Shown: piece after piece, positions 1 to 38,582 of the stretch | How the letters are laid out: each line of letters starts with the position of its first letter | Numbering within the stretch: the stretch's first letter is position 1 | Virus record (IMG/VR): IMGVR_UViG_3300045988_041360 | Coordinates: 1 to 38,582 of that record | Reading direction: 5' to 3' (one strand) | DNA length: 38,582 nucleotides | From: a virus | The notes under the pieces: model-generated | The model's database searches: none | What the model was told of the DNA's origin: nothing | Seen by the model: only the letters and a program-made list of their open reading frames with translations | Position numbers and translations under genes: made by a program

Positions 1-119
1 CAAACGATAACGACGAGGATCGCCGATTATTTGAAACGTGCCAGCTCAAGGGGAAGCGAGTAGTAAACCCCATTGTGGACTGGCAAGCGGCAGATATTTG
101 GGATTACGTCGGCGCAGAA
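1..119. repeat. Terminal direct repeat, identical to 38464-38582 (circular-closure overlap or terminal redundancy)
   Basis: Read directly: caaacgataacgacgaggatcgccg...ttacgtcggcgcagaa occurs at both ends in the same orientation. Confidence 0.95.
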
Positions 120-395
120 AAAATACCCATGAATCCGCTGTACAGCGAGGGGTTCTGCCGGGTTGGCTGCATTGGCTGTCCTATGGCATCCAAAACCAGA
201 ATCATGGAATTTGCCCGCTACCCAGAGATCAAGGCGGCGTGGATACGTTCGTTTGACAAAATGTTGATAATACGGATCGAACGGGGCATGGAAGCATACT
301 CCTGGCGCTCTGGCGTGGATGTATTCCACTGGTGGATGGAGGACGGCGTTCTGCCGGGGCAGGAAGTATTAGACGGATTTGAGGAGGATGTATGA
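1..395 (+). CDS. PAPS reductase-family (PP-loop ATP pyrophosphatase) protein, C-terminal part; continues the ORF that starts at 37980
   Basis: The frame is continuous across the junction (first full codon at 3; the 38463 bp offset is divisible by 3). Sequence ...NPIVDWQAADIWDYV...PLYSEGFCRVGCIGCP... is typical of phage PAPS-reductase-like proteins. Confidence 0.8.
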   Translation, partial: NDNDEDRRLFETCQLKGKRVVNPIVDWQAADIWDYVGAEKIPMNPLYSEGFCRVGCIGCPMASKTRIMEFARYPEIKAAWIRSFDKMLIIRIERGMEAYSWRSGVDVFHWWMEDGVLPGQEVLDGFEEDV

Positions 396-619
396 AAGAT
401 CAAAAACTCGTAAAAGCACTGCGGGAACACGCAGAATGGCAGCGCGGCAACGAATGGGAGACACCGATCACGCTGGGCGATGATCTGGCGGAAGCCGCTG
501 ACTTGATCGAGGTGCAGGCGAAAGAAATTGACGCACTGCGGAACGAACTGTGCCTGAAATGTGGAAATTACACACTGTCCCATGAGGGGGCCTGTAACGG
601 ATGTCGGTGGAGGAGGTAA
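392..619 (+). CDS. Hypothetical small protein with C-terminal CxxC...CxxC
   Basis: ATGA start/stop overlap with the upstream gene, GAGGAGG SD, 75 aa, ends CLKCGNYTLSHEGACNGCRWRR. Confidence 0.6.
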   Translation: MKDQKLVKALREHAEWQRGNEWETPITLGDDLAEAADLIEVQAKEIDALRNELCLKCGNYTLSHEGACNGCRWRR

Positions 620-623
620 GAAG

Positions 624-1106
624 ATGGAACGATTGACGACAAGAGACGCAAATTGCGCAGACCCAAAAGTACTTTATGGTGTGTGGGTAAAGAATCACGA
701 TTATATTTCAGCGGCAAACCGCCTCGCCGACTATGAAGATACTGGGCTGACGCCGGAGGAAATCGACATGGATCACGAAGCCGCAGAGCAGCTCCGCCAA
801 CTGTGCCGAGGCTGCGATCTTGCCCGGTTGGAGGAACTGGCCGAGGCCGACAAGGACGGGCGGCTGGTGGTGCTGCCGTGCAAGGCGGGAGATGCGGTGT
901 ATGAGGTTACAAGTCGAAAAACCATAAGCGAATACCGAGTAAAGGCAATTCGCGTGGAATTGTTTTGTACATTCATTGAATGGGATATCGTAGCCGGGTT
1001 TGTTGATAAATCCATTTTCGGCGTACCGGTTAATGAAATCGGCAAGACCGTATTCCTCACCCGCGAAGAGGCGGGGAAAGCATTGGAGGCGATGAAGGAT
1101 GAATGA
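624..1106 (+). CDS. Hypothetical protein (160 aa)
   Basis: ATG 624 follows the AGGAGG SD. The track start at 561 has no SD and overlaps the upstream gene. Confidence 0.6.
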   Translation: MERLTTRDANCADPKVLYGVWVKNHDYISAANRLADYEDTGLTPEEIDMDHEAAEQLRQLCRGCDLARLEELAEADKDGRLVVLPCKAGDAVYEVTSRKTISEYRVKAIRVELFCTFIEWDIVAGFVDKSIFGVPVNEIGKTVFLTREEAGKALEAMKDE

Positions 1107-1362
1107 CCTAAAACCGTGCCCGTTCTGCGGCGGCAAAGTTATCCTTGTTCTGTGCGATGACGAAGGGAATCTGCATGATGAGGCATATAGAGAACATCCT
1201 TATAGTGGGCTTGGCTTTATGCTTCACCACGCTCACGAGGAAAATCCGGAATGCCCGATTGCAAGCTATGAGTGCGATGGCGGGATTTTGGGCGGTGTTT
1301 ATATTTACGACACGGAAGACCAAGCCGCTGAAGCATGGAATAGGAGGGCTGAAAATGGCTGA
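1099..1362 (+). CDS. Lar-family restriction-alleviation-like zinc-ribbon protein
   Basis: N-terminal KPCPFCGG knuckle and C-terminal AAEAWNRR motif; 87 aa. Confidence 0.55.
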   Translation: MNDLKPCPFCGGKVILVLCDDEGNLHDEAYREHPYSGLGFMLHHAHEENPECPIASYECDGGILGGVYIYDTEDQAAEAWNRRAENG

Positions 1363-1672
1363 ATACATTGATCGGGAAGCGTTACGCAAAATTTTAGAGA
1401 ATTGGCGGGACGCTCATGCAGATGTTGATGACGAAGAGGGGTGTGGGCTGCTTGAAGATGTGATATGGGAGGTAGACGCACAGCCCGCCGCCGACGTGGC
1501 CCCGGTGGTGCGGTGCAAGGACTGCGAACACTGGGATGATGACCCCGATACTTATGGGGCAGATTGCGGTCCGAAAGGCAAATGTATGAAATCATTTGAA
1601 ACAATGTGCGCAGATGACTTTTGCTCTCGTGGTGAGAGAAAGGACGGAGGTGCTGACCATGAGGACGATTGA
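1355..1672 (+). CDS. 4-Cys domain protein, paralog A (RCKDCEH...FCSRGERKDGG)
   Basis: ATG 1355 after the GGAGGG SD. Shares the RC(K/E)DC(K/E)H and FCSxGE(R/K)K motifs with 1659..1919 and 2204..2512. Confidence 0.6.
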   Translation: MAEYIDREALRKILENWRDAHADVDDEEGCGLLEDVIWEVDAQPAADVAPVVRCKDCEHWDDDPDTYGADCGPKGKCMKSFETMCADDFCSRGERKDGGADHEDD

Positions 1673-1919
1673 CGCTGATAAACTGGTTGATATGCTATAT
1701 GACAATGAGTTTGCTGTACTTTGCCCGTTGGATGAAGTAAGCGGAGTAGTTGACGCTTGCCCCACCGTGGATGCCGTAGTTGTGACACGGTGCGAGGACT
1801 GCAAGCACCTCGTCGCGGTCAACGTCAATGGGAAAGGAATTCCAACCTGTCGAATGAGCGGCATGGAGGTCGCACCAGCCGAATTTTGCAGCCGCGGAGA
1901 GAAAGAACGGAGGTGCTGA
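1659..1919 (+). CDS. 4-Cys domain protein, paralog B (RCEDCKH...FCSRGEKERR)
   Basis: ATG 1659 lies just after AAGGACGGAGGTG, which is encoded by the C-terminal motif of paralog A. Confidence 0.6.
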   Translation: MRTIDADKLVDMLYDNEFAVLCPLDEVSGVVDACPTVDAVVVTRCEDCKHLVAVNVNGKGIPTCRMSGMEVAPAEFCSRGEKERRC

Positions 1920-2207
1920 ATGAAGATATACAAAAATCCGTGGGTGACACGAGAAAGCTACTTCGTGAAAACTGGAACTGCAAAGTCGGCAAAGATGGAG
2001 GCATCAAAATCCAGCGGCTATTCTATTGATTTTTGGGATGGCAAGTGGGTTGTTCGCAAAACGGCTTATTATAACAAGTCTTTATCTGAAATGCCTATTG
2101 TGTTCGAGGACAAATGCAGTTTGCAGGCGCGAATTGACAGGGCGATTGTGGACACGGTTCTTGAGTTTGTAGCGGTGGCCAAGATGGGCGGAGGTGACAG
2201 CGAATGA
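1920..2207 (+). CDS. Hypothetical protein (95 aa)
   Basis: ATG immediately follows the stop of paralog B (TGAATG). Its SD is supplied by the GAACGGAGGTG codons of the upstream gene. Confidence 0.55.
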   Translation: MKIYKNPWVTRESYFVKTGTAKSAKMEASKSSGYSIDFWDGKWVVRKTAYYNKSLSEMPIVFEDKCSLQARIDRAIVDTVLEFVAVAKMGGGDSE

Positions 2208-2512
2208 TAGATAACGTGATGGTGACCATTGGTGCGGCGTTTATGATCGTCGGCGGTGCTGTGCTGGTATCAGTTGTTCTCGGCGTGGCGATATATGCCG
2301 TTGCGTTGGTTTGGGTATCCGCAATCAATAAGTTGCGGAGAAAAGCGAAACTTGTTACACGGTGCAAGGATTGTAAGCACTTGTACGTGTGGAACCGAAA
2401 AGATATGTATGCATTTTGTCCTAAAACAAACATCGCGTTTTTGCCGTTTGAGCTGGACACAAGGACATTCTTTTGCAGCTACGGCGAGAGAAAGGACGGA
2501 AAGGATGGCTAA
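2204..2512 (+). CDS. Membrane-anchored 4-Cys domain protein, paralog C (RCKDCKH...FCSYGERKDG)
   Basis: ATGA overlap; N-terminal hydrophobic helix MVTIGAAFMIVGGAVLVSVVLGVAIYAVALVWV followed by the shared Cys motifs. Confidence 0.6.
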   Translation: MIDNVMVTIGAAFMIVGGAVLVSVVLGVAIYAVALVWVSAINKLRRKAKLVTRCKDCKHLYVWNRKDMYAFCPKTNIAFLPFELDTRTFFCSYGERKDGKDG

Positions 2513-2858
2513 ACAATCCGGCATGATTGCCTTTGCCGAGCAATTCGCCCAGGCGAAAGTAGACGCCGCCCAGAGGCTAACCTCACAGTACATGATCGAC
2601 ACCCTGCAAATGACCCTCCACCAGACGGAGGGGTGGGGGTATGACCGGATCATGCGGCTGACGGAGGCGTGGCAGCAGACCCAAAAGGAGTACACGCCCG
2701 CCCTCAATTCCAACGACCCGGCGGCGGACGTGATGCAGGAGCACATGGACCGGGTGCTGGCCCAGATCATCGGCGGCAAGCAACCGTTAAGGCCGTTCTC
2801 GGAGCGGTATCACGAGCTGCGGAAAGTGACATATGGGAGGCAACATGACAAACGATGA
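2505..2858 (+). CDS. Hypothetical protein (117 aa)
   Basis: ATG 2505 preceded by AAAGGACGGAAAGG; in frame with track ORF 2256..2858. Confidence 0.55.
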   Translation: MAKQSGMIAFAEQFAQAKVDAAQRLTSQYMIDTLQMTLHQTEGWGYDRIMRLTEAWQQTQKEYTPALNSNDPAADVMQEHMDRVLAQIIGGKQPLRPFSERYHELRKVTYGRQHDKR

Positions 2859-3042
2859 CAAAGCCCTGCTAAGGGCATATGCGGAAAACGACATGAACCG
2901 GGAGCAGGCTGCACGGCAGGTCTATATGCACCGAAATACGGCGGGCTACAGGTTTGAGCGCATCAAGAAAGAGACCGGGTTAGACCCGCATTGTTTTTAT
3001 GACTTGGTGGCACTGCTGCGGAAGATTGGGGAGTGCGTATGA
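2845..3042 (+). CDS. Small PucR-C-terminal-type HTH protein (possible transcription regulator)
   Basis: VYMHRNTAGYRFERIKKETGLDP resembles the PucR-type HTH. GGGAGG lies upstream. Alternative start at 2833. Confidence 0.5.
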   Translation: MTNDDKALLRAYAENDMNREQAARQVYMHRNTAGYRFERIKKETGLDPHCFYDLVALLRKIGECV

Positions 3043-3055
3043 TCGAGGTGATAGC

Positions 3056-3286
3056 ATGAGCACATTCCCGGAACGGCTGCGCAAATTGAGAGAATCTGAG
3101 CGGCCTGCTAAAAGTATGAGATTGAAAGCGGAGCTGATTGGGATCGGGCATGATACGCTGCGGAAGTACGAAACCGGGGAGAACGAACCGGCTCTCAGCC
3201 AGTTAAAGCTGATAGCGAATCATTACCACGTCAGTTTGGATGAGCTTGCATGGGATGAGGGCGAGCGAGAGAGTAAACCTTTATAG
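3056..3286 (+). CDS. XRE-family HTH protein
   Basis: FPERLRKLRE...LIGIGHDTLRKYETGENEPALSQLKLIANHYHVSLDEL is a classic Cro/C1-type HTH; GAGGTG SD. Confidence 0.65.
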   Translation: MSTFPERLRKLRESERPAKSMRLKAELIGIGHDTLRKYETGENEPALSQLKLIANHYHVSLDELAWDEGERESKPL

Positions 3287-3347
3287 TATCGCAAAAAAAA
3301 TTGGTCTTTGCCCCCAATTCGGGGCAAGCGTAGAAAAATATGTGTCA

Positions 3348-3386
3348 GAATGAGGGTGCGGGGTTATATCCGCATCCTCATTCTTT
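3348..3386 (+). terminator. Strong hairpin (14-bp stem with one G-U pair) followed by TTT; possible terminator upstream of the tRNA
   Basis: GAATGAGGGTGCGG-ggttatat-CCGCATCCTCATTC then tttcc. Confidence 0.45.
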
Positions 3387-3433
3387 CCATCCATCCTTTC
3401 TTTCCTCCTGACCCCGGCGGATGCCGGGGATAT

Positions 3434-3510
3434 GCAGACGTAGCTCAGTAGGCAAGAGCGTTTCGCCAATAATGAAAAGGTCGCTGGTTCAAGTCCAGCC
3501 GTCTGCACCA
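3434..3510 (+). tRNA. tRNA with encoded CCA; apparent anticodon AAT (Ile-like body) and an atypical anticodon loop CCAATAA
   Basis: Hand-folded cloverleaf: acceptor GCAGACG/CGTCTGC, D arm GCTC-AGTAGGCAA-GAGC, anticodon stem TTTCG/TGAAA, T arm GCTGG-TTCAAGT-CCAGC, discriminator A, CCA. Confidence 0.8.
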
Positions 3511-3797
3511 TGGCAGGGAGCGTTTCGGGTGATACGCCTCTGCCCCTGTTCGTAAAATATAAGCTGCAGCCCGCAAAAGCAGCTCGTCTCCGGCAACTGG
3601 TACTTGCCCTTGACGCCCCGGTGCAATTCCGGTTGGGCATAGGACCCCTCGCACCTCTCAACGATGTGTCCCAGAGGGGACATTACGCATTGTGGCTTAG
3701 TTGGAAGAGCCATTCAGTGTAGAGTGCCCTTCGGGGCGGGTAAAGTCTGCTATGTAAGGCCAAGGGGTGGGGGCCGGTAGCAAAACAGGAGGATGGC

Positions 3798-4373
3798 ATG
3801 GAAATCACAAAACGGCGGCTTGCGGATATTGTGCCGTATGCCGCAAACGCAAAAAAGCATGATAAGCGGCAAATCAACAACGTTGCGGAGAGCATCAAGC
3901 AGTATGGTTTTGTACAGCCGATTGTGATTGACCGTGACGGCGTGATCGTAATCGGCCACTGCCGTGCTTTGGCGGCAAAGAAGCTTGGTATGGAAGAAGT
4001 GCCTTGCGTCTGCGTAGACGATCTGACACCGGAGCAGGTGAACGCCCTGCGGCTGGTGGATAACAAGAGCAACGAGAGCGACTGGGACTTTGACCTCCTG
4101 GCTGATGAGCTGCCCGGTCTCGACCTGTCGGCGTTTGATTTCGACTGGGGGATTGAAAACGAGGATGAGTATGGCACTGATTTTTCCTTGCCGGATGGGG
4201 ACAAATCGGAAATCTGCCAAATGACATTTACGCTCCACGAACAGCAAAAAGAACTAATCGAATATGCTATGACGTGCGTTGAAGATGAAATAACAGAAAC
4301 GTTTGGCAACGCCAATAAAAACGGGAACGCATTGTATGAGGTGATACGGCAATGGGCAGCGCAAAAGACCTGA
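3798..4373 (+). CDS. ParB-like N-terminal (nuclease/NTPase) domain protein
   Basis: [54 protein letters not shown] matches the ParB/Srx-fold core motif; AGGAGG SD. Confidence 0.8.
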
Positions 4374-5083
4374 TTGTAAAAGTTATTCCAAGCAAGGTTG
4401 CCGTTCCGTTTATGAAAACGCACCATTACAGCGGCAAGGTTGTGAATAACAGCAATTTGCATTTCGGCGTGTTTTACGAAGGCAGACTTCACGGCGTCAT
4501 GTCCTTTGGCCCGTCTTTGGATAAGTCTAAAATCCAAGGGCTTGTTGATGGAACCGGGTGGAACGAATTCATCGAATTGAACCGCATGGCGTTTGACGAT
4601 GTTCTCCCACGCAATAGCGAAAGCCGCGCGATTTCGATTGCAATGAAACTAATCCGCAAAAACGCGCCGCAAATCAAATGGGTAATTTCGTTTGCGGATG
4701 GGTGTTCGTGCGGAGACGGGACGATATACAGAGCGAGTGGTTTTGTTTTGACGGCAATTAAACCGAACGGAAACCTTGTACAACTTCCGAACGGTGAGAA
4801 AATACACAAGATGACCCTCGAAAGCAATCCAACATCCCCGCGAAAAGAACTTGGCGGCAAAAGCTATTACGATATAACCGGCGGCAACTTCAATTTCAAA
4901 AAATATGTGGCTTATGTCGGCGGTGAGATTTTGACCGGGTACCAACTCCGATATATCTATTTTATTGACCAAACATATAGAGACCGGCTTACCGTTCCTA
5001 TCATTCCGTTTTCCAAAATCGACGAAATGGGCGCTGGAATGTACAAAGGGGAAAAGGTAACGCAAGCAGAAAGGCACCAGTGA
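4352..5083 (+). CDS. GNAT-fold, Mom-like (adenine methylcarbamoylation family-like) protein; putative DNA-modification enzyme
   Basis: [11 protein letters not shown]..., [16 protein letters not shown]...[15 protein letters not shown]...GTIYRASGF. From memory this resembles the phage Mom-family/GNAT pattern. The start overlaps the ParB-like gene by 22 nt. Confidence 0.45.
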
Positions 5084-5094
5084 CACGGCAATAT

Positions 5095-5169
5095 GCGGCG
5101 GTAGTTTAACGGTAAAACGTTCCGCATCCTGCGGAAAGATGGCGGTTCAACTCCGACCTCGCTGCTCCA
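5095..5169 (+). tRNA. tRNA-Gly(TCC)-like gene with encoded CCA, an aberrant anticodon loop (CATCCTG) and a bulged T stem; possibly non-canonical or a pseudo-tRNA
   Basis: Acceptor GCGGCGG/TCGCTGC (two G-U pairs), D arm GTTT-AACGGTA-AAAC (Gly-UCC type), anticodon stem TTCCG/CGGAA, 4-nt variable loop, T arm GGCGG-TTCAACT-CCG(A)CC, discriminator T, CCA. Confidence 0.5.
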
Positions 5170-5207
5170 AAATGCCGTGTTATGGTTCCAAAGAAAGGAG
5201 GGCGCGT

Positions 5208-5588
5208 ATGGCAAGGCCAAGAAAGGAAATAGACCAGAAGCAGTTCGAGAACCTCTGCGGTCTGCAATGCACGCTTGAGGAAATCTGCGGTTGGTTTGAT
5301 GTGACTGATAAAACACTGGATGGTTGGTGTAAACGCACCTATCATGCCAGTTTTTCCGAGGTATTTAAACAAAAGCGCGGAGCGGGGAAAATTTCGCTGC
5401 GTCGGAGCCAGTGGCGATTGGCTGAAAAGAACGCTACAATGGCGATTTTCCTCGGTAAACAATTTTTGGGGCAGCGTGACAGCGTGGACGTGGCGGTGAC
5501 GGACGCGAAGGGCATTGCATTGGACGAGTTGGAGAAGATGGTGATGCAGAATGACGCGGATACAAGCGGCGGAACTGCTGATACATAA
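5208..5588 (+). CDS. terS: Terminase small subunit
   Basis: MARPRKEIDQKQFENLCGLQCTLEEICGWFDV...KISLRRSQWRLAEKNATMAIFLGKQFLGQRD is the HTH-type small-terminase pattern. AAAGGAGGG SD. The track start at 5139 would overlap the tRNA. Confidence 0.75.
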   Translation: MARPRKEIDQKQFENLCGLQCTLEEICGWFDVTDKTLDGWCKRTYHASFSEVFKQKRGAGKISLRRSQWRLAEKNATMAIFLGKQFLGQRDSVDVAVTDAKGIALDELEKMVMQNDADTSGGTADT

Positions 5589-6816
5589 TCCCATTGCGTT
5601 CGGCCATGCCGTAGGGTTTGATAAGCTGGGCGCGCTACACAACACATGGATACAGGATATGGTGCGCGGGAGTGAGGACAAGACCTTGCAGGCGCACCGT
5701 GGCAGCTATAAAACAACGTGCGTTTCGATTGCGCTGGCGGAGATCATCGTCCTTCTGCCGAATCTCAAAACGCTGTTTATGCGGAAAACGGACGCGGACG
5801 TGAAAGAGGTTGTGCGGCAGGTGCGAAATCTGCTGCTATCGCCATACATGGAGGCACTGTGCGAAAAGATCCACGGGAAACCGCTGATCCTGACAACGGT
5901 ATCCGCGACGGAGATTTCCACGAATCTGGCAGCGGACAACAAGGGCACGAGCCAGCTTGTGGCGTGCGGCGTGAACGGGTCCTTGACCGGTAAGCATTTC
6001 GACCGCATATTTACGGACGATATTGTAAACGTGCAGGATCGCATTTCCCGCGCAGAGCGAGACCATACAAAAACGATCTATCAGGAGTTACAGAACATCC
6101 GCAATCGGGGCGGGCGCATTTTTAACACCGGAACGCCCTGGCACAAGGAAGACGCGTTTTCCATGATGCCGAATATCGAAAAGTACGATTGCTATTCAAC
6201 CGGTCTGATCTCTGGGGATGAATTGCAAACCATTAAATCGTCTATGACGTCATCCCTGTTTGCAGCAAACTACGAGCTGCGACACATTGCCAGTGATGAT
6301 GTGATCTTTGACACGCCGCAAATGGGTGCGGAGCCTTGCCTTGCAGAGCAGGGCATTTGCCATATTGACGCGGCATACGGCGGCGATGACTATACGGCGT
6401 TCACAATCGCCCGGAAGAAGGGAACAAAATATTACCTCTATGGGCGGCTTTGGCACAAGCATGTGGACGATTGCATGAATGAGATCATCCGGCTTCGGAA
6501 GTCCTTCAATGCTGGGGAGATTTACTGCGAGACCAACGCCGACAAGGGATATTTGGCAAAGGCGTTGCGTGCGAAGGGAGAACGGGCCGTTACCTATCAC
6601 GAAAGCATGAACAAATTCCTTAAAATCACAAGCTATCTCAAGGCGGAATGGCGCAATGTGGTTTTTGTGGCCGGTACGGATGATGCGTATATCGACCAGA
6701 TTTGCGATTACAACGAGAACGTGGAGCATGATGACGCACCGGACAGCGCGGCCAGCATCGTAAAGCGGTTGTGGAACAAACGCGACAGCTCTGATTATGT
6801 TTCCATTCTGAGATAA
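5551..6816 (+). CDS. terL: Terminase large subunit
   Basis: Walker A-like QAHRGSYKTT, Walker B-like RIFTDDIV, nuclease-half motifs, sits directly upstream of the portal gene. Confidence 0.9.
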   Translation: MTRIQAAELLIHNPIAFGHAVGFDKLGALHNTWIQDMVRGSEDKTLQAHRGSYKTTCVSIALAEIIVLLPNLKTLFMRKTDADVKEVVRQVRNLLLSPYMEALCEKIHGKPLILTTVSATEISTNLAADNKGTSQLVACGVNGSLTGKHFDRIFTDDIVNVQDRISRAERDHTKTIYQELQNIRNRGGRIFNTGTPWHKEDAFSMMPNIEKYDCYSTGLISGDELQTIKSSMTSSLFAANYELRHIASDDVIFDTPQMGAEPCLAEQGICHIDAAYGGDDYTAFTIARKKGTKYYLYGRLWHKHVDDCMNEIIRLRKSFNAGEIYCETNADKGYLAKALRAKGERAVTYHESMNKFLKITSYLKAEWRNVVFVAGTDDAYIDQICDYNENVEHDDAPDSAASIVKRLWNKRDSSDYVSILR

Positions 6817-6850
6817 GGGGTGAGCGGAGATTAAGACATATAATGACCTT

Positions 6851-8206
6851 GTGGCGGTGGGCGAGGACGAAAAGGCGCGGATGGAGTTTATCCGCAGTGC
6901 GATCAACGCGCATCGTGAATCCCACGCATATAAGACGGCGGCGGATGCTGAGGAATATTACAACGGGCTGAATCCGACAATCAACCGCTATGAAAAGATC
7001 ATCTATGATATGCAGGGCCGCGCCCACGCGGATATGTGGACGGCAAACCACAAGCTGGCCAGCCGATTCTTCGGTCTGGCGGTGGATCAGGAGGTATCGT
7101 ATCTTCTGGGCAACGGCGTGACCTTCGCGGAGAAGGAAACCCCGAACAAGCTATGCCCGGACTTCGACCAGGAAGTCATGGATGCGGCGCGTGAAGCGAA
7201 AATCGCAGGCGTGTCCTTCGGCTTCTGGGACCTGACGCATTTGCGGGTGTTCTCCCTGCTTGAGTTCGTTCCCCTCTATGATGAGGAAGACGGCGCAATG
7301 AAAGCCGGTATCCGGTTTTGGCAGGTGGCACAGGATAAGCCGTTGAGAGCGACGCTATATGAGATCGACGGTTTTACCGAGTATATCCAACCAAGCGGCG
7401 AGGATATGGCCGTCATGCAACCGAAGCGCAGTTATAAGCTGATCGAGCGCAAGGCGGAGGTCGGCGAAACCGAAATCTATGACGGCGGAAATTATCCGAG
7501 TTTCCCCATCGTGCCGCTGAAAAACAACAAGCGATGCCTATCCGAGATTGCTGGCAAGCGCAACACCATTGACGCACTGGATCTGGCGTCTTCCAACATG
7601 GTAAACAACGTGGACGAGGGCAATCTGATCTATTGGGTGATTTCCAATTGTGAGGGCATGACGGATCTGGACGATGCAAAGTTTATTGAACGGCTGAAAA
7701 CCATCCATGTTGCCCACGCAAACGGCGATGATGGCGCAAAGGTGGAGAGTAAGACCATCGAGGCTCCCTATGAGGGCACCAGCAGCACCATTGATATGCT
7801 CAAGAAAAAGCTGTACGAGGATTTCCAGTGCTTTGACGCAACGGCGGTATCCGCCGGGAACCAGACGGCGACCGCAATCAAGGCCAGCTATGTGCCCCTT
7901 GATTTGAAAACGGACAAGTTTGAATCCGAGGTAACGCGGTTTATTTTGGAAATCCTGCGTTTGGCAGGCATTGAGGATCAGCCAACCTACACGCGTAATC
8001 AGATCATCAACAAGAGCGAGGAAACGCAGAACATCCTTCTGGGCGCTGCGTATTACGATGACGAGTACATCACAAAGAAGTTGCTAACCATCAACGGCGA
8101 CATTGACCAGTACGAGGACATGGCAAAGAGGAAAGCAGCAGAAGTGATCGACCGCAGCTTTGCGGAGCCGGGCGCGCCAGGGGTGAGCGGCGATGGCGAC
8201 CAGTGA
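6851..8206 (+). CDS. Portal protein (SPP1 gp6-like)
   Basis: Size, position and SPP1-portal-like sequence. The GTG start at 6851 is from the track. The frame is open from 6824, and an ATT at 6830 behind GGGGTGAGCGGAG is an alternative start. Confidence 0.85.
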   Translation: MAVGEDEKARMEFIRSAINAHRESHAYKTAADAEEYYNGLNPTINRYEKIIYDMQGRAHADMWTANHKLASRFFGLAVDQEVSYLLGNGVTFAEKETPNKLCPDFDQEVMDAAREAKIAGVSFGFWDLTHLRVFSLLEFVPLYDEEDGAMKAGIRFWQVAQDKPLRATLYEIDGFTEYIQPSGEDMAVMQPKRSYKLIERKAEVGETEIYDGGNYPSFPIVPLKNNKRCLSEIAGKRNTIDALDLASSNMVNNVDEGNLIYWVISNCEGMTDLDDAKFIERLKTIHVAHANGDDGAKVESKTIEAPYEGTSSTIDMLKKKLYEDFQCFDATAVSAGNQTATAIKASYVPLDLKTDKFESEVTRFILEILRLAGIEDQPTYTRNQIINKSEETQNILLGAAYYDDEYITKKLLTINGDIDQYEDMAKRKAAEVIDRSFAEPGAPGVSGDGDQ

Positions 8207-9713
8207 TCTTGGGCATCAACTGACAGACAAGGAGCTTGCAAAGCTGGAACGGCGTATTGCAAAACTATACCGCGAGGCGGGGGAAGAACTGCAAGCTACC
8301 ATCGACTCATATTTCGAGCAATTCAAAAAGCGCGACGAGGAAATGAAGGCGCTGATCGGCACCGTGCAGAACGGAAAGGAATGGACGGAGGCCGACTATA
8401 AGCAATGGCGGCTGAACCAGATCGGGCGTGGGGAACGCTATCAGGCAATGCGTGACAGGGTGGCACACCGCGTGACCGATGCAAACGCTGTGGCGGTGTC
8501 CTACACAAACGATGCAACGCCTGGTATTTACTCCCTTAACCGCAATTATGCGGCGTACACTATCGAGAGTGTGGCTGGGGACGTGGGCTTTGACTTGTGG
8601 GACGAGCAGACGGTGAAACGCCTGATCGTGGAGAAACCGGGGTTGATGCCGTACTATCCAAAGGACAGGGCACTGAAACGAGGGATTGATCTCGCATATG
8701 GCAAGAAGCAAATTACGGCCAGTGTCACCAGCTCCATCTTACAGGGAAAGAGCATCAAGCGCATGGCGAATGACCTACAAAAGCGGATCACCACCATGAG
8801 CCGCGATTCCGCCATCCGCACCGCAAGAACCGCCGTGACCGGCGCGCAGAACGCCGGACGCATGGACAGCTACGCGGCGGCGGAGAAGATGGGCATTAAG
8901 CTCAAGAAACAATGGCTTGCGACGCTGGACAATCGCACGCGGCACGCTCATGCCATGCTGGACGGCCAGACGGTGGACATTGAAAAGCCGTTTAAGGTCG
9001 ACGGTTACGATATCATGTTCCCCGGGGACACATCCGCACCCGGCTACCTCGTGTATAACTGCCGTTGTACAATGGTTGCGGATGTGGATGGAGTAAATTC
9101 CACGGGCCAAAGACGCGCCAGAAACCCGGTTACAGGTGAAAACGAGATCGTTTCAAATATGACCTATTCAGAGTGGGCGGCACAGAAAGAAGCGGAAAAT
9201 GCTACAGCGTGGGGCATCTTTATCAAAAAAGGCCGGAATCTATCGGCAGACACGAAGCAATGGAAAGAATACAAGGCGGTTCTGAGCAAAAAAGTTCCGA
9301 ATACCGTTGAAGATTTCCAGAATTTGAAGTATAATGAACCTGAAAAGTGGGCGCAATTAAAAACCACAAAGCGGCAGATTGTTGTTGTTAAAAATGCGGA
9401 GTGCAGAACAACACCCAAAAAATACACAGGCTATTTCCTGAAAAATGGAGCAAAACACGCAGACCAATTCTTTGATGTTGGATATACGGCAGACAATCCG
9501 CTCCAATTGCGCTATGATATGGCAAGGCAGTTTAACATGGAAAAGGCTGTGGATTTTAAAGAATTAGGCGGCGGAGCTGTGCGTTTTAATATTTCCATGG
9601 AACTTGGTGTGACGAAACAACGAACGTTTTGCACTGGCTGGATAAAGGATGAATCAGAAAGCAAACCGCGTATCATAACGGCCTTTAGGAAAAACAAGGA
9701 GGATGCGGGATGA
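8193..9713 (+). CDS. MuF/SPP1 gp7-family head morphogenesis protein with a C-terminal DUF6883-like extension of about 175 aa
   Basis: NRTRHAHAMLDGQTV...PGYLVYNCRCTM is the MuF core. The C-terminus KKYTGYFLKNGAKHADQFFDVGYTADN...KPRIITAF is an add-on domain. Confidence 0.85.
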   Translation: MATSDLGHQLTDKELAKLERRIAKLYREAGEELQATIDSYFEQFKKRDEEMKALIGTVQNGKEWTEADYKQWRLNQIGRGERYQAMRDRVAHRVTDANAVAVSYTNDATPGIYSLNRNYAAYTIESVAGDVGFDLWDEQTVKRLIVEKPGLMPYYPKDRALKRGIDLAYGKKQITASVTSSILQGKSIKRMANDLQKRITTMSRDSAIRTARTAVTGAQNAGRMDSYAAAEKMGIKLKKQWLATLDNRTRHAHAMLDGQTVDIEKPFKVDGYDIMFPGDTSAPGYLVYNCRCTMVADVDGVNSTGQRRARNPVTGENEIVSNMTYSEWAAQKEAENATAWGIFIKKGRNLSADTKQWKEYKAVLSKKVPNTVEDFQNLKYNEPEKWAQLKTTKRQIVVVKNAECRTTPKKYTGYFLKNGAKHADQFFDVGYTADNPLQLRYDMARQFNMEKAVDFKELGGGAVRFNISMELGVTKQRTFCTGWIKDESESKPRIITAFRKNKEDAG

Positions 9714-9874
9714 TCCGTGAATATGATCGTGTAAAGGTAAAAAGTACTGGGGATACCGGTATTGTTGTCGACATCAGAAATACCAACGGGACGTATTTTT
9801 TGGTGGAAAGAGACAGCGATAACGAACTGATTGACTGCACTGCCAGCGAACTGGAAAAATTGGGCAGAGGATAA
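9710..9874 (+). CDS. 54-aa DUF4926-like protein (not in the ORF track); candidate partner or immunity protein for the MuF C-terminal domain
   Basis: ATGA overlap with the MuF stop, AAGGAGGA SD 6 nt upstream; MIREYDRVKVKSTGDTGIVVDIRNTNGTYFLVERDSDNELIDCTASELEKLGRG. Confidence 0.65.
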   Translation: MIREYDRVKVKSTGDTGIVVDIRNTNGTYFLVERDSDNELIDCTASELEKLGRG

Positions 9875-9876
9875 CA

Positions 9877-10275
9877 ATGAACATTGATATTCAAGACCAC
9901 AGTGCGGAGGTTTCCGCTGAGATCAAGGCGGCGCTGCTGCGGGGCCTTGAAAAGATCGGGCTGGTGGTAGAAGGATATGCGAAAAAGCTGTGCCCCGTTG
10001 ACACCGGCAATCTGCGGAACAGCATTACCCATATGATAGACGAGCAGGAACCGGCGGCAATCATCGGCACGAACAATGAGTATGCCGCTTACGTCGAGCT
10101 TGGCACAGGCATTTACGCCGAGGGCGGACGGCCTACACCGTGGGTGTACCAGGACGCGAAGGGGAATTGGCATTACACGCGCGGCAACAAGGCACAGCCG
10201 TTTTTGAAACCCGCTGCCGCCGACCATGTGGGACAGTATCGAGATATTCTGGAAAGCGAGCTGAAAAATGGATAA
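9877..10275 (+). CDS. HK97 gp10-family head-tail joining protein
   Basis: AKKLCPVDTGNLRNSI...NEYAAYVELGTG is the gp10-family signature. Confidence 0.7.
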   Translation: MNIDIQDHSAEVSAEIKAALLRGLEKIGLVVEGYAKKLCPVDTGNLRNSITHMIDEQEPAAIIGTNNEYAAYVELGTGIYAEGGRPTPWVYQDAKGNWHYTRGNKAQPFLKPAAADHVGQYRDILESELKNG

Positions 10276-10393
10276 GGACTTTATTAAGGCGGTGGAGGCC
10301 GTACTTGCGACCGGCGCAAGAGTGCAGCTCAAGCAGATGAAGGACGGGAGCATCAAGGCGCAGATCGTCAAGATGGAAGAAATCAAAAAATAA
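10268..10393 (+). CDS. 41-aa hypothetical protein (not in the ORF track)
   Basis: ATG overlaps the end of the upstream gene (ATGGATAA); MDKDFIKAVEAVLATGARVQLKQMKDGSIKAQIVKMEEIKK; followed by a terminator. Confidence 0.4.
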   Translation: MDKDFIKAVEAVLATGARVQLKQMKDGSIKAQIVKMEEIKK

Positions 10394-10433
10394 ATATGAC
10401 CGCAGCGCAATTGAGCGCGCGAAACGGCACGAT

Positions 10434-10477
10434 GAGCCAACTACTGAGTTTTTCTCGGTGGTTGGCTCTTTTGTTTT
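10434..10477 (+). terminator. Rho-independent terminator
   Basis: GAGCCAAC(tact)...GTTGGCTC long stem followed by TTTTGTTTT. Confidence 0.7.
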
Positions 10478-10558
10478 CGGTAAAACCCGCGAGGTACAGC
10501 GGTTTTATACAATCTATCTCCGCGACGAACTGCGGACAAGGGAAAGGAAGATAGAACA

Positions 10559-11170
10559 ATGGCACTTACACGCAAACTTTTAAAGGGCATGGGTCTCACC
10601 GACGAACAGGTGGATACCATCATCGAGGCGCATACTGACACCGTGGACGGCCTAAAGGCGGATGTGGCCCGCTACAAGGCCGACGCGGAGAAGCTGCCCG
10701 GCGTCCAGAAGCAGTTGGACGACCTCAAGGCAGCAGGTGACGGCGGCTATAAGGAAAAGTACGAGAAGGAACACTCGGCCTTTGAAGCCTTTAAGACCGA
10801 CATCACGGCAAAGGAGAGCAAGGCGGCAAAGGAAAAGGCCGTCCGGGCTTACTTTGAGAGCAAAAACATCACCGGCGCGAATCTGGACCTTGCTATGCGG
10901 GGCTGCGGCGAAGAAATGGCCGCATTGGAGCTGGACGGCGAGAAGATCAAGGACACCAAGAGCCTTGATGCACTCGTAAACGGCACCTACAAGGGGCTTG
11001 TCTCCACCACGCAGACGCACGGTGCGAATCCTGCCAATCCCCCGGCGAACACCGGCAGCGCGAATCTGACCAAGGCAGACATCTACAAAAAGGACGATAA
11101 GGGCCGCTATGTAATGTCTACTGCCGAACGGCAGAAAGCACTTGCCGAAAATCCTGATTTGATGAACTGA
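10559..11170 (+). CDS. Scaffolding protein (GP20-like)
   Basis: Helical, charged 203-aa protein directly upstream of the major capsid gene; N-terminus LLKGMGLTDEQVDTIIEAHTDTVDGLK is typical. Confidence 0.7.
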   Translation: MALTRKLLKGMGLTDEQVDTIIEAHTDTVDGLKADVARYKADAEKLPGVQKQLDDLKAAGDGGYKEKYEKEHSAFEAFKTDITAKESKAAKEKAVRAYFESKNITGANLDLAMRGCGEEMAALELDGEKIKDTKSLDALVNGTYKGLVSTTQTHGANPANPPANTGSANLTKADIYKKDDKGRYVMSTAERQKALAENPDLMN

Positions 11171-11184
11171 AAGGAGCCTTTAAC

Positions 11185-12108
11185 ATGGCAGCAACTAAAG
11201 TTGAAACTCTGACCCAGCCCCGTGATTCTCTGCCCAATGTCTATACCAGCGTGACCGCGCGCGAGGTCGACTTTGTTACCCGGTTTGATGACAACTGGGA
11301 GGCGCTGAGAAATATTCTGGGCATCACTCGCCCTATCCGAAAGACCCCCGGTACGTCTCTGGTGTCTTACACCGCCAGTATTGACCTGGAGAGCGGCTCT
11401 GTTGACCCCGGCGAGGTCATCCCCTACAGCAAGACCACCATCGTGCAGGCGGCAAAGTCTGACCTGACGATTGAGAAGTACGCGAAAGCCGTACCCATCG
11501 AAGATGTGAACAAGTACGGCGCGGAAATCGCCGTAGAAAAGTCCGATGACGCATTCCTGACAAAGCTCCAGAATGTTGTTATGGGTAAGTTCTACACCTT
11601 CTTGAACACCGGAAGCCTGACCAAGACCGCCACCACCTGGCAGGATGCGCTTGCCAAGGCTCAGGGCGAGGTTCTGAACAAGTTTGCCACTATCCAGAAG
11701 GATGTCACCCAGGTGGTAGGTTTTGCCAACATTCTGGATGCCTATGACTATCTGGGTACTGCAAACATCACCGTACAGACCCAGTTCGGCATCAACTACA
11801 TCAAAGATTTCATGGGCTATTCCACCCTGTTCCTGCTGCCTGCGGCGCAGATCGCCCGGAATAAGGTTATTGCTACCCCCGTGGAAAATATTGACCTGTA
11901 CTATGTGGATCCCAGCGATAGCGAGTTTGCCCGCCTGGGCCTGAACTACACCGTTCAGGGCGAGACTAACCTGATTGGTTTCCACGCCCAGGGCAACTAC
12001 AGCACCGCCGTAGGCGAGAGCTACGCGCTGATGGGTATGGCCCTGTGGGCTGAGTATCTGGACGGTATCGCCGTTGTGACCGTAACACCCGCCACCGTGG
12101 GGGGCTGA
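11185..12108 (+). CDS. Major capsid protein
   Basis: 307 aa, position after the scaffold gene, strong SD AAAGGAG, SPP1 gp13-like flavour. Confidence 0.8.
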   Translation: MAATKVETLTQPRDSLPNVYTSVTAREVDFVTRFDDNWEALRNILGITRPIRKTPGTSLVSYTASIDLESGSVDPGEVIPYSKTTIVQAAKSDLTIEKYAKAVPIEDVNKYGAEIAVEKSDDAFLTKLQNVVMGKFYTFLNTGSLTKTATTWQDALAKAQGEVLNKFATIQKDVTQVVGFANILDAYDYLGTANITVQTQFGINYIKDFMGYSTLFLLPAAQIARNKVIATPVENIDLYYVDPSDSEFARLGLNYTVQGETNLIGFHAQGNYSTAVGESYALMGMALWAEYLDGIAVVTVTPATVGG

Positions 12109-12119
12109 TTGAGCCGCTA

Positions 12120-12263
12120 ATGGCAACGGCGCCCGGCAGTGACGCAGACCTTAGCAACTTAACAAAGGCGGAATTGCTTGCGTATGCGGAGGAAAACGGC
12201 ATTGCTGGGGTTAGCGGCTCAATGAAAAAGGCCGAAATCTATAAAATTGTTGCAGGTAGCTAA
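12120..12263 (+). CDS. 47-aa Rho-N/SAP-like (HeH) domain protein (not in the ORF track)
   Basis: LSNLTKAELLAYAEENGIAGVSGSMKKAEIYKIV matches the Rho N-terminal/SAP helix-extended-helix motif often encoded after capsid genes. Confidence 0.6.
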   Translation: MATAPGSDADLSNLTKAELLAYAEENGIAGVSGSMKKAEIYKIVAGS

Positions 12264-12276
12264 AGGAGGCAGCGCA

Positions 12277-12708
12277 ATGCTTGAAAATGTTCTACGGCAC
12301 TTAAACAACTGGTTCCTTGTGGAGATTCACGAGGGCACGTTCACCGTGGAGAATGGCAGCATTGCGCTGCCTTTTCTCCAAACCAATCAATATTTCCGCA
12401 TCTGTGGCTCCGTGTTCAACGATGGCCTGCACCAGTATCCGGCAGCTGACCTGACGGATGAAACCTTTACCGGGACGGTGTGGGCGCTGGCGGTGCCAAA
12501 GGCTGTTGTTTCCCTTGCCGAAGATATCGCCGCGTGGGAAGAAAAGAACGGGGAGGCCGTTGCAAGCCCGTATCAAAGTGAGAGCTTCGGGGGCTATTCT
12601 TACACCAAACGCAGCGATGGAAGCGACAGCAACGCGTTAAACGGCTGGCAGGGTGCCTTTAAAGGCCGATTGAATGATTGGCGCAAGCTCAAGGGGGTGG
12701 AACCATGA
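12277..12708 (+). CDS. Putative head-tail connector protein
   Basis: ATG 12277 after AAAGGAGG; position between the capsid and head-closure genes. Confidence 0.5.
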   Translation: MLENVLRHLNNWFLVEIHEGTFTVENGSIALPFLQTNQYFRICGSVFNDGLHQYPAADLTDETFTGTVWALAVPKAVVSLAEDIAAWEEKNGEAVASPYQSESFGGYSYTKRSDGSDSNALNGWQGAFKGRLNDWRKLKGVEP

Positions 12709-13064
12709 GTTTACTGGACGATTTCGCAAGCAAATGCGTGCTGATGGAAAAGACGCGAACGCCGGACGGCGCAGGCGGCTACATAGTTGCGTGGGCCGAG
12801 GGCGCGGAATTCCTCAACTATCAGGCGCTTGACACCTCGATGGAGGCCCGAAGGGCGGAAAAGGAGGGTGTGACCTCGGTGTATTCCGCACTGGTCAACA
12901 AGACCGTTCCCATCGAGTATAACGACTATTTTCGCGACACGTCTACCGGCAACACCTACCGCGTGACCTCAAACCCGGAGGAAAAGGCCGCGCCGAAGTC
13001 TGCAGGTGCAATCATTAAGGCACTGAAATTCTTCACAGCGGAGCGAAAGGAGCTGCCGAAATGA
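12705..13064 (+). CDS. Putative head closure/head-tail adaptor protein (SPP1 gp16-like)
   Basis: ATGA overlap; about 119 aa; the TRTPDGAGGY...W pattern and gene order. Confidence 0.5.
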   Translation: MSLLDDFASKCVLMEKTRTPDGAGGYIVAWAEGAEFLNYQALDTSMEARRAEKEGVTSVYSALVNKTVPIEYNDYFRDTSTGNTYRVTSNPEEKAAPKSAGAIIKALKFFTAERKELPK

Positions 13065-13429
13065 CAAAGGACAAGGCGCTCCATGCGTGGTTTTCTCAAT
13101 TCCTCCCGGCATTCCCAACATCTAATGTGCCGGAGGATGCGACGTTCCCGTGGCTGACCTATGAACTGATTACCGGGTCATGGGAGAGCGGGGGAATCGC
13201 TCTGACGGTGAATCTCTGGTATTACACCGAGAGCGAGGCGATACCCAACGCCAAGGCACAGGAAATTTCTGACGCCATCGGCATGGGCGGCGCGTTCGTG
13301 CCCTATGACGGAGGCGCGATGTGGATCAAGCGCGGGTCCCCGTGGGGCCAGAACATCGCGGACGAGAGCGATAAGAACATCAAGCGGCGGTATCTCAACA
13401 TCACGGTGGAATATCTGTCGCAAAACTGA
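13061..13429 (+). CDS. Putative tail terminator/tail completion protein
   Basis: ATGA overlap; 122 aa, immediately before the major tail gene. Confidence 0.45.
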   Translation: MTKDKALHAWFSQFLPAFPTSNVPEDATFPWLTYELITGSWESGGIALTVNLWYYTESEAIPNAKAQEISDAIGMGGAFVPYDGGAMWIKRGSPWGQNIADESDKNIKRRYLNITVEYLSQN

Positions 13430-13444
13430 TGAAAGGACGAAACT

Positions 13445-14029
13445 ATGAGATTTACTAAAATCCCTTCCGACGCATTTCAGAAATTACAGATCAACGCCGG
13501 TATTCTGACCACCGATTTCACCCCGGCCACCGGAACCATCGGAGAGGCGGGACAGATCGGCGCGACTACCGGCGGTGTAAATTTTACCGCAACGCCCAGC
13601 TTCTCCGATTTTGGCGAAGACATTGACAACTGCCCCAAGAACATGAAGGAGCTGAAACGGCTGGATTCCTGGGAAGCGAAAATAACGGGTACGTTCGTCA
13701 ACGCAGACACCAAGATCGCAAAGAGCCTTTGCGGTGCTGCCGATGTGGGTACTAGCGATGGGAAGGTCACGCCTCGAAACGATCTGTCGGACGCTGACTT
13801 TGCCGACATCTGGCTGGTGGGCGACTACTCCGACAAGAACGGCGATAAAAATGGCGGCTTCATCGCCATCCACCTGATGAATGCGCTGTCCACCGGCGGC
13901 TTCCAGCTGCAGACCAGCGACAAGGCAAAGGGCCAGTTTGCATTTGAGTATACCGCCCACTACTCCATGGCAGCACAGAACACGGTCCCCTTTGAGATCT
14001 ACATTAAGGCCGGTACGGCGGAGGGCTGA
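13445..14029 (+). CDS. Major tail protein
   Basis: 194 aa, beta-rich, position upstream of the chaperone/TMP genes. Confidence 0.65.
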   Translation: MRFTKIPSDAFQKLQINAGILTTDFTPATGTIGEAGQIGATTGGVNFTATPSFSDFGEDIDNCPKNMKELKRLDSWEAKITGTFVNADTKIAKSLCGAADVGTSDGKVTPRNDLSDADFADIWLVGDYSDKNGDKNGGFIAIHLMNALSTGGFQLQTSDKAKGQFAFEYTAHYSMAAQNTVPFEIYIKAGTAEG

Positions 14030-14030
14030 T

Positions 14031-14426
14031 ATGAAACTTTCCGACATTCATGGCGAGCGGGTGTTTGATGTTATCGCAGATATCATTGACCCCATTGCCA
14101 ACATCGCAGAGGACGAGAAGGCTTCCGCCATGTTCCGGCGTGAAAAGATCCCCGAGGGAATGACGGCGAAGAAGTTTGCAATGCAGCGGGTGCGTAAAGC
14201 ACTCCCTGCACTGCTCAAGGGCCACAAAGGCGACATCATCGCTATCCTTGCCGCCATCGAGGGCGTGAGTGCGGAGAACTACAAGGGCGCTCTGAACCTC
14301 GTCAAACTGATGCGCGACGCGACGGAGCTTTTGACCGATGATGCGTTTACCGCGCTTTTTATCTCAGCGCAGAGCGGGAAATCCTCTGGCTCTGCGCAGG
14401 AGAATACCGAGGGCAAAGGAGAATAA
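14031..14426 (+). CDS. Tail assembly chaperone (gpG-like)
   Basis: ATG 14031 directly after the major tail stop; acidic 131-aa protein upstream of the tape measure gene. Confidence 0.6.
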   Translation: MKLSDIHGERVFDVIADIIDPIANIAEDEKASAMFRREKIPEGMTAKKFAMQRVRKALPALLKGHKGDIIAILAAIEGVSAENYKGALNLVKLMRDATELLTDDAFTALFISAQSGKSSGSAQENTEGKGE

Positions 14427-14446
14427 AGCCGTTCCTGCGATACTGC

Positions 14447-14674
14447 GTGGCGCGGCTCAATGAGAAAGCGAAAACCGAGGCGTACCGCATCTATGTGACG
14501 GACGCGCTGCGCGTGGTAGCGGAAAACACGGCGCGATACGCGGGCGGAAACTACATCAAGGCGCGATACGCGGACATTATTGAGCCGAAGAAGCAGGACA
14601 ACAGAACGTGCGAAGAGATTACCGCCGATGTAGTCGCGCGGTGCGGATTGGTGGTGAAGCATGAATCTACTTGA
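14447..14674 (+). CDS. Second tail chaperone ORF (gpT-like); either made from its own GTG start or as a -1 frameshift extension of 14031..14426
   Basis: The -1 frame is open from 14342 and overlaps the gpG-like ORF by 85 nt; its end overlaps the TMP start. Confidence 0.5.
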   Translation: MARLNEKAKTEAYRIYVTDALRVVAENTARYAGGNYIKARYADIIEPKKQDNRTCEEITADVVARCGLVVKHEST

Positions 14675-16190
14675 TTTATTTGTCAAAATCAGCGTAGACA
14701 CGAGCGAAGTAGATAAAAACCTTGGGGATACCAAAGAAAAGGCATTGAGCTTTGGTGACGTTCTGAAAGCCAATATTGCCGGGCAGGCCATTGTTTCTGG
14801 CGTGAAAGCTGTTGCAGGTGCGGTAAAAAACATTGGCGAAGCAGCGATCCAAAGCTACGGTGAGTATGAGCAACTGGTTGGCGGCGTAGAAACGCTTTTC
14901 AAGTCTTCTGCCGATACCGTGATGCAGTACGCCGCAAACGCATACCAGACGGCGGGCATGAGCGCCAACGAGTACATGACCACCGTGACGGCATTTTCCG
15001 CGTCGCTGCTACAATCGATGGGCGGCGACACGGACGCGGCAGCGGAAAAGGCGAATCTGGCCATCACCGACATGAGCGACAACGCCAATAAGATGGGCAC
15101 GGACATGCAGTCCATCCAGAACGCCTATCAGGGCTTCGCCAAGCAAAACTACACCATGCTTGATAACCTGAAGCTGGGCTATGGCGGCACAAAAGAAGAA
15201 ATGCAGCGGTTGATCGACGATGCCAACGCCTTAAATGCCGCCCAGGGGAACTACACCAATTACACCATTGACAGCTATGCCGACATCGTGGATGCAATCC
15301 ACACGGTCCAGACGGAAATGGGCATCACGGGCACAACGCAGCTGGAAGCCAGCACGACGATTCAAGGTTCTATCGCGTCGATGAAAGCGGCGTATGAAAA
15401 CTTTATCACGGGTCTCGGTGACGAAAACGCCGATATGGCGGAGCTAACTACGGAGCTTTTGGACAGCGCCGTGACGGTGGCGGGAAACATTCTCCCGGTC
15501 GTGGAGCGAGTGCTGGAAAACATCGGTATTGCGGTGCAGGAAAAGGGGCCGGAGATGATCGAAAAATTTGTCTCCTATGCCATCGACAAGCTGCCGGACA
15601 TTATCGAGCTGGGTCTGCAAATGGTCATTGCGTTGGTCAAAGGGTTGGCGCAGAACCTTCCGCAGCTGGTCACAGGCGTTTTGAATATGGCGGCAACGAT
15701 CATTAAAACGTTGGTCGATTCTATTCCTGACGTTATCGCGGTCGGCAAGGACATTGTGCGCGGCGTGTGGGACGGCATCAAGGCGATGGGTAGCTGGATC
15801 AAGGAAAAGGTGTCCGGTTTCTTCGGCGGCATTGTGGATAACGTCAAGGGCGTTCTTGGCATTCATTCCCCGTCCCGCGTATTTGCTGGGATCGGCGAGA
15901 ACATGGCGCTGGGTCTTGGCGAGGGCTGGGATGACGAATACGGCAATATCAAGCGAGGCATTACCTCTGGGCTGGACTTCGGTACGGCGTCAGTAGGATT
16001 TGCGGATTCCGGCATCGGCATTTCTAGCGCGGCTATTGTAAATGGGCTGGGCGAAGGGAAGCAATCCGGCGGATCATTTACGTTTAACCTGATGTTCCCT
16101 GACATGACCAAATTTGCATCCTATGTGTTTGACCCGTTGACCGGCTATGCGCAGGCAAACGGTACGCCAATCCTGAACCCCATTGCATGA
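14661..16190 (+). CDS. Tape measure protein
   Basis: SADTVMQYAANAYQTAGMSANEYMTTVTAFSASLLQS...AYQGFAKQNYTMLDNLKLGYGGTKEEMQRLI is a TP901-type TMP core; 509 aa. Confidence 0.85.
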   Translation: MNLLDLFVKISVDTSEVDKNLGDTKEKALSFGDVLKANIAGQAIVSGVKAVAGAVKNIGEAAIQSYGEYEQLVGGVETLFKSSADTVMQYAANAYQTAGMSANEYMTTVTAFSASLLQSMGGDTDAAAEKANLAITDMSDNANKMGTDMQSIQNAYQGFAKQNYTMLDNLKLGYGGTKEEMQRLIDDANALNAAQGNYTNYTIDSYADIVDAIHTVQTEMGITGTTQLEASTTIQGSIASMKAAYENFITGLGDENADMAELTTELLDSAVTVAGNILPVVERVLENIGIAVQEKGPEMIEKFVSYAIDKLPDIIELGLQMVIALVKGLAQNLPQLVTGVLNMAATIIKTLVDSIPDVIAVGKDIVRGVWDGIKAMGSWIKEKVSGFFGGIVDNVKGVLGIHSPSRVFAGIGENMALGLGEGWDDEYGNIKRGITSGLDFGTASVGFADSGIGISSAAIVNGLGEGKQSGGSFTFNLMFPDMTKFASYVFDPLTGYAQANGTPILNPIA

Positions 16191-16198
16191 GGTGAAAC

Positions 16199-16618
16199 AT
16201 GACGGAATTGATTTTAGACGCCAACGGCATGGCGGTGGCGCTGCCGGAGAGCCGTGATGGCGGATACAATGTGCAAAATATCCCCCTGTCGGTTGATGTA
16301 CAGATGATCTCGGGGCGAACGGCACGGGAGCTGCGGGGAAATGTGTGGCAGGTGTCCTATCAATACGGATATTTTGACGCGGAAATGAAAAACAAGGTGA
16401 TCGCGGCCTGCGAGAAGGGAACACGGGAACCAATTATCTGCGGTTTTTTGCCACAGGAATCCGATGGGGCGCTGAAATACTCCAGTTTTCTCGTAACGTC
16501 TTTTACCCGACCTAAATTTATGTGGTCGCGGCGAAGCGGACGTGGAGAGGAGACCAAGGAGACCCCACTGTGGGCAGACTTTTCCGTGGAACTGCGGGAG
16601 GTGACGCCGCATGATTAA
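16199..16618 (+). CDS. Tail component, distal-tail-protein position (short, 139 aa)
   Basis: Gene order only (directly after the TMP). Confidence 0.45.
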   Translation: MTELILDANGMAVALPESRDGGYNVQNIPLSVDVQMISGRTARELRGNVWQVSYQYGYFDAEMKNKVIAACEKGTREPIICGFLPQESDGALKYSSFLVTSFTRPKFMWSRRSGRGEETKETPLWADFSVELREVTPHD

Positions 16619-18734
16619 AAGCGGACAGGCGTATCATGCGGCGATTACAGGAGACGCGCGGCGGGTGTTGCTGCGGGCGGTCATCGACATTATCTCACCG
16701 GACATCGTGTTCGGTGCCGGGGAGACCTCCGGGCAGATTCCGTGGAGCAATTTGGAGCAGATCCACGATAAGGTTTTTGGAAATCCCACCAAGTACGCTA
16801 CGTTAGAGCGTGACCGGTGGGCGCTGGACGGGACGTGGGACCTTCTCCCGGACGATCCAACTCAGGCGGTGGGCCAGATGGGCTACATCGGCAACGTTCT
16901 TTCCGGCGCGGATGGGACGTTTGCCACGCCTCCGTGGGTGGAACTGAAATTCTCCGGCGTATCTGTCTTGCAGGCGTGCTCCGTCTACTTCCCCGGCAAC
17001 GCCTACGACGGCGTGCCGGAGAATTTTACAGTGGAGGTCAAGCAGGACGGCACGGCGTACCACACGCGGACGTACACCGGCAACACGGCATCCACCGTAT
17101 TGCTGGAGGGCTTCACGGTCAACAACCCTGACGCCATCCGGGTGACGGTGACCAAATGGTCTCGGCCCAGCAGACGGATGCGGGTGGTGGAGATCGTCCC
17201 CGGCGTGTATGAGAACTGGGACGGCGGGATGATCGCGGAGTTTAGCGTGAAGCAGCAGGGCAATGTGGCGGCCACGGCGCTGCCGTATGGCACGTGCACC
17301 CTCAAGATCGACAACCTTTCCCGGCGGTTTGAGCCGCGCAGCAAAAACGGCATTTTTCAGTCCATCGAGGAGCGGCAGGGGATCGATATCTCCCTGGGCG
17401 TCCGGCTGGCGGACGGCACGGACGAGTACAAGCGGCTGGGGATCTTCTATCAGTACTCCGGCGGCTGGAAGACCGGCGACAACGGCCTGACGATGCAGTG
17501 GAATCTGGTGGACATCATCGGCCTGCTGGCAAACCGGGAATTTTTGGCACCGCCCACCCTCCCCACTACGCTGGGCGGGTGGATCGGCGCTCTGGCGGCG
17601 CAGCTGGGTGTCAACTTTAAGGACCGCTGGCACGTGGACCCCAACTACACGGCGCTGCCGGTGACGGTGCGCACGGCGGACGATCTGCAAGGCAAATCGT
17701 GCGGGGATATCCTGCGGTGGGTGTGCCAGGCCACGGGCACATGGCCCCGGGCGGACGCCTCCACCGGAGACCTGACCGCCGAGCCTCTGTGGAGCGAGGG
17801 CAACAAAGTAACACTGGACAACCTCAACAGCTACCCAACCATGAAAGCCAATGGGGACGTAGCGGCGCTGATCTTCACCCTCAACGATGGGGCGGGCACA
17901 AAATACATCGTGTCCGGCAACGCCACATCGTCCAGCGAGACGGTGAGCATCTCCAATCCTTTTATCAAAACCCAGGCAGCGGCCCTGACGGCGGCCAAGC
18001 TGATCCTGTCCACCTACGGCGGCAACGTGCTGGATCTGACGGGCCGGGGCGATCCGTCCTCTGAGATCGGAGACGTGGAGACAGTGTGGCTGGATGAGAG
18101 TCAGGCCACCACGGCGCGGCTGACCATGCAGACGTTCCAGTTTTCGGACGGCGTCATGCAGGGCTGTCAGAGTCAGCTGCTACAGGCGGACGGCAGCTTT
18201 TTGTATCAGGGCCGGGAGGTCATCACTACCCCCGGCACATGGAAGGCCCCGGCGGGAAAGAAATCTCTGCGGGTCATCCTTGTGGGCAAGGGCGGCGACG
18301 GCACTGACGGCACTGACGGCACATGGAGCGCGGCGGGCGCTGACGGTGTGGACGGTCTTGGCGGTCTGGTATGGGCCGGAACCATCAACATCAACGATGG
18401 TCAGGAGTTTCCGGTGACTTTCGGCGAGGACACCACCTTCGGCGCGTACTCCTCCGCCAACGGCAAGCGGTACGGCAACGGCTACACAGACGTGGCCAGC
18501 GGCGATAGCTTCGCCCGGACGGGCGTGGCAAAGCCACGGGCGGGAACCGGAGACGGTGGGGCCAAGGGAACCGGCGGCGTACAAGGACGGCGGCACAGAG
18601 AAAAGAGTTACGATTTAGATGGCAACCCGGTTGGCAGCTATTGGAAAATCGATAGTTACCCCGGCTCTGGAACAGACGGAGCATTTGGCGCGTTAGGCTG
18701 TGTGGTGATCTACTGGGATAAGGAGGACGCATGA
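16611..18734 (+). CDS. Tail tip/baseplate protein with a C-terminal glycine-rich domain
   Basis: 707 aa, position after the Dit-like gene. The C-terminus TPGTWKAPAGKKSLRVILVGKGGDGTDGTDG...GCVVIYW shares a domain with 20426..21679. Confidence 0.65.
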   Translation: MIKSGQAYHAAITGDARRVLLRAVIDIISPDIVFGAGETSGQIPWSNLEQIHDKVFGNPTKYATLERDRWALDGTWDLLPDDPTQAVGQMGYIGNVLSGADGTFATPPWVELKFSGVSVLQACSVYFPGNAYDGVPENFTVEVKQDGTAYHTRTYTGNTASTVLLEGFTVNNPDAIRVTVTKWSRPSRRMRVVEIVPGVYENWDGGMIAEFSVKQQGNVAATALPYGTCTLKIDNLSRRFEPRSKNGIFQSIEERQGIDISLGVRLADGTDEYKRLGIFYQYSGGWKTGDNGLTMQWNLVDIIGLLANREFLAPPTLPTTLGGWIGALAAQLGVNFKDRWHVDPNYTALPVTVRTADDLQGKSCGDILRWVCQATGTWPRADASTGDLTAEPLWSEGNKVTLDNLNSYPTMKANGDVAALIFTLNDGAGTKYIVSGNATSSSETVSISNPFIKTQAAALTAAKLILSTYGGNVLDLTGRGDPSSEIGDVETVWLDESQATTARLTMQTFQFSDGVMQGCQSQLLQADGSFLYQGREVITTPGTWKAPAGKKSLRVILVGKGGDGTDGTDGTWSAAGADGVDGLGGLVWAGTININDGQEFPVTFGEDTTFGAYSSANGKRYGNGYTDVASGDSFARTGVAKPRAGTGDGGAKGTGGVQGRRHREKSYDLDGNPVGSYWKIDSYPGSGTDGAFGALGCVVIYWDKEDA

Positions 18735-18898
18735 GTGATTACACAATGCTCCTCCCTAAGATCACATCAGTGAGCTTTACGCCAAACCCTGTTGACATCA
18801 ACGCAAAAACAAAACTAACGGTCACGGTTACAGAGGAAACCATTGTTTTAGAGCCGGAGGTCTGGTATTCCGGCGAGATTTACGCCGGGGAGGTTTAA
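18731..18898 (+). CDS. 55-aa tail-module protein (not in the ORF track) ending in YSGEIYAGEV
   Basis: ATGA overlap, AAGGAGGA SD. The N-terminal half resembles the C-terminus of 18900..19802 and the C-terminal motif matches that of 19799..20413. Confidence 0.6.
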   Translation: MSDYTMLLPKITSVSFTPNPVDINAKTKLTVTVTEETIVLEPEVWYSGEIYAGEV

Positions 18899-18899
18899 C

Positions 18900-19802
18900 A
18901 TGGCGATCAAAACAGTACAGGCAATTATCAACGGCCAAGCGTACACGCTGACCCTCAACAGCGGAACAGGGAAGTACGAGGCCACCATCATAGCGCCGGG
19001 GAAAACGTCCTATCACCAAACCGGCGGCTACTACAACGTACAGGTCAAGGCCACCAATGAGGCCGGGACGGTGGGTACGGCGGATGCCTCCACCATGGCG
19101 GGGCTGAAGCTGGTGGTGCGCGAGCGGGTGGCTCCCGTCATCACCATCATCTCGCCGTCCACCGGCGCATACGTCAGCAACAGCAAGCAGCCGGTAGTCT
19201 TTACCGTTGTGGACGAGACGGACGGCTCCGGCGTGGATCTGTCCACGCTGGTGGTCAAACAGGACGGGGCAGCGGTTGCGTCCTCTGCCATCACCTCCAC
19301 GGCCATTGCACATGGCTATCAGGTGACGTACACCCCGGCTAAGGCCCTCACGGACGGCAGTCACACCGTCACGGTGGACTGCAAGGACCATGACGGCAAC
19401 GCGGCGGCACAGAAGACCACCACCTACAAAGTGGACACCGTACCGCCTACTCTTAACATCACGGCTCCCGTGGCAGGCCTTATTACGGCATCTGCTTCTC
19501 AGACGGTGGCGGGCACCACTAACGATGCCACCAGCAGCCCCGTGACCATCAGCATCACCCTCAACGGTGTGGATCAGGGCGCGGTGACGGTGGCCTCCAA
19601 CGGCAGCTTTACAAAATCTGTAACGCTGCGAGAGGGCAGCAACACCATTGTGGTGACAGCCACGGACGCGGCGGGCCAAAAGGCCACGGTCTCCCGAACG
19701 GTGACACTGGATACCTCCGTGCCGGTCATCAAGTCGGCTACCATTACGCCTAACCCGGTTGACGCGGGCAAGTCGATGGTAATTGCGGTGGAGATCGTAT
19801 GA
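18900..19802 (+). CDS. Ig-like (bacterial Ig repeat) tail-decoration or fibre protein
   Basis: Repeated beta-sandwich-like segments (PVITIISP..., PPTLNITAP..., SVPVIKSATITPNPVD). Confidence 0.65.
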   Translation: MAIKTVQAIINGQAYTLTLNSGTGKYEATIIAPGKTSYHQTGGYYNVQVKATNEAGTVGTADASTMAGLKLVVRERVAPVITIISPSTGAYVSNSKQPVVFTVVDETDGSGVDLSTLVVKQDGAAVASSAITSTAIAHGYQVTYTPAKALTDGSHTVTVDCKDHDGNAAAQKTTTYKVDTVPPTLNITAPVAGLITASASQTVAGTTNDATSSPVTISITLNGVDQGAVTVASNGSFTKSVTLREGSNTIVVTATDAAGQKATVSRTVTLDTSVPVIKSATITPNPVDAGKSMVIAVEIV

Positions 19803-20413
19803 GTACGCAGGTTTTAAGCGTCACGCTGCCCTCTGAGATCATCTATGTAACGGGAACCGTCAACGGGACAGCCTACACATGGACGCTGATCGAGGGGGCG
19901 TGGACGGCTACGGTTGACCGGGCGGCGGATGATACCTATCACGTTGCACTCACCGCCGTCAACGCGGCGGGGACAAGCACCAACTTTGAGCTGACGCTCT
20001 ACTACGGTCTGCTGACGCTCATCACGGACCGGACGGCGGAGGACGTGGCGCAGAAGACCGCGAAGGGATTTTACAACGCCACGGACCTCAACCGGGTGGG
20101 CGCGGCGGTGGAGTATGTAGCGGGACGGTTCCAGGCGCTGGGCTATGATTGCCCCGTGTCGGTAAAAAAGGATTGGTCCGAATCGGACACATCCACGGCC
20201 AGCCAGATGGAGACGTACCGGCAGAACATTGCCACCCTGCGGCGGCAGATCGCGGTGATGCAGTCTACGCCGGAGACGCCGGAGACGATCCGGCAGCTGG
20301 ACTACATCCGGGCTAACAATATCGAGCAGATTTTGATGGATCTGGATTTCCTCATTAGCAATATTACAAAATCGTGGTACTTCTCCGGCGAGCTGTACGC
20401 CGGGGAGGTTTGA
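19799..20413 (+). CDS. Tail-associated hypothetical protein ending in WYFSGELYAGEV
   Basis: ATGA overlap; 204 aa; shared C-terminal motif. Confidence 0.6.
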   Translation: MSTQVLSVTLPSEIIYVTGTVNGTAYTWTLIEGAWTATVDRAADDTYHVALTAVNAAGTSTNFELTLYYGLLTLITDRTAEDVAQKTAKGFYNATDLNRVGAAVEYVAGRFQALGYDCPVSVKKDWSESDTSTASQMETYRQNIATLRRQIAVMQSTPETPETIRQLDYIRANNIEQILMDLDFLISNITKSWYFSGELYAGEV

Positions 20414-20425
20414 AAGGAGAATGGC

Positions 20426-21679
20426 ATGAACGACAGAGTATCTTTGTATCCGGGCCGGGTGACGCTGACCCCGGTGGCCGGACAGACCAACACCTACGAT
20501 ATGACCCGGGCGGACCAGCCGACACAGGAGGGCACCCCGCTGAATAAAGCCAGTTTGCTCAAGGATGAAACAGCCCAAAAATACGGATTTGGAGCAGAAG
20601 CGATTCCGGATGATATTTTTGACAGGCTTGCATTTAGAGACCTTCAACATTTTCGCTATGTTGAGTTTTTGAGTAGTATTACATGGAAGGCCCCAAACAA
20701 CATTGTTGGCAATAAAATCCACGTTCTTTGTTGTGGCGGCGGTGGCGGTGGATTCTCTGGAGGCGGTGGAGGTGGCCATATCTCTCAAGCAGATGTAGTT
20801 ATCACTCCTGGCTCTACGTATCCAATTGTTATCGGTGCCGGTGGAGCAGGGGGAGGCGGCTCGAGCGGCAATGCTTCTGGTTTGAATGGCGGAACTACGT
20901 CTGCATTTGGGGTGTCTGCAAATGGCGGCAACGGCGCTTCTGGCAATGATGGCGGCGATGGTGGCTCCGGTGGCGGAGGGGGCGGAGGTAACCCTAACTC
21001 GAACGGTGGCAATGGCAGCTATGGTGGCGGAGGGGGCGGAGGTCCTATGAATAACAAAACCCCTATTACAGGTGGAAAAGGCGGCAATGGCGGTAAATAT
21101 GGAGGTGGCGGCGGAGGCGGTTCTGGATACCTAAATTCGACAGTCCATGGTAATCCTGGGAATGGAGGCACTTACGGTGGTAATGGCGGTTACGGTGGTA
21201 AGGGTAATGGCCCTGCATATCCGACCGATGCTTCCGATGGCACCATTGCCGAGTTCCCAGTAATATTTCCATTCGTTTTAAACACTGGCGGTTTAGCTGG
21301 CATAAAAAATACTGCAACCAATTATGTTGGAGGCGGAGGAGGCGGCGGTTACGGCGGTAATGGCGGTAAAGGAGGTAGCGGGACTTCCTTCGCCTGCGGC
21401 GGAGGAGGCGGCGGATACGGCGGTAATGGCGGTAATGGGCATGGTAATGGCGGTGGGGGCGGAGGAGGCGGCGGTTACGGCGGTAATGGCGGTAATTATG
21501 GCGGTGGAGGCGGCGGATACGGCGGTAATGGCGGTAGTGCTGACTCGCAATATGGCGGTGGTGCTGGTACCCGAGGTGGTGGCGGTGGCGGCGCCTACCA
21601 AACCGACTATGGTGGAGGACCTGGCGGTTCCGGAGTCGTCGCCATTTGGTATTACGTAACCGAGGAGGAATCCAAATGA
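20426..21679 (+). CDS. Glycine-rich tail fibre/receptor-binding candidate
   Basis: N-terminus RVSLYPGRVTLTPVAG...GTPLNKASLL is fibre-like, followed by ITWKAPNN...VLCCGGGGGG and long GGxGG/YGGNGG tracts. Confidence 0.65.
   Translation: MNDRVSLYPGRVTLTPVAGQTNTYDMTRADQPTQEGTPLNKASLLKDETAQKYGFGAEAIPDDIFDRLAFRDLQHFRYVEFLSSITWKAPNNIVGNKIHVLCCGGGGGGFSGGGGGGHISQADVVITPGSTYPIVIGAGGAGGGGSSGNASGLNGGTTSAFGVSANGGNGASGNDGGDGGSGGGGGGGNPNSNGGNGSYGGGGGGGPMNNKTPITGGKGGNGGKYGGGGGGGSGYLNSTVHGNPGNGGTYGGNGGYGGKGNGPAYPTDASDGTIAEFPVIFPFVLNTGGLAGIKNTATNYVGGGGGGGYGGNGGKGGSGTSFACGGGGGGYGGNGGNGHGNGGGGGGGGGYGGNGGNYGGGGGGYGGNGGSADSQYGGGAGTRGGGGGGAYQTDYGGGPGGSGVVAIWYYVTEEESK
21341..21536 (+). repeat. Four dispersed-tandem copies of a 28-nt unit, ggcggcgg(t/a)tacggcggtaatggcggta, inside the fibre gene
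   Basis: Copies start at 21341, 21407, 21467 and 21509; they encode GGGYGGNGG. Confidence 0.85.
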
Positions 21680-21951
21680 GGTACAAAATTTTTGACAATG
21701 GAGAGCAGATAAACACCATCGAGGCAGATTTTCTCTTTGTGGCCGCATACTGCCAAAGTGCTGGATACACTTTTGAGGAGGCCCCGCTGCCGGATGCTCC
21801 CGCCTCCACCCCAGAGCCCACCACAGAGGAACGTCTGGCGGCGCTGGAGAGCGAAAACAAACTCCTCAAAGAGCAGGTCAGCGCACAGGCTGACCAGGCA
21901 GAATTTTACGAGGACTGTATCGCCGAGATGGCGGCAATCGTCTATGCGTGA
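21676..21951 (+). CDS. Hypothetical tail-module protein (91 aa)
   Basis: ATGA overlap with the fibre stop and GAGGAGGAA SD; MRYKIFDNGEQINTIEADF... Confidence 0.6.
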   Translation: MRYKIFDNGEQINTIEADFLFVAAYCQSAGYTFEEAPLPDAPASTPEPTTEERLAALESENKLLKEQVSAQADQAEFYEDCIAEMAAIVYA

Positions 21952-22009
21952 GTTTTGGGCGGAGGCCGCCCTGACCCTATATTTTTTACTATCGAAAGGA
22001 GCAAGAGAC

Positions 22010-22177
22010 ATGATGGCAATGTTGTTTGCGCAGAGAGTGATTTTAGGCAAGACCGAGTTTGAGAAGGTGCCCGCGAAGCTGAAGCAGCAGGTGGCGGACA
22101 TTCTCATCAACGAGTGCGGTCTGCCGGAGCTGGTGCCTGCCGAGTTTGGCGGTACAAAGGAAACGCCGGAGGGTTAA
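22010..22177 (+). CDS. 55-aa hypothetical protein (XkdX position, just before the lysis genes)
   Basis: ATG 22010 after AAAGGAG; the longer track ORF from 21737 has no support. Confidence 0.5.
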   Translation: MMAMLFAQRVILGKTEFEKVPAKLKQQVADILINECGLPELVPAEFGGTKETPEG

Positions 22178-22314
22178 TCCTCCGGCAAATCCCACAAAAC
22201 CTCCGACGCGGCTTGCTGGGCGACGATCTTACGCTTGAGTTCGTCCAGTTCGTCCAAAAGCTCTACGGTCATGTAGTAGAGTTCTTCATAGGCTTGTTTC
22301 TGTGCTGCGGTCAT
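22174..22314 (-). CDS. 46-aa reverse-oriented hypothetical protein between the tail and lysis genes
   Basis: Minus-strand ATG at 22314 preceded by AAAGGAGGTG; MTAAQKQAYEELYYMTVELLDELDELKRKIVAQQAASEVLWDLPED; convergent, with a 4-nt overlap with 22010..22177. Confidence 0.55.
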   Translation of the reverse strand: MTAAQKQAYEELYYMTVELLDELDELKRKIVAQQAASEVLWDLPED

Positions 22315-22408
22315 GTTGACCACCTCCTTTACCGGGAGTATAGCACAGAGGCCGCGTCGAAACGCGTCGGAATGTGACCTTAAAACTGCAACTTTTAAGG
22401 AGTGTATT

Positions 22409-22633
22409 ATGACAGAGACAATCGTATGCGCCCTCATCACCGGGGGCTTGACGCTGATGGGGGTTCTCATCGCCAACAGCAAGACCCAGGCGGTGACGGA
22501 AGCCAAGCTGGACGAGTTGACCCGGGAGGTGCGGGAACACAACCATTTTGCCCAGCGGGTGCCGGTGGTTGAGGAGCAGATCAAGGTAATCAACCACCGG
22601 ATCGAGGATCTGGAGCATATCAGTGAACGCTGA
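22409..22633 (+). CDS. BhlA/UviB-like holin-type membrane protein (one N-terminal TM helix plus coiled coil)
   Basis: IVCALITGGLTLMGVLIA then a charged helical tail; ATG 22409 after TAAGGAG. Confidence 0.4.
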   Translation: MTETIVCALITGGLTLMGVLIANSKTQAVTEAKLDELTREVREHNHFAQRVPVVEEQIKVINHRIEDLEHISER

Positions 22634-22645
22634 AAGGAGAACACT

Positions 22646-22837
22646 ATGGAAAACATCAAGAAACGGCTGGGCAATCTGCTTGCGGTGAAGTCTCTGGTGA
22701 CCATCACCCTGACGGTGGTGTTTGCGGTGCTGGCCCTGCGGGAGAGCATCAGCGGCAGCGAGTTCCTGACCATCTTCACGGTGGTCATCGGCTTCTACTT
22801 TGGCACCCAGCGGGTGAGTGAGGATAAAAACGGCTGA
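22646..22837 (+). CDS. Holin (two TM helices, 63 aa)
   Basis: KSLVTITLTVVFAVLAL and FLTIFTVVIGFYFGTQ hydrophobic segments with a charged C-terminus; upstream of the endolysin. Confidence 0.6.
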   Translation: MENIKKRLGNLLAVKSLVTITLTVVFAVLALRESISGSEFLTIFTVVIGFYFGTQRVSEDKNG

Positions 22838-22866
22838 GTGCCGCAAAATTTGAAAGGGGACATATT

Positions 22867-23187
22867 ATGAACAAGATCTACGAGAACATCATCAACGAGG
22901 GCAAGAAGAACAGCAAACCCGTGGAGACCATCAACGCCGAACTGAAAGCGGCGGGGGCAAACTTCCACTTGAATCCCGACGGCTCCGTGGCCGGTTGGAC
23001 CGAGGACGAAATGCGGGAGGGCTTCGTCCCCGCTGAGAAGGAGCCGGAGGACGTGAAGCACCTGCATGACTACATGCGGCGTGACCCTGCCAAGGCCAAC
23101 ACCGAGGAGGATGTCTGGGTACCCGAAGGCCATTACCGCATTACTTTTGACGAGGACGGCCACGCCACCAAGGCCGTGCGGATCTGA
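22867..23187 (+). CDS. Hypothetical acidic protein between holin and endolysin
   Basis: 106 aa, AAAGGGGA SD, stop overlaps the endolysin start (TGATG). Confidence 0.55.
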   Translation: MNKIYENIINEGKKNSKPVETINAELKAAGANFHLNPDGSVAGWTEDEMREGFVPAEKEPEDVKHLHDYMRRDPAKANTEEDVWVPEGHYRITFDEDGHATKAVRI

Positions 23188-23672
23188 TGGAGACCATCCA
23201 GCCCCGGACCCGGGCGGCAGTGCTCCGGATCGCGGGTTGGCAGGAGGGCGTCGTTGAGACGCCCTCCTGCTCCAACAAGGTCAAGTACAACGATGCCTAT
23301 TACGGCAAGGCGGTGAGCGGCAGGGCCTTTGCATGGTGTCTGGTGTTTGTGTGGTGGGTATTCCGGGAGGCGGGGTTCAACCTCTACAAAACCGCCAGCT
23401 GCACGACCTTTGTGAACCGCTACCGGGCTTTTTCCCCCGGCCAGATCGTCATGGGGGACTATAAGCCGGGGGATATCGTGTTTTTTGATTTTTCCGGGAA
23501 GCGGAAAAAGACCGAGCACTGCGGGATCGTGACGGCGGTGGACGGCGGCAACGTGCGCACCGTTGAGGGCAACACCGGCACCGGCAACGACGCCAACGGC
23601 GGGGCCGTCATGCGGCGGACGCGGCGTGTTGGGCTGGTGACCTGCGCGATCAGACCGGGCTATCCGGACTAA
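23187..23672 (+). CDS. CHAP-domain peptidoglycan hydrolase (endolysin), no obvious cell-wall-binding domain
   Basis: Catalytic-type motifs AFAWCLVFVWW (Cys) and EHCGIVTAVDGGNVRTVEGNT (His). Confidence 0.85.
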   Translation: METIQPRTRAAVLRIAGWQEGVVETPSCSNKVKYNDAYYGKAVSGRAFAWCLVFVWWVFREAGFNLYKTASCTTFVNRYRAFSPGQIVMGDYKPGDIVFFDFSGKRKKTEHCGIVTAVDGGNVRTVEGNTGTGNDANGGAVMRRTRRVGLVTCAIRPGYPD

Positions 23673-23743
23673 ACTGTAAAGGAGGGCACAGGCGATGACA
23701 ACATCCACGCGGGAAACCCGCGCTCTGCAAGTCTGGACACACC

Positions 23744-23980
23744 ATGAACAAGACGCACCAGGAGATCCGGGCGCTGTTGTCATCTATGGCGCCCATGAGA
23801 GCGGAGCAGGCCGTCCGGCTGGTGGCTCTGCCCCCTGACGAGGAAACGGCGGTTCTGGCGGTGGACGTCCACGGCCAAAGCTGCCTCCAAACGGCGGAGC
23901 GGCTGCATGTGAGCGTAGACGGCCTTGCCAAGATCCGGCGGCGTGCCTACGCCAAGATCGCGGATGATATTAGAGGATAA
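23744..23980 (+). CDS. Sigma-70 region-4-like HTH protein (78 aa)
   Basis: EETAVLAVDVHGQSCLQTAERLHVSVDGLAKIRRRAYAKI resembles sigma region 4.2; no SD upstream of the ATG. Confidence 0.5.
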   Translation: MNKTHQEIRALLSSMAPMRAEQAVRLVALPPDEETAVLAVDVHGQSCLQTAERLHVSVDGLAKIRRRAYAKIADDIRG

Positions 23981-23983
23981 GAG

Positions 23984-24014
23984 AGGAGCGCGGTCCGATT
24001 TGGACCGCGCTCCT
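23984..24014. terminator. Bidirectional terminator hairpin between convergent genes
   Basis: AGGAGCGCGGTCC-gattt-GGACCGCGCTCCT, a perfect 13-bp stem. Confidence 0.75.
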
Positions 24015-24018
24015 TATG

Positions 24019-24357
24019 TTAGCATGCGTATTTTTGCCAGTAAGGATCTTGATGGACCTGCTGTATCTTGCGGATAGTTTGCGTGGTCCACCATTTGTCT
24101 TTGTAATAGTACTGTGTGTTGTCTCGCACTCCTAGCTCGGCGTCCACCTCTAACTCTGTGATTTTGTTATGGTCGCCAAAATCACAGGGCCGCAGATGCT
24201 CTTTCCCGATGCGGTAGCGGGACCGGTTCCCAGATTTCCAAACTGATAATTCCTCAATTTGCCAATAGCCCTCGATGTCGTAGATAATGTACCCCTCTTG
24301 CTGGCCAACGTCCAGGCGGCCCTCAAAGCTGCGGTAAACCTCTTTCATGTCGCTCAT
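24019..24357 (-). CDS. Hypothetical W/Y-rich protein (109-112 aa), last gene of the minus-strand accessory operon
   Basis: ORF track. The ATG at 24348 (MKEVYR...) has better SD spacing (AGAGGA) than the one at 24357. Confidence 0.6.
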   Translation of the reverse strand: MSDMKEVYRSFEGRLDVGQQEGYIIYDIEGYWQIEELSVWKSGNRSRYRIGKEHLRPCDFGDHNKITELEVDAELGVRDNTQYYYKDKWWTTQTIRKIQQVHQDPYWQKYAC

Positions 24358-24388
24358 CCTCTTTTCTTAACCTTCTGCTCAATTTATT

Positions 24389-24670
24389 TTATATCAAGGA
24401 TCGTACGTCCACTCCCAAGGCATCTGCCAATGCAATGATGTTTTTGGCGGTGAGGTTCCCGGCCTCCGCCTCGCCCAGCTCCACCCGCTGGATCTGGCGG
24501 ATATTAACATCGGACTGCTTGGACAACTCTGCCTGGGTCAGCCCCGCCATGCGGCGGGACCACTCCAGTTTCGTGATGGGACGGTTTCGGCAGTCCCTGC
24601 CACAGCTAACCAGGGAGCAGGCAGTGCAGTCCCCGTCCTCGCGCTGGCAGTCTGCGTATTTCTTGCGCAT
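24389..24670 (-). CDS. XRE-family HTH regulator with an N-terminal Cys cluster
   Basis: CQREDGDCTACSLVSCGRDC followed by MAGLTQAELSKQSDVNIRQIQRVELGE...LADALGVDVRSL. Confidence 0.75.
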   Translation of the reverse strand: MRKKYADCQREDGDCTACSLVSCGRDCRNRPITKLEWSRRMAGLTQAELSKQSDVNIRQIQRVELGEAEAGNLTAKNIIALADALGVDVRSLI

Positions 24671-24682
24671 CGTTGGTCTCCT

Positions 24683-24877
24683 TTAGAGTTTGATTTCCGG
24701 TGTGTAGTATAGCACTTCGTACTTTCGATCTTGGGCGCCGACAGGCTTTCTGACGATAGCGGTTGTTTCTTCCCCGGTAACCCGCTTTACAAGCGCGTAG
24801 CCGTAAAAATAGCCGTCTTCCACAAATGTTTTTCCGGGGACCTGTTCCAGCCTTTGAATCAATTCGTTTTTCTCCAT
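24683..24877 (-). CDS. Hypothetical protein (64 aa)
   Basis: ORF track; tightly packed in the operon; GGAGG-type SD (AGGGAGGAAAG) upstream. Confidence 0.55.
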   Translation of the reverse strand: MEKNELIQRLEQVPGKTFVEDGYFYGYALVKRVTGEETTAIVRKPVGAQDRKYEVLYYTPEIKL

Positions 24878-24891
24878 CGTTCTTTCCTCCC

Positions 24892-25161
24892 TTATTTCAA
24901 ATAACGATTCGTTTGGGAAACCACGGCCATGCCGACCTGCTCCGGGGTGCTGTTGAAGTTTACGAAGCGGAGAACATCAATCAGCTTACTGGCGTACTCT
25001 ACGGAGTTGATGCGGTTGATCTGGAAGTCAATCCCCTTGTTCCACATCTCGATGTTTGCCTTGCCGAGGTCGTTGGGGTTTTCTCTCATCCACTCCAATG
25101 CGGCGATGGCTTTAACCTTGAGATCTTCGGCCCACGCGATCTGCTTCTCAGTACCCTTCAT
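24892..25161 (-). CDS. Hypothetical protein (89 aa) with an N-terminal GTEKQIAWAEDLK motif, first gene of the operon
   Basis: GGAGG SD 8 nt upstream; strong promoter upstream. Confidence 0.6.
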   Translation of the reverse strand: MKGTEKQIAWAEDLKVKAIAALEWMRENPNDLGKANIEMWNKGIDFQINRINSVEYASKLIDVLRFVNFNSTPEQVGMAVVSQTNRYLK

Positions 25162-25201
25162 AATTATTTCCTCCTTGGGTTGCCCCTCTCTTTATGCTTT
25201 T

Positions 25202-25230
25202 AATATACGCTAATATTAGCGTAAAGTCAA
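25202..25230 (-). promoter_or_regulatory. Sigma-A-type promoter (TTGACT-17-TATATT) whose spacer is filled by a perfect 16-bp palindrome ACGCTAATATTAGCGT (25207-25222)
   Basis: Read on the minus strand: TTGACTttacgctaatattagcgTATATT, about 35 nt upstream of the GGAGG/ATG of 24892..25161. Confidence 0.7.
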
Positions 25231-25293
25231 GAGAAAAGAGCAAAAAAGTCAAAATATTTTTAAGCCAGTTTGAGGGCAGAATACAGGCAGTTT

Positions 25294-25320
25294 CCGGGCA
25301 GTTTGGCTGTCCGGTTTTTT
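25294..25320 (+). terminator. Hairpin plus T6 (terminator/attenuator-like) in the leader 38 nt upstream of the 25359 ATG
   Basis: CCGGGCAG-tttgg-CTGTCCGG (one G-U pair) followed by TTTTTT. Confidence 0.5.
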
Positions 25321-25358
25321 GCTACCATTTAAGTAGATCAAGGAGGTGCCAAAACTCC

Positions 25359-25739
25359 ATGTACAGCTATTTTAATCAAAATCCCTGTGGGAAAAATGTG
25401 GGAGACTGCACTGTGCGGGCAATCTCCAAAGCTACCGGAAAAGACTGGGGTGAGACGTATCTGCGGCTTTGCATCCAGGGATACATGGACGGCGATATGC
25501 CGTCCGCCAATGCTTGCTGGGGCCGGTATCTCAGGGGCCTGGGATACAAGCGGTACATCATTCCGGATACCTGTCCGGAGTGCTACACGGTTGGGCAATT
25601 TGCCCAGGAGCATCCAACAGGCACCTATATCCTGGCTTTGTCCGGCCACGTGGTCTGCGTACAGGACGGCGTGATCTGGGACAGCTGGGACTGCAGCAAC
25701 GAGACAACTCTATATTACTGGGCCAAGGAGGAAGATTGA
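25359..25739 (+). CDS. Cargo operon gene 1: hypothetical protein with possible papain-like Cys/His/Asp residues
   Basis: AGGAGGTG SD; NVGDCTVRAISKA..., LSGHVVCVQDGVIWDSWD. Confidence 0.6.
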   Translation: MYSYFNQNPCGKNVGDCTVRAISKATGKDWGETYLRLCIQGYMDGDMPSANACWGRYLRGLGYKRYIIPDTCPECYTVGQFAQEHPTGTYILALSGHVVCVQDGVIWDSWDCSNETTLYYWAKEED

Positions 25740-25740
25740 C

Positions 25741-26196
25741 ATGGCATACACACCTTACGGTTGGCAAAATCCTTATTACGCGCCGCCCATGCCTGACAAC
25801 CTTATGCAGATGCGGCAGCCGCAAATGCAGCCGATGGCACCGCAGATGCCGCAGGTGCCCCAAGCCCCGCAGAATCCGGTGGCCCAGAGCGGCGTCCAGT
25901 GGGTCAGCGGCGAACAGGAAGCCCGCAACTGGATGATCGCTCCTAACGCTGCCGTGGCGCTGTGGGACAGCACGGCCCCCACGGTGTACCTCAAGCAGGC
26001 AGATGCCAGCGGAAAGCCGTCCCTTAAAATTTACGACCTTGTAGAACGGCCTGAAATGACCCCAGGAGCACCGCAAATCAAAACCGGGGAATATGTCACC
26101 CGGAAAGAATTTGACGCTCTGGTGGCCCTTGTGGGCGAAATTCGGGGCAAAGAAAAGCCCGCGAAGAAAGTAAAGGAGGCTGACGCTGATGGCTAA
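25741..26196 (+). CDS. Cargo operon gene 2: protein with a P/Q/M-rich N-terminus and a globular C-terminal half
   Basis: AAGGAGGAAG SD; PYYAPPMPDNLMQMRQPQMQPMAPQMPQVPQAPQNP then VQWVSGEQEARNWMIAPNAAVALWD. Confidence 0.65.
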   Translation: MAYTPYGWQNPYYAPPMPDNLMQMRQPQMQPMAPQMPQVPQAPQNPVAQSGVQWVSGEQEARNWMIAPNAAVALWDSTAPTVYLKQADASGKPSLKIYDLVERPEMTPGAPQIKTGEYVTRKEFDALVALVGEIRGKEKPAKKVKEADADG

Positions 26197-26407
26197 TCCT
26201 TTTTTTAAGGCCATGGGCGGCGGTCAGATGCCGGGGCCGATGGGCCAATTCCAGCGGCTTATGCAGCAATTTAACCAGTTCCGCACCACGTTTCAGGGAG
26301 ATCCAAAAGCGGAGGTGGAAAAGCTGCTGCAATCCGGCAAAATGAGCCAGCAGCAGCTGAACCAGCTGCAAGAAATGGCGAAGCAGTTTCAAAGTTTGCT
26401 TAAATAA
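26189..26407 (+). CDS. Cargo operon gene 3: 72-aa Q-rich helical protein
   Basis: AAGGAGG SD; overlaps the end of gene 2 by 8 nt. Confidence 0.6.
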   Translation: MANPFFKAMGGGQMPGPMGQFQRLMQQFNQFRTTFQGDPKAEVEKLLQSGKMSQQQLNQLQEMAKQFQSLLK

Positions 26408-26521
26408 GCAAACAAAAAGCAAAATTTAAGCAAGCATCTAAGCAAGGTATTTGATAAATCATTAGGTGAATCAACATCGTGGCCACGATTTGATTGATAA
26501 AATTTTGAAAGGAGAGATATT

Positions 26522-27253
26522 ATGTCTCTATCTGACGGTATGCCGACGATGACCATGCCTGTGGCTCCCGCCAACACCTCCGGCAGCGGAAACGGCTTTG
26601 GCTGGGGCGGTGACGGTGCATGGTGGATCATTATCCTGTTTTTGTTTGTTTTTTGCGGCTGGGGCGGCAACGGATGGGGCAACAACGGCGGCAATGGCGG
26701 CGGCGTGGTCGACGGCTATGTGCTGACATCTGACTTTGCCAATGTCGAGCGCAAGATCGACAGTGTAAATCAGGGTCTTTGCGACGGATTTTACCAGCAG
26801 GCGCAGCTTGTCAACGGCACCAACATGGCGATGGCAAACGGCTTTGCACAGGCCGAGCTTTCCCGCAGCAACCAGCAGGCGGCTCTCATGCAGCAGTTGA
26901 CTGCCATGCAGATGCAGGCCCAGCAGTGCTGCTGCGACCAGCGGGCCGACACGGCACAGATCCGGTATGACATGGCTACGCAGGGCTGCGACACCCGCAA
27001 CACCATCCAGACCGCAACGCGGGACATCATCGACAACGCCAACAGCAACAGCCGCGCAATCCTCGACTTTTTGACCCAGAGCAAGCTGCAGGATCTCCAG
27101 AGCGCCAATCAGGAGCTTCGTCTGGCTGCCTCTCAGGCCGCCCAGAACAACTATCTGATCTCCCAGCTCCGGCCCACGCCCATCCCGGCGTACCAGTCCT
27201 GCAACCCTTGGGCGGCAGGCACGTACAACGGCTGCGGTGGCTGCGGCTGCTGA
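26522..27253 (+). CDS. Cargo operon gene 4: membrane protein with G/W-rich flanks, a Q/N-rich coiled region, a CCC motif and a C-terminal NGCGGCGC
   Basis: AAAGGAGAG SD; GFGWGGDGAWWIIILFLFVFCGWGGNGWGNNGGNGGG; AQQCCCDQR; ends GTYNGCGGCGC. Confidence 0.7.
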   Translation: MSLSDGMPTMTMPVAPANTSGSGNGFGWGGDGAWWIIILFLFVFCGWGGNGWGNNGGNGGGVVDGYVLTSDFANVERKIDSVNQGLCDGFYQQAQLVNGTNMAMANGFAQAELSRSNQQAALMQQLTAMQMQAQQCCCDQRADTAQIRYDMATQGCDTRNTIQTATRDIIDNANSNSRAILDFLTQSKLQDLQSANQELRLAASQAAQNNYLISQLRPTPIPAYQSCNPWAAGTYNGCGGCGC

Positions 27254-27369
27254 CAACTGCACAACGTAGCTTCCCGGCGGTATGACCGGGATGATCGGCC
27301 CCATGCCGATACTGACAACAACGCGGCGGGGCAATAGCTCCGCCGCTGTTACATGAAAGGATTGATTTT

Positions 27370-27792
27370 ATGGCTGAGTATACTAACTCCAATATTGTTG
27401 AGGTCGCGGCAGGCCAAAATGTGCCGCTGACTGAGACATCGGTCAACAGCAAGCACTGCATCGTGCACCGTGAGGGCGCGGGCATTGTGACCCTGCGGGG
27501 CCTCACCAACCAGTGCAAGGCCCGTTTCCGGGTGACGTTTGGCGGCAACATTGCTATCCCCACCGGCGGCACGGTGGAGGCCATTACCGCCGCGCTTGCT
27601 ATCAACGGTGAGCCGCTGACCAGCGCCACGGCTACCGTAACCCCGGCGGCGGTGGAGAACTATTTTAACATTTTTGTCAGCGCCATTGTGGAGGTGCCTC
27701 GGGGCTGCTGCCTGACGGTGGCCATGGAAAATACCAGCACACAGGCGATTAACTTTGCCAACTCCAACCTGACTGTTGACCGTGTGTCGTGA
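27370..27792 (+). CDS. Cargo operon gene 5: beta-rich 140-aa protein (jelly-roll-like guess)
   Basis: ORF track; alternating beta-strand pattern; PRGCCLTVAMEN. Confidence 0.6.
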   Translation: MAEYTNSNIVEVAAGQNVPLTETSVNSKHCIVHREGAGIVTLRGLTNQCKARFRVTFGGNIAIPTGGTVEAITAALAINGEPLTSATATVTPAAVENYFNIFVSAIVEVPRGCCLTVAMENTSTQAINFANSNLTVDRVS

Positions 27793-27805
27793 AAGGAGAC
27801 GGATT

Positions 27806-28189
27806 ATGCGAGATTATGATGATCTGCGGGAGATGCTGTGCAAGGAATTGGACGATCTCTACGATGAAACCGCTAAGAAGGGCGGCGTAAATGCTGCTGA
27901 TCTGGATGCCATCCGGGATATTACCAGTGCCATCAAAAACACCTACAAAATTGAGATGTTTGAGGGCGGCGACTACTCCCGCGATGGAGACTGGGGCGCC
28001 AGCATCCGGGGCACCTATGGCCGGGGGAATTCCTATGCGCGGCGCGGCACCCATTATGTGCGGGGCCACTACAGCCGTGGGAATAGTCAGGAGCGGATGC
28101 GCATGCAACTGGAGGACATGATGCGGGAGGCTGATACTGACGCTGCCCGCGATGCAATCCGCCGCTGCATGGATGCTCTTGGAGACTAA
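27806..28189 (+). CDS. Cargo operon gene 6: helical protein with a central R/G/Y/S-rich segment
   Basis: ATG 27806 after GAAAGGAGA; GGDYSRDGDWGASIRGTYGRGNSYARRGTHYVRGHYSRGNS. Confidence 0.6.
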   Translation: MRDYDDLREMLCKELDDLYDETAKKGGVNAADLDAIRDITSAIKNTYKIEMFEGGDYSRDGDWGASIRGTYGRGNSYARRGTHYVRGHYSRGNSQERMRMQLEDMMREADTDAARDAIRRCMDALGD

Positions 28190-28204
28190 AGGGGGTATGC
28201 CCCC

Positions 28205-28510
28205 ATGGTCGACGAACGCGAACTGTCGTTATGGATTAGCCGGTTAGAAACAGAGGAGTCCAGTTGGGCAAACTATGAAAAGCTGGCGGCGCTGTATATT
28301 ATCCAAAACCAGAACCGGGAACCGATAAGGGAAAGCCGTATGGTTGAGGCTTATTCTGAGGCCCCCGCGCCTGACAGCGATTTCCTCCGGGCGGTGTCTA
28401 ACGTTGACCCGGCCCGTGCGTGGGAAGTCATGGACGAGCTGATGGATAGCTTGAAAGTGGTCAACGAGCGGGTTTATAATAGCGTCATGCGGAAATTGGA
28501 AGCGTTATAA
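28205..28510 (+). CDS. Cargo operon gene 7: hypothetical helical protein (101 aa)
   Basis: ORF track; followed by a terminator. Confidence 0.55.
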   Translation: MVDERELSLWISRLETEESSWANYEKLAALYIIQNQNREPIRESRMVEAYSEAPAPDSDFLRAVSNVDPARAWEVMDELMDSLKVVNERVYNSVMRKLEAL

Positions 28511-28516
28511 AAACGT

Positions 28517-28538
28517 CCCCCGCCTGTATAGGCGGGGG
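28517..28538 (+). terminator. Terminator hairpin at the end of the cargo operon
   Basis: CCCCCGCC-tgtata-GGCGGGGG followed by cgcttta. Confidence 0.6.
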
Positions 28539-28546
28539 CGCTTTAT

Positions 28547-28591
28547 CATCTGTAAATTTCATCTGTAATTTCATCTGTAATTTGATTGTAA
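28547..28591 (+). repeat. Three direct copies of CATCTGTAA (28547, 28560, 28572) plus a degenerate fourth (TGATTGTAA, 28583); candidate integrase arm-type sites (P arm)
   Basis: Read directly: tCATCTGTAAatttCATCTGTAAtttCATCTGTAAtttGATTGTAA. Confidence 0.7.
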
Positions 28592-28667
28592 AAATGCGCT
28601 TTTTCATGTAAAAAAACGTCAAACCTTGTTGCTTTTAAAATGGCTGAACCCGTTGAAATATAAAGAA

Positions 28668-28696
28668 AACCCCGCAATCACAAGGATTGCGGGGTT
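28668..28696 (-). terminator. Terminator belonging to the tRNA fragment (minus strand)
   Basis: AACCCCGCAATC-5 nt-GATTGCGGGGTT, followed on the minus strand by TTCTTTAT. Confidence 0.6.
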
Positions 28697-28723
28697 GGTC
28701 CGAGTGGCGGGAGTCGAACCCGC
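28696..28723 (-). other. attP: attP core candidate: 3' end of a tRNA (T arm, acceptor 3' strand, ACCA); C1-G72/A73 geometry, Pro-like
   Basis: The minus strand reads GCGGGTTCGACTCCCGC-CACTCGG-A-CCA. No matching 5' half is present, so it is a fragment. Confidence 0.65.
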
Positions 28724-28760
28724 ACAAATAACGACTACAACCGTTGGAAACACAAGGTTT

Positions 28761-29792
28761 TTAATTGTTCATCTGTAATTTTATCTGTAATTCTTTTTCG
28801 AAATAGCGATCGAGGTTATCTGCAACCTGCTTTGATTTCTTGCTAATTGTATGCTGATACACGTTTTTAAGCATATTGTTTGTGGCGTGTCCCATTCGCT
28901 CCATAGCGTATTTGTCTGGCACGTTCTGTTCAAGCATTACAGATGCGTTGACGTGGCGCAGATCGTGAAAGCGGAATGGAGGGATATCATGGCGGATACA
29001 AGCGCGTCTTAAATGGTTATACATGGCGCTGCGGGTGTAGTGCACGATATATTCGTCTGTGCGCGGCGTTTCCTTCAGTAGGTGCATTATGTATGGAGGG
29101 ATCTGCAAGCGTCGGTTTCCGCTGTATGTTTTCGGCTGCTTTAACTCAGGCCCGTTTTCACCTTCAACGAGTGCTTGCTTGATGATAAGCGTATTCCCAT
29201 CAATGCAATCCCATGTCAGGCCGCGAATCTCCGATGTTCTTAGACCAAGCCAGACGGCCAGCAGAAACGGCAGCTCAAATTGTTTCCCACGGCAATCCTC
29301 ATGCAGTGTCCGGATCTGGTCCATGGTGGGTATTTTGATTTTTGGAGCTTCCTTCTGTGGCAGCGTAATGCGGAACATCCGATCTGGGAAATATTCTGCC
29401 ATTGCTGCGGTGAACAACCCGTAGGCATTGCGGACGTATTTAGGCGATTTGGAGCGAGCCATTTTATTGACGGCCCGTTGTACACGCTCTTGCGAAATGC
29501 TATCCGCTGGATCATCCATGATTTCCTGGAAAACGGATTTGCGGAGCTTTTTATACCCATTGATCGTAGTAGGGGATAGAACGGTATCTTTGCTGGAGAT
29601 GTATCTATCGATTACTTCTCCAACGGTGAACCTTGTTTTTATCTTGGCGGCTTTGGCACCAGACTTGATGGCGGCAGCTTCATTTTCAGCTTCTCGCTTG
29701 GTCGGAGCCGTGATGGAGAGACGCTTCCCGTCTATCATGATGTTGATATACCATGAGCCGGACGGCAACTTTACCGCCTTCGGTATCTTCAT
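28761..29792 (-). CDS. int: Tyrosine integrase (site-specific recombinase, phage integrase family)
   Basis: GLRTSEIRGLTW..., HDLRHVNASVMLEQNV..., MGHATNNMLKNVYQH (R...HxxR...Y catalytic pattern) and an N-terminal SAM-like/arm-binding domain. Confidence 0.95.
   Translation of the reverse strand: MKIPKAVKLPSGSWYINIMIDGKRLSITAPTKREAENEAAAIKSGAKAAKIKTRFTVGEVIDRYISSKDTVLSPTTINGYKKLRKSVFQEIMDDPADSISQERVQRAVNKMARSKSPKYVRNAYGLFTAAMAEYFPDRMFRITLPQKEAPKIKIPTMDQIRTLHEDCRGKQFELPFLLAVWLGLRTSEIRGLTWDCIDGNTLIIKQALVEGENGPELKQPKTYSGNRRLQIPPYIMHLLKETPRTDEYIVHYTRSAMYNHLRRACIRHDIPPFRFHDLRHVNASVMLEQNVPDKYAMERMGHATNNMLKNVYQHTISKKSKQVADNLDRYFEKELQIKLQMNN
28770..28790 (+). repeat. Two more copies of the (C/T)ATCTGTAA repeat (28770, 28782), inside the 3' end of the integrase gene (P' arm)
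   Basis: ttCATCTGTAAtttTATCTGTAAtt, same orientation as the 28547-28591 copies. Confidence 0.65.
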
Positions 29793-29793
29793 A

Positions 29794-30228
29794 TTATTCC
29801 CTCCAAAAACCGATATTTAGGGCGTGCATATCCACAAATACGCACCAGCACAACAGCAGGCTAATTGCTATGCCCATAACCAGAATCACGCAGTTCCGAA
29901 TCCGCAGACCCTTTTCCATGACGTGAATGGTATAGTTTTGCACGTCAATCATCTCCCGCTTGTTGGACAGGCGCTTTTCCAGCCCGTCCTTTTCAGCCTG
30001 CAAGGTTTCTTCCGTGGCGGTGCAGTGATCGCCGATACAAAAAAACGCGTCCAAAGACACCCCCAGTGCCGCACAGATACCAGCTGTGGTATAAAGAGCC
30101 GGGGATTTGGACGCATGGGCGAAGAAATTATTAACGGTGGAGAGGGGGACGCCGGAAGCATCGGCAATGTCCTGGGCCGTCATACCCAGCGCGTTCTTTT
30201 TTTCTCTGCATAATTCCTGAATCGTCAA
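29794..30228 (-). CDS. HTH (XRE-type) protein with a C-terminal transmembrane helix
   Basis: TTG start behind GAGGGGG; LGMTAQDIADASGVPLSTVNNFF, then a coiled segment, then VILVMGIAISLLLCWCVFV. Confidence 0.65.
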   Translation of the reverse strand: MTIQELCREKKNALGMTAQDIADASGVPLSTVNNFFAHASKSPALYTTAGICAALGVSLDAFFCIGDHCTATEETLQAEKDGLEKRLSNKREMIDVQNYTIHVMEKGLRIRNCVILVMGIAISLLLCWCVFVDMHALNIGFWRE

Positions 30229-30440
30229 AAAAATACCCCCTCTGCATGATCAGACAAAATATGGACAGGCAGAGAACCAATTTTGGCTTTGTAACAATTT
30301 GTCGGAAGGTGTCGAATACCCAAATTTGAAAATTGCTCTACCTACCCTGTTTCTGTTACGGTTACATCACGGCAAGCCAATGCCCCCAAGGCTTGCCCTC
30401 CGGCCCCCGCCGTTTGTTGCAGAGGCGGCGGGGGCATTGG

Positions 30441-30689
30441 TTAGCTAATAGCCCAGGAATTGCCGCAGTTTTGGCAAAGGCAAACCTTTTCGTTTTTAAC
30501 GACAGTCTTTTCGTTCCCCTTGCTCTTTTTCCAAACGAGATTAGACATGCCGAGAGTGCAAAACGCAGTCACGCCGCGGGCGGCATTGTTCAGATGCCCG
30601 CCGATTCCGTTTCCATGTTTTTTCGTGGAGGTCGACACTTGCTGGATTTCAATCGTTACGTTTTCGCTCCCACAATTTGGACACACCAT
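30441..30689 (-). CDS. Zinc-ribbon protein (82 aa)
   Basis: Internal ATG at 30689 behind GGGGAGAG; MVCPNCGSENV...CQNCGNSW. Confidence 0.55.
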   Translation of the reverse strand: MVCPNCGSENVTIEIQQVSTSTKKHGNGIGGHLNNAARGVTAFCTLGMSNLVWKKSKGNEKTVVKNEKVCLCQNCGNSWAIS

Positions 30690-30787
30690 AATAAATTCTC
30701 TCCCCTGTTTTTTGTATTTTCGACCGCACTTTTGTACGATAATCGACATATAGCCCCGTTACTATCAATTATTTGGAGGGACACAAA

Positions 30788-30961
30788 ATGTTGCGCAATG
30801 ACGTGAAAAGTGATACAATGATTAGAGAAAAACTGAAAGAAAAAATTCTCACTATGAGCGATGCGCAGCAAAACGCATTGCTGCTTGCCGCGCGTGAGAT
30901 CAGGAGAAAATCGAAAGAACAAAGGAGAGAACTTTATGAAAATGCTCAACAAGCAAGGTAA
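30788..30961 (+). CDS. Possible 57-aa helical protein, convergent with and overlapping the end of 30900..31193
   Basis: GGAGGG SD 7 nt upstream of ATG 30788. The overlap with a minus-strand ORF makes one of the two doubtful. Confidence 0.3.
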   Translation: MLRNDVKSDTMIREKLKEKILTMSDAQQNALLLAAREIRRKSKEQRRELYENAQQAR

Positions 30962-31193
30962 GCAAAACGCTTGTGACACTGGAGAAGCCGGCAACGACAA
31001 AGTCGTGCTTTCTCTGCTTTTGGCGATCAATGACCGCCTGTCTCTCCTTCCGGTCATTCTCGGCCTGTTGGTAGGCAACATATTGGCGAAGCTCATCGAT
31101 GCGCTTTTCTTCTAATTTCTTGAGCTGTCCGGCTGCGGAATTATCCTCGCTGATATAGCCGGTCTCAAACCCGTCCTTTAACCAATCGTTCAT
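30900..31193 (-). CDS. Hypothetical protein with a C-terminal TM segment, translationally coupled to the repressor gene
   Basis: ATGA overlap with the stop of 31190..31558; FVVAGFSSVTSVLLTLLV. Confidence 0.5.
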   Translation of the reverse strand: MNDWLKDGFETGYISEDNSAAGQLKKLEEKRIDELRQYVAYQQAENDRKERQAVIDRQKQRKHDFVVAGFSSVTSVLLTLLVEHFHKVLSFVLSIFS

Positions 31194-31558
31194 CGCTTGC
31201 TCATCAAAAATTGCGCATAGCGCAACAACTCGTTCAGCTCGGCGTCGGTCGCCGTGTCGATAAAATCAAACAGCTCTTGAACGGTAGGACTTACGCCCTC
31301 GATCTTCGGATCGGGGGTTTCTTTTATGCTCTTATCTTCCGTTTTGCCCTGGAGCCATTCAACGGATACGTGGTATTGGTCAGCTATCTGGTACAGCTTT
31401 TTATTGTACGAAATGCTGCTTCCGTTCTCCCACATAGCAACGATTGCACCATCGTTGTACCCAATCTTCTTTGCAAATTTCGTTTTTGCGCCATGCACAT
31501 ATTTCCCGTCTGGCCCTTTGGGAATAAGGCTCAATATGCGCTCCAACACAATGTCCAT
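31190..31558 (-). CDS. CI-like phage repressor (HTH only, no peptidase domain)
   Basis: KTKFAKKIGYNDGAIVAMWENGSSISYNKKLYQIADQYHVSVEWLQGKTE resembles the phage CI-repressor HTH; divergent from the early operon. Confidence 0.6.
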   Translation of the reverse strand: MDIVLERILSLIPKGPDGKYVHGAKTKFAKKIGYNDGAIVAMWENGSSISYNKKLYQIADQYHVSVEWLQGKTEDKSIKETPDPKIEGVSPTVQELFDFIDTATDAELNELLRYAQFLMSKR

Positions 31559-31582
31559 AAATAAACCTCAGATTTGTCACAT

Positions 31583-31627
31583 TTGCCAAAGTTAAAAAAA
31601 TTTAGGAATCGCTATTGCAAAGTTAAA
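31583..31627. promoter_or_regulatory. Two operator-like direct repeats TTGC(C)AAAGTTAAA (31583-31596, 31615-31627)
   Basis: Read directly in the repressor/early intergenic region; the second copy overlaps the -35 of the + strand promoter. Confidence 0.5.
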
Positions 31628-31643
31628 TGTTGTGAGGTATCAT
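31615..31643 (+). promoter_or_regulatory. Candidate early rightward promoter TTGCAA-17-TATCAT
   Basis: TTGCAAagttaaatgttgtgaggTATCAT. Confidence 0.55.
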
Positions 31644-31803
31644 ATACCTAAGCCCACCGGAAAAGGGTACACAAAAATCAGCCCCCATAAAAGCGGCTCT
31701 TGCAATGTCTTTTGGCGATTTCATTGTAATACGCTTCCCGGGTCGTGTCAAGCGTGATTTCTCACATTCATGAGGTTTCGGCGGGTATTGACTGCGGCAG
31801 AGA

Positions 31804-31922
31804 TAAAAAAACCGCCCCGAAGTCTCTGCAACAAACTTCGGGGCGGTTGGAAGCGAACTCGTTTGCTAAATGGAATACCCCTCTGCAACAGAGTACGCCA
31901 TTTGGCGCGTAGTTTAACTCCC
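31804..31922 (-). ncRNA. Candidate sRNA of about 120 nt, defined by a minus-strand promoter (TTGACT-17-TATGGT, 31957-31929) and a strong terminator (13-bp stem 31847-31811 plus T7)
   Basis: Promoter and terminator read directly on the minus strand. There is no convincing ORF between them. It would be antisense to any transcript from the 31615 promoter. Confidence 0.45.
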
Positions 31923-31956
31923 ATGCTTACCATACCACATATTTCTGCCGCAGTCA

Positions 31957-32184
31957 ATGATTTCTCACACCGAAAGGAGGGCACATGACTTGGCATTGAA
32001 GGAACTTCGAGAACGTTCCAGCCTGACCCGTGCACAGGTGGCAAAGAAACTGAATGTGGACTTGTCCTGTGTGACGCATTGGGAACTGGGCGACTGGCGA
32101 CCGGCACGGAAGTACCACAAGAAGCTGGCGAGGATGTACGGCGTGGCGGTGGACGAACTGTTCGAATCCAGCGATGGGGAATAA
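31957..32184 (+). CDS. Cro/XRE-type HTH protein (early regulator)
   Basis: LKELRERSSLTRAQVAKKLNVDLSCVTHWELGDWRPARKYHKKLARMYGVAVDELF. TTG 31990 sits 8 nt after AAAGGAGGG and is probably the real start. Confidence 0.7.
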   Translation: MISHTERRAHDLALKELRERSSLTRAQVAKKLNVDLSCVTHWELGDWRPARKYHKKLARMYGVAVDELFESSDGE

Positions 32185-32288
32185 AAAATGCCCCGCCCGG
32201 TGTAGCAGACCGGGCAGGGCGGCGGAACAAATCTTAGGCTTAGATATGTGTCCTGTGGCTATTTTAGCACAGGGGAAAGGAAAAGGCA

Positions 32289-32543
32289 ATGCCGAAAGTA
32301 AAGTTGAATCGTGACATCCGGCAGGAGCGGATCGACTTCCGCCGGAACCTGATCGAAAGCAAGGCACATTTACGGGGATACCGGAACCAGCGGAGCATGG
32401 AACGGGCTATGGGCTTGCCGGACGCATGGGTCAGCAAGCGAATCTGCGGCATAACGCGCATGACGCTGGATGACCTGGACAAGCTGGACAAGCTTTTGAA
32501 ATTTGACGCGCAGGAGTTGGCGCAGTTAGTGAGGTGCCGGTAA
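32289..32543 (+). CDS. Hypothetical protein, possible DNA-binding (84 aa)
   Basis: ORF track; GAAAGGAAAAGG upstream. Confidence 0.5.
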   Translation: MPKVKLNRDIRQERIDFRRNLIESKAHLRGYRNQRSMERAMGLPDAWVSKRICGITRMTLDDLDKLDKLLKFDAQELAQLVRCR

Positions 32544-32647
32544 TGGATCGGAGTTTGTTTTTTATAATTCTGGGCGTGGCGTATGCGGCCACGTGGCCCT
32601 TCAAGATCGTGGATTTCATTGAGAGGAGGGGACGGCATGAAGCGTGA
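32543..32647 (+). CDS. 34-aa hydrophobic peptide (not in the ORF track)
   Basis: TAATG overlap, GAGGTG SD; MDRSLFFIILGVAYAATWPFKIVDFIERRGRHEA. Confidence 0.35.
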   Translation: MDRSLFFIILGVAYAATWPFKIVDFIERRGRHEA

Positions 32648-32759
32648 CAGACGGACGCGGGAGCAGCGGAAGTCGGATGCCTCCGCATGGATGGGCTTCA
32701 TATGCTTTCTGGCGCTTTTATTGATTGCCCTGTCGTATATGGTGGTGAGTGCGAGATGA
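32637..32759 (+). CDS. 40-aa peptide with a basic N-terminus and one TM helix (not in the ORF track)
   Basis: GAGAGGAGGGGA SD; MKRDRRTREQRKSDASAWMGFICFLALLLIALSYMVVSAR. Confidence 0.45.
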   Translation: MKRDRRTREQRKSDASAWMGFICFLALLLIALSYMVVSAR

Positions 32760-32956
32760 ACGCAAGGAATCGAAAAGAGCGGATGCCGCTATCGCCCTGC
32801 CCGGTGTGCGGGACGGACAGCGGTGAGCGGGTGCAATCCACGGACGCGCCGTTTAAGCATTACGTGCGCTGCGGGTTCTGCGGCGCCAAGAGCTGCGGTT
32901 ACACCAGCCAGAACAGCGCCACGAAGGCGTGGCAGAGAGGGGATGCGTGGAAATGA
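32756..32956 (+). CDS. Second Lar-like zinc-ribbon protein (66 aa)
   Basis: ATGA overlap; SPCPVCG...VRCGFCGAKS...SATKAWQRG parallels 1099..1362. Confidence 0.5.
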   Translation: MNARNRKERMPLSPCPVCGTDSGERVQSTDAPFKHYVRCGFCGAKSCGYTSQNSATKAWQRGDAWK

Positions 32957-33162
32957 GATGCAAGGTATATCCGGTGTGCGCCCACTGTTCCACGGTGATG
33001 GACCCCGGCCTTTACGATGACGTGGCCCCTGGGTTCCTGGTGAACGGCGAGTGCTACTGCCCGGAGTGTTTCAAGGAGTGGATGAAGGATGCGGTGGACA
33101 GCGACCCGGAGACCGTTGCACGGGCCATGGGGGTGGCAATCATCGACATCCCGGAGGGCTGA
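32953..33162 (+). CDS. Small Cys-rich protein (CAHC...CPEC)
   Basis: ATGA overlap; MRCKVYPVCAHCSTV...GECYCPECFKEW. Confidence 0.5.
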   Translation: MRCKVYPVCAHCSTVMDPGLYDDVAPGFLVNGECYCPECFKEWMKDAVDSDPETVARAMGVAIIDIPEG

Positions 33163-33163
33163 T

Positions 33164-33391
33164 ATGACGCAGTGTGAGCGGATCTTGAAGTATCTGGATG
33201 AACACGGCAGTATCACACGGGCCGAGGCCATGAGTGAGTGCGGGATCGCCAATTTCACGGCGCGGGTCTCTGACTTGCGGCGGGACGGCGTGGCGCTGGA
33301 CGTGGAGACGGTCACACAGAAGAACCGCTACGGCGAGACCGTGCGGTTTGCGAGATATAGGAGGAAAGAAAATGGCACTGAAATCATTTAA
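33164..33391 (+). CDS. Winged-helix DNA-binding protein (HTH_39-like)
   Basis: ILKYLDEHGSITRAEAMSECGIANFTARVSDLRRDGVAL. Confidence 0.55.
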   Translation: MTQCERILKYLDEHGSITRAEAMSECGIANFTARVSDLRRDGVALDVETVTQKNRYGETVRFARYRRKENGTEII

Positions 33392-34019
33392 CGAGTTAAT
33401 TAAAATCGATGTGCGTCCACAATGCGATACGCGGGATGCCAAAGACGAAAACGGGAAGACAATCAAAGTCCCGTATTTGAGTTGGGGCAAATGTGTGAAG
33501 CTGCTGCACGAAAACGGAGCAAATGATGTGTGGTATGCGCCGGTGGAGTGCCCAACCACTCACACTTATCTTTGGCCCCAAGCAAAAGTGTCCACCAGCA
33601 AAGGGCGCGATACGGAATGCTGGTTTGTGCGGGTGTTGATCCACATTGACGATTTGGAATTTGTATACGATACGCCGCTGCTGAATGGATCCCTGGTGGT
33701 TTACACTGACACTCTGAACCAGCTGCGGATTAACAATGCCCTTGCCAGAGCATTTGTGAAGGGCGTTGCCATCAGAACCGGTCTTGGATTTGACTTATGG
33801 GCGGAATCCGATGCGGATGACGGCGAGGATGATTTGAGCCGCCATAGCATCTGGGCCATCAAGGAGAGACTGGAACGGCTCATTACGGCAAAAGAGCAGC
33901 GGGGTCTTGACCACAAAGATCTGCTGCACGCATTGAATATCAACGAAAAACAGTTAGGCACAATGCTTGGATATTTCGCAACGATTGATAAGTTGGAAAA
34001 GGCTGTGATGCGGCTATGA
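33372..34019 (+). CDS. Sak/Rad52-like single-strand annealing protein (DUF1071-like)
   Basis: ATG 33372 after AGGAGGAAAG; VPYLSWGKCVKLL... and ARAFVKGVAIRTGLGFDLWAESD. Confidence 0.6.
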   Translation: MALKSFNELIKIDVRPQCDTRDAKDENGKTIKVPYLSWGKCVKLLHENGANDVWYAPVECPTTHTYLWPQAKVSTSKGRDTECWFVRVLIHIDDLEFVYDTPLLNGSLVVYTDTLNQLRINNALARAFVKGVAIRTGLGFDLWAESDADDGEDDLSRHSIWAIKERLERLITAKEQRGLDHKDLLHALNINEKQLGTMLGYFATIDKLEKAVMRL

Positions 34020-34603
34020 TCCACAACCATGACCGGAGCGGATGGTTTGGGGCATCAGACACAGCAATCATCATGGGTCGGTGGGACACGGAAACATTCC
34101 ACCGCTGGTGGCTGCAAAAAATAGGGGTTCGTAAAGAACACTTTACGACGCCCGCCATGCAGGCCGGAACGGCATATGAGCATCGCATCTTGTCAGCAAT
34201 TGGCGTAAGAACTATGGACAAGCAGATTCGCATACGGCGATATCGGCTGCGGGTAAATTATGACGGCGAGTTTCCGGATACGATCATTGAAGTAAAAACC
34301 TATGGGAAACCGGTATTTAAGGTCAGCAAAGCATATTGGCAGCAATGCCAGGTTGAAATGTTTGCCAGCGGATACGGGTTTTGGAGACATCGGAAGCGAT
34401 GCAACATTGTGGCATACCGTTTGACTGAGGCCGAAATGCAGAATTACTTTTTGGCGGTGGACACCCGGCGATTATCCAGCCATGAAGTCCAGTATGATGA
34501 GTGTTGGGTGAGAGACGCGTATTTGCCAAGGCTTCGGTATTTGGCAAGATGCTTGCGGACAGGGCATTGGCCCAACATGGAGGAATTTTATGCAGCGGGT
34601 TAA
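34016..34603 (+). CDS. YqaJ-like (lambda Exo-type PD-(D/E)xK) exonuclease
   Basis: WFGASDTAIIMG, GTAYEHRIL, DGEFPDTIIEVKT; ATGA overlap with the SSAP gene. Confidence 0.6.
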   Translation: MIHNHDRSGWFGASDTAIIMGRWDTETFHRWWLQKIGVRKEHFTTPAMQAGTAYEHRILSAIGVRTMDKQIRIRRYRLRVNYDGEFPDTIIEVKTYGKPVFKVSKAYWQQCQVEMFASGYGFWRHRKRCNIVAYRLTEAEMQNYFLAVDTRRLSSHEVQYDECWVRDAYLPRLRYLARCLRTGHWPNMEEFYAAG

Positions 34604-35123
34604 TGCCACATCGTTCCGCTGGTCTATGGACAGTGCCGGGGACTGGCTCTGCGTCCAGACCAACAAAGCGCGGCAGGTGCTTGACAGCCTGAAACCCGGC
34701 AAGGTCTACGACGTGGAGATCAAGGAACACCGGGAGAAGCGGAGCCTCGATTCGAATGCGTACTTTTGGAGTCTGGCTGACCGGTTGGCCGAAAAGACCC
34801 GGATTCCCAAGACGGATATTTACCGAAGCTACATTCGGGAGATCGGCGGCAACAACGAAACGGTGTGCATTCCGGCTAAAGGCGTAGACAAGCTGCGGAG
34901 CGGTTGGGAGCATAACGGGCTGGGCTGGCTGACGGATACCATGCCCAGCAAGCTTCCGGGCTGCACGAACGTTGTACTTTACTACGGTTCCAGCACCTAC
35001 GATACCGCTCAGATGTCACGGTTGATCGATATGGCGGTTCAGGACTGCGCGGAGCAAGGTATTGAGACCCTGCCTCAGGAGAAGCTGGCGGGGATGATGG
35101 AGGAATGGGGATGCACAAAATGA
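34590..35123 (+). CDS. NinB/Orf-like recombination mediator
   Basis: EIKEHREKRSLDSNAYFWSLADRLAEKT and GSSTYDTAQMSRLIDMAVQDCAEQGI parallel lambda NinB motifs. Confidence 0.5.
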   Translation: MQRVNATSFRWSMDSAGDWLCVQTNKARQVLDSLKPGKVYDVEIKEHREKRSLDSNAYFWSLADRLAEKTRIPKTDIYRSYIREIGGNNETVCIPAKGVDKLRSGWEHNGLGWLTDTMPSKLPGCTNVVLYYGSSTYDTAQMSRLIDMAVQDCAEQGIETLPQEKLAGMMEEWGCTK

Positions 35124-35428
35124 CAAAGGCCACGTCCATTCCGCAATCCGTGAAGGTTGTTGTATGGGCGCGGGACAATCACCAGTGCGTGATCTGCGGG
35201 TCTCCCGCAGGCGCGCCGGTGGCCCATGTGGTACGGCGTTCGCAGGGCGGCAGAGGAATTGAGCAGAACATTGCAACTCTCTGCCCCCGCTGCCACCGCC
35301 TGTATGACGAGGGGCCATTAAGAGACCGCGAGCGCATCTACGTGCGGTTGGTGGCGCACATGAAAGCATTTTACCCGGATTGGAACCGGGAGGACATGAT
35401 TTACAGAAAGGGAGCTATTTCATGCTGA
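35105..35428 (+). CDS. HNH endonuclease
   Basis: CVICGS...AHVVRRSQGGRGIEQNIATLCPRCH; alternative starts at 35111 and 35120. Confidence 0.65.
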   Translation: MGMHKMTKATSIPQSVKVVVWARDNHQCVICGSPAGAPVAHVVRRSQGGRGIEQNIATLCPRCHRLYDEGPLRDRERIYVRLVAHMKAFYPDWNREDMIYRKGAISC

Positions 35429-35820
35429 ACAGAATTATTGTGATGGGCCGGATAACCCGTGACCCTGAATTGCGCCGCACCAACAGCGGCACGGCGGTGG
35501 CATCCTTCACCGTGGCGGTTGACCGGGATTTCAAGTCCCAGTCCGGCGAAAAGGAAACGGACTTCATCGACATCGTGGTCTGGCGTAATACAGCCGAATT
35601 TGTGAGCAAGTACTTCTCTAAGGGCCGCATGGCCGTGGTGGAAGGCCGCTTGCAGCTGCGTGACTGGACCGACAAGAACGGCAATAAACGCCGCAGCGCC
35701 GAGATCGTGGCCGACAACGTGTACTTTGCCGATTCCAAGCGGGACGGCGGGGACACAGCGCAGAGCGAACCGCAGGGCGGTTTCAGCGAAATCGCGGACG
35801 ATGGGGACCTCCCGTTCTAA
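35422..35820 (+). CDS. ssb: Single-stranded DNA-binding protein
   Basis: MLNRIIVMGRITRDPELRRTNSGTAVASFTVAV...DFIDIVVWRNTAEF... with an acidic tail DDGDLPF. Confidence 0.95.
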   Translation: MLNRIIVMGRITRDPELRRTNSGTAVASFTVAVDRDFKSQSGEKETDFIDIVVWRNTAEFVSKYFSKGRMAVVEGRLQLRDWTDKNGNKRRSAEIVADNVYFADSKRDGGDTAQSEPQGGFSEIADDGDLPF

Positions 35821-35832
35821 GGCGGTGGGTGA

Positions 35833-36573
35833 ATGCCGAACAGGATCATCAAGGATAGTATCAGGACGAGCAAAAGCATCAACGCAATGTCGGATTTCCA
35901 ATTCCGCTTGTGGGCGTACCTGATCACCTACGTTGATGATTATGGGCGCGGCAGCGCAGACCCGGAATTGCTCAAAGGCTTTGTATTCCCCCGCAGAAAA
36001 GGTGTGACTGAGGGAACGATCAGTAAGACGCTTGCAGAATTGGCGACCATAGGCTCTGTGATCCTCTATGAAGTTGACGGAGAACCGTACCTATGTTTTC
36101 CAAACTGGAGCGAGCACCAGACGGTGAGGAACAAAGTAAGCAAATTCCCGGCACCTGCTGACGGATTGATTACATCTGAAATCAATTGCAATCAATTGCA
36201 AGCAGGTGAAAGCAAATGCGCCCGTAATCCAATCCAGAATCCAGAATCCAGAATCCAGAATCCAGAAGAAGTAGGCGGCGAGCCGCAAACGGCATCCCCG
36301 CCGGTGGTTTCCATCCCCCTCAATGACGGCACTGAATATCCAGTGTCGCAGGAGCAATGCCAGGAATGGGCGGGCGTGTACCCTGCTGTCGACGTGATAC
36401 AGCAGTTGCGGGAGATGCGGGAATGGTGCCTGAATAACCCGGCGAAGCGGAAAACGGCGCGTGGTGTACGCGGATTCATTACCCGCTGGCTGGCGAAAGA
36501 ACAGGATCGCGGTGGCCGTAAGGGTGCGAAAGGCCCCGGCTTCAAATGCGAGGACGCTTGGGGGTATGTGTAA
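35833..36573 (+). CDS. Putative replication initiator/replisome organiser (winged-helix N-domain) containing iteron-like repeats
   Basis: FQFRLWAYLITYVDDYGRGSADPELL N-domain, low-complexity linker, C-terminal domain WAGVYPAVDV...FITRWLAKEQDRG. Confidence 0.5.
   Translation: MPNRIIKDSIRTSKSINAMSDFQFRLWAYLITYVDDYGRGSADPELLKGFVFPRRKGVTEGTISKTLAELATIGSVILYEVDGEPYLCFPNWSEHQTVRNKVSKFPAPADGLITSEINCNQLQAGESKCARNPIQNPESRIQNPEEVGGEPQTASPPVVSIPLNDGTEYPVSQEQCQEWAGVYPAVDVIQQLREMREWCLNNPAKRKTARGVRGFITRWLAKEQDRGGRKGAKGPGFKCEDAWGYV
36181..36265. repeat. Iteron-like repeats: ATCAATTGCA x2 (36181-36200) and AATCCAG x5 perfect (36231-36265, plus a partial copy at 36226-36230)
   Basis: Read directly; located in the linker of the replication gene. 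Confidence 0.9.
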
Positions 36574-36830
36574 TGGCTACGGATATTAAGCTGACGGATT
36601 GCTACATTGCTCCGTATAGCCAGCCCTGCTGGGATTGCGCAAATGCCTGCGGCGGCTGTTCATGGTCCGCAAATGGGGAACCCGTCCCCGGCTGGAAGGC
36701 GGAACCGACCATCATCCGGAACCACCTGGACCGAGGCCCGGAAAATTTCTCCGCCAAATCTTACAAAATCTATACCTGCCCCCAGTTCCGGGCAGACCCA
36801 AGGAGGGCGCATGACAAGGCTTGTAATTGA
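36573..36830 (+). CDS. Cys-rich hypothetical protein (85 aa)
   Basis: TAATG overlap; PCWDCANACGGCSWS...YTCPQF. Confidence 0.55.
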   Translation: MATDIKLTDCYIAPYSQPCWDCANACGGCSWSANGEPVPGWKAEPTIIRNHLDRGPENFSAKSYKIYTCPQFRADPRRAHDKACN

Positions 36831-36948
36831 TGTCCATGAGGACGGTGACCTGCTGGCAACCAAAGAGGCCGTGGCCATGCTGTTGGAGCCTCTGGGCCGC
36901 GTCCGCGTGGTCAGTGTCATTACCAACGGCAAGGAGGAAAAACGGTGA
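36811..36948 (+). CDS. 45-aa hypothetical protein
   Basis: ATG 36811 after AAGGAGGG; MTRLVIDVHEDGDLLATKEAVAMLLEPLGRVRVVSVITNGKEEKR. Confidence 0.45.
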   Translation: MTRLVIDVHEDGDLLATKEAVAMLLEPLGRVRVVSVITNGKEEKR

Positions 36949-37322
36949 TTGCATTTGAAATCCCCTATCCGGCAACAAAGCGCGGTAAAGCGGCGTGGAA
37001 CAAGCGGTTTGGTCTGAACGCGTATTACGCCGGTAAACATTGGTCACAGCGGAAGAAGGACGCGGAAGAGCTGCACGAGCTGGCCCACTGGGCAATGCGT
37101 AAGGCAGGAATTACAAAACGTCTGGCAAATCGCCCCGTCAAGGTGACGTTTTTCTGGAATGACAATCTGGACATCGACAATCACGGTGCGCTGGGCAAGG
37201 CCTTTGTGGATGCGATGAAAGGCTATATTTTGCCAGACGATAACCGTAAGTGGTTTCAAGCCGTGGAACACAAATTTTGGAGCGGAGATACGATCCGCGT
37301 GGAAATCAAGGAGGCAGAATGA
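36945..37322 (+). CDS. RusA-like Holliday junction resolvase
   Basis: GTGA overlap; NLDIDNHGALGKAFVDAMKGYILPDDNRKWF resembles the RusA D-x-D-N...DD catalytic region. Confidence 0.55.
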   Translation: MIAFEIPYPATKRGKAAWNKRFGLNAYYAGKHWSQRKKDAEELHELAHWAMRKAGITKRLANRPVKVTFFWNDNLDIDNHGALGKAFVDAMKGYILPDDNRKWFQAVEHKFWSGDTIRVEIKEAE

Positions 37323-37669
37323 TGGATGCAGTTAAGTTTACCCGTGCGGCCATGAGAATGTGCAATGATTATTATAGCAAATGCTGGTCGTGTCCGGCTG
37401 GTGATAATACATCTTGTAAGCTCGATAGCAGCTACAGCGCCATATCTGCCGAGGAAAAAGTCGCCATTGTTGAACAGTGGGCCGAGAGGCATCCCGCCAA
37501 AACCCGCCAGAGCGAGTTCTTGAAGCATTACCCTGACGCACGCATTTTGGCACACGGGTGCCTCAATGCTTGCCCGATGGATGTGTTCTCAGATGCAGAC
37601 ATTAACTGCAATGCGCAACCTTGCTTTGAGTGCAAAAAGGCGTTCTGGCTTGCGGAGGTGGAGGAATGA
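37319..37669 (+). CDS. Cys-rich hypothetical protein (116 aa)
   Basis: ATGA overlap; CNDYYSKCWSCPAGDNTSC...CLNACP...CNAQPCFEC. Confidence 0.55.
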   Translation: MMDAVKFTRAAMRMCNDYYSKCWSCPAGDNTSCKLDSSYSAISAEEKVAIVEQWAERHPAKTRQSEFLKHYPDARILAHGCLNACPMDVFSDADINCNAQPCFECKKAFWLAEVEE

Positions 37670-37983
37670 CCCGTGAAGAGATTTTAGCCGCTGCCAAGCA
37701 GTGTGTATGCGGAGACAGGGACCAGGATTATGGCAGCCCAGAGCGGTCCTTCGAGATGATATCCAAGCTCTGGACGCCATACCTGGAGGCCAAGTGCTTG
37801 CAGATAACCACGGGTAATGTGGACCACCCCTCCCATCCCGTTCTGAAAATTGGACCGGAAGATGTTGCTGCTATGATGTGCCTGTTCAAGATCGCCCGCA
37901 TCGCCACCGGCCACGGCAAGGCAGATAACTGGATCGATCTGGCCGGATATGCTGCCTGCGGCGGGGAATTGGAGGGCGTATGA
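37666..37983 (+). CDS. DUF6378-like protein
   Basis: ATGA overlap; CVCGDRDQDYGSPERSFEMISKLW...DVAAMMCLFKIARIATGHGKADNWIDLAGYAACG. Confidence 0.5.
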   Translation: MTREEILAAAKQCVCGDRDQDYGSPERSFEMISKLWTPYLEAKCLQITTGNVDHPSHPVLKIGPEDVAAMMCLFKIARIATGHGKADNWIDLAGYAACGGELEGV

Positions 37984-38582
37984 GCGACTTGGAGCAGACC
38001 GCCATTGAGCGGCTGAAAGCGGCATCGGATATGAGCCTGCGACTTTTTGAAAAACCGTTAGTGATTACATATTCCGGCGGGAAGGACAGCGACGTGCTGC
38101 TTCACATGGCCCAGGCAAGCGGAATCCCGTTTGAAGTATTGCACAGTCTGACCACGGCAGACGCGCCGGAGACGGTGCGGCACGTGTACGATACGTTTTA
38201 TCGGCTGGAATGCAAGGGCATCAAATGCGACGTGGACAAGCACGTCCAGCCGGACGGCTCCCGTATGACCATGTGGAAACTGATTCAAAAGAAGCTCATG
38301 CCGCCCACACGCCTGATGCGGTACTGTTGCGCCGTCCTTAAAGAAGGGGGAGGCAAGAATCGGTTTATCGCTACGGGTGTTCGCTGGGCGGAATCCACGG
38401 CCAGGAAACGCCGTGGCGGCTTAGAGGTATTAGCGTCTAAGCCGCAAAGCAACCTGATCTTATCAAACGATAACGACGAGGATCGCCGATTATTTGAAAC
38501 GTGCCAGCTCAAGGGGAAGCGAGTAGTAAACCCCATTGTGGACTGGCAAGCGGCAGATATTTGGGATTACGTCGGCGCAGAA
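37980..38582 (+). CDS. PAPS reductase-family protein, N-terminal part (runs off the window and continues at 1..395)
   Basis: ATGA overlap; PLVITYSGGKDSDVLLHM is the PP-loop SGGKDS motif; no stop before the window end. Confidence 0.85.
   Translation, partial: MSDLEQTAIERLKAASDMSLRLFEKPLVITYSGGKDSDVLLHMAQASGIPFEVLHSLTTADAPETVRHVYDTFYRLECKGIKCDVDKHVQPDGSRMTMWKLIQKKLMPPTRLMRYCCAVLKEGGGKNRFIATGVRWAESTARKRRGGLEVLASKPQSNLILSNDNDEDRRLFETCQLKGKRVVNPIVDWQAADIWDYVGAE
38464..38582. repeat. Second copy of the terminal direct repeat (identical to 1..119)
   Basis: Read directly. Confidence 0.95.

Follow-up and report, generated by a model that had tools for sequence, protein, structure and literature searches.

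A MuF head-protein gene of a temperate gut-Clostridia siphovirus with a probable toxin/immunity-type cassette at its 3' end

In the window, i.e. the whole 38,582-nucleotide stretch of the IMG/VR virus record IMGVR_UViG_3300045988_041360 that was analysed, a MuF-type gene located between the SPP1-type portal gene and the scaffold/capsid genes encodes a protein that continues beyond its MuF core and that is followed by an overlapping ORF of 54 aa. A sequence-only reading had suggested that the added domain and the small ORF might form a toxin/immunity-like pair delivered via the capsid, raising the question of whether the two form such a pair or serve the phage in some other way. The observation underlying this suggestion is real, as coordinates and sequences at both ORFs match the earlier description. 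The MuF ORF (8193..9713) includes YNCRCTMVADVDG and its C-terminal end is ...PRIITAFRKNKEDAG; the 54-aa ORF (9710..9874) begins with MIREYDRVKVKSTGDTG..., and its ATG shares the tetranucleotide ATGA with the stop codon of the MuF gene and is preceded by the good Shine-Dalgarno sequence that had been noticed (Table 1).

Phage_Mu_F (Pfam) matched aa 173-294 of the 506-aa ORF with 66.5 bits (cut-off 29.6), and the minor head protein family phrog_115 matched with an E-value of 1.5e-46. Moreover, an NCBIfam scan identified phageSPP1_gp7 on the MuF core; besides this match, PADLOC and NCBIfam returned nothing relevant, and no PADLOC defence model matched either protein. Because the window encodes an integrase, we conclude that the phage is temperate.

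Table 1. Features of the MuF locus and its surroundings in the window
Feature	Position	Strand	Basis
SPP1-type portal gene, directly upstream of the MuF gene in the head-morphogenesis module	6851..8206	+	Pfam SPP1_portal, E 2e-36
MuF-toxin gene, 506 aa (MuF core, linker and C-terminal toxin-like domain)	8193..9713	+	ORF listing; Phage_Mu_F 66.5 bits; phrog_115
Conserved MuF core, aa 1 to ~330 (proposed capsid vehicle)	8193..9180	+	Identity among relatives; DNA breakpoints
Exchangeable cassette (linker, toxin-like domain and small ORF)	9181..9874	+	GC content; blastn breakpoints; replacement or absence in relatives
Linker, aa 335-403, in this cassette type only	9195..9401	+	Alignment of cluster representatives
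Promoter-like element within the linker coding sequence	9307..9335	+	TTGAAG, 17 nt, TATAAT; lead only
DUF6883-like C-terminal domain, aa 404-506, predicted BECR-type RNase fold	9402..9710	+	Pfam score; AF2; Foldseek; conserved residues
Shine-Dalgarno sequence GGAGG, 7 nt upstream of the small-ORF ATG	9698..9702	+	Read from sequence
54-aa acidic SH3-like barrel protein, candidate immunity protein	9710..9874	+	Homologues; AF2; dN/dS; linkage
HK97-gp10-like gene, conserved right-hand anchor of the cassette	9877..10275	+	Pfam HK97-gp10_like, E 7.8e-9; phrog_5
Phage_integrase gene	28761-29792		Phage_integrase assignment

Exchange of the MuF 3' end among close relatives

We compared the locus with 79-80 IMG/VR relatives in which the aa identity of the MuF core is 84-96%. 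These near-identical cores carry C-termini of 11 unrelated types, i.e. 10 besides the DUF6883-like type present here, or no added C-terminus at all. Two of the other types are ADPrib_exo_Tox domains (E 1e-31 and 7e-15), and further types have HExxH motifs. In the relatives with a short MuF protein, the MuF stop codon overlaps the HK97-gp10-like gene directly and there is no ORF in the position of the small ORF.

In blastn comparisons with relatives that have other C-termini or none, DNA homology ends at 9177-9180 and restarts at 9872-9877. The GC content of the segment between these breakpoints (~9181-9874) is 42.8%, as opposed to 55.4% in the MuF core and 55.1% in the gp10-like gene. At the protein level, the common MuF part extends ~45 aa beyond YNCRC, the boundary being refined accordingly, and reaches ...MTYSEWAAQK (aa ~334); therefore, the added part comprises aa 335-506, i.e. 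172 residues where about 175 had been estimated. The linker that opens this part (aa 335-403) is absent from the other C-terminal types, and the alignment of cluster representatives diverges after ...MTYSEWA.QK.

The DUF6883-like domain and its predicted fold

When the C-terminal domain was used in isolation, it matched Pfam DUF6883 (PF21814) with 27.7 bits, marginally above the cut-off of 27 (E 3.5e-6), over aa 407-499 and profile positions 11-108 of 110, i.e. it aligns to 98 of the 110 profile positions. With longer queries the score fell below this cut-off, to 26.5 bits for the 177-aa tail and 24.2 bits for the full protein. Among homologues, 12 of 13 close ones and 45 of 55 distant ones, the latter retrieved with the domain's own profile, matched DUF6883 with a best E-value of 3.1e-15, and the original assignment of the domain as DUF6883-like holds on this basis. 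The phage domain thus lies at the curated threshold of the family, as a divergent, phage-head-associated branch. No other Pfam toxin family was found at E<=1 in the scan of the MuF protein. Throughout the 234 representative clusters, the domain is located at the extreme C-terminus.

The AF2 model of the domain (pLDDT 90.4) consists of three helices followed by a four-stranded sheet. In a Foldseek search of this model against the PDB, the top four matches were chains A, C, E and G of 6cp9 (TM 0.64-0.68, probability 1.00, E ~9e-3), the structure of CdiA-CT/CdiI from Klebsiella pneumoniae 342; HigB2 was also present in the list, at rank 43. The predicted topology of the phage domain, with N-terminal helices and then an antiparallel four-stranded sheet, is shared with CdiA-CT Kp342. 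By contrast, the two domains have no detectable sequence similarity, and neither phmmer nor the family profile recovered a BECR toxin from the PDB, i.e. the similarity is structural. When the PDB was searched by sequence with the two proteins and with the family profile, an OXA beta-lactamase fragment, a lectin and myosin came up, which were rejected as chance matches.

CdiA-CT Kp342 is a BECR tRNase with the active site residues K157, Y160, H170, R252 and T255 (PMC9086364). In the phage domain family, K410 (55 of 55 sequences), H422 (55 of 57), R493 (51 R and 6 K) and T496 (51 T and 6 S) are near-invariant, and Y431 is also conserved; Y414 is a tyrosine in 32 and a phenylalanine in 20 sequences, and the equivalent of the CdiA-CT Kp342 tyrosine is uncertain. 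The near-invariant residues are of the same kinds (K, H, R and T) as in the CdiA-CT Kp342 active site, and the K..H and R-x-x-T spacing is similar; they may correspond to the catalytic residues, as judged from conservation and spacing rather than from residue superposition. The domain is basic (pI 9.3); a dN/dS calculation for it gave no usable value, as synonymous sites were saturated in the ungapped alignment. In total, we predict a BECR (Barnase/EndoU/Colicin/RelE) fold for the DUF6883-like domain, which most likely acts as an RNase and probably as a tRNase. Some proteins with a BECR fold, e.g. ParE, are not RNases. The earlier statement that no activity is known to have been demonstrated for DUF6883 or DUF4926 appears to be out of date: a 2026 bioRxiv preprint on BECR ribonucleases (10.64898/2026.08.28.747851) mentions DUF6883 six times and DUF4926 twice.

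The cleavage of tRNA-Ile by the nearest structural match prompted the idea that the tRNA-Ile(AAT) encoded at 3434-3510 might be a toxin-resistant replacement. In an aragorn survey of 79 relatives with 10-kb flanks, a tRNA-Ile was detected in 2 of 27 phages of the DUF6883 type and in 1 of 30 phages of other types. Because the slot carries many different tRNAs, we conclude that tRNA-Ile is not linked to the toxin domain.

The 54-aa protein and its pairing with the domain

The small ORF has over 100 homologue clusters that keep the reading frame, none of 107 homologue clusters has a precomputed Pfam domain, and its dN/dS of ~0.12 indicates purifying selection. The AF2 model (pLDDT 94.8) is a five-stranded SH3-like barrel for which HspQ and the KOW and Tudor barrels are the closest folds. 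The protein is acidic (pI 4.7), as is its family, with a median pI of 4.4, values below 6.6 in 47 of 47 members and lengths of 51-68 aa. Thus, the small ORF is supported as a real, conserved gene, and the SH3/Tudor-like fold that had been suggested agrees with the model. The DUF4926 label that came with it was not supported. In three Pfam tests, membership in DUF4926 (PF16277) was rejected at the sequence level: the ORF in the window had no DUF4926 match at E<=1, matches among relatives were weak and sub-threshold (1 of 17 and 2 of 47; best E 0.023, 14.6 bits for a cut-off of 29.1), and 45 of 47 family members had no match. Weak matches to MSSS SH3 were much more common (31 of 47 family members) and, therefore, the similarity of the small ORF to these families is at the level of a generic fold; what it shares with DUF4926 is the small size and a probable SH3-like beta-barrel.

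To assess the pairing of the two parts, we recorded the small-ORF family in the relatives. It was present in 30 of 30 relatives with the DUF6883-like domain, many of which are close relatives and hence non-independent observations, and in 0 of 49 with another or no C-terminal domain. The other C-terminal types have their own small ORFs, which are unrelated to the 54-aa family. Moreover, among 72 loci retrieved via the small ORF, the toxin domain was immediately upstream in 70; of the two exceptions, one is truncated where its contig ends, and in the other (L089) the small ORF is 1.2 kb away from the beginning of the contig, a stretch in which there is no toxin domain. The pair was also found on Phage_min_cap2 (L015-17), VG15 (L255) and DUF7211 (L173) carriers, in GenBank MT837981, and as stand-alone genes in which the DUF6883-like protein is 111-124 aa long and the same small ORF follows downstream (L174, L175). 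A prophage remnant (L003-L007) retains the pair, and in one locus (L256) a toxin fragment is flanked by two tandem immunity-like ORFs. Mirror-tree analysis was uninformative with respect to co-evolution: distances for toxin domain and small ORF correlated with a rho of 0.73, no higher than those for toxin domain and MuF core (0.66) or, taking either part against the core, 0.66-0.70; specific co-evolution is therefore not demonstrated.

The exchange of the segment, the strict pairing, the conserved polar residues, the opposite charges of domain and small protein, and the domain and fold predictions therefore give comparative support to the toxin/immunity reading of the cassette, in line with the polymorphic MuF toxin/immunity-type pair originally suggested. 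In total, we consider it likely that the segment at ~9181-9874 is a horizontally exchanged toxin/immunity-type cassette at the 3' end of the MuF gene of a temperate gut-Clostridia siphovirus.

Within the linker coding sequence, the element TTGAAG, 17 nt, TATAAT was the top site in a promoter scan, with a score of 10/12. TTGAAGTATAAT is identical, including synonymous sites, across 16 of 16 distinct MuF1-type sequences, and the TTG upstream of TTGAAGTATAAT is retained despite amino-acid changes. Moreover, the 5-codon window of the element is the sole one among 175 codons with a third-position conservation of >=0.95 (mean 0.62). Based on this conservation, the element might be a promoter located inside the gene from which the small ORF is transcribed. 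We put forward only tentatively, and regard as rather doubtful, that this promoter is constitutive and expresses the small ORF in lysogens, in which case lysogens, as well as carriers of remnant or orphan copies, would be immune to the BECR tRNase of kin virions. The transcript in lysogens would yield no toxin because it lacks a start codon in frame with the toxin domain. If this is true, the MuF cassette would be a capsid-delivered weapon for kin discrimination; its immunity proteins would represent an SH3-like family that had not been classified before, and its RNA target might be new.

Proposed role, alternatives and relation to known systems

We propose that the MuF core (aa 1-334), an SPP1 gp7-like minor head protein, would function as a carrier to which the cassette supplies the linker and a basic DUF6883-family domain of ~100 aa. 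The acidic 54-aa protein, the ORF of which is translationally coupled to the MuF-toxin gene, most likely binds and blocks the toxin domain in the producing or lysogenic cell. SPP1 gp7 is present in 1-2 copies per capsid on the portal (PMC5576092), and by analogy to this protein and to the model put forward for MuF toxins, the fusion protein might be incorporated at the portal of the capsid in a few copies, which would pass into the next cell along with the DNA. In the literature, capsid delivery is a hypothesis even for characterised MuF toxins.

Once in the next cell, the domain could also serve the phage itself. [quoted passage not shown] The biochemical evidence is the same for both explanations, which differ in biological role and not in molecular mechanism and which sequence cannot separate. 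A role in the lysogeny decision is explicitly proposed by Jamet et al. (PMC5576092), and translation of the small ORF is coupled to that of a late head gene, so that its product is surely made during virion production. However, the conserved promoter-like element better fits expression outside the late programme, and the same applies to the prophage remnant that retains the pair and to the tandem orphan immunity-like ORFs.

Two further explanations do without a delivered toxin. That the pair is a classical type II toxin-antitoxin or abortive-infection module of DUF6883/DUF4926 type, acting in the lysogen with the capsid uninvolved and the MuF fusion incidental, would fit with the stand-alone genes, with the presence of RelE-type toxins among the BECR folds and of HigB2 among the Foldseek matches, and with the mention of both families in the BECR-RNase preprint. 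However, among the 55 longer homologues the recognisable N-terminal partners are of phage head type (Phage_Mu_F 24, Phage_min_cap2 9, VG15 9) except for one LPD3, and even the stand-alone genes adjoin terminase or portal genes. Moreover, the order of toxin and then inhibitor is that of polymorphic toxins, ADP-ribosyltransferase toxins fill the same slot on near-identical MuF cores, the small ORF is below the DUF4926 threshold, and PADLOC has no defence model matching either protein, making this explanation improbable. We consider it least probable that the extension is a non-enzymatic structural or nucleic-acid-binding appendage of the head and the SH3-like protein an accessory factor in head assembly: SPP1 gp7 is a portal-associated capsid protein in the literature and binding to nucleic acids or proteins is common among SH3, KOW and Tudor barrels, but both parts are missing in close relatives in which short MuF proteins adjoin the gp10-like gene, the GC content of the cassette is foreign, relatives carry known enzymatic toxins in the same slot, and the near-invariant K, H, R and T residues would be hard to account for.

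In the preferred toxin/immunity reading, the cassette adds another case to the MuF polymorphic toxins already described and does not represent a new kind of system. What the locus shares with this system, in which the MuF domain is PF04233 or PF06152, is an N-terminal MuF domain encoded among the head genes of a phage that is temperate and infects Firmicutes, a C-terminal domain for which closely related phages have others, known toxins included, a small downstream ORF that is specific for, and changes along with, the type of the C-terminal domain, and an abundance in human-gut metagenomes. MuF toxins were described by Jamet et al. [quoted passage not shown] For Apk2/IapK (with Aph1) from a Streptococcus pneumoniae prophage, the toxin/immunity pairing has been validated by experiment (PMC12226406); the EFV ADP-ribosyltransferase of Enterococcus faecalis V583 is another validated MuF toxin. 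In comparison with the known MuF toxins, the partner in this phage is only 54 aa long, has a predicted SH3-like barrel and is not part of any Pfam family. The main text of PMC5576092 contains neither "BECR" nor "DUF4926", and a DUF6883-like BECR-type domain was not found in it; Ct_MAD of Jamet et al., which was considered as an older name for the domain, is mainly from Proteobacterial phages and COG2369 and, judged by its description, is probably different.

MuF toxins are frequent in human-gut Firmicute phages, and few of their C-terminal domains have been characterised so far. The locus provides a clean cassette of a DUF6883-like, predicted BECR-type domain and a 51-68-aa SH3-like partner from a family not in Pfam, the edges of which are mapped to within a few bases. 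Near-isogenic phages with other toxins or none represent a natural comparative system for the packaging, injection and action of MuF toxins. Moreover, an annotation gap is corrected: the 54-aa gene is below the usual ORF-length cut-offs, yet it is among the best-conserved features of the module.

CdiA-CT Kp342, the solved structure of which comes closest to the model of the phage domain, also forms the C-terminus of a polymorphic toxin, and its gene too precedes one for an immunity protein. However, it is delivered by a contact-dependent filament of the two-partner-secretion type instead of the proposed phage capsid, and CdiI is larger, all-beta and absent from the fold matches of the 54-aa protein. 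The substrate tRNA-Ile(GAU) and the requirement for EF-Tu, EF-Ts and GTP are features of CdiA-CT Kp342 itself.

Finally, the operons of the nuclease colicins (e.g. E3, E5, E9, D) share with the phage cassette a basic C-terminal domain of RNase type (predicted for the phage) and, directly after it, a gene for a small acidic protein that confers immunity or, in the phage, is a candidate for doing so, while carrier, entry route and immunity fold differ. E-type colicin operons have a constitutive promoter for the immunity gene inside the colicin gene, and the TTGnnn, 17 nt, TATAAT element in the linker resembles this arrangement, a lead provided by sequence conservation.

Setting and borders of the cassette

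The MuF gene and the small ORF overlapping its stop codon lie in the sequence exactly where the sequence-only reading had placed them. By PHROGs, the MuF protein is a minor head or head-morphogenesis protein. Its Pfam hits are Phage_Mu_F (aa 173-294, with 66.5 bits against a cut-off of 29.6) and DUF6883, which spans aa 407-499 and aligns to 98 of the 110 profile positions. The gene upstream encodes an SPP1-type portal, and the MuF gene and small ORF are followed by genes for an HK97-gp10-like protein, a 41-aa product, the scaffold and the capsid (Pfam/PHROGs). Because the window also encodes an integrase, a Mom-family protein and a Sak-type annealing protein, it is assigned to a temperate phage or prophage. 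Relatives came from Clostridia MAGs and human-gut viromes, and among cultured relatives a Flavonifractor phage comes closest in its MuF core (~68% DNA identity).

Features of the MuF region and its surroundings (window positions)
Feature	Position	Strand	Remarks
tRNA-Ile	3434-3510		unusual anticodon AAT
Mom-family protein	4352-5083		Pfam Mom, E 4e-53; just upstream of terminase region
tRNA-Gly(TCC)	5095-5169		
MuF ORF	8193..9713	+	506 aa
Promoter-like element	9307-9335		TTGAAG, 17 nt, TATAAT; inside linker coding sequence; best-scoring such site of the region
GGAGG	9698-9702	+	7 nt upstream of small-ORF ATG
Small ORF	9710..9874	+	54 aa; ATG in ATGA overlap with MuF stop
HK97-gp10-like gene	9877-10275		tail-completion/Neck1-type; directly after MuF, before scaffold and capsid
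41-aa ORF	10268-10393		phrog_29211
Terminator-like hairpin	10434-10468		strong; 15-bp stem, 8 G-C pairs, then T-run; mid head operon, between 41-aa ORF and scaffold gene

The GC content drops from ~55% to ~42% from about 9200 to 9880, with 42.8% for 9195-9874 compared with 55.4% for the MuF core and 55.1% for the gp10-like gene. For comparison, we used 80 IMG/VR loci with MuF cores 84-96% identical to that of the window, 79 of which could be typed. The proteins diverge after a common ...MTYSEWA.QK (aa ~334) into 11 unrelated C-terminal clusters and six short MuFs without an extension. Two of the 11 clusters are ADP-ribosyltransferase exotoxin domains (E 1e-31, 7e-15), and several others contain HExxH motifs. 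The DNA of relatives with another or no C-terminus matches the window at 84-93% to the left of 9177-9180 and to the right of 9872-9877; the previously proposed start at 9183 is essentially this left breakpoint. In total, we conclude that the C-terminal part and the small ORF are one foreign cassette.

The second commonest C-terminal type on this MuF core (C2; L116-L123, L133-L136 and others, 18 loci) is ~205 aa long, ends in ...LLFARRYKK and has no Pfam match. Most C2 loci lack a downstream ORF of at least 30 aa, and C2 is apparently an uncharacterised MuF payload without an immunity gene.

The position of the HK97-gp10-like gene is unusual for its family, yet conserved across the phage group; in relatives, the distance from this gene to the scaffold gene ranges from ~0.5 to ~2 kb, suggesting a second variable (moron) slot there. 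The Mom-family gene suggests a DNA-modification function in the window phage. About 4.8 kb upstream of MuF, relatives carry tRNAs for Trp, Thr, Cys, Gln, Asp, Ser, Val, Ala or none, indicating a variable tRNA slot, whose content does not follow the MuF cassette type; a tie between tRNA-Ile(AAT) and cassette type was rejected (2/27 DUF6883-type versus 1/30 other-type relatives).

Linkage of the small ORF to the DUF6883-like domain

Among relatives with near-identical MuF cores, the small-ORF family was present in all 30 of the DUF6883 type and in none of the 49 with another or no C-terminus. In short-MuF phages, the MuF stop is directly overlapped by the gp10-like gene, and the remaining cassette types come with unrelated small ORFs of their own (57-102 aa) or with none. 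When IMG/VR loci were fetched via the small ORF, a toxin domain ended within a few bases upstream of it in 70 of 72; both exceptions are close to contig ends, i.e. in L030 the contig breaks 63 nt upstream of the small ORF, and in L089 the small ORF is preceded by 1.2 kb that carries further small ORFs but lacks a toxin domain. Moreover, the pair occurs on different carrier proteins and phage backbones, including Phage_min_cap2 + DUF6883 (42.4 bits) with a 58-aa homologue downstream (L015-17), VG15 + DUF6883 followed by a 68-aa ORF (L255), a 160-aa DUF7211 + DUF6883 protein encoded between the TerL and HK97-type portal genes, with a 67-aa ORF after it (L173), stand-alone genes (111-124 aa) that each precede a 57-aa ORF (L174, L175), and GenBank record MT837981. 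We conclude that the small ORF travels with the domain rather than with the phage. The conservation on which the sequence-only reading had made its proposal depend is evident from the 30 DUF6883-type relatives and from a family of >100 clusters at 90% identity with a dN/dS of ~0.12; acidity is shared by each of the 47 members sampled (median pI 4.4). A mirror-tree analysis was uninformative.

Many short DUF6883-like proteins begin with a HYGVKGMKWGVRRSPEQLGH-type conserved motif, which in L173 (2501-3189) is recorded as Pfam DUF7211; there, a member of the same small-ORF family comes after the gene. This route may be a second, MuF-independent attachment of the domain to phage heads. Two further loci resemble the orphan immunity arrays of polymorphic toxin loci (CDI, Rhs): L256:2925-3415 has a tandem pair of immunity-like ORFs flanking a short toxin-domain fragment, and L089:230-2422 has seven consecutive small ORFs, including one of the family, ahead of the gp10-like gene.

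Folds of the two proteins and proposed function

Scanned alone, the C-terminal domain scored 27.7 bits, just past the cut-off for DUF6883 (27), and DUF6883 was also matched by 12 of 13 close homologues and 45 of 55 longer homologues, in agreement with the earlier assignment. An exhaustive profile search gave 234 representative clusters, and in all of them the domain forms the very C-terminus of the protein (100-870 aa). N-terminal domains among the 55 longer homologues were Phage_Mu_F (24), Phage_min_cap2 (9), VG15 (9) and LPD3 (1), the first two corresponding to families MuF1 and MuF2 in Jamet et al. (PMC5576092). In BFVD, the matches were to minor capsid proteins from gut siphoviruses, at their C-termini.

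An AlphaFold2 model of this basic domain (pI 9.3; 57-sequence alignment, pLDDT 90.4, pTM 0.80) has three helices followed by a four-stranded sheet. The top Foldseek PDB matches were chains A/C/E/G of 6CP9 (109-119 residues, TM 0.64-0.68, probability 1.00, E ~9e-3), with HigB2 lower in the same list; searches of the PDB with the domain and the family profile gave no sequence-level link to a solved structure. 6CP9 contains CdiA-CT from K. pneumoniae 342 in complex with CdiI (PMC9086364), and the matched chains, assigned by description, fit the helix-plus-sheet toxin and not the all-beta CdiI. As a tRNase of the BECR fold, CdiA-CT Kp342 targets uncharged tRNA-Ile(GAU) and requires GTP, EF-Tu and EF-Ts; its active site consists of K157, Y160, H170, R252 and T255 (PMC9086364). 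Near-invariant residues of the phage family are K410 (55/55), H422 (55/57), Y431 (56/57), R493 (51 R, 6 K) and T496 (51 T, 6 S). The K-to-H distance is +12 in the phage domain versus +13 in Kp342, and that of R-x-x-T is +3 in both; from this spacing, rather than from superposition, K410, H422, R493 and T496 may correspond to K157, H170, R252 and T255 of the Kp342 active site. The sequence-only reading had stated, with a caveat, that neither DUF6883 nor DUF4926 has a demonstrated activity; this needs qualifying. A 2026 preprint classifying BECR ribonucleases names DUF6883 six times and DUF4926 twice, which is consistent with a BECR fold of the domain.

The 54-aa protein is modelled as a five-stranded barrel (44 sequences, pLDDT 94.8), bearing out the SH3/Tudor-like fold guessed earlier. 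Its PDB fold matches (HspQ, TM 0.83; Spt5/NusG KOW domains; PcrA Tudor domain; NdhS; all E > 5e-3) point to a generic SH3-like small barrel. By contrast, sequence comparison does not bear out the DUF4926 label: Pfam gives no DUF4926 match for the window ORF, and only 1/17 and 2/47 relatives do (best 14.6 bits; cut-off 29.1). MSSS-SH3 was weakly matched in 31/47. We regard the small protein as an unclassified family, for which remote DUF4926 kinship may or may not exist.

Altogether, a MuF polymorphic toxin with a cognate immunity protein is the best-supported reading, resting on the architecture, cassette exchange, linkage, folds, charges and selection documented above; apart from DUF4926, the sequence-only interpretation was largely right. 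The MuF core would be the carrier; SPP1 gp7 is present in 1-2 copies per capsid, on the portal (Jamet et al. 2017, PMC5576092). The C-terminal BECR-type domain would be the payload, presumably an RNase that is packaged and injected, and the acidic barrel, made via translational coupling, would bind and block it in the producer cell. With Apk2/IapK, it has been proved by experiment that MuF cassettes of this kind do encode a toxin and its immunity protein (PMC12226406). To this known class the locus adds a new member with clear borders, whose BECR-type domain is uncharacterised and whose immunity family is unclassified; for specialists, it is useful more than surprising.

The linker element and altered copies

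Within the promoter-like element of the linker, the 12-mer TTGAAGTATAAT (encoding LKYN) is the same at every synonymous position in 16 of 16 distinct MuF1-type sequences, and TTG at -35 is retained despite changed residues (V/F/I/L, then E/A/V/D). Two loci with an altered 12-mer, L050 and L012, still have TTGAC/TTGAT at -35 and TATAAT/TATACT at -10. The element lies in the sole 5-codon window of 175 codons with third-position conservation of at least 0.95 (mean 0.62). This conservation could have another cause. A transcript from the element would include the small ORF and its own SD, and no in-frame start for the toxin domain was found in it. In E-type colicin operons, the immunity genes are served by internal promoters, and the linker element resembles these. 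As a regulatory lead, we hypothesize that the linker element may be an internal promoter.

In L001, an in-frame TAG (5860-5880, ~ window 9195) lies exactly at the MuF-core/cassette junction (EWEAWKK*ENATAW...), yielding a 331-aa short MuF and a start-less DUF6883 part with an intact small ORF; this could be a pseudogenised toxin with immunity kept, or low-level read-through. Such a split is rare (one lineage of ~40 distinct cassettes). Finally, L003-L007:5990-8400 is a prophage remnant fixed beside bacterial glycoside-hydrolase and ABC-transporter genes (22 contigs, several human cohorts), in which all sequence upstream of the linker is deleted and the linker, the DUF6883 domain (175-aa ORF), a 51-aa ORF, the gp10-like gene and the scaffold gene are kept, together with a promoter-like TTGCAA, 17 nt, TATAAT.

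Follow-up and report, generated by a model that had tools for sequence, protein, structure and literature searches.

Gene content of the cassette and its surroundings

The window analysed here is the whole 38,582-nt stretch of the IMG/VR record IMGVR_UViG_3300045988_041360. At positions 25359-28510 it carries a cassette of seven co-directional genes:

25359-25739, + strand, g1, 126 aa
25741-26196, + strand, g2, 151 aa
26189-26407, + strand, g3, 72 aa
26522-27253, + strand, g4, 243 aa
27370-27792, + strand, g5, 140 aa
27806-28189, + strand, g6, 127 aa
28205-28510, + strand, g7, 101 aa

All seven open reading frames proposed in the first-pass annotation are present at these places. The Shine-Dalgarno boxes were confirmed as well, since a GGAGG, AAGGAG or AAAGGA box lies 6-10 nt 5' of every start codon. 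For g6 the frame is open from a TTG at 27776, and the start backed by a Shine-Dalgarno box is the ATG at 27806. The earlier description of the composition is also correct, with a P/Q/M-rich N-terminus in g2, a Q-rich g3, G/W-rich flanks and cysteines in g4 and an RG/YS-rich centre in g6. In most relatives of the cassette an eighth small gene, g0, lies 5' of g1, and the window is without it. The surroundings contain the following features:

23187-23672, gene of a CHAP endolysin, upstream of the cassette
24019-25161, - strand, four genes between the CHAP endolysin and the cassette
24389-24670, - strand, XRE/HTH_3 protein (HTH_3 match), divergent from the cassette
25199-25230, inverted repeat with a perfect 16-bp palindromic core, ACGCTAATATTAGCGT, found by repeat search
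25264-25328, + strand, leader or regulatory region of the cassette with repeats, a hairpin and an extended -10-like element
28517-28538, G+C-rich hairpin at the cassette end, scored as terminator-like on the - strand
28696-28725, - strand, tRNA 3' fragment (3' 30 nt with CCA end)
28761-29792, - strand, tyrosine integrase (Pfam E 7e-15)

The cassette had been placed between the lysis region and attP. Its location on the att side is real, as the integrase and the tRNA 3' fragment lie beside it, but on the lysis side the four minus-strand genes intervene.

Regulatory region and hairpins

The inverted repeat at 25199-25230 overlaps a promoter-like site (25230-25202) of the divergent minus-strand XRE/HTH_3 unit and is therefore a likely operator. 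The leader contains four direct repeats of GSCAGWWT with 11-nt spacing, at 25264, 25275, 25286 and 25297, and a hairpin at 25294-25314 plus T6, followed by TG-c-TACCAT, a sequence similar to an extended -10 element. The same layout is found 5' of the cassette in many related loci, where the repeat sequences are lineage-specific. A consensus scan called no + strand promoter in the leader. We infer that this region acts as a promoter, an attenuator or both, and the cassette apparently has its own regulatory region.

At the other end a terminator had been claimed at 28517. A hairpin does lie there, but the terminator call of the scan was for the minus strand, which carries the T-run ACGTTTTTAT; the tail on the + strand is just moderately T-rich. 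The hairpin may therefore act bidirectionally.

Distribution and mobility of the cassette

All seven genes are syntenic in about 80 IMG/VR loci, in prophages of Clostridia and in the cultured Butyrivibrio phage Ceridwen. The same order was found in loci L001-L083 and in most of L084-L166, and essentially in every related locus with enough flank, so that the genes indeed travel together in phages and in Clostridia prophages, a point on which the first-pass annotation had asked for a check. This grouping is far beyond chance. Relatives of g5 occur in at least 579 IMG/VR stretches and make up 7717 clusters at 90% identity. The hosts are Clostridia, including Subdoligranulum and Agathobacter lineages.

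The cassette occurs at five or more insertion positions, e.g., after the lysis genes, inside head/tail modules, after the integrase or before early genes (the latter two in L086, L128 and L140). It is often located within late/structural regions, and in L085, L133 and L157 it lies between structural genes or beside tail-fibre-like genes. Upstream, lysis genes are the most frequent (about 30 of the 140 flanking proteins) and Phage_min_cap2 also occurs; downstream neighbours are integrases, HTH proteins, scaffold proteins, host genes and tail-fibre-like, capsid and helicase-like genes. The "lysogenic-conversion position" assigned earlier is thus just one among at least five, and an intact cassette is also carried by Ceridwen, which infects Butyrivibrio fibrisolvens and for which only a lytic cycle has been seen.

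Five loci with a tail protein 94-95% identical to that of the window contain the full cassette (L176, L178, L183, L186 and L219) and two a mini-cassette (L180 and L221), which consists of two to three genes; in L189 and L209, where the tail protein is 82% identical, the integrase directly follows the lysis genes and there is no cassette. The presence of a full, a mini- or no cassette among phages with similar tail genes indicates that it is dispensable and autonomous. In addition, g5 copies with 96-99% identity lie beside unrelated flanks, some cassettes include a small sigma-70 region-4-like gene, and homing endonucleases cluster in the cassette. It is an autonomous, horizontally mobile accessory cassette of gut-Clostridia phages that stands outside virion core and replication. 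Of the earlier statement that none of the genes has a virion role, the part that stands is that a core virion role is unlikely on these data, whereas an accessory one is possible.

Its dispensability and its variable presence and position are shared with phage morons and lysogenic-conversion cassettes (lambda bor/lom, or the toxin genes at the lysis-att junction of Gram-positive prophages). Like these it is inserted between core modules, with a hairpin at the 3' end, a leader hairpin and apparently upstream signals of its own. However, in difference to morons, thousands of phages keep its seven to eight genes together as one unit, secretion is predicted for none of the products, and the cassette is also found within structural modules and in a phage that is probably virulent.

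Searches against known families and defence systems

The cassette could not be assigned by searches of Pfam, NCBIfam, PADLOC, PDB sequences or the literature, and in PHROGs its proteins fall into families of unknown function only. The cassette matches no described system, as had been proposed from the sequence. No cassette protein has a signal peptide, so that secretion or an appendage on the surface of vegetative cells, both among the options named before, are unlikely unless the products are released by lysis.

A new anti-phage system could nevertheless be considered, acting by abortive infection or superinfection exclusion with g5 as sensor, g4 as membrane effector and g1 as an aiding enzyme. 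Prophage defence islands, too, typically lie at the lysis-integrase junction and come and go among near-identical phages, the mini-cassette resembles small defence operons, and the unit is apparently regulated on its own. Effectors and sensors are commonly arranged as a membrane protein and a soluble partner, and g4 and g5 would conform to this. However, with PADLOC-DB 2.0 six proteins gave no match and g3 a single one at chance level (E 0.008, 13.5 bits), and neither Pfam nor NCBIfam detected a nuclease, NTPase, TIR, SIR2 or similar domain. Known defence components do not resemble the low-complexity proteins of the cassette, the extreme conservation of g5 is unexpected for an arms-race sensor, and the presence of the cassette within structural modules and in a phage that is probably virulent argues in the same direction. 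We consider an anti-phage system unlikely, and the earlier view that a classical nucleic-acid-targeting defence is not indicated agrees with these searches.

g5 is a stand-alone TNF/C1q-like jelly roll

No other cassette gene is as well conserved as g5 (phrog_20016). Its AF2 model (pLDDT 94.3) is a compact ten-strand TNF/C1q-like jelly roll with an invariant GCC motif. Foldseek against the PDB returned 9h38, 9h3d, 7r1m, 8d02 and 1wck (TM 0.70-0.76, E 7e-7 to 1e-5); the closest structures are BclA-C, F-BclA and ExsF/BxpB, followed by EDA, 4-1BBL and C1q. By fold g5 thus fits the BclA_C/TNF-C1q superfamily, and the jelly-roll/TNF-like guess made for the 140-aa protein turned out to be right, with exosporium and appendage proteins as the nearest structures. 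At the sequence level, g5 of the window has no Pfam match at E <= 1 and does not reach the gathering score of PF18573, g5' of the type-B mini-cassette scores 24.1 bits against a cut-off of 38, and 2 of 68 g5 relatives match Pfam BclA_C (best E 7e-7). A PDB profile search with g5 gave nothing. Among the best 150 of 581 representatives at 50% identity, the family is 72-196 aa long, mostly about 140 aa, and shows no fusions. Phage proteins of about 135 aa in BFVD (e.g., A0A8S5U2A1 and A0A8S5S925) have the same fold and size (TM 0.81-0.93, identity 17-29%). They are stand-alone proteins of gut Siphoviridae, Podoviridae and Myoviridae sp., named "BclA protein" or uncharacterised, and probably belong to the same phage-protein superfamily as g5.

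The jelly-roll fold is that of ExsF/BxpB (ExsFA) and of the BclA C-terminal domain in the exosporium of the Bacillus cereus group. Like ExsF, g5 is small, stands alone and has no signal peptide. Clefts of the ExsF trimer dock exosporium leader peptides, and the BclA leader is trimmed proteolytically (PMC12357932). The cassette partners of g5 carry conserved proline-rich peptides that are reminiscent of such ExsF-docking leaders. However, the sequence identity of g5 to ExsF and BclA is only 10-13%, g5 is phage-encoded, and its constant partner g4 is a membrane protein that has no exosporium counterpart. BclA proper was rejected as an identity for g5, as the domain occurs alone, without collagen-like repeats, exosporium leader motif or N-terminal extension, and NCBIfam including TIGR03720 gave no match.

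One explanation that builds on this likeness is spore-surface conversion, in which expression in the mother cell of sporulating lysogens would add an exosporium/coat-like layer or anchor to the spore. In that case g5 would take the part of ExsF/BxpB, g4 that of a Cys-rich lattice or anchor protein, g2, g3 and g6 would be Gln/Tyr-rich coat-like substrates, and g1 a Tgl-like cross-linker or a leader peptidase; all of these assignments are rather improbable. Every top structural match of g5 is an exosporium or appendage protein, some relatives match BclA_C even in sequence, and the hosts are Clostridia. The lack of signal peptides is expected for assembly in the mother cell, and the apparent regulatory region of the cassette itself and the sigma-70 region-4-like gene of some cassettes would suit such an expression. 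The Cys-rich, Q-rich and Y/S/R-rich composition resembles that of coat proteins such as CotG, CotC and GerQ. However, the intact cassette of Ceridwen resides in a phage for which only lytic growth has been seen, and neither its host B. fibrisolvens nor the Subdoligranulum and Agathobacter lineages are known to sporulate. The cassette is frequently found inside head or tail gene clusters, none of its proteins matched GerQ, Tgl or the exosporium leader family (TIGR03720) or showed a collagen repeat, and the Bacillus phages of a 50,697-record collection contained no match. It is quite unlikely that gut-Clostridia phages carry a kit for an exosporium-like cross-linked protein layer that remodels the spore surface or the inner face of the envelope. 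The parts of such a kit, with similarly slim chances, would be an ExsF/BclA-type hub, a Cys-rich membrane anchor, Gln/Tyr-rich substrates and a new minimal Cys-His-Asp enzyme. If true, phages of the human gut microbiome would convert their hosts in a widespread manner that has so far gone unseen.

g4 and g5 form the invariant core

The g4 protein (phrog_16490) starts with an acidic N-tail with a conserved MPVxP (alignment A7), followed by one hydrophobic segment between G/W/N-rich stretches, a long helical Q/N-rich domain with an invariant CCC at aa 136-138, an RPxPxPAY motif and a Cys-rich end (GCGC), with 10 Cys in total. It adjoins g5 in every locus examined. The type-B mini-cassette retains a TM/CCC protein and a BclA-like protein; type-B relatives of g4 share the TM segment and the CCC, and jackhmmer from the type-B g5' recovers the type-A g5 family. 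This shows that the invariant core of the cassette consists of g4, a single-pass membrane protein, and g5, a TNF-fold protein.

Such a pair could also form an accessory virion appendage, a "split BclA" fibre with g4 as trimeric coiled-coil shaft and a g5 trimer as cap, for which the other proteins would be assembly factors. Like side tail fibres or head fibres, it would be an adhesin that is dispensable and exchangeable. The tips of phage fibres often carry TNF-like knobs (9eul, 8ke9 and tail-fibre entries), side fibres are dispensable and mosaic, matching the variable presence of the cassette, and g5 is strongly conserved. The genes of the cassette run in the direction of the late genes, at times amid structural or tail-fibre-like genes (see above), and homing endonucleases cluster in the cassette as they do near conserved late genes. 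On the other hand, the membrane-type segment of g4 is very hydrophobic, and a domain for virion attachment is not recognisable in this protein. Near-identical g5 and g4 are combined with tail and lysis modules of unrelated kinds and are found in predicted sipho-, podo- and myoviruses, which leaves no evident partner on the particle to which they could dock throughout. Positions after the integrase or before early genes, the apparently own regulatory region and the divergent XRE gene do not fit a fibre either, and we regard an appendage as not very likely.

The membrane segment might instead point to lysis or egress, with g4 as a holin- or i-spanin-like protein whose partners tune the timing of lysis or open up an additional layer of the envelope. 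The genes directly upstream of the cassette are most often lysis genes, and the N-terminal TM, coiled coil and cysteines of g4 recall the architecture of i-spanins and BhlA/XhlA-type proteins. However, g4 matches no holin or spanin family in Pfam or PHROGs, the Clostridia hosts are monoderm, and many cassettes lie away from lysis genes. As the cassette is dispensable and the phage of the window already has a holin-like gene and the CHAP endolysin, a lysis accessory is very improbable.

g1 is a putative Cys-His-Asp enzyme

The alpha/beta protein g1 (phrog_3754, AF2 pLDDT 94.5) had been proposed to be a papain-like peptidase because of its Cys/His/Asp spacing. Cys17, His97 and Asp108 are invariant in alignment A1 (9 sequences, down to 46% identity) and in alignment A4 (67 sequences), and in the model Cys17 is located at a helix N-terminus with His97 and Asp108 on adjacent beta-strands, which is the placement expected of a papain-like cysteine peptidase or a transglutaminase. 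This part of the proposal holds, but fold searches did not add to it: Foldseek gave no significant neighbour (best E 0.23), and the only recognisable ones among the weak matches are papain-like (Josephin, C39 and CHAP at TM 0.30-0.46). Pfam and NCBIfam showed no match, and a PDB profile search gave nothing relevant. The conserved residues and the model suggest that g1 represents a new family, as a putative papain-like (Cys-His-Asp) enzyme of minimal size. It shares the triad placement with clan CA peptidases (C39 double-glycine peptidase LahT 6mpz, Josephin 6pgv and CHAP 4olk), but differs from them by Foldseek values (E >= 0.23, TM <= 0.46), the lack of a family-level match, a size of 126 aa that is below that of known members, and the lack of an ABC transporter or other customary partner. 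His97 lies within a CxxC...HxxC-like pattern, which could bind zinc in most, not all, members.

A membrane-tethered docking assembly as possible function

The reading that we prefer, with a probability of about 0.3, is a membrane-tethered, ExsF-like docking assembly that would act on the host envelope. Since signal peptides are lacking, the products presumably assemble in the cytoplasm, and g4 would anchor the assembly at the inner membrane face. The acidic N-tail would then be outside and the arginines after the hydrophobic segment inside, a weak positive-inside argument given the few charges. g5 may trimerise and, by analogy with ExsF/BxpB of the exosporium, serve as docking hub. It would bind proline-rich peptides of its partners, i.e., MPVxP and RPxPxPAY in g4, NPYYxPPMPD in g2 and NPFF..QMPGP in g3. 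The vicinal cysteines that are conserved in both core proteins (CCC in g4, GCC in g5) may hold a metal or cross-link, and the putative enzyme g1 might process or cross-link the Gln-rich low-complexity partners. The most likely output would be a membrane-attached protein layer that alters the envelope of the infected or lysogenic cell and, e.g., excludes other phages or controls membrane integrity or lysis; an activity on nucleic acids would not be expected. Given the frequent late/structural placement and the occurrence in Ceridwen, observed in lytic growth only, a virion-associated or lysis-time role fits as well as an envelope-modifying one. Also counting against the docking assembly, seven to eight genes are far above the needs of any known exclusion function.

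Low-complexity and helical proteins

Two of the candidate partners of g5 are encoded directly before g4. g2 (phrog_21718) has a Y/P/Q/M-rich N-terminus with the NPYYxPPMPD motif, a small globular domain and a C-terminal helix; it is syntenic across relatives and has no sequence match in the PDB. g3 (phrog_22984) is Gln/Met-rich and helical, with 20% Gln and a conserved N-terminal NPFF..GGG motif. g6 is helical with a low-complexity centre rich in R/G/Y/S/D and co-varies with g7; phrog_28802 is a weak match for g6 of the window and a strong one for the homologue in L085. The acidic, helical g7 occupies a polymorphic position, and some relatives combine the same 36 residues at the N-terminus with a DUF7841 domain in one fusion protein.

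Organization of the cassette locus

All seven plus-strand open reading frames proposed by the first-pass annotation (g1-g7, numbered 5' to 3', 25359-28510) are present in the window, and a Shine-Dalgarno box lies 6-10 nt 5' of every start. For g6 the start with this box is the ATG at 27806; the frame itself opens at TTG 27776. A G+C-rich hairpin (28517-28538) marks the 3' end of the unit, where the first-pass annotation placed a terminator.

Features around the cassette in the window
23187-23672, CHAP endolysin gene, 5' of the cassette
24019-25161, minus strand, four genes between endolysin and cassette, one of them XRE/HTH_3
24389-24670, minus strand, XRE/HTH_3 gene with Cys-rich N-terminus, within this divergent four-gene unit
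25199-25230, palindrome with the perfect 16-bp core ACGCTAATATTAGCGT, lying at the promoter-like site of the divergent unit with the XRE gene
25264-25328, leader with four GSCAGWWT repeats at 11-nt spacing, a hairpin with T6 and an extended -10-like TGcTACCAT
28761-29792, tyrosine integrase gene, 3' of a tRNA fragment

Past the closing hairpin, three CATCTGTAA(A)TTT repeats (28547-28583) are found, and a further hairpin (28668-28696) precedes a tRNA 3' fragment of 30 nt that ends in CCA (28696-28725, minus strand, GTGCGGGTTCGACTCCCGCCACTCGGACCA), located between cassette and integrase. This fragment is flanked by CATCTGTAATTT-type direct repeats (28547-28583 and 28770-28793) and is not called by ARAGORN because it is partial. 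The stretch past 28538 reads like an att region, probably composed of the attP core and integrase arm sites. The window also contains two complete tRNA genes, for Ile (anticodon AAT, 3434-3510) and Gly (anticodon TCC, 5095-5169).

Conservation and distribution of the cassette

The cassette is a conserved, mobile and dispensable unit whose core is g4+g5, with a fold of the BclA/ExsF type. When the seven window proteins were compared by tblastn with 83 related loci, all seven genes kept their order in every contig that extended far enough, which answers whether they travel together. The integrase, lysin and minus-strand genes in these loci are seldom related to their window counterparts. Profile searches added 80 loci from genomes and MAGs, nearly all of which belong to Clostridia (Oscillospiraceae, Lachnospiraceae, Ruminococcus, Subdoligranulum, Acutalibacteraceae). 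Their g5 proteins share 45-91% identity with that of the window, g4 always adjoins g5, and the genes normally run g1-g2-g3-g4-g5-g6. In most relatives an extra small gene, g0, is located 5' of g1.

Relatives of g5 are encoded in at least 579 IMG/VR stretches. At 90% identity they fall into 7717 clusters, nearly all of which come from Clostridia phages of human and animal guts, and at 50% identity into 581. The best 150 of these 581 representatives are 72-196 aa long, mostly about 140 aa, and none is a domain fusion. In Dulem viruses 33, 35 and 39 and in the cultured Butyrivibrio phage Ceridwen the cassette genes are annotated as hypothetical proteins. Among the clusters looked up, no named lysogen in culture came to light. 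Cassette contigs also occur in bins labelled Methanobrevibacter (L117, CACYVR010000001.1, 138 kb), Alistipes, Alloprevotella, Akkermansia and Collinsella; most contigs in non-Clostridia bins are phage-sized, about 40 kb, and these are probably binning errors.

Variants and inserted genes

Besides the full cassette (type A) a mini-cassette (type B) was found, consisting of a g4-like TM/CCC membrane protein (180-204 aa), a 132-aa BclA_C-like protein (g5') and a DUF7841 protein. It occupies the same locus as the window cassette in three related loci:

L180, 17419-19107, type B
L216, 16622-18245, type B
L221, type B

In a third variant (L086, L107, L117, L126, L129, L160) g4-g5 precede genes for proteins of about 200-290 and about 105 aa. 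DUF7841 alternates with g7 at the g7 position, and g2, g4 and the g6-g7 pair are exchanged independently within the cassette. Selfish genes, including homing endonucleases (HNH, GIY-YIG), lie at the g3/g4 and g4/g5 junctions, and homing endonuclease genes also between g5 and g6.

Regions with homing endonuclease genes in related loci (L047 and L071 from IMG/VR)
L047, 2108-4135
L071
L001, 12944-13495
L084, 9449-10312

In L047 and L071 a GIY-YIG gene divides g4 into two halves; an intron or a split gene may account for this. Where the cassette of Lachnospiraceae prophages is part of the head module, g1 and g2 are separated by the gene of an 84-90 aa protein, accompanied by that of a small TM protein:

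L100, 5335-5589, gene of the 84-90 aa protein
L103, 4816-5088, the same
L120, 2875-3132, the same

By its sequence this protein is possibly a sigma-70 region-4-like or ArpU-like regulator; Pfam did not confirm this identity for the one copy tested (L100).

Mobility and genomic context

For the comparison of closely related loci the window tail protein (18900-19799) was used as query, as the tail-fibre gene (20426-21676) yielded too few relatives. Among loci with a tail protein 94-95% identical to that of the window, L176, L178, L183, L186 and L219 carry the full cassette, and L180 and L221 the type-B mini-cassette. In L184 (tail 95%) the locus (18448-20065) contains g2-, g3- and g4-like genes and a DUF7841 gene, a type-B form without a BclA-like gene. 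The type-B set is found in L216 (tail 81%), and in L189 and L209 (tail 82%) there is no cassette and the integrase lies directly 3' of the lysis region. Conversely, g5 copies of 96-99% identity stand beside unrelated flanks.

In the flank survey the genes 5' of the cassette are mostly lysis genes, or Phage_min_cap2, and those on the 3' side are integrases, repressor-like HTH proteins, scaffold proteins or host genes. A tail-fibre gene that always follows the cassette was rejected, since the downstream genes are heterogeneous. The cassette is placed between the minor capsid protein and scaffold/major capsid genes in L085, L114 and L153, adjoins tail-fibre-like genes in L133 and L157, follows an integrase in L086 and lies 5' of helicase-like early genes in L128 and L140. 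The late and structural contexts would fit an accessory virion fibre, but a constant virion partner is lacking and the membrane segment of g4 is hard to reconcile with such a role.

Predicted structures and features of the encoded proteins

The AF2 model of g5, built from a diverse alignment, is all-beta with a pLDDT of 94.3. In Foldseek BclA-C, F-BclA and ExsF/BxpB ranked first (TM 0.70-0.76, E about 1e-6), followed by TNF ligands, C1q and phage fibre knobs, in agreement with the earlier guess of a jelly-roll/TNF-like fold as in exosporium or appendage subunits. The nearest BFVD entries are uncharacterised gut-phage proteins of about 135 aa, some named 'BclA protein'. At the sequence level the window g5 has no match in Pfam or in the PDB profile search; Pfam BclA_C is matched below or near threshold by type-B g5' and by 2 of 68 relatives, and jackhmmer connects type B with type A.

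For the 126-aa protein g1 a papain-like arrangement of Cys, His and Asp had been proposed. In the model (pLDDT 94.5) the N-terminus of a helix carries Cys17, two adjacent strands carry His97 and Asp108, and all three residues are invariant across relatives. This well-placed triad fits the proposal, but the fold search against PDB gave no significant match; the sensible weak ones are papain-like (Josephin, C39 peptidase, CHAP). A zinc site (CxxC...HxxC) is unlikely as the main role of His97, because CxxC is missing in 2 of 9 diverse members in which C17/H97/D108 are invariant. A C39/bacteriocin reading was rejected, because an ABC transporter and a C39 match are both missing and the g3 N-terminus is unlike a double-glycine leader.

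In g4 an acidic N-tail with MPVxP leads into a single, strongly hydrophobic segment surrounded by G/W/N-rich stretches. Behind it come a long Q/N-rich helical region with an invariant CCC, then RPxPxPAY and a Cys-rich end. The remaining proteins, g2, g3, g6 and g7, are helical or of low complexity, and none has a relative with a known function. A signal peptide is absent from all seven proteins. Pfam and NCBIfam searches with the seven gave no match and PHROGs only families of 'unknown function', and PDB sequence/profile searches for g1, g2, g4, g5, g6 and g7 returned nothing relevant. PADLOC, one of the checks proposed in the first-pass annotation, likewise finds nothing for the seven proteins. 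A defence system would fit the variability of the cassette, but domain support for it is absent.

Proposed function

The cassette matches no described system and is uncharacterised as a system; g5 resembles ExsF/BclA-C, and g1 clan CA enzymes, as single proteins and not as parts of a similar whole. Its novelty lies in this absence of any match and not in a demonstrated new mechanism. Searches of the literature on phage BclA-like proteins, DUF7841 and C1q-like morons yielded nothing relevant.

We propose that the cassette encodes a membrane-tethered assembly built in the cytoplasm. By analogy to ExsF, which docks exosporium leaders, a g5 trimer would dock proline-rich partner peptides. The BclA leader is proteolytically trimmed (PMC12357932), and therefore a processing or cross-linking role is plausible for g1. 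The vicinal cysteines conserved in g4 and g5 of both cassette types may provide a shared metal site or cross-link. The reading we favour, tentatively rated at about three in ten, is that such an assembly acts on the host envelope, excluding other phages or controlling membrane integrity or lysis. Folds and compositions are best matched by a role at the spore surface, but Ceridwen infects Butyrivibrio and is seen only in the lytic cycle, some hosts are not known to sporulate, and the cassette also takes positions within structural modules.

Should the cassette alter the envelope or the spore surface of commensals that dominate the gut, or exclude other phages, it would constitute a major unrecognised gut phage-host interface. 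Whatever the function, g1 would, judged from its sequence and model, represent a new minimal Cys-His-Asp enzyme family, and g5 would be the first ExsF/BclA-type TNF-fold protein to be paired, away from sporulation loci, with a membrane protein of its own. The interest of the cassette lies in its abundance in gut phages and in its testability in Ceridwen, which on Butyrivibrio fibrisolvens offers a tractable test system.

Putative control region of the cassette

The repeat and the -10-like motif of the leader are found only 5' of the cassette and nowhere else in the window, e.g., at the late-operon start. Co-regulation via a shared late promoter motif was dropped, as the motif is confined to the cassette leader. 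Rfam gave no match to the leader, and its fold energy is not better than that of shuffles (z = -0.88). We infer that the leader is a dedicated, regulator-dependent control region. Homologues of the window HTH gene recur 5' of the cassette in L003, L005, L078, L082 and L219. Many relatives, among them L009, L010, L045, L058, L059, L063, L081 and L083, have a leader of the same layout 5' of the cassette: three or four direct repeats spaced at an 11-nt period, differing in sequence between lineages, and 3' of them a hairpin, a T-run and TTGTACCATA-like elements. From their sequence the repeats resemble an array of binding sites co-evolving with a regulator.
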